DNA of 54,965 nucleotides, the filler included, from Basidioascus undulatus (Eukaryota): assembly GCA_000826855.1 (NCBI GenBank). It is 3 parts of 3 records of this genome, joined end to end, with 100 filler letters (N's around TTAATTAATTAA, not from the genome) between each part and the next. Parts side by side here need not be neighbours in the genome. Positions count along the whole stretch, not along the records: positions 1 to 18,265 come from JTLS01000475.1; 2 more parts are not named here. One strand, given 5' to 3'. The stretch's first letter is position 1. Each line of letters starts with the position of its first letter. A program made the position numbers and the translations under genes. The notes under the pieces are model-generated. The model did not search any database, was not told where the DNA came from, and saw nothing but the letters and a program-made list of their open reading frames with translations. This document shows positions 1-54,965 of this stretch, one piece after another.

Positions 1-123
1 TTTCTTCATCCATCTTGCATCTTGACACCAACCCTGCTGGTAGTCCCCGCTGCGGTCTGTCTTACCCAGTCAAGTCCTGACAGCCTGAGCACCGCACGCT
101 AAGACCTCTTCACCCCCACCTCC

Positions 124-782
124 CGCTTCTCGAAGCGCCTATCACCCACATTTCGATGTGCTCGCTCCTCCCAAACTCCCCTCCTGCGTCTCGACGCGTC
201 GGCCAACCCACATTTGGATGTGCTTCTTTCCGCTTCTCGAAGCTTATCTTCCCGCATTTTGATGCGTCATTTTCACCCTCGGGGCACTGCTCTCTTATAC
301 CCGCTTTTTGAAGCGTCTCTCCCGCTCCTCGGAGTGTCCTTTTCCGCTTTTCGAAGCTTCAAGTCCCCCATTTCAAATGCGTCCGCTTCAGCTTTTCGGA
401 GATCTCCATTACCCACAGGCTTTCGAAGCACCTCTCCCCGCTCTCCGCAGCGTTTCTGTCTGGCTTTCGGAGGCTTCTTCGGCCCGCATTTTGTTTGCAT
501 CTTATCCATCCTTCGGGACATTCCACATTTTCATGCTTTTCGAAGCTTCTAACCCCGCATGTCCATGCGTCCCTCTTCGGCGTCTCGATGCTACCTCAAC
601 TCTCCCCGCATCTCGATGCGTCTCTCCGCCAGCATCCCCGAACGCGTTTCCTTCGAGCTTTCGAACTTCCAGCTGTCCCGCTTCTCAAAGCGACCTACGC
701 ATTTCGATGCCCTCCGTCTCCCTGCATCTCGATGCCTACTCGTCCCACTTCTCGTGGTGTCTCTTTCCCGCATTTCGAGGCG
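124..782 (+). repeat. Degenerate tandem array of about 25 mini-hairpins (4-5 bp stem, mostly YTCG tetraloop, pyrimidine-rich spacers, ~20-30 nt period)
   Basis: Units read directly: CGCTT-CTCG-AAGCG (124-137), CACAT-TTCG-ATGTG (147-160), GCGT-CTCG-ACGC (186-197), CACAT-TTGG-ATGTG (209-222), GCTT-CTCG-AAGC (232-243), CGCAT-TTTG-ATGCG (253-266), CGCTT-TTTG-AAGCG (302-315), CGCTC-CTCG-GAGTG (323-336), GCTT-TTCG-AAGC (346-357, 535-546), CGCAT-GTCC-ATGCG (556-569), CGCAT-CTCG-ATGCG (607-620), CGCTT-CTCA-AAGCG (679-692), GCAT-TTCG-ATGC (699-710), GCAT-CTCG-ATGC (724-735), plus weaker copies. Confidence 0.85.
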
Positions 783-1653
783 TTAGTAGCCACTGGGGAG
801 TTGCCGTGGCGGGATCAGTGGGAGGAGCACCGATCGTGCAGGAGGCGTCCGAATGTCTATGAACCCAGGGGGTCTGGCCGTCTTAGGTTGATCGGCTTTC
901 GCGACGTTCTCGCAGTGCCTGTTGCTTCAGCGAAGAGCCAATTTCTGGGACACACTCTTCGCAACCGCCAGCGCTTGCGCCGGTCGGGGTAGAGTTTTCT
1001 TGCCTGGGGGATGTATACCGAGACTATGGTCTGATTTTTGGAAGAGACTGAGACTATCGCCAAACTCTCTATCGCGTCGACGTCGGCATTGGCAGCATTC
1101 CCCTGGGCACGCTCGCATTCTCTGCATCAGAGTCTGTCCTACCTTTCGGCACTGAGATCAGAACGTAGCCCTTGCCTCCTCAGCACGCTATCGTTCAACA
1201 CTGACCGCCGCAATCGCTCTTCTGCACAGCTGCGTCCCTCTTCTCTCTCTCGCTTGCTCAGACAGCACTGACTGAATATTCAGGCATTGCCTTTCCAGGT
1301 ACTATCGAAAAAGAAAAGACTTTGCGCAGGAAAGACCACCTCTTCTGTCTCACGTACTCTACTGCGCGTTTGCCCCGTGCAACAGGCCCTCGCCTCAACG
1401 TGTTCTCTCACATACGTCTCGTGAACAAGGGTGTACTTTCTGCCTTCAAGAACTGCTGATCGAAGAGAAGGAACAACGAAACCGTAAGGCAGATAGCCAG
1501 CAGAGAAGGAAGGTGCAGTTTGTGAGAACCCAGCTCACGTTCTCACGCTAACGCGGGTGTACAGCCCGACATGACAAACAGGACAGATGTGGGAGGATGT
1601 TCAGGGATCAGGACTGACAGTGCATCATGCAAGGGGGTATGAAGAATAATGCA

Positions 1654-2897
1654 TCACTCGTCCTCCTCTTCCAACTCATCCGACTCATCAGAGACCTCCA
1701 TCTCTTCGTCTTCTAGCTTCTGTTGTTCTGGCCGGGGCTTCGGAGTCTCCAAGGTCTCCTCCGAGTCCGCTGAACCCCCGCGCTCGCTCGAGATGGGCGC
1801 GAGCCCGAGCGGACGCTTGCTGACATGTACCCCGAGCGGCGCCGACACGCGTAGTCGAGGCGGGTTCTCGTAAGCCGGGGCGGGCGCGAAGGTGACGAGA
1901 GAGGAGATGGGTAGCGCCATGCGCTGAGGAGGGGATGGTGAACGGGTGTAGGCCGAGGATTCGGAGGGGGATACGGAGGAAGAGCGAGACAAGGGAGGGC
2001 TGTGCGAGGTGGAACTGGTGGAAGCGGTGGACGACATGGACGAGCTTTCAAGGGACGACCTCGAGTGTACCACGTCATGATGTTTGCTACAGGCGCAAGA
2101 GGGTCAATGACTGAACGAACCTCGGTCAAAGATGGAGAAGATGTACTTGAGGATTTGCTTAGCGCCGCCTCTTGATCGCCCGCAGGCGGTCAAGCGGTCG
2201 TACGCTTGTGCTCGAGTGATGTTGCCGACCTTAAAGTCGAACACGGTCTGACGGTCCTCGTCTGTGACGGGATGGCCGTTGCGTCCTCGACCCTTGCCGT
2301 GCAGGTATCGGACGCCTGCAGGGATGGAGGGAGGTGAGAAGCAGCTCATGCGACTTGGTAATACCCAGATGAACGCACCAGGATACTTGTGCTGTGGGAA
2401 ATGCCCGGGTCAGCACGAGAACGAGGAGCGGAATAGGCATCTTGGTACTTGGATGGATCCCCAAACGGCTTGGGCGTCTGGACGAAGGCAGGTCGTTAGG
2501 AGAGTGATCATGATGAATGGGCTCACTGTCAAATGGCTAACTTACAGGTCGACTTTACACCCGCAGCCTCGCCGAGCTCTGCCCACGTTGCGCCTGCACT
2601 GATTCGTGCGGCCAAATCATCGTGCGAGAGCCTAAAGACAGTGCGGCGAGCGTCGAGGTCGGCGCCGGACCGACCAGCTTTGTGCGCGGCTTCGAGTTTG
2701 GCGAGCTGTGAAGAGAATGCAGACTGAGCAAGTGTTTGAACCCTGTGGGACTGATTGGAGAAACATACTCGGTTGGTGAGTTGTCGTTTTGCGCCGATGT
2801 TGTATTTGGCCTGAATGTGCTTGAGGTCGAGCGGCTGGCCCGTGAGCTCGCAGTGGTTGAGCTCGAGCTCCAGTAACGCATAGGTGATGGTAGACAT
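1654..2897 (-). CDS. Hypothetical protein (~320 aa, multi-exon) with an HTH-like segment and a Ser-rich/acidic C-terminal tail
   Basis: ATG at 2897 (MSTITYALLE). GT-AG introns (e.g. 2724-2768, donor at 2545) join ORF pieces into one frame: ...GATWAELGEAAGVKSTYAQAVWGSIQHKYPGVRYLHGKGRG...QILNKHHDVVHSRSSLES...EEEDE*. Confidence 0.6.
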
Positions 2898-5800
2898 TTG
2901 GATCACGTTGGTGTGGGCGTCGGTGGGGTGATGAGAGGAGGTAGAGGGATAGTACGGAGAGGGAGCAGCAGTTGAAGGAAACATTCGGCAAGTGCGCAGA
3001 GCGAGCGTCTCGCTGTCGTCGTTTATAGCACAGCACGGCTTGGACGCCCGCACAGAGTTGATGAGCGCTATGGGATATGTCAAAGGAGACTGTGAAGGGA
3101 GCAAAGCCGTGAACCAGGAATAAACAGCGAGATGTGGGACGTTAAAGTGTCTGAAAGAGGAGCGATTCAAAGATAGAATCAGGTGGGGAGGGGAGAGCTG
3201 GGCTTTTATGCGCTGCGCACTCCGCAGTTGGCCAGCCCATTTTAGGGCACACCACTCGAAGCGTTCTTTATGTGGAATTGATCTTATCCTGACAGCGCCT
3301 CAGCCGGCGGAGAGGCTAGGAAGACTACGTATCTTTTATATTCGGCTCGCTCGCAGCCGCACGCGATGCCGGTCAGGCACGGCCTCCGCGACAGCTATAA
3401 ATGGGCTCACTCAGACGGCCGAGCTCGTTAACGCAGACGACTTGACCAACGCGAAGTCGTCATTTTTTCATTACGGCAGCATCCCTCATGAAGCGTCCTC
3501 TCAGATGGCTGCTTGAGGGTCATCGCATACAGGTCATCGTCCTTGCGCCGCAGTTGTCGAAACACGCAACAAGCATTGAAACTGTTGGGAGCGCAGCCGC
3601 TGCACTCGGCTGACCTCCTTTGCTGCGCTTAACCTTTGCGGGGCAGCGCAGTGGCCCTTTTCCGTCGTGAAATATGAACGTCAAAACGAACGACGCTGTA
3701 TGCTGGCTTACGTCTTTGGGCGTTACGGAGCCGTCGGAGACCACGGTATACACTGCGACCGCTTCTCAGAAGTCGCAGGAAAAAATTCTTTCGGCAAGGA
3801 ATCATTTTAATGTCAATAGAGACGTTTGATGATGAGCACAGGCCTTCTGGAAGCTGGAGTGATCTGTTCATGATGCCGATGCACCGCCTGACAATGCATC
3901 AAATCCGAGCATTGGATGTTTGATATTTGCTCTATTGCTCATGAAGAACGTATCTCGGCCGATGAAAGGTTCGTTATTACCCCTGAGAGTGGATTGATCA
4001 CCGATTGTCACCGACGGGTCTGCCAGGTCCACACTGCACGGCCGCTTGCGTTCACGGAATTGACCATTGTGCCGGAGAATGGTGGGAGTTCTTCATGTTC
4101 TGGGGCTGACTTCATTAACACAAATGATATTTTACAAGAAGTACGGTCAAAACATTGTCTGATACCGTGGTGCATAAGAAGCGAGGCAAGGTCGAGGAGA
4201 CTTGCGTTGGCACGAAGCCTTGCGAATGATCTCCATTATCTTGGGACAGCTTACTGGTACTTTTTCAAGTTATTTTACTCAAAACAAAGCCCATTGCTAA
4301 AGAACATATATGGCCTTCGTTCGTATCGAAGCTCCTGTTTTTGGATAATCAGACTGAGTCTACTTATCAGTTGTTTTCACACATATGAAGCTGACGGGCA
4401 AGCGGCTACGCGGCAAGCTGGAACAGCCAGCACCGAGTGACCGTCACCGAGGTGCGATTTCTGGATGTTTTTGCCCTTTGGTATTCATTTCTCGAGAGCT
4501 TTGGGCGTTTTCGGAGCTGTCCCACACTACATTCAGCCAAGTACACATCAGAAAATTAGGCAAGGTCGAGGACGTAGGTCCAGGCCTGCGTCAGCAGGCG
4601 GAGCAGTTACTTATGGGACATGCATAAGCTTCATGTCCTTGAGCAAATTCAATGATTAAACGCAAGTGTCCCTATCATTGAACCTATGTCCAAGTCTGGT
4701 ACCAGTAACGGGCGGGTACATTGTGTCGTCTTCTCATCCAGCCGGCGCCGGTGCGAAGAAGACAAATGAGAAATCCCACTTCTTCGGTGGTTTTATGAGA
4801 TGGTTTAAGTGTCTTACTTTCTGTACTTTACAGAGACTCCTCGGTGAGTCTGAAAGGCGTACGACTCTATGCAGGCATTGCGCCCGCGCGCGAATGGCGG
4901 GGAAACGGCCACACACCAGGTCAAGATGGCGTGAATGATTGGGACAAGGCACCTACAATGCCTAGATGCATATTATTTTTTTCAGAGCAATATCGACCAG
5001 CTGCCGTCCAAATTTTGAGTGTGACAGGTGTCGAGAGAGTCGAGACGGCTGCAGCTTCCAAATGACATGTGAAACTGGATGCGTCTCTATCGGCCTTATG
5101 AATTTGAAGCACTTGCTAGCTGAACCCAGTCGTCTTCTCGTTGCGTGCAAGTACTGTAACCCCGCCTCATATGAGGTTCGGAATGGAAAAATCGCAATAT
5201 TTATATGCAGTGTGTGCATGAAATATTGAGAAGCAACTCTTCAGAACGAAGACTGCAAGAGCAGCAGGAGATGAAAGCATTTCGGCGCACACTGTCAACA
5301 GCCGCTCCGACGTACTTGCGCGCCGCCTGCAGCTTGACCCGAACACTCATCCGCAAAAGCTCCCAAGCCATTGCTCGCGCTTTCTACATTTATTGCGGCT
5401 CCAGCCGCCAAAAACACGCACATTAACATCGAATCACGATTTGAGCGACCACGACACCTCGACGACTCTACGGCCAGACTGCTCAGGGCCGGAACGCGAC
5501 TTCGCAGGGCCGACCGCTGTAGCTTCGAGAAGGAGGGCTTGCCGAAGGACTGGAGATTGGGCTTATCGCTTAGGTGAATCTTATTTTTCCTGGATCTCAG
5601 CGATGAGAGGTTTGTGTGGATTGGGGATGGAAAAGGCAGCAGAAAATCTGACATCTCCATGTTCTGGCGCTTCGTCTCCCACCAACAGACTTGACACAGC
5701 GCTGGGTAGACCCACACCGCATTGTCTGTCCGCCCGTTCACGACGGAGGATTTTGGATAGTTACAGCACGTCTCGAGGTCTGATCAATTCTCTTCATCTG

Positions 5801-5905
5801 CCCTGATGGTCGCAGGTCTGATCTTGGGCTGGGCATTGCCGGCGCTCTCAGGGAAAGAGAGTGCGAACACGCTTCGTGGATTCTGTTCGCTAGACGCTAC
5901 GCGCG

Positions 5906-8900
5906 ATGGGCAAGCCGAAGAAGCGCTCGCTGAAGCCGGTCAACCGCGGCTTCGCGACGACCTCGGGTGGGTTTTCCCACTTCTCCAGCCTCCATCTTGG
6001 TGCTCACAGCGCAGCTACGGCTCACGCCCGCAGTCGCCAAGAAGGTCATCCCCGCGGAGGAACCACCCGCGGATGCGCCGGGCGGTGCGTCTGAGATTGC
6101 GAGCGACCCGCCCGCTCCGAGCGAGCAGCAGCAGGCGCCCAGTATGTCCGGTGCGGTCGCTGCGAATGGAACGGGCGCGCCAGGCGCGGCGGGCGACGGG
6201 GCGGCAGCGGGCGACTTTGACGAGGCCGCCGTAGAGGAGCACCAGCTCCAGGCTCTCGTGGACAACTTGTGGCCCAAGATCCAGAAGGACGTGGAGCGCA
6301 CAGTCAAGGTGCGTTTGCCTGACTCGACTCGGTGCTATCGGTCGTGGAGTGGGGTTTGGGAGCAGGACGGCTGACCCGTCGAGGTGGGCGGGCTGTGGCA
6401 TTTTCAGGCGGTCGATTTCGACCGTCGTCTGGCCAAGACGTTCCCGTCCCTCAAGGTGCCCGCGAAGTACCGCGAGAGGCTGCACGAGCTCGCACTGGAG
6501 TCGGAGGCGGCTGAGGGTCCGTCTTCTCCGTTACTTCTCGAATCCATTGGTTGCGTTTGATCGTCATCCGCATTTGCTCTCAAAACAGCGCCCAAGCCCA
6601 CGCCGTCCATCTTCTACGAGCCCGAGGAGAAGGTCCTGCTCAAGGTCGGGACGACGTTCGGCGTCCTGAAGAGGCTAGGCTTTACTCCTGAGCGCGCCGA
6701 GGAGTGCCTGCGCGCGATTGCAAGCATCGAGCTCGAGGACGCGCTCAGCTGGGTGCGTTCAGTCTCGGGAGGACAGGCGAGAAACGCGAGCTTGGCGGGC
6801 TGACTCATTTCCGGTGCGAACAGCTTGCTCTGCATTGCCCGGAGGAGGAGCTGTGGAGCATGGCGGAACCTGTGCCTGCTGGTGAGTCGTCCAGCGATCT
6901 CCGGAGAAAAATCTCAGTTGTGTTGATTATTGGTTTTCAACAGAATCTTCGACGCCGACGTTCGTGCCGAACGCAACGCCCGCGCGCACCTCCGGGAGCT
7001 CTACTCCAGGCCGGCGCTCTCCCGAGCTGCCGCTCACGTCCAAGCCTCGCATTCCGCCCCCGTCGCCGCGTGCTCCGCCGACGCCCTCGGCACCGACCGC
7101 AGACGACAAGGCGCGCGTGCTCGCGCGCGCGGCAGCGCAGCTCACGGAGGAGGACGAGGAGAACCCGACGGCCGCGCACGTGCGCTTGAGCATCCAGCTC
7201 AGCGACTTGCAGCGCTCGACGGGCACCGTGCAGGGCCGGAAGGGCAAGAAGGTCGGCGGCAAGGCGGCCAAGGCTGAGAGCGAGGAGGTCAAGGCGCTTA
7301 GGGAGGCTTTGAAGAAGCTCGAGGCAATGTACCTGTTCGACCGGAAGGAGGCGGGTGAGTCTCTGCAGCTCTGGGTATAGGCCTCGGCCACTTGACCAAA
7401 GTGCTCATTGTTGGCGCACTGGGTTTACAGATGCTATGTTCAAGGCCGAGCGAGCTCGACTCGATGACATCGCGCTCCAGGAGCGCCTGAACAAGGCGCC
7501 CATCCCGCCGAAGTCAGATGGCTCGGACGCCCCCGCTGCAAGCGCGAACGGCACTCCGACGCCCTCCGCTCCCTCCTCCGCACCGTCCACGCCTCCCGCC
7601 GCGCCCGCCGCGGAGCTGCCGTCCATCTCGGTCCCCTCCACCCCCGCCACAACGTCCGAGAACGGCGACGACTCGATATTCGGCAACCTCCTCGACGAGA
7701 TGCCGTCGACACTGACCGCCGAGGATGGCACAAACATCACGGTGCGGGACATGCCCTTGCCGAAGCACTTCAACGCGCGGCATGCGCCCAAGGCGCTTCT
7801 CGAGGAGTCCGTCCTCCGCGTCGACAAGTACGCGCTCGTCCAGCTCCGCATCATCTCGGGCGAGAGCCGCGCCGCGGGCGCCGCGGGCGCCGTCAGCTGG
7901 GGCGCGCCGGGCATGAAGGGCCGCTACGCGGACGAGTACGAGATGCGCGAGATCGCGTGCTACGACAACGCCCAGGCGCTCAACTACGTCGCGACCGTCC
8001 TCCTCCACGCGCTCTGGAGCCGCGGACACGCGGGCAGCCAGTTCAAGCCTGCCCAGCTGCCGCCCGTCTTCCGCGACCTCTGGGACGAGCTCGAGGCCCG
8101 GAGAAAGGAGGATGAGGACACGCGGCATCGCGCGGAGATCCAGCGGCTGCGGAGCATCGTCGAGGGCCGGATGAAGGCGTTCAAGCCTAAGGTAGGCGCC
8201 ATTCACAGGGTTCGGGCCTTGCGTGCCGCAATACTAGAGCGCTGACGGGGGGATGCGAGCAGGCCGGCCTGAAAGCGAAGCCTGCTCCTGGCGTGGACGG
8301 CGTCGTCGAGGAGGGCCCGACGATTCAGCAGCGCGACGAGGTCTACTATGAGCATCTGCGCGAGGACTTTATCGTGCGGATGCAGTCGCCTGCGTATCAG
8401 GACATGCTGGTGCGTCTGCCTTTCTCGGTTCATGGATGCAGTCTTTGATCTGACTTGGAGCACCCCATCCTGTGCAGCGCCAACGCAACACCCTCCCCAT
8501 CGCCTCCTACCGCCAAGAGATCCTCGACACGCTCGACAAGTCGCAGATCATTGTGCTATCAGGCGAGACGGGCTGGTACGTCGTGCCTCGCCCCGCAACG
8601 TGTTTCCCGGCTTCCTCGAATGCGCTGACACTGCCGTGCACTCGCTTTACAGCGGCAAGTCTACCCAACTGCCCGCGTTCATCCTCGAGGACAGCCTCCT
8701 CCGCGGCAAACACTGCAAGATCTACTGTACCGAGCCCCGCCGTATCTCGGCCATCTCCCTCGGTCAACGTGTTTCCGCCGAGCTGGGCGAGCCCCCTGGC
8801 GCGGTCGGCACGAATGGCTCCCTCGTCGGTTACGCGATCAGGCTCGAAAGCCAGATCAGCCGGACGACTAGGCTGGTGCGTGTCCTCTCGCGGGGCGGTC

Positions 8901-11900
8901 GAGTTTAATCAACAGGCCGCTGATGACCGGTGGATGTGCACAGGTCTACGCTACGAACGGTATTGCGCTGCGCATGCTCGAGGCCGGCAGCGGCGCGGAC
9001 GGCAAATCGTCTGGCTTTGACGAGCTTACGCACAGTCAGTAATTTCGCTCAGGCCTTCTCGCTACGCGTGCGTGCAGGGCTGAGGACTGGTGCTTTTCCA
9101 GTCATCATCGACGAGGTTCACGAGCGCTCGATCGAGTCTGACTTCCTGCTCATTGTTCTCAAGTCGCTCTTGGAGCAGCGGAAGGACCTGAAGTGCGTGT
9201 CTCCGGCCGTTAGGCGGAATGACAAGGAGCGTTGGTGCTTATTGCGTGGGTTCCAAAACACAGGATCGTCCTCATGAGCGCCACGATCGAGTCGGAAAAG
9301 TTGTCGGCTTACTTCGGCGGGTGCCCCATTCTGAGCGTGCCCGGCCGGACGTTCCCCGTCGACGTCCGCTTCCTCGAGGACGCTGTCGAGTTCAGCCGCT
9401 ACTACATCACCGAGGACTCGCCTTATGCTCGTCGTCGTGCGTCAATCCTTTCGGCAACCCGCTTTTCAACATCTGACGGGTATGCTGATTACTCTGGTGC
9501 ATGCAGGCGACAACAAGCTGGCGGCGAAGGGCAAGGTCAACCTCAACAACTGGAGCGAGGACGCTGCGGTCGCCGCGGACGAAGAGGAGACGGGCGAACA
9601 GCGCACCGATTCTGCCCTCCCGGTCGCGCAGGCGCGGACGTACAGCGCGCAGACGATCAAGACGCTCGATCTCCTCGACGAGTACCTCATCCCTTACGAT
9701 CTCATCGTCCGCACGTTGGAACAAGTGCGGCTTCTACCGCTTTGAGTATGTGTCGCAAGCGCGTCGCGGGCCGCTGATGTTTTCTTCTGGGCTGCAGCTT
9801 TGCAGCGACCCTGGCTACCAGGCGTACTCGAGCGCCACGCTCGTGTTCATGAGCGTTCGTAGCTGATTCTTTGGCTTCGACCCTTCCGATGGGCCAGTGT
9901 TGACCACACCCAATTTCCGGACGCAGGGTCTCGCCGAGATTCGTCGACTCAACGACATGCTGCAAGAGCACCCGATGTTCGGATCCCCCGATTTCCGGAT
10001 CTACCCGCTTCACTCTACCATCGCGTCCGATCAGCAGAGTAAGTCTGCAGTCAAAGACGGCAGGAGACATGTGACTGATCGTTATGCTCTCCTCCGCAGG
10101 CGCTGTCTTCGACGTACCACCTCCCGGCATTCGCAAGGTGCGTTTGAATGTTCGAGCGCCTCTGTCAAAAGGTCAAGCACAACTGACAAACAGTGCGTCA
10201 CAGATCGTCATCGCGACCAACATGTACGAATTGTCGGATGTATCGCGGCTGCGAGCGTAGCTGACGTCTCGTCCACAGCGCCGAGACCGGTATCACCATC
10301 CCCGATATCACTTGCGCGTCCTCATTGCGAAAGCTTGGGCGACCTAGAAGCTCACAGCCCACTATTCAGGTGTCATCGATACCGGCCGTCATCGCGAGAT
10401 GCGCTTCGACGAGAAGAGGCAGATCAGCCGTCTCGTTGAGTGCTTTATTGCGAAGAGGTCCGACGCGTTACCACAAGCTGGCCGTGTTTGATTCTGACTT
10501 TGCCTCCCCCGCGTGCGTAGCAATGCCAAGCAGCGCCGTGGTCGCGCCGGTCGTGTCCAGGAGGGCCTCTGCTTCCATCTGTTCTCGCGTGACCGTTTTG
10601 AGTCGAGGGTAATCTAGCGCTTTGTTCCGATGCTCGAGGCAGTCGCTCATTTCCTTCCTCGCAGATGGCCGACCACCCACTGCCGGAGATGATGCGTCTG
10701 TCGCTGCAAGACCTTGCGCTTCGCATCAAGGCGAGTACACTCGCTTCGCAACAAACGGCTGATGATCACTAACCGTCATTTAATTGCAGATCATGAAAGT
10801 CAAGCTCGGGTTGACGATCGAAGACGTGCTTACTCGCGCACTCGACCCGCCGCTTTCTGTCAACATTCAACGCGCGGTCGCTTCGCTCGTCGAGGTCCGT
10901 CTCTCGCATCGGCGCCCAATCTTATCTTGACCAAGCGCGCTGACGTTTGTCATCGTCTTTGCAGGTCAAGGCACTTACGCCCAGCGAGGAGATCACCGCG
11001 ATGGGCCGCCTGCTCTCGCGTCTGCCTGTCGACGTCCACCTCGGCAAATTCCTCCTCATCTCCGTGCTTCTCGGCTGCCTCGACTCTGCGCTCACCATCG
11101 CAGCTACGCTCAACTCCAAGAGTCCGTTCGTCACGCCGTTCGGTCTTGAGCGCGAGGCGGACAAAGCGAAGGCATCGTTCAACTCTGGTGAGCTTACGAT
11201 CTACACGGCTAAGGATATCGTTTCATGGAGACTGACCGATCCTCCCAGGCAACTCGGACTTCCTGACTATCGCGAACGCCTTCGCCAGCTGGCGCCGCGC
11301 CTCATCGAACGGCCAAAACTTTGTTCGCAAGTTCTGTCGACAGAACTTCCTCAGTCAGCAGGTTGGTTTCTGTTTTGTTCACGGGAGACTTCTTCTTTCC
11401 AGTCCGAAACTGACAGTGGTTCGACAGAACCTGCAACAAATCGAGGAGCTTCGGGTCCAGCTCTTTTCGTACCTCATCGACTCGTCCTTCGTCATCGTCT
11501 CGCCCGAGGAGATGAGGGAAATCAACCGGTGCGCATTCAAGCTGATTTGCCGGAAAGTGTACTCTTTGCTGACCCGCTGGCTGTAGTGCTCGCTTCTCGC
11601 GCAGCGGCCGCGGTCCTACTCGGTTCGTCAATGTCCCGGCTGACCTCAACCGGCATTCCGAGGAACCAGCTATCCTGCATGCGGCGCTCGCAGCCGGCCT
11701 GTTCCCGAAGGTCCTCTCCGTCGACCCGACAAGCTGGCAGCTGCGCACGATCTCCAACAACGCCTCTGCCGCAGTCCACCCCTCCTCGCCCAACTTCGGG
11801 ACGAAGTGCGTACTCTGACTTTTACGACGTCGGGAAGCGCAACACTGAACCAGTATCGTCGTTTAGGTGGTCCGAGCTCGGAACGACGTTCTTGGGCTAC

Positions 11901-12274
11901 TTCACACTGCTCCAGTCGAAGAAGCTTTACGCGCACGAGATCGCGCCGCTGGACGAGATGGCTCTCTTGCTTCTCTGTGGTGAGCTGGACACGAAGGTGC
12001 GTATCGTCTCGTCCGGTTTGCTGTACACTCTAGCTGATTGTCTTATCACCGGCAGCTCGCTTCGGACACGGTCTCGGTCCACAACAAGATCCGCTTCACT
12101 GCCGATCCTCGCGCCGCCATGGGCCTGAAGTACCTCCGCGAAGGGGTGCACGGCGCCCTGAACGGCATGATGAAAGGCAAGGGCTGGACGCCGCAGCAGC
12201 GGAAGGCGTTCGACATCGGTCTGGAGCTTCTCAAGGGGGCGGGCAATGCTGGGAGCGGCGTTGAGGCGCGGTAG
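5906..12274 (+). CDS. DHX29: ATP-dependent DEAH-box RNA helicase, DHX29/DHX57-like (many exons)
   Basis: Starts MGKPKKRSLKPVNRGFATTS. Spliced motifs: SGETGCGKSTQLP (I), CTEPRRISA (Ia), VGYAIRLE, IIIDEVHERS (II, DEVH), LMSAT (III), VPGRTFPV, PLHS, ATNIAETGITIPDITCVIDTG (V), QRRGRAGRV (VI), then HA2 region (LSRLPVDVHLGK) and OB-fold region (VHPSSPNF). Stop TAG at 12272-12274. DHX29 versus DHX57 assignment is by recollection of the family, not by search. Confidence 0.93.
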
Positions 12275-13251
12275 CCAGTCCGCGGGACGTGCGCTTACCG
12301 CATGCACAATTTTCGCATTCTGTGTCTGCGCGGATGCCCGCTGAGAACCCTCAAGAGTCATAGGGTCGCGTCTGAAACTGCAGGTTGACCATAGAGACTT
12401 GCCTCGCTAGTTCGGCCGCTGAGTACGTTGCCGTGGACTCGCATTCAAGTTGCGCAAAGCTCGGGAGGTTGACGGCGGCCTGCCGATCGATAGAGGCTCC
12501 GTGAGCTTCAAGGAGCTTCACAAAGCTCGGATAGATATGGATTGCACCGCTATTAGACAGAGACACGAAATCGGGAGTCGGCGGGATCGGAGAAAGTCAC
12601 GCTGACTTGGAAGATGGAATTCATTGCTGTGACAGTAGGCAGCAGCCGTGGCTGTTCAAGAACAAGATGGTTAGGACATAATTGTGGAGATCTCATGTCT
12701 GCACTGTAAAGTTTGAAACTTGTTTCCGTCGATCCGCTGGCCAGGCTTTGCCAGCCTCACGCTGAAATCTGAGTAGCAGTAGCTGATGCGTGGCCAGCGG
12801 GGCCGAATTGCCCTCATGGTAGCTTGGAAGAACGGACAACGTAAACTTTATTGATTTCTAAGTATACAAAAAGAGGAGTGGACGCTCGAGAGGAGTGTTG
12901 GGGTGAGGTGGGGAAGCAAATGGCGTATTCATGCGCGTAAGGTGCAGGTGAAATGCAGTTCGCGGCTGAGTGTGAGGGGTATGAGGATGAGAACTAGGGT
13001 ATGTAATAGGGGCTATGATATGTTTGCATATGAACATTAGAAATTGATGTGTGCCGATGTGTGAGATTGTGCTCGGGGGTACGTGAAGTATGCAACAGTA
13101 GGTCAGAGAGGGTATCATGCTTTGTGTCATAAGACTGGATATAGAGAAGGGAAAATATTAAAGACTAATTTGTAATGGAAGCTTGCGAAATGTACGGAGC
13201 CGATTTAGAAAAGTCTGACCGGGAACGGCGAGCAGCAGCTGGTGCGGAACT

Positions 13252-13955
13252 TCAAGCAGCGAACCACGCGACCTGTACTCTTCCTTGTCAGCCTAATCTA
13301 CTGCAGCAGAAGGGGATAGTTTGAATAAGACGAATGTTGACGGACGAGGTTGCATGGCTGAGGTTATGCGATGCCACCGAAACGTGAGGGGAGTGCGAAC
13401 TGACAGGGAAGAGAGAAGGAGGACGTACTACGAGACCCCACTCCTTGGTGCCAAGCTGCGAGCACAGTTGTAAGCAACGACCTATTTAACAGCTAGTATA
13501 GTTTTTGGGGAACCGTACATGGTATCCTGTCCACCATCTATGATGTGGAATGATGTTGATCACCAATTCTGTTATGCCTGATTGTTTCTCTGGACGACAC
13601 GAAAGCACGTACCCACTGACAGGATCATCAGCAATGCCAATGATATCACCGGCCCGGAAGGCTACATAAGTGATGTCAGTATAGTAATATCTCATGAAGC
13701 ATGAGAAATACCGCACCCAGGTCGCCTCGTCGCTCGGGCCACCAATCTTGCTGTAGCATAGACAGAAAAAGCTGCAGTCAGATACAGCTTTCCGGAACCA
13801 TTCTATTACAAGTACTTACAGTGGCTTGCACGAAGTACATGAGGCGGGTTCTAGTCTTGGCCATACTGGGATTTCTTGGGAACGGTTGGGAAGGCAAAGA
13901 AGGTTGGGTAGCGGATCTTCTGGTGACTGAAACAGGTGAAGATAAACTAAAGTGT
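13252..13955 (-). CDS. SH3-domain protein, 3' exons (5' end uncertain, probably further exons to ~14230)
   Basis: Small exons splice to YFVQAT|QDWWPERRGDLA|FRAGDIIGIADDPVSG|WWTGYH|LGTKEWGLV|PCNL|VAWFAA*, matching the SH3 pattern A-x-x-D...DL-x-F-x-x-GD-I-I...WW-x-G...G-L-V-P-x-N-x-V. Confidence 0.75.
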
Positions 13956-15057
13956 CGGACGTCGATTCAGGTCCCTTTTATAGGACACCAGGATGATTCA
14001 GCTGTGCATTCAGGACGATGGAGGCAGTCCGCTTGCGCCGTCAGCCGAAGACTCACTGATGCATCGGCGGAGGCCGTGCCAAAGCTGCCAAGATGCATAC
14101 ACGGGCACGGTCATCAGTGATGTTCATGATGGGAGTCGCACAGCATCAATTTTTGCGTAACAGAATATGTACGTTGCAGACACGGCGATCGATGTCGACA
14201 GTCCACGGCGAGCACAGTTCACGGTGAGCTATTTCACGGATCAGCACAGCCTCGGTGGATATGCTCTGATGCTCGTTCGTTGCCTTGTGCCCTCCCCTCC
14301 TCGAACTTTGACTCGGCATGGAATGTAGGTACTTTGAATATAAGACTTCTTGTGTATCCTTGCTCTACGAAGATGATGGAATTATTGCGAGTCAGCCGTT
14401 GTTGAGTCATGGCAACGCTGGCTGCCAGCCTAGACTATCGGGTCTTGGACACATTGAGAGAACCATAAAGTGTGATGACAGTTCAAAACTCTGATGAGTT
14501 CAATGTCTCTCAAGGTGGACTCTGTTGGTTGGCCCGGAGCAAGTCCAACAAGGCTGCGTGAAGCCCTGAGAAGCCGCCATTCACTGCTCAAGGTAGAGTC
14601 CCTTTTCACCAAGCTATGTGAGTTTTTCAGAGTATACCCCCGGCTACATCTCGGACTACATCTTGGAAACAATTTTCTTGTGGTGTGCAGCAGCCAGGCG
14701 GTCAGGTAGTCGCAGCGCCACGCTTGGTGCTGTACACTTATCCTCCACAGAGACGAATTATCCAACATGGACCTTGAAAGTCAACTTGCTCGGAGCACAG
14801 GTCTGGGTTCTGTACAAGAAATTCTGGCCTGAGAATTATTGGCAGTCAAGGTTTCCACAGTACAGCAAGCGAACAAATGTATCCATCGCCGGTAAACTTC
14901 GCGGATTTTGATTTCCCGGCTCCCTCTCACTTTCCAAGATCATCCATCTTGCTCCCTAGAGAGTCTCACAATGTCCCTCAAATATTCTAGTCTTTCAAGC
15001 AGCAGCAGCATATCTGAGTCCGTTTAAGTAGTCCGGCGCCCGATCTCAGACGCCGAA

Positions 15058-16330
15058 TTAGACATCCTCAAGTCGTTCGTGAAAAGCCTCGAGGACACCA
15101 GCTCGCAATTCTGCTGCAGTGGAAACCTCCAGTTTCCGCGTGGGAGTACTCCGAACCTGTTCTAAAAGCGCTCCGAGTCCGACGAAAGCGCCGCCGTCGC
15201 GACTTTCTGGCTGAGCCAGTCCGCGCTCGCCTTCGAGGCGACCATGCCCTCGCCCCACGGCAAGAACGGCCAGGCGGTATACGACGAGTCTTACCGCCTC
15301 GCTCGCGAGCTTACGGCCGACCGAATTGCCATCTCGGCGAGCTTGCTCTTCGCCATCGTGCGGCGGTCAAGCCCGATCCTGGACGCCGTTGCTGCGTTCA
15401 CTGCGGGAGAAGGTGAGGGCGTCGAGGCGGTGCTCTACAAGCTCAATGTCTACGGATCGGGTGGGATCTTTAACTCCCACAAGTACAAATCCAAGGGCGA
15501 GAACCACCTGAGAACGCTGATTGTCGGTCTCCCGTCGAGCCATCAAGGGGGCGCCCTCGTAGTGCGCCATCTGGGCAAGGAGATCGCTTTTGACTGGTCT
15601 GACGACGGATTGTCGAAGGGGTGCACTTCCGAAGGGACTGTGCCCTAGGCTTTTCTGTTCTCCGATGTGGAGCACGAGGTCCTTCCCGTCCAGTGCGGCT
15701 ACCGCCTCCCTCGCGTTCGACATCTTCTCGACGACGGCGGCTGCCAACCCTCGGCGCCCTCGATGCGAGCCCAGAGCCTCCGCTTCCCCTCGATGGACCT
15801 GCAGGTGGCACTCGACAGACCCACCTTCCTCCTAACGGAGGGCGCCTCGCCTTCGCGTTGCTGCACCAGTACCACGTCACAACGAAACCGTTCGCGCAGT
15901 CCTTCGCGCGGCTAGCTCAAGGGCGCGGACGCCTCGCTTTACTGCGGCCTTCTAGCCGCTGGTCTTGAGACCCGTAGTCAAAGCGGTGTTTCCTCTGGAG
16001 AAGATCGACTTTCACGTGGTCGATGTTGACCCGTCGCCTGGCCGGACGACGGGTATGGCCCAGACCACGGGCGGCGCGGACTGGTGTACATTGCCCAAAA
16101 GTTCCGACTGGAGGAGACCGATTGGCAGGTTCAGACGGACCAGGAGGGCCCTCTGGAATGATCCAGGAGGAGCTGGGAACAAAATCGAAAAGAACATCGT
16201 CTGTGCGTACTGCATTCTTACGCGGTAACTGAGGAGGCTGATGGGACGGCCTGAACAGGGTGCCGCCGACAAAGCGAAAAGAACATGAGCATCGCCCGGC
16301 ACTACCTCGCTTATGGGAACGCGGCCATTC
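15058..16330 (+). pseudogene. 2OG-Fe(II) oxygenase (prolyl-4-hydroxylase-like fungal family) pseudogene
   Basis: LYKLNVYGSGGIFNSHKY...TLIVGLPSSHQGGALVVRH...*AFLFSDVEHEVLPVQCGYR. The HxD iron motif reads HKY, there is an in-frame TAG at 15646-15648 where Trp is expected, and a frameshift follows GYR. A later remnant YLAYGN is at ~16300. Confidence 0.85.
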
Positions 16331-16661
16331 GAGCCCGTAGAACTGGAGGGTCCCCTAGCAGCCCTCTTTCGGGCGTGCCGGAGCGAGGAGCCCGAGGGTA
16401 GGCCGACTCTCGAGGAGATCATCCCTGCCCTCGAGTCAATAAGACTTCTGTAGTACGGCGTCTACCCTGGCCCGCGTTAGCTGCCAGATTTTGAAAATTA
16501 TCCTACAACACATGACTTGGGATTCACCCTCCTCATCCTAGATTCTATCAACTTCCTTCGCGTTCTCTCCGACCTGCCTGATAGCGTAGCAGAGCTCGCA
16601 AGGGTAGCCAGTAAGTTCTCAGAAGGACTCCTTACTTTCCCTGGCTGGGAGTGAGAGTCTC

Positions 16662-16698
16662 ATCCTCAAGCTCAGGCTCGTCCTCAAGCTCAGGCTCA
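16662..16698. repeat. 18-bp tandem duplication
   Basis: TCCTCAAGCTCAGGCTCG followed by TCCTCAAGCTCAGGCTCA. Confidence 0.8.
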
Positions 16699-18265
16699 TG
16701 GTGACCGGAGTCGGTAATACCCGCAAGTGCGAGGACTTCGGCGCTAGCAACGAGGCGACGGCTGGCACCGGTGCTCCGCACCCTGGTTGGGAGCCTCAGG
16801 ACCCTTCACATCCGAGGTACCCGTAAGGAGCGCAGAGTTGTGGGTGAGGCTGAAGGTCCAGTCATCCTTGTTAGTGCCAGACACGGGCTCGCCAGTGCAC
16901 TTCACCCAGATCTCGCTGAGAATGGCACAGACCAGACTCTTCCCGTCCACGTTAACGAGCACGTCGCGGAGCTTGATGTTATACACATCACCCTGCGAGT
17001 TGATGGTGCTCCAGATGCACTCGGTGGGGATCGAGCCCTGACGAGGGGCGATCCTCCAGAACGGTACGATTCCCGTTAAACCCGAGCTGCCCCAGGAGGT
17101 TGCGTCCCCTGAGGCTCGCCAACCTCCTCTAGACCGGATCACCGATACAAGGCGATCTCAACCGCCCCGCTCACGATCTCGAGTCGGACCTTTGTACGTA
17201 GAACGACATCTGTGTGTCGGAAGTCCCCTGGCGTTCCCTGCAGTCCTTCTAGGGAGACACAAGGCGCCGGATTTCGAAGCCCGCTAAGTCGTCGGTCGGG
17301 CCTTCCGATGGTACGTGGGGCAGTTTCCACAATGCAGGCCTGACTCGCCTGATGTCCGCCGACGCGCTCTGCACTCGTTCCTAGGAGGGAACACGCGCCG
17401 GGACCCCCCTAAGTGAAGGCTTGAAGAGTCGTCGGAGAAGAGCTGGAAGATCGTCGAGGGGCGGGAGGCCTCGATAGACGCATCACCTCTTCTTCCACAT
17501 ACCTGACAAGGATTCGACGATGTTACTGAGAGTGGTCTTTTGAGTTAATCGGGTAAAGCTACCCCTTCAGCTCTGGAAGATTTCCAGCTCAGGATCCACT
17601 GCGTAGCGACCGACCACCAGGCCACGGCGGACTGGAAGGCAGTCTGCCTGGGCAGCCTTCATCTGCTGCCGGACTTCTATACCGCTTGGATATTTAAGCC
17701 TGTATAGCTTATCAGAGCAGTGTTTAGACCTCTTATAAGCTGCTGTTCTGGTGCTAAGCCACGCGCGGCCCTGCCCGTGAGCCTGGGAAGCCGCTGCGCT
17801 TTGGGGTGTCTTCCGTCTTGCCCACTGCATAGTGTACGCCGCTGACTTGGGTGGTGCCTGAAATTCGAGAATACAAACCTGATGTTCTATTTATTCACTC
17901 TGTGACCGCTTGGACACCTAAGGGGACCAACGCGCAGAGATAAGCAGCGAGGCACGCTTACATGCGAGCGAGCACATCCCATTGCCCTTCAACACTCTTA
18001 CCCACCTTTTCCCGCATCCAACTCTCACACCACAACCAGTACTCCAGCCGAGCCAGCACACCCACACCCAACAGCCCCGCAACCAAACCCGCTCGCTTTC
18101 GCACCGCACGGACAGCGTGCATGCATGCATTCCTTTCTTCTCCTTCTCCCGTCATCTCCCTATCCCCTTCCCATCCCCGCACATCCCCACCCTCGTCCCC
18201 CTTCGATTCAATCACTCCCGCTGAGCTGCGGGTGACCGCATCGAAGAGCTTGAACTTTCCTCTTT

Positions 18266-18365
18266 NNNNNNNNNNNNNNNNNNNNNNNNNNNNNNNNNNN
18301 NNNNNNNNNTTAATTAATTAANNNNNNNNNNNNNNNNNNNNNNNNNNNNNNNNNNNNNNNNNNNN
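18266..18365. other. Artificial assembly gap/linker
   Basis: 44 N + TTAATTAATTAA (stop codons in all six frames) + 44 N = 100 bp. Confidence 0.99.
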
Positions 18366-18564
18366 GAGCAGGAGGAGGGTGTTTATTGTGCGGGAGGGGG
18401 AGGGGGGGGTGAAGAAAGAAGAGGAGGAGGGGGAGGAGAGGAAGCCGGATGTGGCGAAGCTGGAGGAGAGAGAGAAGAAGGGGGTGGTGGAGGAGAAGCC
18501 GCTGTTTAAGAAGAGGAAGGGCGCACCGGCGGGGGCAAGGGGTGGGGGGAAGAGGAGGATTTAG
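18366..18564 (+). CDS. Partial CDS, C-terminus of a charged nuclear protein (possibly WBP4/FBP21-like), 5' part lost in the gap
   Basis: Open frame from the gap edge: ...VKKEEEEGEERKPDVAKLEE...EEKPLFKKRKGAPAGARGGGKRRI*. A terminal FKKRK motif is typical of fungal U1-type zinc-finger WBP4-like proteins but is not diagnostic. Confidence 0.45.
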
Positions 18565-19566
18565 TGCGTAGAGTGAGGAGATTGATGCGCGTTCTTGAGG
18601 ACTTGGGGCGTCGAGTGTGCAGCGAGGCGTTGGAGCGAAAGAGACAGGCTCCCGCGGCGTAGCGGCTTTGGGGGCTTCTTACGCAGATGCGGGTGCGCTG
18701 GTAAGGGTGACAGTCATGAATGTTAGCATTCGCACACCGACGCTCATTGTCGGATGCGAAGATATCTGAGGGCGAGGTGCGAGCTGGGCGGGCGCTGGAA
18801 GATGCATGCATGCTTGATTCCGGCTGCGAGAGTTAGAGACCCGACCACAACTCGCGATGCCCACGTTGGCCTGCATTTTATCGCAAGGCTTCTCAAATTC
18901 AATCGACGAAGTTCAATCGACGAAGTTCAATTGATGCAGAGTGAATAAGGTACTGGACAGCTCTGCGACGTCATGTAGGGCCTAATCAGTTCGGCCTCGT
19001 GAGTCAGCTGCGCTGTACAACATGAGGCTCCACTCTTTCACACTTGTACTTCCAGAGAGGAGTCAGACTGTACGGCGGCCCTTTCAAGGTACAGGACCAG
19101 GCGGCAGAGCGGGCTCAGCGAGCTCTGCCGAACATTACTGAGAAGAAGGCAGTCTGGCAACAGCTGCAAACCAGCAGCTTTGAGTGGCTGTTGTGCAGCA
19201 CATGGCTGCAAAACTCCCTTTCGGTATCATATCTTACCGCTAGCTCGGCCATGTTCGACGAGCGCGAGCGGCCCACCCTTTAGCCGTCCGATCCGCCCCA
19301 GGCCTGCCTGCCATCTCTCAGAACGGCTTGATAAAGTACAAAAGGTCGCATGCGAGCCTCTTTCTCTTCCTTCCCTATCTCTATCTCTATCATGGGTTTC
19401 AAATCGCGGTTGACTATGAGCCCTTCCGAGGTGCTGATCAGATATTCAGTCGTCACTCCCTCCCACTAAGCCGCCGAGGCGGCAGACACCCACAAGCTGC
19501 AAATCGCGGGCATGCTTGTACCCGGCTCCGCCTCGCTTGGTAACTCGAGTTCCAACCACTGTTCAC

Positions 19567-20259
19567 TTAATAAACACTGAGTTCATCCAACTTCCCCCGC
19601 ACCACACACAGCAGGAGACTCCGACCCCAAGCAGCCGTGATAGTCGACCTCACGTCCAAGCTCGAAGGGGTGTCTTCAACGATGCCGGCAACGCTGGCCG
19701 ACAAGCAGAACAAGCTGAGGTCTGCATCTGCAGCAGATCTTGCGGCCAAGTTCTCAATTGGGTGTCCCTCGTGCTGGTGGGATGGGAGATGGGCGTGCGG
19801 CCTCATGCTAGGAGGCCGTGAGGGAATGAGGTGGGCTATGGAGAGGAGGGGCGGGGAGTCGCAGATTGTGATAAGGCGGACGAGAAACACAAGTCTGGAG
19901 AGGGAGGACGGATGTGCTGCTTTCACGCACGTAAGCTTGCGTTCGAGTGGGATGGGAACTGAAGAAGTAGCGCTCGCGGAGGGGCGAGCGGGAGCGGGTG
20001 CGTCCAAAACAGCATCAAGGGGATTTTACACGCTGAGGCGGAGTCTCGAGAACTGGGACGTCAGCAGGAGCAGAAGTGGGAACGGGATTCGTTTGACGGC
20101 GGCCATGCCCAAGAGGGACTGCTCCGCTACGTGGGCCATGTGGCGGTGCGGAAAAGCGGCGTCGGGCTGAGCATACCAGCCAACATCTGCCTCGGCTGCG
20201 AGCCCGAGGATGTCAGACAGTACGTCCTCTGGAAGGTCGTCCCCGATGAGCTTGGACAT
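19567..20259 (-). pseudogene. F-box-like family gene relic (paralog of 27560-28286)
   Basis: MSKLIGDDLPEDVLSDILGLAAEADVGWYAQPDAAFPHRHMA. In-frame TAA at 20026-20028, after which the same frame continues as ORF 19567..20007. Confidence 0.55.
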
Positions 20260-20272
20260 TGGAATATGGTTG

Positions 20273-20318
20273 TTGTGTGTGTGCGGCTGTGTGTATGTGT
20301 GCGTCTGTGTGTGTGTGG
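20273..20318. repeat. Imperfect (TG)n microsatellite
   Basis: TTGTGTGTGTGCGGCTGTGTGTATGTGTGCGTCTGTGTGTGTGTGG. Confidence 0.75.
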
Positions 20319-20875
20319 CGATGTGAGGGTAATCTGCAGAGTACTGTCGGGGTCCAAAGGACCCGGACGGTGGACGGCTGCAAACTGTACGAGGTCACTC
20401 ATGCTCGCATGCCCATCCAAAACCTTGATAGCTTGACCCTGGCGCCACGTATGCAGGCTTGAAGAAAAGTGCAAGTCGCCGGATGCGTCATGAAGTTTCG
20501 ATGCGCGACCGACAGCCTTCACTCTGTTTCGAGTTGCTTTGTTCTCTTCTTTCTGTGCCTCATAGCAGAACTTTGGTGTTGAGAATGAGGGGCGAACGCT
20601 GGCACAAGCTGATCAACCAATCGCAGCGGAAAGGGACTCGAATTAACCAGCAGCCGTCCCTGGGAGAACAGACGCTCGGAGACAAGGTGCAGTGCCCCAA
20701 TTCTACCTTTTAGCCAATGAAAGAAGTGCATAGGAATCTGGGAGCTACAAAGTACATGTGCCGAGTCAGGCCAACCAACGAGCCTACGTCCGCAACCGCA
20801 AAGCGCACAGCGTCCTTTGCACACCCCCTGCTCCCTTCCATCTCCTCCCCTCCCGCAACCTGCCTCCTAAAACCT

Positions 20876-23223
20876 TCACGCCCCATGCCTCCCCAAAGGC
20901 GACTGCAACCGCCTAAAGAAGCTCGCGAGGACCTTGCCGCCTGCCTCGCCCCTGTTCCTCCCGCCCACCGCCTAGGTGAGGACGTCGCTTTTCCAGAACG
21001 AGAGGAAAAGCGAGGAGAAGGGGGGGATGGTAGGATGGGGAGAAGGGGGACGGAAAACACGCACCACTCCCCGTTCGCCACTTCCTTACACGCATCCTCA
21101 AATGCCTCCTGCCCCGCGACGTCCTCCCACTCGCGCATCACATACTCCCTCACCGCGTCGTGCTGCCCACCCTCACCCCGACATCAATTCCTCGTTCTCC
21201 CACAAACCCAAAGCGATCAAAGTACACCAAGAAGAAGGGGAGGGGATGAGGAGAGAACCAAACGCACCAGTTCATCAAACATACATGTCGCCAGGAGCAC
21301 CGCAAATGCGTTCCGGGGTGTTAGCCCCGCGCCAACGTGCTCGAGCGCCGTCTGCGCGAGCGCGGGGAGGGCGTAGCGGTGGGCGATGCGGTAGACGTCG
21401 AGCGCGGAGGGGGGCGGGGGAGCGGCTGTGTGGTGCGCGTGCGGGTCCGCGCTTGGGTTCACTGCCGCTGCGGGTGCAGGCGGGGGAGAGGGGTTGCGGG
21501 AAGGGACGGGGATGGAGGATGGCTTTGGGGGGGCGGAGGAGGTCGAGGCGGCGGTGGTCGTGGTCGTGGTGGTGACGGGCGATGTGGGGTTCGACTTGGT
21601 GATAGCCAAACTAGCGAGCATCTCTGGCGTTGCGCGCCCGGAGGAGACGCCGCGCGCGTGGGATGAGGTCGTCGCCGAGAGCTGACTTTCGGGCTTGCGC
21701 GCGGGCGTCTTCGCAGCCGAGGCGGGCGCGGGCGCGGGAGGGGGGGGAAGGAGGGAGAGCGGGTCGTGCCAGGCCCATTCGGAGAAGGTGGATGTGGGCG
21801 CGGCCGGGAGCGTTGGCGGGAGGTCAAGCGTGAGGGAGGAGGACGGGGAGGGCGAGGTGAGAGGGGAGAACTCGATCTCGTCTGTGTATAGGAAGCGGAT
21901 GACCTGCGTGGGCGTGCAGGTCAGCGAGAACGGAAGGAATCGCAAGGTTGGAAGAAAAAGGCGAACGAGGGCGCACGCACCCAGTACACCGTCGCCCACT
22001 CCGCGTCCTCCACTCTCACCTCCTGCCACCGTCCCTCCCTCCTGCCCACCGCCTCCGCAAACTCCCCCTCCAGCATAGTCGCAAAGTACTCGCTCCGCCT
22101 CTTCAGAATATCCGAGTTCGCGTAGATCGCGCGGCGGCGCCGGAGCGCCGGGTTGGTCGGGTGCGCCTCGAAGCACAGGATGCGCACATCCGACGTCGCG
22201 GGGTTGTCTAGCGAGCTTTCGAGCCCCGCGAGAAGGCTGCGGGGGACGTAGTGCACTGAAGGCAGCTCCGGGAAGGGCGGCGATAGGGGCGAATGGATTT
22301 GCACTATTAGGGTGAAGGAGTTGGAGGCGCTGATGCGCGGGTTGGAGAGAAGGGTGGGGAGAGGGGGGAGGGTGCGGCATTCTGCGTGTGAAGGCGAAAG
22401 GAGATCAGCGGGTGGGGATGGGTGTGGAGAGGGAGGAGGCGCACCCCAGACTTCTTGGTCCCGCTGGAAGACAAAGCCTGTCTCCCACTCACGCCATACC
22501 CACTCGCCGCGCCGGCTGGGCGGCGTCGAGGGGACCTTGACGCCGACCATGCAGGATACCTTGAGCGCAGCAATCGAGAGGTATAGACGTGAGAAATAGA
22601 TGAGAGAGAAAAGGCAGGGATGGACGATACCTCGATCGAGTAGTCCGCGGGCGCGTAGTCGAGCGTGAGCGACGTCAGACAGAGGACGAGGTTGGACGGG
22701 GAGGGCGAAGTCGATGTGGTCGCGGAGTTGCGCACTATGCCGTACGAATTAGTTCCTCTTCATGACCATTCCAAGTGAAAGACGCACGCAGCTCCAGACG
22801 CCATTTCCCATCCCCAAAGAAGCAAGGCTGCGGTAGCGCGCCGCCGCTCTCGCAGGCCTTCCTGCGCCCCTCATTCTCGTCCTCGCCCACCTGCACCTCC
22901 TCCTGAATCTCCCTCACATCCTTAATGACCCACTCCAGTCCCACAAAGGTCCACTCCCGCACGCCCGTGTCCGGCTGCGACGGCGTGCTCGCCGCGGGCG
23001 TGCCCCGCTCGCCGTACGCCGTGAAGACGTCCGTCCCGGACGACGAGGACGGCCGGAGCGGGGACGGCCGCGGCGCGAGAGACCGGCTCGGGGGGGAGCC
23101 GAAGGTGAATGGGGGCGAGGCGCCGAGGGAAGACGAGGGGCGGAAGGCTGAGAGACCAGAGAGGGAGGATGGGCGCGAGGAGGACGAGCGGGTGAAGGAG
23201 AACGCTGGAGGGGTCGTCGTCAT
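20876..23223 (-). CDS. MATH-like plus BTB/POZ domain protein (Cullin-3 adaptor type)
   Basis: ATG 23223 (MTTTPPAF). MATH-like LEWVIKD...FGDGKWRLEL. BTB core SDVRILC...AIYANSDILKRRSEYFATMLEGEFAE...VEDAEWATVYW|VIRFLYTDEIEF, a low-complexity insert, then ALDVYRIAHRYALPALA. Last exons HDAVREYVMREWEDV...GEW|GEAGGKVLASFFRRLQSPLGRHGA*. Confidence 0.9.
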
Positions 23224-23422
23224 CGTTGGCAACGGCGAAGGCGAGGGGGGTCGACGAGCTCGACAAGGGTTCGTAAGGGTGCGAGACAGGGGTTCGATAG
23301 TGGAAGTTGAGGGCAAGAGGCAAGGCAGACAACGGAGAGGAGGCGAACCCGAAGCACGTGCGATTGTTGAGACATAGTCGACATCGCAACTTCAGAGTTG
23401 AGATATGCAGAGCAACATTATC

Positions 23423-24759
23423 TCAATCCCATTTTTCTTGAAGAAAGGCAAAGTAAACATAGGGATAACTTGTGGGAACTGGCCATAGCCCAGAGATATG
23501 TTCGCAAATGGAACTGCTCGTCCCAGTCACACAGCTCTCTCTTAACTGCACCTCAAGCGGCTTTGAAGAGATGTAGAGCCTCATTCTGTCTAGAAGTGTA
23601 TCAGAAAGTATAAGAGAACCTGGAGGGCATGTTGTCAGGTTCATCTACCGGATCAGGATGCTAGGAGGTAAGTCAACCTTCGCATGTCCCGGTGGACACG
23701 ATAGCCTGCAATCCGCAGCACTCTTCGTGGACACATGCATAGATAAAAGATGCAGTGAGGTATTTGAGCGATCAAATGCTTCACAGTTCCATACAAACCA
23801 AACATTCATAACGGCACAAATGCATGCTTCAGCCTGCGGCCATAGTCAGCCCCGCTCGGCTCAGTCGCCCCCACACTTCATAAGGACAAACTCTCCGTGC
23901 GCTGTTCCCATAAAAGACCCGCGAAGGCCATATCCATAGCGTTGTCGTGAAATCGATGAGAGGCCAAATGAGAGACCCGCACGACTTCACCTGAGCAATT
24001 TGTTGATCACCAGTCTTTTGAGCGCTCCTGCGCTGCCTTCCTAGTAGCCCCGCCGCCATAGCCACTGTGGTAGACGAATAGGTACCGTCTCAAAGAAGAG
24101 CTTTTCGCCACGAACTCCTGAAAGGGCCGCAGCGAGGCGATGCCCTCCGAGCGATTGAATAGTGGATGATGGTTTGTTTACAAGCACCTCGATAAATGGT
24201 AAGCGGATTAGCCAAGCGAGATAGAGATCGCCCGGACATATGCGGGGAAGGCAGGCCAGACGCTGCAAGCGGTTGCCAAGTCGAGTATCAAGGTTGCCGC
24301 ACGGATTGCCGCACGGACAGACAAGCTCCTCGAGGCGCCCTCAAATGGCGAATCGCTTGCAGCACTGTCTGGGGGGACCCTGGGCAGCGCGCTCGAAAGA
24401 TTGACAAGTAGCAAACCGTTTGAGGGTGTCCTTGACGGGTTCAAGGAGTGCGCCCAGCAGCAGCAGGGCAGAGAATTCGTACTCTCCGAGAACTGACTGA
24501 TATACGCAAACGAGCGGACAAGCGATAGGAGCATGGGTTGGCTCTGCAGCGTGCCGGCGAATGTACCGAGCTGGCTTCGGGAAGAGATCACGACAGACTC
24601 GTATAACTTCGCGCGAGTGATAGGCAAGAACACGCGAGAGACGAGACAAAGCGAGGCGAGCGTCTTCCAGTCGCGGATGTACGAGAGCAAGTGAGTGGGT
24701 TCGGCAGCGAGCTCGATGATGCGGTGATAGATCTCGAGAGGAAGAGCTGGGATCTCCAT
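23423..24759 (-). pseudogene. F-box-like/LRR-type gene, intact N-terminus with decayed 3' part
   Basis: MEIPALPLEIYHRIIELAA...WKTLASLCLVSRVFLPITRAKLYESVVI...LLSLVRSF is the typical basidiomycete F-box-like start. Downstream frames break with several stops; the 3' limit is approximate. Confidence 0.6.
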
Positions 24760-25058
24760 GGTACGAAAATGATGCGGGAAGGAATGCCTCGAGTAAGTGA
24801 GTGAGTAAGTGGCCGCAAGGGTGCAGAGATGATGAAGGTCTGCGGGCAAGGTCCCCCGCCCGGCCCCGGACGCCTCAGACTCATCCAGATGCAGCTGTCT
24901 GGAAGCCCCGATTCTTCATTTACTTCTAAAAGTGTATAACCAAATCCTAATCATCTCATGCCATATACTGAGGATTTGAGATAAAATCAACGGGAACGAT
25001 ATGAGGCAATACAGTGTTTGTTTCCGTCTTGTATTAAGTATCAAATAATTTTTACGAC

Positions 25059-25150
25059 TCTCCGGTGGCGCAATTGGCTAGCGCGTCCGACTGTTACTAC
25101 TATTGATAGTGGTGATCGGGAGGTTGTGAGTTCGAGTCTCACCTGGAGAG
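25059..25150 (+). tRNA. trnN-GUU: tRNA-Asn (anticodon GTT) with an 18-nt intron
   Basis: Acceptor stem TCTCCGG/CTGGAGA plus discriminator G, D arm GCGC..GCGC, anticodon stem TCCGA/TCGGG with GTT at 25093-25095, intron 25097-25114 at position 37/38, T arm GTGAG-TTCGAGT-CTCAC. Confidence 0.95.
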
Positions 25151-25155
25151 TTCAC

Positions 25156-25160
25156 TTTTT
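25156..25160 (+). terminator. RNA polymerase III oligo-T terminator of tRNA-Asn
   Basis: TTTTT 5 nt after the tRNA 3' end; a T7 run follows at ~25174-25180. Confidence 0.75.
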
Positions 25161-25289
25161 GATTGAAAGCAAATTTTTTTCCAATGTTTCCGGAACAAGG
25201 TAGGCATCTTCCTCCCAAATGAACCTCACCAACCGTGCATCGAACCGCTTCACCATTTCACGATGTCTGCGAGCTTTTAGGAGGCGACG

Positions 25290-26530
25290 CTGACCGACAA
25301 GAACTCATCAGGAGAATCAGATGCACCCTGATGAGGCAATACCAGGCATTAACAGGACTGTCAGGACTGTCAGTTTCTTGAGCGCCTGGATTTGCCTGAC
25401 AAAAGGACCAACCGTTATTGTCGGACGCGCAGTCAGTCTGATCCAGTCCTTGTCAGGCTCAATATCCGACGGACGCAACCGTTGTCAAACAGTTGCCAAC
25501 CTGAAAACAATTGGCTTGATAACGCCTGACCAGGCCTTGCCGGACTCAGTCAGACTGGAAAGAACTTCGGAAATCTTGGTATCCGGGGACTGGCGAGCCT
25601 TATTGAGCGAGATAATGCAATCTCTGTTGTAGGGTTAGGTGTCTTCATCATGCATCGGAAACACTACTGGCGGTACAAAGTGCGGCCTCCGTGCGGTTCT
25701 TGACCGTCCTCCCAGGCTACTCTAAGGAAGGGGAGCCATACGTACAATGTGTTTGAAATGACAACAAAAAAATCTGGAGAGGGAAAGGAACACCTGGCAC
25801 ACGCATGTGCCGTTGGCGCAAGGGACGGCAGGTCAGCGGTCGTTCAGGCAGCGGAAGATGGAGAGCTGGGGGTTTGTGGGTGCAATGAAAGATGTCAAAT
25901 TCTGAATACAGGGGAAGGACGTACAATACGGCTGGGTTAAAGGAGACTGATGCGGGAGTTGGCGGCTGCAACCGCAGACCCGCGTTCAAGTCATCAGGCG
26001 ACGCACCTAATTGCACGAGTACCATCTCACAATCACATTTTTCTGTGCCTGTGTGTGGGGTGGGCGATAGTTTCATATGAGTATGGGCCAGGTTGAGAGG
26101 ATTGGAGCTGAGATGGTGAGAGTGGAAGACAAGAGCGACAAGGATCGTGGGATCTTGCCTCTCATTCGCTTGGGTAGGGGTAGGGTTTCCCAACGTCGCT
26201 CCCCACTCTTCCTGCACTTTGAAACAGCGCACCAGCTGTGCAGTATAACTTTAAATCTGCTCGTAGATCACAAGTTATTGAACGTATCGGGCCTGAGTGA
26301 GCCAGAGAGTGCACAACACTGCCCAAAAGCGCCCAGCCGTGATTGCAGGCAATTGCAGACTGACGTTGCCGTTGCCAGGCGTTAGTCAGTCTACTTGTCC
26401 ATGGTTACGGAAAGCGCCACATTGCCAAAAACTTTCAGTCGGACAGCTGGTTTCCAGGAAATACCAGATTGTTGTCAGGCTGGATATCCTTGTAAGCCTG
26501 ACAAGGCACGTCCGATTTTCCTAGTTCATG
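25290..26530. mobile_element. Possible non-autonomous DNA transposon remnant with subterminal repeats at both ends
   Basis: Dense (T)TGTCAGG/CCTGACA(A) motifs and variants (TTGTCGGA, TTGCCAGG, AGTCAG) in both orientations at 25290-25560 and 26340-26525, not evident in the middle. No clean TIR, TSD or transposase recognised. Confidence 0.4.
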
Positions 26531-27559
26531 AAAGGTGAGAGACCTTGCGAGCCCCGGGGAGGGCGCATTTATTGGATCAAAGACTCGCTTACTGAAGCCG
26601 GTTATGGACTTAACATATTGGAAAATTTCCCCATCTAGGTAATCTATTCAAGCACGCTGGATCGAGTGTGCAGTCTGCCAGTGAGACTCAAGCCAATTGA
26701 AGATTCTGATTCTGAGTTCCGTTCCTTGGACGCTTTGGAGCTGGCAGAAGGCTTGAGTTTCAGTGGAGTATTAGGATTAGCACTGTTGAAGACGACTCTG
26801 CTTTCGAACAATGAAGAACGGACAGATTTGCGCTCCGACCCGAAATATCAATGTTCCCTTTCGCTCTCTACGGTCAAGTCTGAGCTTGGGCAAATGGTAT
26901 ATTTCTATGGTATGTTTGCTGACAGACCGGCAGTTTGGAAGCCCTATGCAGGGCGAGAGCAGGGCGCAGCAGTAGATGTCAGGGCGGTTGACAACCAGAC
27001 ACTTTCTTTTGAGCCGTTGAATTCGGAAACAATATTTTGGTCTACGGGTAGTCGGGCCAGTAGGTCTCGGCTGCTTCACCTGCGAACGCCAGCAGAGGTG
27101 TGCTGGCTGTACCGAGGAGAACGGACGGAGGACCTCGAGCGTATCCTTATCCTAACAGAAACGTCTGCAGGTTCTCTGAGAGGTTAATAAGAAGTTTTGA
27201 CATACAGAATGGGACAGAATGACTGTTTCATGGCCTTCGAGGTCAAAGTGACCTGCCCCACCGTGGACGACCTGAGGCTCTGAGGCAGTCAATGCACCGG
27301 GTTCTTATAGCTACAGTGGGTTCAAGCTTGGTAACATAAGTCTTCGCGGCGCTCATGTACACCGTGATCCTCACTGGACGCGGTCGAACGTCCGAAGCGG
27401 CCAATTCGAAAAGGTGCGTCCGCGCCTAGCACCAACCGCATACTTTAATCGAGCTGATACTGATTTCTCGCTCTTCCATGCCCTCTTTTCAGAGTACCTC
27501 ATACCCAAGTACCTCCCTTCCAGACGAACGGGCCACCCGCCGCTGCGTCTCCGCCTGCT

Positions 27560-28286
27560 CTCCTACCTCCGCCCGCCTCTTCCATACGACGTGCTCGGCG
27601 ACATCCTCCGGCTCACAGCCGAGGGGGACGTGAGCTTCTATGCCCAGCTTGGCGCGACCATGCCGAAACGACACGTCGCGGATTGGTTACGCCCACGAAC
27701 TGCGCGCTTACACTGGTGAGCCGTAGATGGAATGTATGTCGCTTGAAATTGGTGTCTGTTGCGTCGGGCATGGAAGGAGGCTGAGTATCAGCAGCGAGGC
27801 CGCATTTGATTCAAAGCGCATCGCGACGCCCTTGCTCTACCGGACCATCCTCATCGACAGCTCGCGCCGCATCGAAGCCCTTCTCAGTACCCTAGTCGGT
27901 GCCAAATCTCACGGCCACTTTCCCGGAGAATTCACCGGGCCGCAGTGATCGTAATCCAGATGACCTCAAGAGACCGCGCGTTCCTGCTCAATGAAACGCG
28001 CCTACATTCCGTCCTCGGCTTCTGCACCTCGCTGCAGGAGCTCCGCACCCTGCGGCGGGACGGCCAGGCGGCCGTCATCGGGTACCCGGAAATATTCACC
28101 GCCGTCGTGTCCAGCCTGGACACGCTCACGTCCTTCCGTATCGTCATGCACTCCCGCGACGTCGCCGCCGCGCTCCCCTTTCTTCGGTGCTTCAACAACC
28201 CAAACAGCTCGATATCAGCGTCTACCCGAGCAACAGGCCCCACATCTATTCTATGGAGCTTCCCTCTGTCGGGGACCAGCCTTTGA
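27560..28286 (+). pseudogene. F-box-like/LRR-type gene relic (paralog of 19567-20259)
   Basis: LPYDVLGDILRLTAEGDVSFYAQLGATMPKRHVA...KRIATPLLYRTILIDSSRRIEALLSTL...LHSVLGFCTSLQELRTL, spread over three ORFs with stops and frameshifts. Confidence 0.6.
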
Positions 28287-28319
28287 AGAGTCTCTGTAGC
28301 GCCGCTGTAAGGTCGGGGC

Positions 28320-28543
28320 TGGGCTGCGAGGCTTCAGCGGCATGAAACACAATGATGGCGGCACCGCACTGAATGATGACCAGAGAAGCCCGAGGGGCAG
28401 TGGCGTGAATGCAGATTCCAGCTCCGGGCGTCGAGGCGTTCATGACGCCAATGCAATACGTGAAGATTGGATGATAGTTGGTCAAGTGAAAGTGCGTCAA
28501 TGGCAGTCAGCGGGGAGAGTTGGTGCAGAATTCCGAGACGCAT
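28320..28543 (-). pseudogene. Truncated copy of an unknown gene (paralog of 32506-33139)
   Basis: HFHLTNYHPIFTYCIGVMNASTPGAGICIHATAPRASLVIIQCGAAIIVFHA aligns by eye with LLDLRHYYPIFMCSIGVINSSTPGAGLAVSVSSPMASVVVIHCRHATLVFHA. Frameshift after the ATG at 28543. Confidence 0.65.
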
Positions 28544-29629
28544 GACTGCTGATGGGGTGAAATAGAGATTGAAAGGAAGTATGAAAGAAATCGGTGGTGC
28601 TGGTGGATCAAAACGTGGATGGAAACGCCCGCCCCCGCCCGAGGGGAGGAAACCGTAAGATGAGCCGGAAACGCAACCAATTTGTACAGCTCCGTGGCTG
28701 TCATGCTCGTGAGATTGCTACAGCCACCGCCCAATTCCACCAATAACTCAATCAAGAATTTAAAAGAGCTGACCTGAATGTCTAGGGAAAATTCCAACCA
28801 TAATGCGGACCTTCGTGGTTCCGTGTCGGAACGCTTTGAATGGCCACACGCTCTTCGATCTCCATGCAGCATTCGACTCTCGAAGTGGTCCTTCATTGTC
28901 CTGGTAGACATCATAGTTATTAACTGAGTTTACCAATTCTGCTTAAGCACTCGATTCTGCGGGTGTCCTTGTGGGGCGTACATACAAAGATGTCGAAGCC
29001 GCAGCTGGCGGTCGTGCACTGGCATGAGCCAATCGTTCTCTAGAGAGTCTGACGCAAAAAGTAGTTCGGAGGGCCATTTTTGGCAGATGGGCTTTGTACT
29101 GGTAAGAAGCGCGACTGACTAACATGCTGAAGTTTCGTTTCGTGAGGCGTCAGAGCTTGGAGAAACCCAGCGCGGCACGAAGGTCTCAACAGTAAGGCAG
29201 CGAGATGGTCACATCGCTAGAAGAGTTCGTTGGAAGAGCCTGCTTCGGTCCTATGCTGCATTTCCAGTCACATCCTTCCCCAGCCAAGCCTTCTCACGTC
29301 CATACGGCAAGGGAAGCACTTACCTACCGAGCCTGGTGACTGTTCTGATATTGTTTCTTTCTTGCTCAAGCTCTCCCCTTGCTCGTCAACATACCATTAC
29401 CATACAATTGCCCAGCCCAGTAGAAGTTTGAATAAAAAAAGATCCCCAGCGCTTTGGGCATATATCTCCGCCTCCTCGTGTGCGCCAAAGACGCATCGAT
29501 ATCCGAAACATGCCATGAGAAGCACGGAGCCCCTGTTGTTGCTTGAATTTGAACCATGACCACTCCTATCAGCCTTCTATATCCCTGTTCGCTACAATAC
29601 TCACCTATAATACCCTGCATCCACAAAAT

Positions 29630-29716
29630 ATGCATGTTCCCGAGCCCCCATTCGACGTCCAGTAGCTCATCGTCGAGCAAGTCGCTCACTCGCGACATTC
29701 CTCGCCTGCGGCCGCA
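29630..29716 (+). pseudogene. 87-bp 5' fragment of an F-box-like gene (inverted copy of 35614-35700)
   Basis: MHVPEPPFDVQ*LIVEQVAHSRHSSPAAA; about 9 mismatches in 87 nt versus the reverse complement of 35614-35700. Confidence 0.75.
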
Positions 29717-30449
29717 TTTTTGAAAGACTGCGATGTAATCGGTGCATGCAGTCTGCACATTCTGACTGGCAGGCACGACTCACCAATGTTTTCCGCAACT
29801 CTTTCACAGCTCGAAGAATGTGGTATTTCTCGATTGATGGGCGCGGACCAAGTCTGTAATCGTAAGAGACGTAACGGTTAGCCTTCCTGGCTTCCCCCAC
29901 AACCGTGGCACACAGGTCGGCAAGCTCTGATCCGGGGCATGTAATTTTACTCGGACGCTCGCATCCGCAGTACTCTCAGGTTGAAGGTTCTGTTACAGAA
30001 GTTTATTATGGCGCTGTGGTGCCGGTCGAAGAAGAGGAGCAGCGGAGTCGGTTGGTTGTTGGCCTGCAGCGGTCGGCGGTCCTGCCAACGGCTGCTTGCC
30101 TGCCGCTGCCTCGTATACACCTCGTCCTCCTTGGTCCTCTTTGCCTTATCTGCACTTGAACACGGGTCCTCTACGACACGGTCTTTCGAGGAAGACTGCA
30201 TGTTGCAACTCGCAGTTGTCGCGCTGCTTTCGGATGTCAACGTGAGGCAGTGTGCTCACCGCCCGAAATTGTACTGTACTTGAGAGTACACCATCTTGGC
30301 ACCGCACGGTATCGCTGCTGCGTAGCGTCGGCGACGTTGGACTGGACTCCTTATGCTCCTCGCCCTCGCAATGCCCGCTGCACTCGCACCCACCCGCACC
30401 CACACCCACCTTCCTTGCACTCTCACCACCGCCATACACTCCTTAGCCA

Positions 30450-31881
30450 ATGTACATCCCCCGCCATCGTCGGCCGCTCCTCTCCCTCGCCTTCCTCCTC
30501 CTCCTCGCCTCGACGGGCGCCTTCCTCTACCTGACCTGGCGCCCGCCCTACGAGCTCTACGCGCGCATCACCGACGCCGAGGCGCGCAGTGCAGTGGAAG
30601 CCCACCCGCCGGAGGAAGCGCGCGGGGAGGGCAGGCGGTACGTCAAGTTCAAGCAGCTGCGGGGGGCGGGGTTCAACAACCAGGTGCGCTCTTTCGCCTT
30701 CCCCTATCGCAATGCTGGAACGGCGGAGACTGATGTGAGGAGGATGGGGTGGATGAAAGGTCCAAGAGATCCTCCTCCTGCACCACCTCGCGCACCAGAC
30801 GAACCGGACATACGCGTACTACCCGCTCGTCTGGCGCTCGCGCTCTGAGCACTCTTATGTGCCCCTCTCGGCGTTCCTCCGCGGCGCGACGGAGGACGCC
30901 ATCCCCGAGGCACACTTTGACGCGGTGTGCTCCGAGCAGGAGACGCACCGCGCGCGAGTGTGGGCGGGCGGGACGACGTTTGGCGGGGCGTGGGAGCACG
31001 CGAGGAGATTGCTCGAGGGGCAGGAGAGATGCGTGGTGGTCGAGGACTGGTTGACGAATTGGAAGTGAGTTTCATATTTCCCTTGGTTTCTAAAGCGTTG
31101 GGAGATGTTATTGACGGAGGGTCATGGCAGCTTCCTGGCCTCCCCGGCGGTCGATGGCATCTGGCCCGAATTCAAGCAATACTTGCACAAGCATTTTGCC
31201 TGGTCGGACAAGACATACGCGATCGCCGCGCGTGCCTTCACCGCCCTAAACCTGCGGAGCTCGCCCGACGACACCATCGGCGAACCGTACATTGCGATCC
31301 ACCTCCGGCGAGGTGCGTCTTCCCGTCTCCCCTCCCCATTTTCCTTTCCTCGCCCGAACTGACGCTTCATCCTGCTGAGTTGGGAAGGCGACTTCGCGGA
31401 CCACTGCGACTCCCTCGCCTCTCTCCAAAAACAATTCACGACCTGGGCGCGGCTCTCCTTCCTCGCCCCGTCCATCCTCCCCCCCGCGCTCCTCCCCTCC
31501 TCCGCGCCCTCCGTTCTCTCGCACTGCTACCCCTCCCTCCCGCGCCTTCTCTCCTCCCTGCGGGCATACGCCTCCCAACATCCAGACGTGAAGACCCTCT
31601 TCATCGCACACGACGCCTCCTGGCAGCGCCCGCACGTCTACCCGTTCATCTGGGAGCTGGCGGCGAGCGCGAAGAAGGAGGGGCTGTTCGAGCGGGTGGT
31701 TCATAGCGCGGAGGTGCCCATTAGGCGGGGAGAGTGGGATTGGGGGCCCGCGGTGGATATGGAGATTGCAAGGTGGGCGGAGGCGTTTGTGGGGAATGGG
31801 TATAGTAGTCTGACGAGTCAGGTGATTGCGCTGAGGTTGGGCGCGGATGGGGGGAGGAGGGAGGATACGGGGCTTTATTAG
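30450..31881 (+). CDS. GDP-fucose protein O-fucosyltransferase family (O-FucT-like) type II membrane glycosyltransferase, 4 exons
   Basis: N-terminal signal anchor LLSLAFLLLLASTGAFLYL; GAGFNNQ|VQEILLLHHLA (GxxNQ motif); YIAIHLRRG|DF; LFIAHD; VDMEIARWAEAFVGNGYSSLT. Stop at 31879-31881. Confidence 0.88.
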
Positions 31882-32068
31882 ATGGGTACTGGGTGGTGGG
31901 AATTATTATACCCTTGTTTTGAGTTGCTTGGGGATAGGTGCTTGCGGGGACAGCTGCAAGGGCGGAGGTATCGCTGGCCGGCTCCTTTGAGCGTGGCCCA
32001 CTATCCTCATTCTCTATCGCTGTTCGCTGAGCTACACGTAGGCCTCCTCAACGCTTCACAGACAAAGT

Positions 32069-32145
32069 ATGTCTGATCTTGAGTTCTCATCCGACGTCCT
32101 GCGGCTCATCGTCGAGCAAGTCGCTCGCGAGCGGCACATCTTTCT
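32069..32145 (+). pseudogene. 5' fragment of an F-box-like gene (third copy of the 29630/35700 family)
   Basis: MSDLEFSSDVLRLIVEQVARERH; shares GACGTCCTGCGGCTCATCGTCGAGCAAGTCGCTCGC with the other two copies. Confidence 0.65.
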
Positions 32146-32505
32146 TCAGGGGGAAGGACCCATACATACGCATCTCCAAAAGAAACCTGAACGACCAAGA
32201 AGCTGTGGGGACCACGACATTAGCTCGGTGGCAACTCTGTCTGGGCGGGGACTACAAGGTGGTGAAATCCAGGACATTGAAATGGCTGAACGAGCGAAGG
32301 AAATTAACCTGAAAACATAAAAGGTTTTTGTTCCGTTTGCGGGCATGAGTGTGGGTATGAAAGCTACCGCTTGGTACCGTCTCATTCGGCCGTCGGTTTC
32401 CTTGGGGTTCCGCAGACGAGCCGTTTCCATCCACCGTAATGCTCCACTTCTCTCCTCTTACCTTCGTCTCATCACCCCAATCTTGCTCCTCATTTATACC
32501 CAGTC

Positions 32506-33139
32506 ATGCCTTTCAGCATCCAGCACCTAGGGGCGACTCACGCCCGCTCACTGTTATCCCAAATGACACCCTACTCGACTTGCGGCATTATTACCCGATA
32601 TTCATGTGCAGCATCGGCGTGATCAACTCGTCCACTCCCGGCGCGGGGTTGGCCGTCTCTGTATCTAGCCCGATGGCCTCTGTGGTCGTAATCCATTGTC
32701 GGCACGCCACTCTCGTGTTCCATGCCAATCACCGCTGGGAACTCCGGGAAACGATCTGGTGGTGGCACTTGAAAGGCTCTCGATCGGATCCGCCGGCGTC
32801 GAGAATGACGCCATGTCCTTTGTGAAAGCGCGAGCGCCTGCTCTTGCGACGCAGTCCATGATCACCTTCCTCGTCGATTCCCTTGCGGGAAGCGGTCATA
32901 CACCCATTATTTGTCGAGACTCATTGTCGATCGATACAGGCACCGTGGTCTGCGTGTCCACCGAGGGCCTTGTCACACTGATCGAAAATTCGTCTCAACT
33001 TCTGCCTCTGTACTGGTTCCACGACAACGTGGGGAGACATGATCATCATAACTCGAGTCCTTTCGGTCCTTCTCAACGACGAATGCACACCCTGGCTGCA
33101 GTACGACCTGGGCCGCTATACGCCGCACCCAGCCATTGA
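32506..33139 (+). pseudogene. Unknown intronless gene with frameshifts (paralog of 28320-28543)
   Basis: ATG at 32506; protein-like sequence is spread over three frames (MPFSIQH / PLTVIPNDTLLDLRHYYPIF...VFHAN / PLGTPGNDLVVALERL...LPLYWFHDN). Confidence 0.55.
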
Positions 33140-33650
33140 TGACAACATGTGTCTTCTCTTTACTTCTTGGAGACGTCGAGAGCCCCTTGCCGCGCGTTGA
33201 AGGTCCTGGCGGAGCTGGCAACCAGTTTCGGAGCAAGGAGGCTGCGCCGCCCTCGCACACAGATTTGGAGGCCGCCGCGGCCAGAATCAAAGCGTCTCTG
33301 GATGCCTTTGGCAATCTCAGCCATGTCTGTGGGTAGGTGGCTCGCTTGACGTGCCAGCTGTGCTCTGGTGCGGCTTACTGCGGACTGGCACACCAGAAGG
33401 AAAGTTGGCCGCGGCACAAAAAGGTGCACCTCCTGGTTAGCCTTGATTGAGGCCGAGCTGACTTAAGTCCTCCCCTCTTGAAGTAGTGCAGCGGTGGCAA
33501 GTTCTTTGTCCCTCGCGAATTCTTCGAGGACACCCCGCTTAGCGTCAAACGCAGCCCTAGCACGGCCCTGGTTGTACGTATTGATAGTGCAAAACGCTCG
33601 TTCTCGTACATAGGACATAGCACCTCCTTATCAGGCCAGGTCAGCAGATG
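33140..33650 (+). pseudogene. MYND zinc-finger gene pseudogene
   Basis: NLSHVCG*VARLTCQLCSGAAYCGLAHQKESWPRHKK|C (the intron gtgcac...gctgac...gtag supplies the last Cys) matches MYND CxxC..CxxC....YC...HQ...W..HK..C. The first Cys reads Ser and an in-frame TAG lies at 33334-33336. Confidence 0.8.
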
Positions 33651-34749
33651 AGCTGTCTCGTCGAGAAGGATATGCACTTCGTGTCCCTTAGATACCGACA
33701 GGACCGCCGCTGTCGAATCAGTAGCAGGCAGTGGCCTGGGTGCCCAGCCCCCGTCGAAGTTCCCAGTGCCCAGGCTGAGAGCGCTACAAGGTAGAGTCCT
33801 AAGGGCCCCTCCAGTACCTCAGCTCGCATCGAAGGCTACTGCGTTGAGACTTTACGGGCTTCTATCTTCGCCATCCTGCAGACAGCAGGCAGCGCAATAG
33901 GGCGGACAGCCTAGCGAGGGCCGTGTACCTTCCTACTCCAAGAGGGGAGGGAGCCAGGGCCCCGCGCGGAGGAGCGTCATTTAGGCGCTAAAGATGTGTG
34001 TTTGAGAATTGGCGAACGGACAATGAACCTGGCCACCGCTGTGCAAGGCGCATCGGTCTTGGGACATGCAGGATTAGGGCTGTAACGTGTTGAGACCGCA
34101 ATGAAGTAACCAACGATGTTTGCCTCAGATTGTCGCTTTGCATGAACTTGGTGTCGACTTAATGACCGGGTTGAGCAGTCAGGTTTCTGAGAATCTCATT
34201 GTTACTCAACTTGTCCGAAGACTAGAGGATAAAGCTTACTAGGGCAGTTTAAGCTGCTTCATACAGCTATACACTGGGTATACTCCGTCGTTCTTTGGTT
34301 CGTGCTGGTGGCCTTGCGGACCAGTAAAAAGTGTGCTTGCTCATGGACTAGTGCCTGTCCCCTCCCTTCACTGGAATGTGCCTGCATTATTCTCCACATT
34401 CACTGCCTCCAAAAGAAATCTAATGGTGTAATAAACTAAGAGTGTACACCTTATGTATTGCATCGTCGAAGCGGGATTGCGCAGTCATGGCAGTCATCCT
34501 CCATGCCGTTCCTGCCGAGCAGTGCTCCCAGTCTGTCTCATTCTCCCAAAGTCATTTCTACATGGTGGTCCTGTCTGGCGCTCCGAGACGCATCGGCCTG
34601 ATGCATCGCTGCCATCACAGTCACAGCGTGTATGCCAAAGGCAGCGATCATCGCAGCAAGCAACAGGATCATCCATGAAGATCTGATCCCTACATTAACC
34701 ACGCTAGCCGAACCTAACATCCCGAACATGTTCAACCACCTACAACCAG

Positions 34750-35700
34750 CTCACGTGTCCTCCATGTCCCAAAGTGTGCCCTCAACCATCCGGTCTCGAA
34801 GCCATATCCAGGAATCCTTCTTCGGAAGCACCACAGTTACTACCACCGCCGCGTGCCGCATGTCTTCCCTCAAGAAACGATTGAAATCGATCCCGAAGGC
34901 GTCTATAGACTTCGGCGCACACATCCGGCCGGAACTTGATAACGAGTTTATTGAGCGCGGGAGCAGGCTTGACAAAGTATGAACACTTGGTTATGAATGG
35001 GAAGCCGGCAGAGACTTCAGCTGCGAAAGCGATATGCGAGAGGTGAGGTATGCCGAGTGTGTACTCAGCAGGGCCTATGTCAGCCAGTGTAACCGAGCTC
35101 AACACCAGGCGGGTGACGCTGGATATTCGAAGTGCGCCACGCCAGTGGACCAGTGGAAGCGGAAAGGAAGAAGGGAAGTACAACCTCTCTGACACTGGGC
35201 GGCAGTTCGAGGGGATAACAGTCGCCCGGCAGAGGCGGGTGAGCTTTCCAAACCTCTTTTTGGGCGACTCCGTGCAGAGACATGCTTGTGAATTTTTTGC
35301 CATGCTGTCCCGGCGCCTTGCCGTAGCGTGTCGAAGCAAAGAGCGTGTAGAACATTATGCTCAGTGTGGTGACCGGGCTCTCTTGGGGGAACACGGATGT
35401 CTCGGGAAGGTGGAGCGAATGTGTAGCCCCAAGAAGGCGCGGGTTCTGTTGAATGGCGCGGAGGAGCGTGGAAAAGCGGTGCGCGCTTGCGTCCCGGGAG
35501 TTGCCTCAGGTTGAGTTCCTCAGATCGATCGAAGCGTAGAGCACCGTTGAGGAGATCTTGTTGACTGAAAGCGATACCAAGCAGAGAGAGGTTAGAGTCA
35601 GAGTGGCGTCCTTTGCGGCCGCAGGCGAGGAATGTCGCGAGCGAGCGACTTGCTCGAGGATGAGCCGCAGGGCGTCGAATGGGAGCTCAGGAACAGGCAT
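34750..35700 (-). pseudogene. F-box-like/LRR-type gene with premature stop
   Basis: MPVPELPFDALRLILEQVARSRH...LTSLCLVSLSVNKISSTVLYASIDL then in-frame TGA (35506-35508), continuing FSTLLRAIQQNPRLLGATHSLHL and LRR-like VTRLVL / HLSHIAF / ALNKLVI segments. 3' limit approximate. Confidence 0.7.
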
Positions 35701-36620
35701 CCTCTTCAGCGAGTGTGAAGTGGGTCGTTCTGGATGAGCTATGTCAAGGAACTGTGAAAAGGTGGAGAGGAAGGCGGCGGATGGGTGGTCGTGGTTCAAG
35801 TTAAGAGGCAACGAGAGAGAGCGCTATGCGCCTTTCTCGATAGACCGGAATGCGCCTCTCCATTCGCGATTAGTTCGCCGGTTATGTATGTACCTATATG
35901 CGGAAAGCAGGCCGACACGTATGAAAAAGGCAATAGCTCGAACAGCTAGACTACAACACCCACCGAGCAACAGAAGAGAAGACTTCCGTCGTGAAGCACT
36001 GCAGTCTCGAAGAGCACATGGGTCGGAAGCAATATCGAATCGACATAGGGCTCGGATACCTGTGCAGACCTGAGAATGGAAAGATATCTCAGCTGTCTGA
36101 TCATTCAAGCCCTGGCGAAAGCTCAGAGCATCCGGATTGCGATTCCGGTTCAGTCGCACATAGCGGGGGTACATGAGGCGGAAGGGGACATGCTGCACCC
36201 ACTGTGATCGAAGGTCGCATTCAGCAGGGAAAGCGACGTTGTCGGGGTGCTTATGGAAGCAGGGATAAATCGAACGGGGCATGAACGCGAGCACCGACGA
36301 AGATATGAACATCAGTGGTGAGCATACGAGACGGAGGCGTAACATGAGTCTGAACACAGGCGGTGAGGTCTATGAGCGACTAGCGAGCTCTCGGTGCGTG
36401 CTGCAAAGTGCATGTGATGCGATAACGAGCGACAAAAACACGAAATCCAGTCTCCCGTCCTGCTCTCCTCGAACTCAGATCAGCCTCGAACCATCCCACT
36501 AAGAGCAGGCTACGACACACCTCTACAACATCCGAAGCTTCTTCGGCCTCGTCCCGCCCCTGACCAAGCGCGTGTGGTCGCTGATGACGCGCATGCGTTC
36601 CCTCACCTCCCTCCCCTCGC

Positions 36621-36720
36621 NNNNNNNNNNNNNNNNNNNNNNNNNNNNNNNNNNNNNNNNNNNNTTAATTAATTAANNNNNNNNNNNNNNNNNNNNNNNN
36701 NNNNNNNNNNNNNNNNNNNN
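36621..36720. other. Artificial assembly gap/linker
   Basis: 44 N + TTAATTAATTAA + 44 N, identical to the first linker. Confidence 0.99.
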
Positions 36721-37027
36721 CCTCCCCTGCCTCGCGCGCGCCTACCTGATCTGTACCTTTAGCTAGTACATATACGCATTGCTTGCATTCCGAGTTGTGC
36801 ATTGTCTGTTCCGCTTCGAAGGTTGGCTGCTGTTTCATTCGGTGTCGCTGTGGGATGACGCTCGTCCGTCTGTTGAATTGCAAGGATGGCTAAAGCGGGT
36901 GACTGCTTGTGGTTAATGTTCGCCATCACAGAAACTGTGGACGGAATGCTTAGGCCAGCTGCATCCTGTTCATCGGAAGCTCCTTAAAGTGCGTCTAGTG
37001 ACGCTCCAGCAATGAGTCTGGCGATGT

Positions 37028-38080
37028 TCAGAGCAATACCGCAATAGCGCTTCTACCATCCAGGCTACGGACAGCCACTTGTAAGCGGATGAAAGTCCTC
37101 CATATTCCTTTCACTAAGCTCGGGGTATATCCTGCCCCGAAGTATCCTCCACAATCAACAGATACAGCGTGTTCGCCGCCAGCGCGCATATCCAACGGAT
37201 CTGGATGATTAACACCATAGATAATATTATGAGTCAAGTTTGAACTCTCACTTTGACCCTGCCAGAGCGAGCTCGCGGTCGAGACCGGCTGGAACACCAT
37301 CGTCTTCGCGGCTTTGAACTTCTCCCAGCCGGACATCCCTGGAGCGCCGTCGTCCTGACGGTACTCCGGCGGAGACGTCTTCAAGTTCGAGTTCGGGTAA
37401 ACGTGGCCGAAGTTGCTCTAAGTCCGACCCGCTCATCGTCAGTTTAGGTTCTCCTCAGTCCGCACGACCCGCACGACGACAAAGCGAGGCGAAGACGACC
37501 TGTCCTGGCTCTTATCAAACTTTTGCAGCCCCCTTTTGAAGAAGTTCGCGTCGGATCGAGCTGATGTCTGGGGTATACGAGCGGCGCGCTCTCCGGCAGG
37601 ACAACGGTGTCGGCTGCGTCGACGCACGACATCGTCCGGGGCAGGATCCGCTCGAAGAACGGCGTAAGGTCGACTTTGCCGATCCTGCAAAGTGCTAGAA
37701 GTTCAGTTGTCGATTCGGAGGTACCTATGGAGGATGCCGAGCGATCCTCACTTGATCTGATCGTCCTCGTTGCGCGGGTTGAATTTCGCGACGGTTGCGA
37801 TGAGCCCGCGTGGGCAGAACTAGTCGTTCGCTGCCGAAGTAACTTGTCGCCCTGTAGGAACGAGTTGACCGGTGCCCCCGGTTCCTGAGAGATGCCTGCT
37901 TGGAGGAATCTACTGCCAACAGGGTCGATTACGGTCTTTCCATGAAGTCATCCGAGTCGAGAGTCCCGCTGCGTCGGGAATCTCTGAGGTTTATACAGGC
38001 GCGATGTGGATGAGAAAGTTGGACCTGAAACACTCTTCCTTGCATCTGGACAAGGGATTCAAGTTTTTCGGTGCTCATGG
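37028..38080 (-). pseudogene. Decayed gene of unknown family
   Basis: Chain of protein-like ORF fragments in shifting frames (e.g. KVDLTPFFERILPRT, FVVVRVVRTEE, GWEKFKAAKTMVFQ); no domain recognised. Confidence 0.3.
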
Positions 38081-39205
38081 TGATCTTGGGTGTGGTGTGG
38101 GCCGCAGGGTGACTGGAGCGCTGGTTTGCTGAGCAGCTAATCTGTGGTGCTGTTCGACGCTCGAATGCGACGGACGCCATATGTCGAGGACGGGGAAGAC
38201 GTGAAGGCTTTTATAAGCCTTCATAGGAGCTCCAATCCTCATATTCAAACCCTTCTTCCATCACATGTGTTTCTATATTTCTCTTCCTGTGCATCTTGGA
38301 TGCTGCACAGCTGCGTAAGAGGGTCCCGCTGACATCTTCACCGTCCTGCCGTTGAGACTGTTGGAGGTGAGCTGCGCGTCGACGCTGGCGCGTGGAAATG
38401 AGACTGTGAGCGGCAAACCGAGAGACCCAGGACAAAAATGGTGTGAGATGTACATAGCGCCGACACGGCGGCTCAATGGGGAGGCCCACGCGAGTAGATC
38501 GGACACAGAGACGATGCTTTTAGGCTGCCCGATGATCTGGATGACCCAGCCCCACTGAGGTGGGTTTCGTCTGTCTGTCCGCCCGCCTGTGCCTGGTAGC
38601 CCATTTTCCCTCTTTGAGAAGTATCTAAATTATTCATATTGTATACTTCTGTCTAGACAAACAGATCGAACCACAGGGACAGCGGGTGCCGTCGACCTTT
38701 GTGGCGTTTCACAAGCAACTTAACCGTGGCAATCCAATATCAATCCCGCAGTACAATAAGATCAACCAAGAAAAATAAATATCATTCGTACACAATATTT
38801 AAAGATCTTTTATCTCATAACCTTTAAAAGCCTCAACTAGCTCCCAGCGTATTCGTCTGAGAAAGGGGGGGCGTTGCTTTGTCGAAGGTGGGGCTTATCC
38901 AGTGCGCAGAGCGAGGTGAGCCCCGTCGCGTTCTCAACAATACAAGAATCAAGAAAAGGAATAGCCACTGTCAGAATTAAGGGATGTTTGGGCAAGCTCG
39001 AGGCTTCGGCGCTTTCTTACTGCCACGACCACTGGATGTCAGACACATCTCGCTTTTGCCCCAAGACAAAATTATTCATTCCGGAATTTCTTTTTGTTCT
39101 CACTGGTCGAATTTCAGCAGCAGTCTGCGCCAGGATTGCGGTGATCTGCTTTGGCTGCACCGCCCCGGAAAGTCTCAGGACAGACCTCGGAAACTAGGCT
39201 GGCGA

Positions 39206-39213
39206 TTACGTAA
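39206..39213. promoter_or_regulatory. Candidate Yap1/Pap1-type (AP-1-like bZIP) response element
   Basis: Palindrome TTACGTAA 65 nt upstream of the thioredoxin ATG. This octamer is the known Pap1-type site and thioredoxin genes are classic Yap1/Pap1 targets; a single 8-mer can occur by chance. Confidence 0.4.
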
Positions 39214-39277
39214 GATGGGTCCGGCTATCACCCGCTGCCCATGCTACACACCTTCCTCCCATTCACCATCATCAACC

Positions 39278-40035
39278 ATGTCAGTCACCGAAATCAGCTC
39301 TCTTTCCCAGCTCAACAGCATCCTCTCCGGCGCGCCCGCCTCAAAGGTGCACGTTATCGACTTCAGTACGCCCCTTCTCAGCGCCATCCGCCCCCTCCCT
39401 TTCCCGGCTGCCCTCCGCAAGCTGACCTGTATCTTCACGAGCAGACGCGACGTGGTGTGGGCCCTGTCATGCAATCGCTCCCCGCTACACGGCGCTCGCG
39501 CAGACGTACAAGCAGGCGGTGTTCCTCAAGTGCGATGTCGACAAGGTGCAGGACGTCGCGGCGAAGTATGGCGTGAGGGCGATGCCGACGTTCAAGTTGT
39601 GCGTGGCGCCTCCCGCAGCTGTTCGCATGGCTTGGACATCGGATATCTAACGTTGTGCGGGGATGGTAGCATCAAGGGCGGGAATGTGGTGGACACTGTA
39701 CAGGGGGCGAATCCCCAAGGGTGCGTCCTTCCCATCCTCTGATCTCCCTCGCAGCGCTCGTGCAACCTTAAACCCATGTTCCTTTCTCTTTCTCCAGGCT
39801 CGAGAACACCCTTCGCAAGCACGCCGGCCCTCCCGGCTCCTTATCCGGGGACGGCCACAACTGGGGCCGGGGTCAGACGCTGGGCGGGGAGGACAAGTCG
39901 AGCACGCCGGTGCCGGCACCGGGCGTGGCGGGCGCGGACGCGGGGGCAGGAGGAGGGCCCACGGACTTTACGAGGCAGGTGCAGATTGGGATGGCGCTCT
40001 TGTTGGGCTATGCGGTGTTGTGGTGGTTCATGTGA
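39278..40035 (+). CDS. Thioredoxin (WCGPC) with C-terminal extension carrying an SHP-box-like motif and a hydrophobic tail anchor, 4 exons
   Basis: [16 protein letters not shown]...[17 protein letters not shown]...[75 protein letters not shown]...[20 protein letters not shown]. Confidence 0.93.
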
Positions 40036-40320
40036 GGGAGAGCGGGGAGCCTGGCGAGCGGGCTGGACGGCTGAGGTCGTGATGAGATAGAACTCTGAGA
40101 TGCATTAGTTTTGAGAAATCATGTCGTAGCTCCAGAGAGCTGTTCGAGCTGGCTGGATAGGATCATTGTAAGGAAATCCCTGCGCTGCTTGTCAGCTGTC
40201 TCTAGGCCTTCACGACACCGCATCGCCCTCCGCATGCAACGCTGCGCACTCCAACTGAGTCAAGAACAATTCCATTCATTAATATTATTAAATCTGAAAG
40301 GTTTTTTGTCCTTTTATATC

Positions 40321-41646
40321 TCAAGCGTCGCCAAGCGCCTTCTTGAAGAAGGCCGTGAGGCGCTTGTACACGTCCTCGTAGAGCTCCTTCACCTCGGGGT
40401 CGGACAAGTCGCCGCGGGCGGCCGAGAAGCCGTGGATGGCCTTCGGGTGGGTGTAGTGGTGGTAGGCTGCAGGAGACAAACATCGTAAGGAATGTCCCTG
40501 TGAACAGAGGAGTGAAGGCAGCGACGCACCGTTCACGTCCTTGAACTTGTTCGACGAGAGGATCTCGATGACCTTCTTGACCGCCGCCTCGGGCTCGTCC
40601 TTCGACGGGAAGAACCCAGCAGGGACTTGGAGCTTCTCGGCGTCCTGCTCGGGGAGTCTGGCGTAAGTACAGAGGCGGGGTGCGTTGGCTGTGGGCGGGA
40701 CGTACGGCCGGGTCGAGCATAGCCGGCTAAATGCAATCAACAGTTGGGACACCATTATTAGAATGTTCTCGGAATAGAGGGTCATGGATGTAGACTCTTA
40801 CGTGGATGGCGGCCACCGCATCGAACACGTCGGCGTTCGAGCCGGCAAGCTGTCGATGGAGTTTCCGTGGTTAGCCTTTGTGTCTCGCATTGAAAATATC
40901 AGACATGGAGCACGGACCAAGTTGACCTTGCCACCCCAGCACCAACCTTAGACATGGGAGAGTTAGTACAATCGTGTTCGTTTCCTTCATGTGGTACACG
41001 GACTCACCGACAGAACCGACCTTCACCGCGCCCTCCGAGCGGGCCTGCTGGGCGACCTGAATGAGTTCAGGGAGCCTAGATCAACCCATTCCCAATTCAT
41101 GAACGTCCCACTATCAGCTCCGTTCATTCCAGCCCGCTCTCTTGTGCACGTCGGGGGGAGGGGAGCCGAGGGGGGATGGACGCACCGCTTCGAGATGTCC
41201 GCGATGCCGCCGAAGAAGTCGGCGAGCTTCTTCTTCTGCTCGGCGTTCGAGGGCGGGAACTCGTTGAGGGGATAGGGCTTGCCGCGGAAGAAGTCGGGCA
41301 GGATCACGCGGTAGCCCTTGGAGGCGATGATGTCCGCGGCCTGGGGGATATGTCAAGGCGCAGCTCCCAGCGCAACCATTATACCCACTGGGTAGACGTA
41401 CCTGGAGCGTTTGCGGGAAGTACCCGAAGATGTCGAAGACGCCGGTCTACCACATCCCCATATTAGTTCGTCTCTGACCAGGGCGCAGGATGTGCGAGGA
41501 GGGAAAAGAAGACGCACGATGGCGACCTTCGCATCCTTTGGGCCCGTGATGTACGCCTTCTCAAAGCCCGCGTACGGGGCGTACGTGCCCTTGGGGTCGT
41601 ACTGGCCTGTAGTAACAGGCGGGATGCTGCAGCAGGCGGAGGACAT
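40321..41646 (-). CDS. Dienelactone hydrolase family protein (alpha/beta hydrolase)
   Basis: MSSACCSIPPV...FDIFGYFPQTLQ...VILPDFFRGKP; nucleophile elbow VG|WCWGGK (GxCxGG); AAIHP; FFPSKDEP (Asp); IHGFSAARGDL (His). Confidence 0.93.
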
Positions 41647-42251
41647 TCTGGGAGTGGTCTGGGTAGCGAGGAAGCGCTATCATCGGACGAAGACGTCAGC
41701 GAGGATTTTCCCTCACCTCGCTATCCACACCTCAACAATCCGAATACTTACTGTGAATCGGGGAGCACTGGTTGTAGCAGTGGTGATGGTGCGGATGCAA
41801 TTGGTGCGGAGGAGAGGGGTGAAGGGGAGGGTGAGAGGCATTGGTGGATCCGGGGTCTTTGGGGGCAGCGACGGGGGACTTCGACGTGTTTCCTCCTCGC
41901 CGGGCTGCCGATTGTATACGCAACTTAATAGAAGCGATTGCGGTGGAAATGCGGGAGCAACGTTGTGTTCTGAGCGCAATAATATGACATCATTTCGGCG
42001 TATGTTGATTGACATTCGGCTCTCGCACACTCGAAGGCGGCAAACAATTCATTGATGGGGCCCTTGCTTCACGTTGTCTACCAGAGAATTTCCTAGATAA
42101 TTTCAAGCTTCTTGTTGGCTTCAAGTAAACGAAATTGACCTAGAGGTTGAATTGCAACTGTGAGCTGTGAGACTGCCTTCTTGGGCTCACCAACGAGGTT
42201 CAACTCTTTCGGATTAAATAATCCCACTGTGCTCCAAGGAGGCCTTAAATT

Positions 42252-44227
42252 TTACAGAAATACTAGCAACGGGACCGAGACGAAGCCTGCCAGCATGACT
42301 GTCAATTCGCCAGGTGGCGCACTGAGATGAATAGAACTTACGCCCGATGGTGAACGTCATCTGCGAAAGACTTAGCAGCAGCGATCCTTGGGAATCGGAC
42401 GTCTCCGCCCCCTTCTGCTCGGTGAAAAAGCTGTTTGTGAAGTGGGTGAATCGAGCGGCCTTGCCTTAGCGATGTCATCAAGAGACGCACTTGACGGCGA
42501 GACTAGCCACGCCGACCTGGGCTCCCGTGTAGCAGAACTGCGTGAGGAACCCAAAGAGAAGCTTGTACTGCCGGAAAAAGTTGGCCCAGTTGACTTTGTC
42601 GTCCTCGCCCTGCGGAAGCTCTTCTTTGATCTCGGGCAGGTAGGCGAAGCGGAAGAGGATGATGAGCACAACCGCCTTGTTTCCCTTCATTAGTTCATAT
42701 AACACTGCTGATAAGGACAACAAGGGGAGTCTCACGAAGAGCGAAACCGCCCTGTAGAGTCATGTAGTCATGTCAGCGCGAGTCGGTTGAGGTGAAGCGG
42801 CTCAATGTGTGCAGAGCTCACAAGTACACCCATTGGACCGTGGCTGTTATCCAAGCAGCGTCAGGGTAAACCCTTGAATAGAGAGTCCCTGAACACATAC
42901 AAAGGTCTTTAGAAAACTCAGAATGGAAGAAGCTGTGTGGAAGTTGTCAGCTTTTGCGAACGATCCACATGGAATTGCTCACTATTTGCTGCCAATAGCC
43001 GGCGCAGAAACGGTGCCTACCCCGTCCAACAATTAGTATTTCGAGAATATTGGCAAGGTTCGACACTTACCAACTCCGTTGAAACTGACAATGTCAAGAG
43101 CAAGAGACATTGAGCTTGGGTATCTTCAGCACCGGATTGAGAGACAGACTCACCCTTGAGCCAGTGTCACTCGCAATGCGCTGTACTTTGGATTGCCAAG
43201 AACCGTGACGTAGGCTATTGAGTTGAGTGTCATCAGGTAATTACAATGGTCGACAGAACGTGAATTGCTTACAATTGGCCGCGACCTCGAGGCAGGACAG
43301 TCCGCAGCCAGTCACTGTTCAGCCGTATGAGCTTCTGCTGCTCTTTCATTAGACTCCCGCTGAATAGCATACCAAATGTGCATGCGACAAATCCTGCATA
43401 CTGTTATTTTCAACTTAGGAAATGCCAGGCATGGAAAGTGGCCGATCGTACCGAGCGCTCACCGTTTCATTTACCGCACAAGGCCAGAACATTACCGCCC
43501 CCAGGGCGTAGAGTGAGAGCCTGGAATGGGTGTCAGTACCTCTTATTACATAGTTAACCTGGGGTTGTCTCACCCCAAGTAAATACCACCTGCCAAGCCC
43601 AGCGGCGAGTCAGTCAGGCGCATGGGACTTTAAAAGGGAAAGGTGGCTTACGCTTGTAGCCGAAGCGCTTCATAAACAAAGCGGCACATGGGGAGAAGAA
43701 CAAGTACGCTCCAAAATAGGCTGAGACCAAAACGCATTTCCCCGTTATAGTCAGTGCAACACCAAAAAGAAAAGGAAGCTACTTACCAACCTGGAGGAAA
43801 GTCGACTCCGTCCTGGTGATCCCAAAGACGTTCTATTGGAGCCCGAGACTTAGCACGTTCTGTTGATTAAAATAAACTAACAGGGTAGTTACCTGAAAGT
43901 GTTTGTTCATGGTGTCAATAAGGCCATAAGAAACTGTCAGTCCAGCGTGAAGTTAGCGCGCACGTCTTCGGCAGGAAAAGACGCTTCTTGGGACTTACAA
44001 CCCCATAGGAAGAAGAGCTGTGACCAGTGTCAAATCAGGTTTTGTGTAACCTCCCGGAACTCGAGGACACATACCGATGTGGCGAGCGAGAAAGCTGTAG
44101 CAGAGGCTGGTTAGCCGTCTGCACATTGCACAATCCGGTTGAGGTCCTCACCGATGAGGAAGTGTTTGCGGGACAGTTCAGCCCCTGTGAGGGAAACCTC
44201 TGCAACTGGTCCGGCTCCTCTAGCCAT
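42252..44227 (-). pseudogene. MFS L-fucose/glucose-galactose permease (FucP-like), apparently 3'-truncated
   Basis: MARGAGPV...LFFLWG..SYGLIDTMNKHFQ...LQVAYFGAY...GCGLSCLEVAANSYVTVLG...LAQGFNGVG...FCYTGAQVGVAS...MTFTIGRFVSVPLLVFL*. The sequence ends around TM8 and no exons for the last helices are visible before the next gene. Confidence 0.75.
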
Positions 44228-45358
44228 GATGCGCGTGCGTAAGAGTGGTGGATATCGAATGGGAAGTAAGAGGGCAAGGTCATGAACGTCGCTGGAACTG
44301 AAGGCTTGATAGTGGAAACGAAAAACGGAATCTCATCGTCCGCGGTACCGCCCAGCGTTTCGGACCGCCTATCTTCGGACTCCGAGCAGAATCACAAAGG
44401 TCATCTGCAGACGGATGCACAACAGAACTGTCTTTATCTTATCACATGACCGAGCTCCCGACAGCGGGACTGCAGCACAAAGCACCCTTGGTGCAGCGTC
44501 GGTCGCATTGGTGTTCCGATTCCGGCGTAAAGTCAACCCGAATTTTTTCCGAGCTTCGAGGAGACTGCTCTGATACGGTGGTAAACATACGCAGTGCAGA
44601 TTCTCGGTGAAGTCGCAAAGCTGGAGGCTCGCAGTCAGTCGTCTTCCCTTGGTCGATATTTCGCGAGTCGAGGCACAGCACCAAAACATGTAAGGACGGT
44701 GGAAGCCGTTGCACGAATACAAAGATGTGAACCGCACACAGAACAAGAGTTTGTCAAGCTTTCATCTCCCGATTCCGTTTTGCAGCGACTCAGAGCTAGA
44801 TCCACCTGAAGATATTTCTTACTATGAGAGGTTGCCTGCGGCATTCCCAGTTTGCTGCGGTCATGCCGGTGAGGAGACACCACTCACTTGGCAGCTGCTG
44901 TTGCGTTTCATGGTTGTCAACAGCGAAAAATTTCGTGAGGTTTCATGGTGGCTCAGAGGATATCAAATGCATTTCTGCTACTTGCTAGTACGGGTACGAC
45001 CTACGAGTGGGGTTGCGTGCGAGAATGGGGTGTCATGACGTGGGGGTTGAGTGTGCGAGAGATGTGAAAACACTACAGAAGGCGGAAAGAAAAAAGAAGA
45101 ATGTCCGAAACGACGCATCCCTCCTTGAAGCACCGAAGCAATTGAATCGAGAATGTGGAAATGTATAAACGTGATCGCGTAACCAAAGGAAACCGGGGAG
45201 GTTGAATGGGGAGATGAAGGGGGGAAGGAAAATGAAAGAAGGAAAGAAAGCGTCGACAACAATGCAAGCAAGCTGCGGGTCCTCCTGATCATGAAATCCT
45301 GGTCCTCAAATCCCAAGCTCCATCACCACTGCGTCCGGCCAATTGTCAACCGTCGCTC

Positions 45359-47335
45359 TCAACCAACCAATAGAGACGAGGAGGGAGACGGCGCACTGCG
45401 TTCCTGAGCAGCCTTGACCTCCTCATCCTCCTCCTCCTCACGCAGCGCAAATGGATCGAACCGCTTCCCTCCATACCCCTTCATGCTCGGAGGAAGCGCC
45501 GGGAAGCTTCGGGGCGTGACCCCCTCGTCGAGGCCGACGACGGGCAAGTGCAGCGCCGGCGCCTGCGGCGGGGAGGGGATCATACCGGGGTGCACGCCCC
45601 ACTGCTCGGGCGGCATCGCCCAGCGGCTGCCTCCCACCGTGCTCGGGGCGGTGGGGCTGCTGCTCGCGCTCCGCACGCCGACCATCGAAGTCTGCGGAGC
45701 AGAGCCGCGCCGAGCCCAGCAGCCCTCGCCCGACACGACGTAGACCTGGAGGCCCTCGGCGCGGGCGCGGGCGATCGCGTCGAGGCAGAGGGCGTGGCGC
45801 GTCGAGAGCCGGGTCGGCGGACGAGGACCGCCGCGAAGCGCACAGCACGGACCGTTCTTGCAGGCCTTGCGCTCGGCCCAGTTCTATCCGACGACACCAC
45901 GTCAGTTGCAACGAGATGGGACTTGGCGGGTGGGGACTCACGGTGAGTCCGCAGTCGGCGCAGATCCAGTCGCCGAACTGGCAAGGAGAGTTCAGTGTCC
46001 GGGGAGAAGTCTTGAATGAACCGAAACGCAAACCTTCCAAAAGTAGTCCACTTTACTGTTCAGCCAGAGGGCGAAAGTCAGCGGAGAGTTGTAGATCTGT
46101 CCGAGAGCGGCCAACGTACACGTCGCTCCGTCCGATAGATGCAAGATGGTTCTGCGCATTCGTCACTGCCGGTTAGAATACGCCTCTCCAAATGTGGGAA
46201 AGGAAGGCGCACGATAAGAAGAGGACTCGTCTGGTGCTCCCCGCCGTCGGGCAGCGGGAGCCGCAGCGTCGAAGGCGTGACGCCCGGAGGAATCTGGAAG
46301 GGGCGAAGAACGGGGGTGAGCAAAACGGACGCAACCACCCGGTCAGGAAAGCTCCCTCAGACACCTCGCAGTATACCGGCAAGTAAGCAATCAACGAGTA
46401 GTCGCGCCCGACGCCTGGCAGTGCGAGCATGTCCACCCCCATGTCGTCTTGCACCGCGAAGCAGCCGAAAGACGGACCGAGCCATTGCACGAGCACCAGG
46501 ATCTTGCGGCGTCCGGCGGCGGGACCCATGGGCGGAGCGAAGGGCGGTACGAAGGTGGGGAAGAGCGGCTGGGGCGGAGTGTGCGTGAAAGCAGCGGGCG
46601 GCGAGGAGGAGAGCTGCTGTGGGCCGGCCGCGCGAGGCGAGCTGTAGGGCGAGCGGGGCTTCCGGCACCTGACAGAAAATAGGAAATAAATATGCGTTAG
46701 GCGCGAATGGGGTTTGGAGGGCGGAGGAGGGCAACAAGCCTAGAGCGGGCAGACGTACTTGGCGCAGAAAGGCTGCGAGCTGAAGTTGTGGTTGCGGCAG
46801 TCGCAGACCCAACCCTTCTCCCGGACAGGCGAAGCAGGGAGGGACGTGAACGTCGCCTGAGGAAACAAGCTGGTCGGTGAGGAAGACTGTCCGAAGGGAC
46901 AAGCAGCTCAGTAACGTTTGGAATGGTTGGGGGAAGGACGACACGGCCCGCACGTATGAGCCGCTGCTGAGACTAGAAAGGAGTATTCGCTCAGCAATGA
47001 TGCACCTGGGGAAGAATGGTGGAAATGATAAACTCACGATGTCGACCTGGACCTCCTGGCGCTCGTCTGAGGGGTGGGTCCCTTCGCCTTCCCGACGAAG
47101 CTCTGGCTCTCCTGCACGGCGCACACTGCAATGAGCACGGACACGCCACGTCAGGAAGCGGAAAGCTCACGTTCAGCGCCCTCTTGAGCACCTCCTCGAG
47201 ATATCCCTGCTCCACCCTCCCGAGCCTGGCCCTCTGCCCTGAGCTGACCTGCGACCCGCCGTCCACCGACGCGCTGGCGGAGAAGGAGCTGGCTGTCGAG
47301 CGTTCGTCGTCGCTGCTGTTGTTCTGCGTGTCCAT
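45359..47335 (-). CDS. RanBP2-type zinc-finger protein (two fingers), probable RNA-binding protein
   Basis: ATG 47335 (MDTQNNSSDD). Finger 1 KGWVCDCRNHNFSSQPFCAK|CRKPR; finger 2 FGDWICADCGLT|NWAERKACKNGPC. Multi-exon; middle domain unassigned. Confidence 0.75.
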
Positions 47336-48347
47336 TGGAGGATGCGGTTCAAAATGTCCAGACGGTCCAAGGGGAGAATGGGGGAGGATTTGGGCTGGAG
47401 AAGGGCGTGGTCGAGTGGCAAGAGAGCGAGCCGCGGGCGGCGGCGGAAGGGGTGGCAGGCAACGAGGAAGAAGGCACCGCGTGGCCGCGACTCCCTGCGC
47501 TTGAGCCGAAGACTCAACGGCAACCTTGCGCAAGATGACTACGCCCGAATAAGCCAAGAAATTCGAGAATATATACATGTGTACGGGTCATAAGTGGACT
47601 TCGTACACCAGAACGTGAGCACATTTGGGGGTGTGCAAGGCATTGCAAGCACACGGCGGTGCTGTGTCTCGTGATTTTAATATGTGAAAGGGCCTCCCAG
47701 CTGATAGGGGCGGGCACACAGATTGAAACCTGTTTAGAGGAATATCTTTCAACTGCCGGTCGATATGAACGTAAATGTTTATTGTAAAGAAGGAGTAATG
47801 GAAGATCTTCGAAGAAACGTGCAGCGGCACTGACTGTCTTCCGCCTGCCTCCGACGATCCCGACAACAGTCTTTTCGGTTGCGCACTGCAAGAGCAAGTG
47901 GCCTTTGTTCACTCGATAAGGCAGACAGCAAAAGACAGTACAGCACTTCCGTCGGCATGAGACTCAAGATAAAGTGCGCAGAACCCACCGCAAACGATTG
48001 CGTGCAAATTTTCCAAATCGAGACGTAGAATCTACAATATTGAAACTGCGACTTGGCAGTTGCACGAAAAGCTATTTACGACGACCGCGTTCCCCGTTCA
48101 AACACCTAAGAATGAGCTGTTGGGCGTCTTTCATCAGATAGCACTTTTCAGCATGTCGCATTTCATATTGTCAAACCGTGGACTACAGTCGATGGAACCG
48201 GTCGTAGTGAGATTTTATTTTGATGTCCCTTTAAGACGACCACTTGACCGGATCTACAGTGGGCTGCCAAACAGCCAGCTTGAGCACGACCAACTTCCTG
48301 TGCCTCGAAATGCAAGTGTATTGCAGATGGCATTTCCGACACATTGT

Positions 48348-50255
48348 CTAGTTCCCATCGCGTATAACCCCAGCATCAATGAGCGACTGGAATGCCTGGT
48401 CCACGTCCTTCTTCAGGTCGTGGTCCCAGATCCAGTCGTAGCGCGACGTAAGGTGCTCTCCGATCGCCTTGAAATCATCGCCCATCGGCCCGGCGAACTC
48501 ATAAATCTGCGAGGATAAATTACACAATTAGACTTGGCATTCGTTGGAAGCCATTCTGAAGCGACTACAAGATGCGTACCTCCCCCGACTCGCGGCTCGA
48601 CACCTGCTGCTTGTTCGCGCGCGGCCTGCGGACGTCCTCGTACGCTTGGAGGAACTGGTGAACGTTGGAGTTGTTGAACTGCGGGTGCGACAGAAGGGAA
48701 GAGAGAACGTAGGCGTCCTCGGTTGCTTGACCAGCGCCGGCGCCGTTGTGAGGGAGGCTCTGCGAAGGATAGTCAGAGAAACTGTGCCGCGTCCGATGGT
48801 GGCTGTGGACTTACAGCATGGGCCTGTCACGCTATATCAGTTATGTTTGTTTCCGAATCATGAAGTAAAAAGCGTACGGAGTCTCCGAGAAGCGTAACGC
48901 GATCAAAGGTCCATCGATCCAACGGGACGAGCTCGTGCAGCGCCCACTTTTCAGGCTTGCCGATCAGCTGGTAGAGATAACTATTCAGTATGCGCAGTAG
49001 GTCACGATCCAGAGGACATTCGCACCTCGAGGAGATTAAGCGCATGCTGATCCCAGCCATCAAAGTCGTCGAGCACCTGGTCTTTCGACACAGGTTTGAC
49101 CCACGGCCCGTGCCACACGCGCTCATCGGGGTCCTTCGAGCGGTCCGAGACAAACGCGACGAGGTTTAGGACCGTGCCTCCCTCGATTGGGAACGTGAGG
49201 ATGTGCTGGTCGATCGACGGCATTATTGGTTAGCGAGTCACCATTAAGGCTTCGACAGGTCGAGTGGCTCACCTTCGCGGGACCGATCCACATCCGAGGA
49301 GTACGAATGCTCTCCCCGTTCTTCTCGACTGCCTTCTCGAGGTCCAGCAGACCACGATAGGCGTACGTGCCCGTCCAGCGGACGCGGCCTTGCCCGAGAC
49401 TTTTCCGAATGGCGGACTTGACGCCGTCGGTCGCGATGGCGATCTGTGTCAAGTGATTCAGCACTTGTTCACATCTCTAGCTTTCTCTGTGGTTGGGTGT
49501 GTGAGCTCACATCCACTTCAAACGTGTCCTGCGGGTCGTAGTCCGGCGACGTCTCCCCGTGCGACCCTCGCGAGATGGAGAGCCTCACGCGGCCGGGCGA
49601 AGACCCTTCGATGTTTTCCGCGGCGACCACGCGAGATGAGAAGTGCGTTGTTACGGAGGAGGGCAGAAGTGGGAGTAGCGTCTCGAGAAGACGGGCACTG
49701 CTCACGACCGCGATGTCAGTTGGACAGTTGGACTGTTGACCTGTATGACAGTGGCTCATACCGATGAACGCTCGATGCGGGGCCTTTTGTGCGAGTCTGA
49801 AAATCCTGTAAGCCACATATCCTGCTGTTGAACTTGGGAGATCGAGGCGTACCTCGCTGATTTTCTTGCCTGATGCGTATTCCCTCCATTCGAACCACAC
49901 CGCCCCAGGCTCAGTCATGTCGGCCACCCCTTCGTACTCCTTGCCTATTCCCATCATCCTGAGCGCCTCTACGGCATTCGGACCTGAGTGCAGATGATGT
50001 CAGCGTCCCGATACGCTGGGGTTGCGAAACTCGCTTGAGCGCACCGAGAGCGACACCGGCCCCGATCTCGGAGAACCTGGTCAAGTTTGGGAGTATGATG
50101 AGCCTCTCAGACTTTGTAACGAAAGGACCTTGTATTTACTGCGCTGCCTGCTCAAACAATTCAACTTTTAACCCAGCACGACCGAGAGAGATCGCAGTGC
50201 AAAGTCCCCCAATACCGCCACCGATGACGGCAACGGTAAAATCGCGAGAGGCCAT
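48348..50255 (-). CDS. FAD-dependent monooxygenase, salicylate hydroxylase-like (group A flavoprotein)
   Basis: VAVIGGGIGG (GxGxxG), FSEIGAGVALG, IATDGVKSAIR (DG motif), VTLLGDS|AHA|SLPHNGAGAGQATEDA (GD motif), AYEDVRRPRA, C-terminal RYDWIWDHDL. Stop at 48348-48350. Confidence 0.93.
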
Positions 50256-51136
50256 ATTGAGAGTATTGAAGAGCGCTTTTGACAGTGTAAGGTGTTCAGC
50301 GATGATAAACTTTCGATGTCCTTGGTGAGAGGAGGAGTACAAGGCGTCCCGAATCGGGTCGGAGCCTCCTCGCGAGAGCTGGCAGCCTCCACCGACGACA
50401 CCAGTGCGCCGATCGCATGATGCTTGTTGCATCGGACGGAGGCGTTATTCTTGATTTTCCAGTCGTTACTGTATATACCATGCGTGGCAATATTTTGCAA
50501 AGGAAGCGTTGTATCTGGCGGCCGGACGCTTGGGACCCGGGCAACATTCTCCGAAAGTTTCTATGTACGCCTTGTCAGCTGAGTGCATTCCGACCTTCCG
50601 GCTTGAGGCCGCAGCTTTGAAGACAGCAACACTGGTAGAGGCGCAGAAAGTAATACACCAAATTCTGGTCAATAAGATCGGAAGGGCACGACCTCGATGC
50701 GACAGTACAACGGTGAAATAGTTTGCTCTGCGACCGCATCCGCTTTCAGCGGTACTGGGAATCACCGCCTTGTATCCCAGTTCCATAGATAGGTCCAGGA
50801 ACATGTCCATTCTAACTAAGTGCGATAAGTTACAAGCAGCCAAGCCCTCACGTGTGAGGGGATATTGGAAACTCAGTGCCAGATTGCCATGTGTTTGCGA
50901 TCGCAGAGCCTTGGCTAACCGACGAGAGCGACGTTGGCCGGCAAAACAGCGGACCCATTCTCTTTCCTAATCACCTGCTCAAACGGGGACGTTGAAAGCC
51001 AGAGCCGTGATGCGGGTGCTCGAAGAGAATTGTCTTATAAGGGTGTCGCTCTGCTTTTCCCCAGCTCCTTCCACGGCCGCGACAACACCAATCCCTCCGC
51101 TCTATCATTCCCCGACGACCGCGAACGGCAGCCAAG

Positions 51137-54100
51137 ATGTCGCAAGCGAAGTACAAAACGGACGAGAAGGTTTCAGATGAGATGATCGAGGACATCACGC
51201 GGATCGAGCTGGGACAAGCGAGCGTGTCCAGCGATGGGAAGGGCCTTCAGGATAAGGCGGCGGAGGGTCGCCTTCGTCGAAAGGTCAGGATTGTAAGCTT
51301 CTCGAAGACACTGAACTAATGTAAAAGACTCAGATGGATCGCCACATTATGCCAATCATCTTCGTACTTTACTTGTTCTGCTTCATCGTGCGTGTCTCCT
51401 CAGTCTCACTGTCGTATCCTGCATTGTACTGACGCTTTTGCCGTTAGGATCGCACGAACATAGTCGGTCCCTGATCCTTCCCTTGAGAGTATAAGGTGGC
51501 TCAATCCACTCTTGGCAGGGTAATGCTCGACTAGTCGGGCTTGAAAAAGACTTGGGAATGACGGGCTACGACTACAACCTGTCTCTGTACGTCAATCTCT
51601 CCTGCGGATCTGTCAACACCGCTTAAACTTCAGCTTGTTGGGCTATAGGACCGGTGCGCAACATCACTGCTACAGCCACTAGATCCTACGTCTGACCTAT
51701 CAACACCTCTTGGCTCGCGTTCAGTCTTCTACATCGTACGTTCGTCGACATGGTGCACTGTCTTTAGTTGCAGAATAATGGCTTATAGAGGCTTTACGTC
51801 CCTATTAGACATATATAATCGTGGAGGTAGGGCTCTTGTTGCAGAAAGACAGACCGTTCAGTGTTCATATCCCACATTACCACTAGGTACCCTCGAACCT
51901 CGTCAGCAAGTGGATGGGCCCAGGGGTACGATTCATTTGATTACTAACTCTCCCCCGATCCTCGTACAAACCATCTGAGCATTGAACCGCACAGCGCTGG
52001 CTCCCCATTTGCTGTATGAGTTTCGGACTCATCAGCTTGTGCACTGCTTTCGTGCAAAACTTCACGGGGCTTTGCGTAGCTAGGTGAGTGCTTGCCTAAC
52101 AGTCACTCCATGCTCAATACTGGGACTTACACCTAATCAGAGCGTTTCTTGGCCTGGCGGAGGGTGCGCTCTCACTCGGTACCCGCGAAAACGACTGAGA
52201 TCCTCACCGCGCTTTGGCGGCTTCTGCACCAGGTGGCGTTCTTCCTGGATTCGCTCACGTACGCAGGCTTCACCCCTCCATTCACACTTGCGGATAAAAG
52301 TAAACCTTGTTCCTCGGACAGTACCTCTCGCGTTGGGTGCGTTCTCAAAGCTCCTCTCGCAGGCCTAAGACTCACCACATCAGTCGCGCAGTATCGCAAA
52401 GACGAGCGTGAGCCAGGAAGCCTTCCGCTTACTCGAAAATCAGAAAGCTCAGCCTCTTTCCTTCCAGTCGTTTTTCGACTCGCAGGATACATCCTGGCCG
52501 CTCCGTTGGCTGGTTGCACAGGTGGGCTGCTTGCGTCCGGCATCCTGAAGATCCCTTCCATAGGATCCGTGGATTCGTGGCGTATGATCTTTGCACGTCT
52601 CCGTTTATGGCCAGACTGAGCCACTTCATCAACTTACCGAAGTGATCTCACCAGTTGATCGAGGGTCTGGTGCGCCTTCTCCGCCGAGGTCTAAGACCCA
52701 TCTCTAACCAACGTCTCTCTGGCACTCTAGCTCACTATCGTCATAAGCTTCGCATGTGCCTTCTTGATGCCCGATACCCCCGACAAGGCGCGCTTTCTAA
52801 ATGCAGAAGAGAAAGGCCGGTCCGCTGCTCTCTTTGAGAGAAGATGCGGCTAGACATTCGTTTCTGACACTTTCTAGCATCCTGCAGCTCTTGCGGAGGC
52901 TCGGCTCAAGCGCGAGATGACCGTGGCGATTGATATTGTCGAGAAGACGCATAAGACGACGGTCCGACAGGGCATCTTCAACATCAACGTATGTTTTACT
53001 TCACTGCAGAGAGAAATCTGAATCGAAAGCTGATGATCAAACGAACGGACCAACCGCAGACATGGCTCATCGCTTTCTCCTTCCTCTGGGTTAACTTAAC
53101 GATCCAAGGGCTCTCGGTGTTCCTTCCTACAATCATCACTTCCGTATGACTTCCCACTTCTGATTCACCTTGCACTATGAAGCGTCGCGCCTGACCGTTC
53201 TGTTCTCGCAGCTCTACCCGAACGAAAGCGTCGTGACCCGACAGCTGCGCACCGTGCCTCCGTGAGCATCGAACTTCCACAACGTACACTTGACCTTCTC
53301 GGCTAAATGAACCCACCCCAGCTACGTTGCCGGGGCAGCCGTCTCGCTCATGGGTCCCTACCTCAGCTGGAAGACAGGCAAGCGCGCAGTCATCATGCTG
53401 TGCACCATCCCGCTGTCTATCATCGGGTGCGCTCTCTTCTTCAACAATTTCCTACAGAGTGCAAGCTAAATTATGTACGAGCAGGTATACCATCTTCCTA
53501 GGTACATCACCTCTCAACCAGCCCCCCGCCGTCTTCCTCAACTACTCCCCTGACCCCATCATTCGCTTTGCTTCAACCCACAGCAACCGACAACCCCAAC
53601 GCAGGCTACGGCGCATGCTTCCTGGCCCTATCAGGATGTTTCGCTTTCGGGCCATACCACTCGTACGCTCTCCCCATGCATCCCATGTTCACGCCCGCTC
53701 ACACACCCACGCAGTGCCTGGACGTCGATCAACGCTGCCCCAGACGCAGCGCGGGCGGCTTCCATCGCAGTTGTCGTTTCCGTTGGGAATATCGGTGGCA
53801 TTTTGGCGACATGGTAGGTCCTCCTCTTACCCAGAACCCATCAGCAGAGCTGAGACTCTTTACACCATCAGGAGCTACCTTCCTACGGATCGCCCACGAT
53901 ATATGATCGGGAATGGACTTAACTTGGGCGGCACGTCCCTGTGCGTTTTCAGTCCTTTCTCCTCGTTTTTCTCATCCTCTGCCGTCACACGCAACCTGAC
54001 CCACTCCTCACCGCCTCGCGTCCCACTTCCGCCCCATCCCTCCATCCCACTGCTTCTCCCCACTCCCCGACAGCATCTTCATCCTCACCCTCATAACTTG

Positions 54101-54227
54101 GTGGTACCAAGCGTGGGAGAACAAGCAGCGCGACCTCGGGCGGCGGGACCACCGGCTGGAGGGCAAGGCACCCGCAGAGATTGCGCTGCTGGGGCATCGG
54201 CACCCGCAGTGGCGGTACAGCCACTGA
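51137..54227 (+). CDS. MFS transporter, anion:cation symporter (DAL5/TNA1-like) family, highly fragmented exon structure
   Basis: LRRK|MDRHIMP...FCFI|DRTNI|GNARLVGLEKDLGMTGYDYN...TVFYI|TYIIVE|VPSNL...RAFLGLAEG...GGLLASGIL...SWRMIF...QLRTVPP...GNIGGILATW...PRYMIGN...HPQWRYSH*. Confidence 0.92.
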
Positions 54228-54744
54228 AAGGATGGATCTGTGGACGCTTCTGAGAAAAGAGAGAGAATGCTATGAGAGGTGTACGAGTAGTGGGGATGGG
54301 AGTGTACTTGTGGAATCGTTGCACAGAGGATGTTCGTGTTGTTCCTCGATGTCTGTGTAGCGAGGCACCGCACTAAGGGCCTGCACAAGCTGTCCAACAG
54401 CGTTAAAGCTCTCAGGAAATCTGATCTCGTAGAAAGTAATGCCGAACTACCGGGTTTGTACAATGTGGGCAGCTGCTAGCGCTATATCTGGCGCCCCATC
54501 TTCCTCGCGAATTCCAGGGGAGGAACGACGAAAAGGCGTAAAATCGGAATGCGAATAACATGATGCCATGCGAATAGATGATGCGTGTGTAGTACAGAAA
54601 TGAGAATGCCACTGTCCCTCTCTTCCCTCCCTTCCTCGCCCCCTCCCCGCCCCCGTCCCCGCCCTCCGTCTCCAGCGCTCTCGTCTCCTCTCCCAACCTC
54701 CCGACCCCCGAACCTCCTTCCCTCCTCCTCCCTCTCCCACCCCT

Positions 54745-54930
54745 TCATTTCTTCCCCTCCTTCCCCGGCGGGACCCAATCCTTGCTCAGGTCCACGCCGA
54801 GCTCCTTCAAGTGCGTGTTGGTAATCTTGACCCGGCGGTTGGATGTCCCTGCGCCCTTACGCTTCTTCTTGGCCGGCGGCGGGAGCGTTGGGGCCGGCGC
54901 GGCGTGCGTGGAGGTGCGGTGGAGGCCGGC
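54745..54930 (-). CDS. TFA2: Transcription initiation factor TFIIE beta subunit, last exon (gene continues beyond the window)
   Basis: ...PPPAKKKRKGAGTSNRRVKITNTHLKELGVDLSKDWVPPGKEGKK*. A basic stretch followed by KITNTH(L/M)...KD is the conserved fungal Tfa2 C-terminus. Confidence 0.75.
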   Translation of the reverse strand, partial: AGLHRTSTHAAPAPTLPPPAKKKRKGAGTSNRRVKITNTHLKELGVDLSKDWVPPGKEGKK

Positions 54931-54965
54931 TGGGGGGAGGGAGCGACATACTGTATGCCAACATC

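Follow-up and report, generated by a model that had tools for sequence, protein, structure and literature searches.

Positions 124-782 hold an array of short hairpins, block B of a dispersed element in the genome of Basidioascus undulatus. This element, which has no name, is low-copy, decayed, and at least 3 kb long. We regard the array as a real and unusual feature, a structured repeat array in a mobile-like element. According to the reading that we favor, with a probability of roughly 0.5, the element was once mobile and is now extinct, and folding of its + strand was maintained to provide a multivalent array of binding sites; the chances that this strand was RNA or single-stranded DNA are about even. 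The window, meaning the whole stretch of 54,965 nucleotides that was analysed, begins with contig G000:C2409 (positions 1-18265) of a 32.1 Mb assembly in 2,992 contigs, and the array begins 124 bases from the contig end. N spacers with a short AT linker occupy 18266-18365 and 36621-36720, and neighbourhoods that run across the three joined contigs are not real. The array and its surroundings contain the following features.

1-82, + strand: 3' end of a long terminal repeat (LTR) from a family of ~320 bp whose ends read TG...CA; it inserted separately, a short way upstream of the array
89-123, + strand: remnant of the spacer between blocks A and B, 83% identical over 52 bp to the copy on C1083
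124-782, + strand: hairpin block B, 22 profile-defined units with a 5-bp stem, a YTCG-type loop and a pyrimidine linker
509-518, + strand: a single C(TTCG)G mini-hairpin with a 3-bp stem, kept in C2635 and with an altered loop in C1083
789-1003, + strand: non-repetitive 3' block, common to C2635 (84%) and C1574 (76%), with a weak coding hint
1015-1247, + strand: additional 3' block, in which 13 nt are directly repeated (1017-1029 and 1047-1059); its true end is undefined
1654-2895, - strand: spliced host gene outside the element, the nearest gene to the array

Block B had a single polarity throughout, with a loop of 4 nt and a pitch of mostly 22-23 nt. The unit profile was built from sequence alone with no pairing criterion, and its background was 0.7-0.8 per kb. 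It defined 22 units, and the approximately 25 mini-hairpins counted in an earlier, sequence-only reading were reached when weaker units (509-518 and ~652-667) were included. That reading had named five stem types (GCTT/AAGC, GCAT/ATGC, ACAT/ATGT, GCGT/ACGC, and GCTC/GAGT), all of which were found in the array by hairpin listing and profile units, and the G-T pairs that it saw in hairpins 323-336 and 579-592 were confirmed in the hairpin listing. The first kb contained 13 stems of at least 4 bp with a YTYG loop, whereas the remaining 54 kb contained 0-2 per kb on either strand. When the window was scanned with a two-unit covariance model, matches with E<0.01 fell only within 120-785 (among the 10 of 15 matches listed, all on the + strand). 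The array at 124-782 was unreported by Tandem Repeats Finder, and Rfam returned tRNAs only, both for the whole window at the gathering score and for four loci at E<=1.

The loops of the 22 window units were CTCG in 8, TTCG in 7, and other sequences in 7, so that the predominance of CTCG and TTCG and the agreement with the YNMG motif, both claimed earlier, hold for 15 units. This YUCG content is the point of likeness to cUUCGg/YNMG tetraloops, whose extra stability requires a C-G closing pair. In contrast, the loop-closing pair here was T-A in 18/22 window units and C-G in 1/22 (T-A in 90/107 units overall), the computed energy of isolated units was about -2 to -4 kcal/mol with one unit at 0, and TTCG gained no computed bonus over TTTG/UUUG. 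Because of the U-A closing pairs and the missing energy bonus, the argument from exceptionally stable loops fails. The perfect C(UUCG)G hairpin described at 509-518 was present, but with a stem of only 3 bp.

Pieces of the element were found on at least seven contigs (C2409, C1083, C2635, C623, C1574, C2825, and C2923), four of which carried arrays; these counts come from homology searches of the genome contigs and give a lower bound for the copy number. The copies were 70-85% identical, were broken off at different points, and were truncated in every case. The identity of the homologous DNA to the window was 82% for C1083, 73-75% for C2635, 73% for C623, and 76% for both C1574 and C2825. In total, 107 units were present in six arrays on four contigs (22, 25+16, 14+21, and 9), with a pitch of 22-23 nt throughout. 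An exact 16-letter pattern occurred 10 times in the genome, with 8 occurrences in the four array contigs, and its reversed control gave none. The two-unit covariance model, applied to 38 loci including most LTR loci, gave clustered matches only in L006, L007, and L008. The genome search yielded no additional 5' or far-3' copies. Metagenome contigs contained no match to one exact two-hairpin pattern, the only DNA pattern scanned, and no blastn match was obtained in phages.

The copies sit among unrelated neighbours: a tRNA synthetase and an enolase-family gene for C2635, an RRM gene for C623, and a tRNA for C1083. This argues against a unique lncRNA or host 3' UTR, one of the possibilities raised from the sequence, while the dispersal of differently cut homologous pieces over at least seven contigs supports another, membership in a mobile-like element. 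The tRNA gene near the C1083 array (L006 1-81, +) lies ~230 bp from the array's end; like the one at window 25059-25150 (+), it was called by Rfam and not by ARAGORN, and both probably contain introns.

Pairing was evaluated in 93 of the 107 units, with 14 weak or out-of-register units left out. In these, 90% of 460 cells were paired, 68 cells were changed on both sides, and the covariation score was 0.473. None of 500 shuffles reached the observed pairing or covariation score, and slid controls gave at most 56% pairing and a score of at most 0.154. Because shuffles ignore relatedness, neutral amplification was simulated on coalescent trees from a perfect ancestor, with and without five-fold CpG decay, and matched to the 21% of non-consensus letters. 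The mean simulated pairing was ~0.5, compared with 84% Watson-Crick pairing observed over all 107 units. Among 7,924 matched neutral runs, 16 reached the pairing level, 28 reached seven compensated types, and none reached both, for a simulated process that excludes template switching and for units picked by a data-learned profile, which favors near-consensus units. Seven distinct perfect inner stem types occurred among the 62 perfect units of the 107, and two or three ancestral variants are therefore insufficient, as the earlier claim of covariation beyond simple amplification had held. All four Watson-Crick pairs were seen at pair 2. Orthologous units mostly retained their stem type between copies, indicating that most stem variation predates the split of the copies; in window unit 185, two copies showed two Watson-Crick states and the third showed the G-T intermediate.

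Substitutions in block B were counted as events among three copies, with polarity assigned by majority. Stems were changed in 33/151 columns and linkers in 86/246 (p=0.007). The changes G>A and T>C, which break the + strand pair, affected 5/75 stem sites and 21/114 linker sites (p=0.03), whereas changes giving G-U were not depleted (13/76 in stems vs 27/132 in linkers, p=0.59). The direct contrast between G-U and A-C was 13:5 (p=0.096), or 11:5 by units (p=0.21), in a series of several selection tests on few events; over all five pairs of the 107 units it was 32:23, and the 25:4 obtained by pairwise comparison counts events more than once. Between copies, pair-breaking transversions were as common as G-U changes (27 vs 25). 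Transitions in the 3' block showed no strand bias (16 C>T of 59 C and 14 G>A of 76 G). These results suggest, without proving it, that + strand pairing was under selection. Of the selection for the + strand proposed from the G-T pairs, a modest bias thus stands in the depletion of pair-breaking changes, but the direct contrast between G-U and A-C was non-significant.

Folding predictions were calculated for both strands. As RNA, 6/22 hairpins of the + strand had a predicted probability above 0.5 (local z -0.9), compared with 1/22 for the - strand, and the small number predicted to dominate as RNA counts against the favored reading and against extra-stable loops. As single-stranded DNA, 10/22 hairpins were predicted to dominate on either strand (z -3.4 and -2.4). 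Whole-region folding gave z values of -2.4 and -2.6 on the two strands; since these are similar, it picks no strand.

The covariation might also have arisen from a palindromic minisatellite in a dispersed element, the arms being re-matched by template switching before tandem duplication, with no structural selection, an explanation that we consider unlikely. This route to compensatory change was overlooked in the sequence-only reading. Template switching can create and repair perfect stems in one event (PMC8794818), and two stem types are indeed double transversions from the commonest one (T-A to A-T at pairs 1 and 2) with no G-U intermediate; the better folding of the hairpins as DNA than as RNA also fits. 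However, template switching gives no obvious reason why transitions that make A-C, and not those that make G-U, should be depleted on one strand, and G-T intermediates were present in orthologous units. Furthermore, the hairpin listing for 124-782, made with no filter on the loop, included no inverted-loop unit, and the pitch was constant in all six arrays.

On the + strand, the element consists of a shared 5' boundary, an orphan gene interrupted by intron-like gaps, block A with up to 25 units, a spacer, block B with about 22-25 units, and a 3' block. Block A was seen in C1083 and C2635, upstream of a spacer of ~350 bp. As homologous DNA flanks both sides of block B, the suggestion that the array forms the structured end of an element was not borne out. 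Homology on the 3' side extended to about 1247 in C2825 and to about 1100-1140 in C2635 and C1574, with no clear end. Two further stem-loops noticed downstream of the array are readable in the window but are not kept as drawn in the alignment with two other copies, and the few GC-rich stem-loops of the 3' block at 789-1003 lack covariation support. The 13-nt direct repeat was considered for a likeness to the En/Spm TnpA site, which the papers searched did not confirm.

In C1083, ~1.5 kb of gene-like DNA lies upstream of block A in the same sense as the array, which counts in favor of the + strand reading. A portion matches C2923 at 70% identity, the amino-acid changes being conservative and the gaps intron-like (by eye), and both copies of this orphan gene are broken by frameshifts or stops. 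In a protein search of the genome, two of three candidates matched, and these were the C1083 and C2923 copies themselves, with no intact parent. The gene pieces had no Pfam, HMMER, or atlas match, including to a Tnp2-type transposase; three HMMER matches to one piece were rejected as summed weak matches in repetitive proteins. Two other frames had no homologs, and the atlas was blank or below 0.8. The 5' boundary was common to C1083, C2923, and C2635, and C2635 passes from it directly into block A, a structure like that of an internal-deletion derivative. Two unrelated places carry this short boundary motif as well, so it may represent a promoter word instead of a terminus. No terminal inverted repeat was found in the 3' regions and 10 stretches scanned, a result that decayed copies of any class would match. 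No credible target duplication was found either, given an undefined 3' end; one 8-mer repeat at C2635 was within chance and inside the homology. Because no terminal inverted repeat, target duplication, or transposase domain was found, we infer past mobility from dispersal only.

The LTR at 1-82 was present at 31 genomic places, nearly all of which end at 82-83, and the flanks of the 30 loci examined diverge past the terminal CA. Its summed contig depth was in the thousands compared with tens in the flank, although depth is not a copy number and was taken from three DNA runs that are possibly the source of this assembly and hence not independent. At one locus, gag-like sequence follows the LTR (by eye). 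The LTR is therefore a separate abundant element inserted at the spacer, and its insertion accounts for the contig break in the window copy; the far side of the insertion was looked for and not found. The observed/expected CpG ratio was 0.06-0.33 in three LTR-element stretches (window 1-82, L047 879-1200, and L057), a strong depletion which suggests that abundant retroelements of this genome decay through methylation or a RIP-like process. In the arrays the ratio was 1.2-1.3, and in other low-copy debris it was 0.9-1.0. The undepleted CpG of the array, unlike that of the LTR elements, counts against a mobile element, although the low-copy debris is also undepleted.

Several element fragments adjoin or contain short near-identical pieces (35-65 bp) of unrelated loci, at L032 4186-4249, L008 9790-9854, and L072 1501-1535, which correspond to window 1963-2027, C147, and C677. 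On C2825, a 65-bp piece of the window's neighbour gene (1963-2027, 95%) follows the fragment, and on C623 ~50 bp of the C147 locus adjoins it. The first bases of the C623 fragment were considered as an exon of the element gene and rejected, as they match this unrelated locus on C147. These pieces may represent capture or break-repair filler, and filler explains them equally well. Fragments of a multi-copy gene family, F-box-like by eye, also lie near several element pieces in L066 (C2923), L008 (C623), and L032 (C2825), and those of C2923 and C623 are 75-82% identical.

Slightly more doubtful than template switching is the explanation that segmental duplication spread a host gene family specific to this lineage, whose transcripts would carry the arrays as long structured 3' UTRs, introns, or lncRNAs. 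It agrees with the gene-like sequence with intron-like signals, seen by eye in the orientation of the arrays both ahead of the blocks and in between, with the undepleted CpG, with the lack of any transposon hallmark, and with a 5' boundary motif that may be a promoter motif. Such a family is difficult to reconcile with two broken gene copies and no intact parent in the genome protein search, with the truncation of every copy and the LTR in the window copy, and with two fragments that abut 50-65 bp pieces of unrelated genes.

The extinct mobile element that we favor was compared with three known systems. CACTA elements (En/Spm and soybean Tgm) have rows of short inverted motifs, an intron-rich gene, and non-autonomous deletion derivatives, and their reiterated subterminal motifs, with up to 12 stem-loops, are bound by TnpA-like proteins (PMC2613891). 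In contrast, CACTA terminal repeats, a duplication of 3 bp, and a Tnp2 domain were looked for here and not found; the 5' boundary is CAC-like with no inverted partner in the 3' regions or 10 stretches, the arrays are internal and of one polarity, and their stems covary rather than keep one binding motif. It seems improbable that the array is a CACTA-type set of palindromic duplex DNA sites, bound by a dimeric protein of transposon or host, and that the hairpins are a by-product. The reiterated motifs of CACTA elements, a pitch of approximately two helical turns, and three 5' boundaries that start with a CAC-like word fit such sites, but half-site recognition needs no matched changes in the two arms, pair 2 takes all four Watson-Crick states, and the arrays are internal, with no partner terminal repeat in the 10 stretches searched.

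Helitrons such as Pleurotus HELPO1/2 resemble the element in having no terminal repeats or target duplication, carried genes of unknown origin, and a single-stranded intermediate (PMC4289320), and short pieces of unrelated genes lie beside two element fragments here. A Helitron, however, has one subterminal hairpin, a 5' TC, and a 3' CTRR, in contrast to the dozens of internal hairpins in the present element, and the 5' boundary shared by three copies fits neither Helitron end on either strand. No RepHel Pfam match occurred among the 150 of 217 frames listed around five copies or among 26 window frames. The LTR of maize Sireviruses contains a fast-evolving, palindrome-rich, hairpin-forming region inside a mobile element (PMC4728375). 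The array differs in lying outside any LTR, and its element is neither bounded by LTRs nor linked to gag/pol or other retro genes. Because it lacks the defining features tested for each, the element was filed under none of these three groups, and no account of a comparable array in fungal elements emerged from the portion of the literature covered, judged from titles and the openings of abstracts. A protein-coding repeat exon is very improbable: the arrays are crossed by long frames free of stops (in C1083, of 274 and 327 codons), but the pyrimidine-rich strand is stop-poor by composition, a pitch of 22-23 nt does not divide by 3, gaps of one base are common, no frame has a consistent synonymous excess, and no real protein match was obtained.

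Of 39 candidates compared with the gene at 1654-2895, five were related at E<=0.001, and two of these are named as Wallemia hypothetical proteins. The DNA is of fungal origin and was taken to come from a basidiomycete. This orphan basidiomycete gene is present in two copies (the second at L030 ~4197-5512); its core is ~70% identical to Wallemia hypothetical proteins, has no Pfam match, and appears by eye to contain repeated helix-turn-helix segments. A paralog on C856 has no array beside it, and a comparison of one exon with metagenome contigs found none of 590 candidate stretches related. Elsewhere in the window, a DHX29-like helicase gene with UBA and HA2 Pfam matches occupies 5900-12500 (+), and a short dispersed repeat is present in three copies that are 74-90% alike and lie in both orientations (29612-29716, 32051-32136, and 35614-35703).

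If the + strand was kept folded, the fold-back, in the 3' part of a transcript or in displaced single-stranded DNA, would have been under selection while the element was active. The hairpins may then have served as a multivalent landing strip for a protein that read the hairpin shape and the YTCG loop and not the letters of the stem. Such a protein, as we propose it, would have let the stems drift by compensatory steps while the loop, the length of the stem, and the pitch stayed fixed. The copies now present are probably dead. A distinctly speculative and rather unlikely extension of this proposal is that the element belongs to a class of eukaryotic mobile elements not yet described, or is a spliced non-coding RNA that arose from such an element; its ~45-50 structure-coded mini-hairpins, at a pitch of two helical turns, would scaffold many protein copies on a single-stranded intermediate of RNA or DNA, and the orphan gene would be their likely partner.

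Arrays of palindromes are already known from mobile elements, and the usual interpretation is that they serve as protein sites in duplex DNA or as LTR enhancers. Here, dozens of paralogous hairpins covary at a fixed pitch inside one element. The present material consists of a few probably dead copies in one poorly sampled fungal lineage. Paralogous hairpins of this kind are a natural replicate set for comparing compensatory change by selection through G-U steps with change by template switching. If an intact element exists, it may define a new structured cis-element together with an orphan protein that reads hairpin shape.
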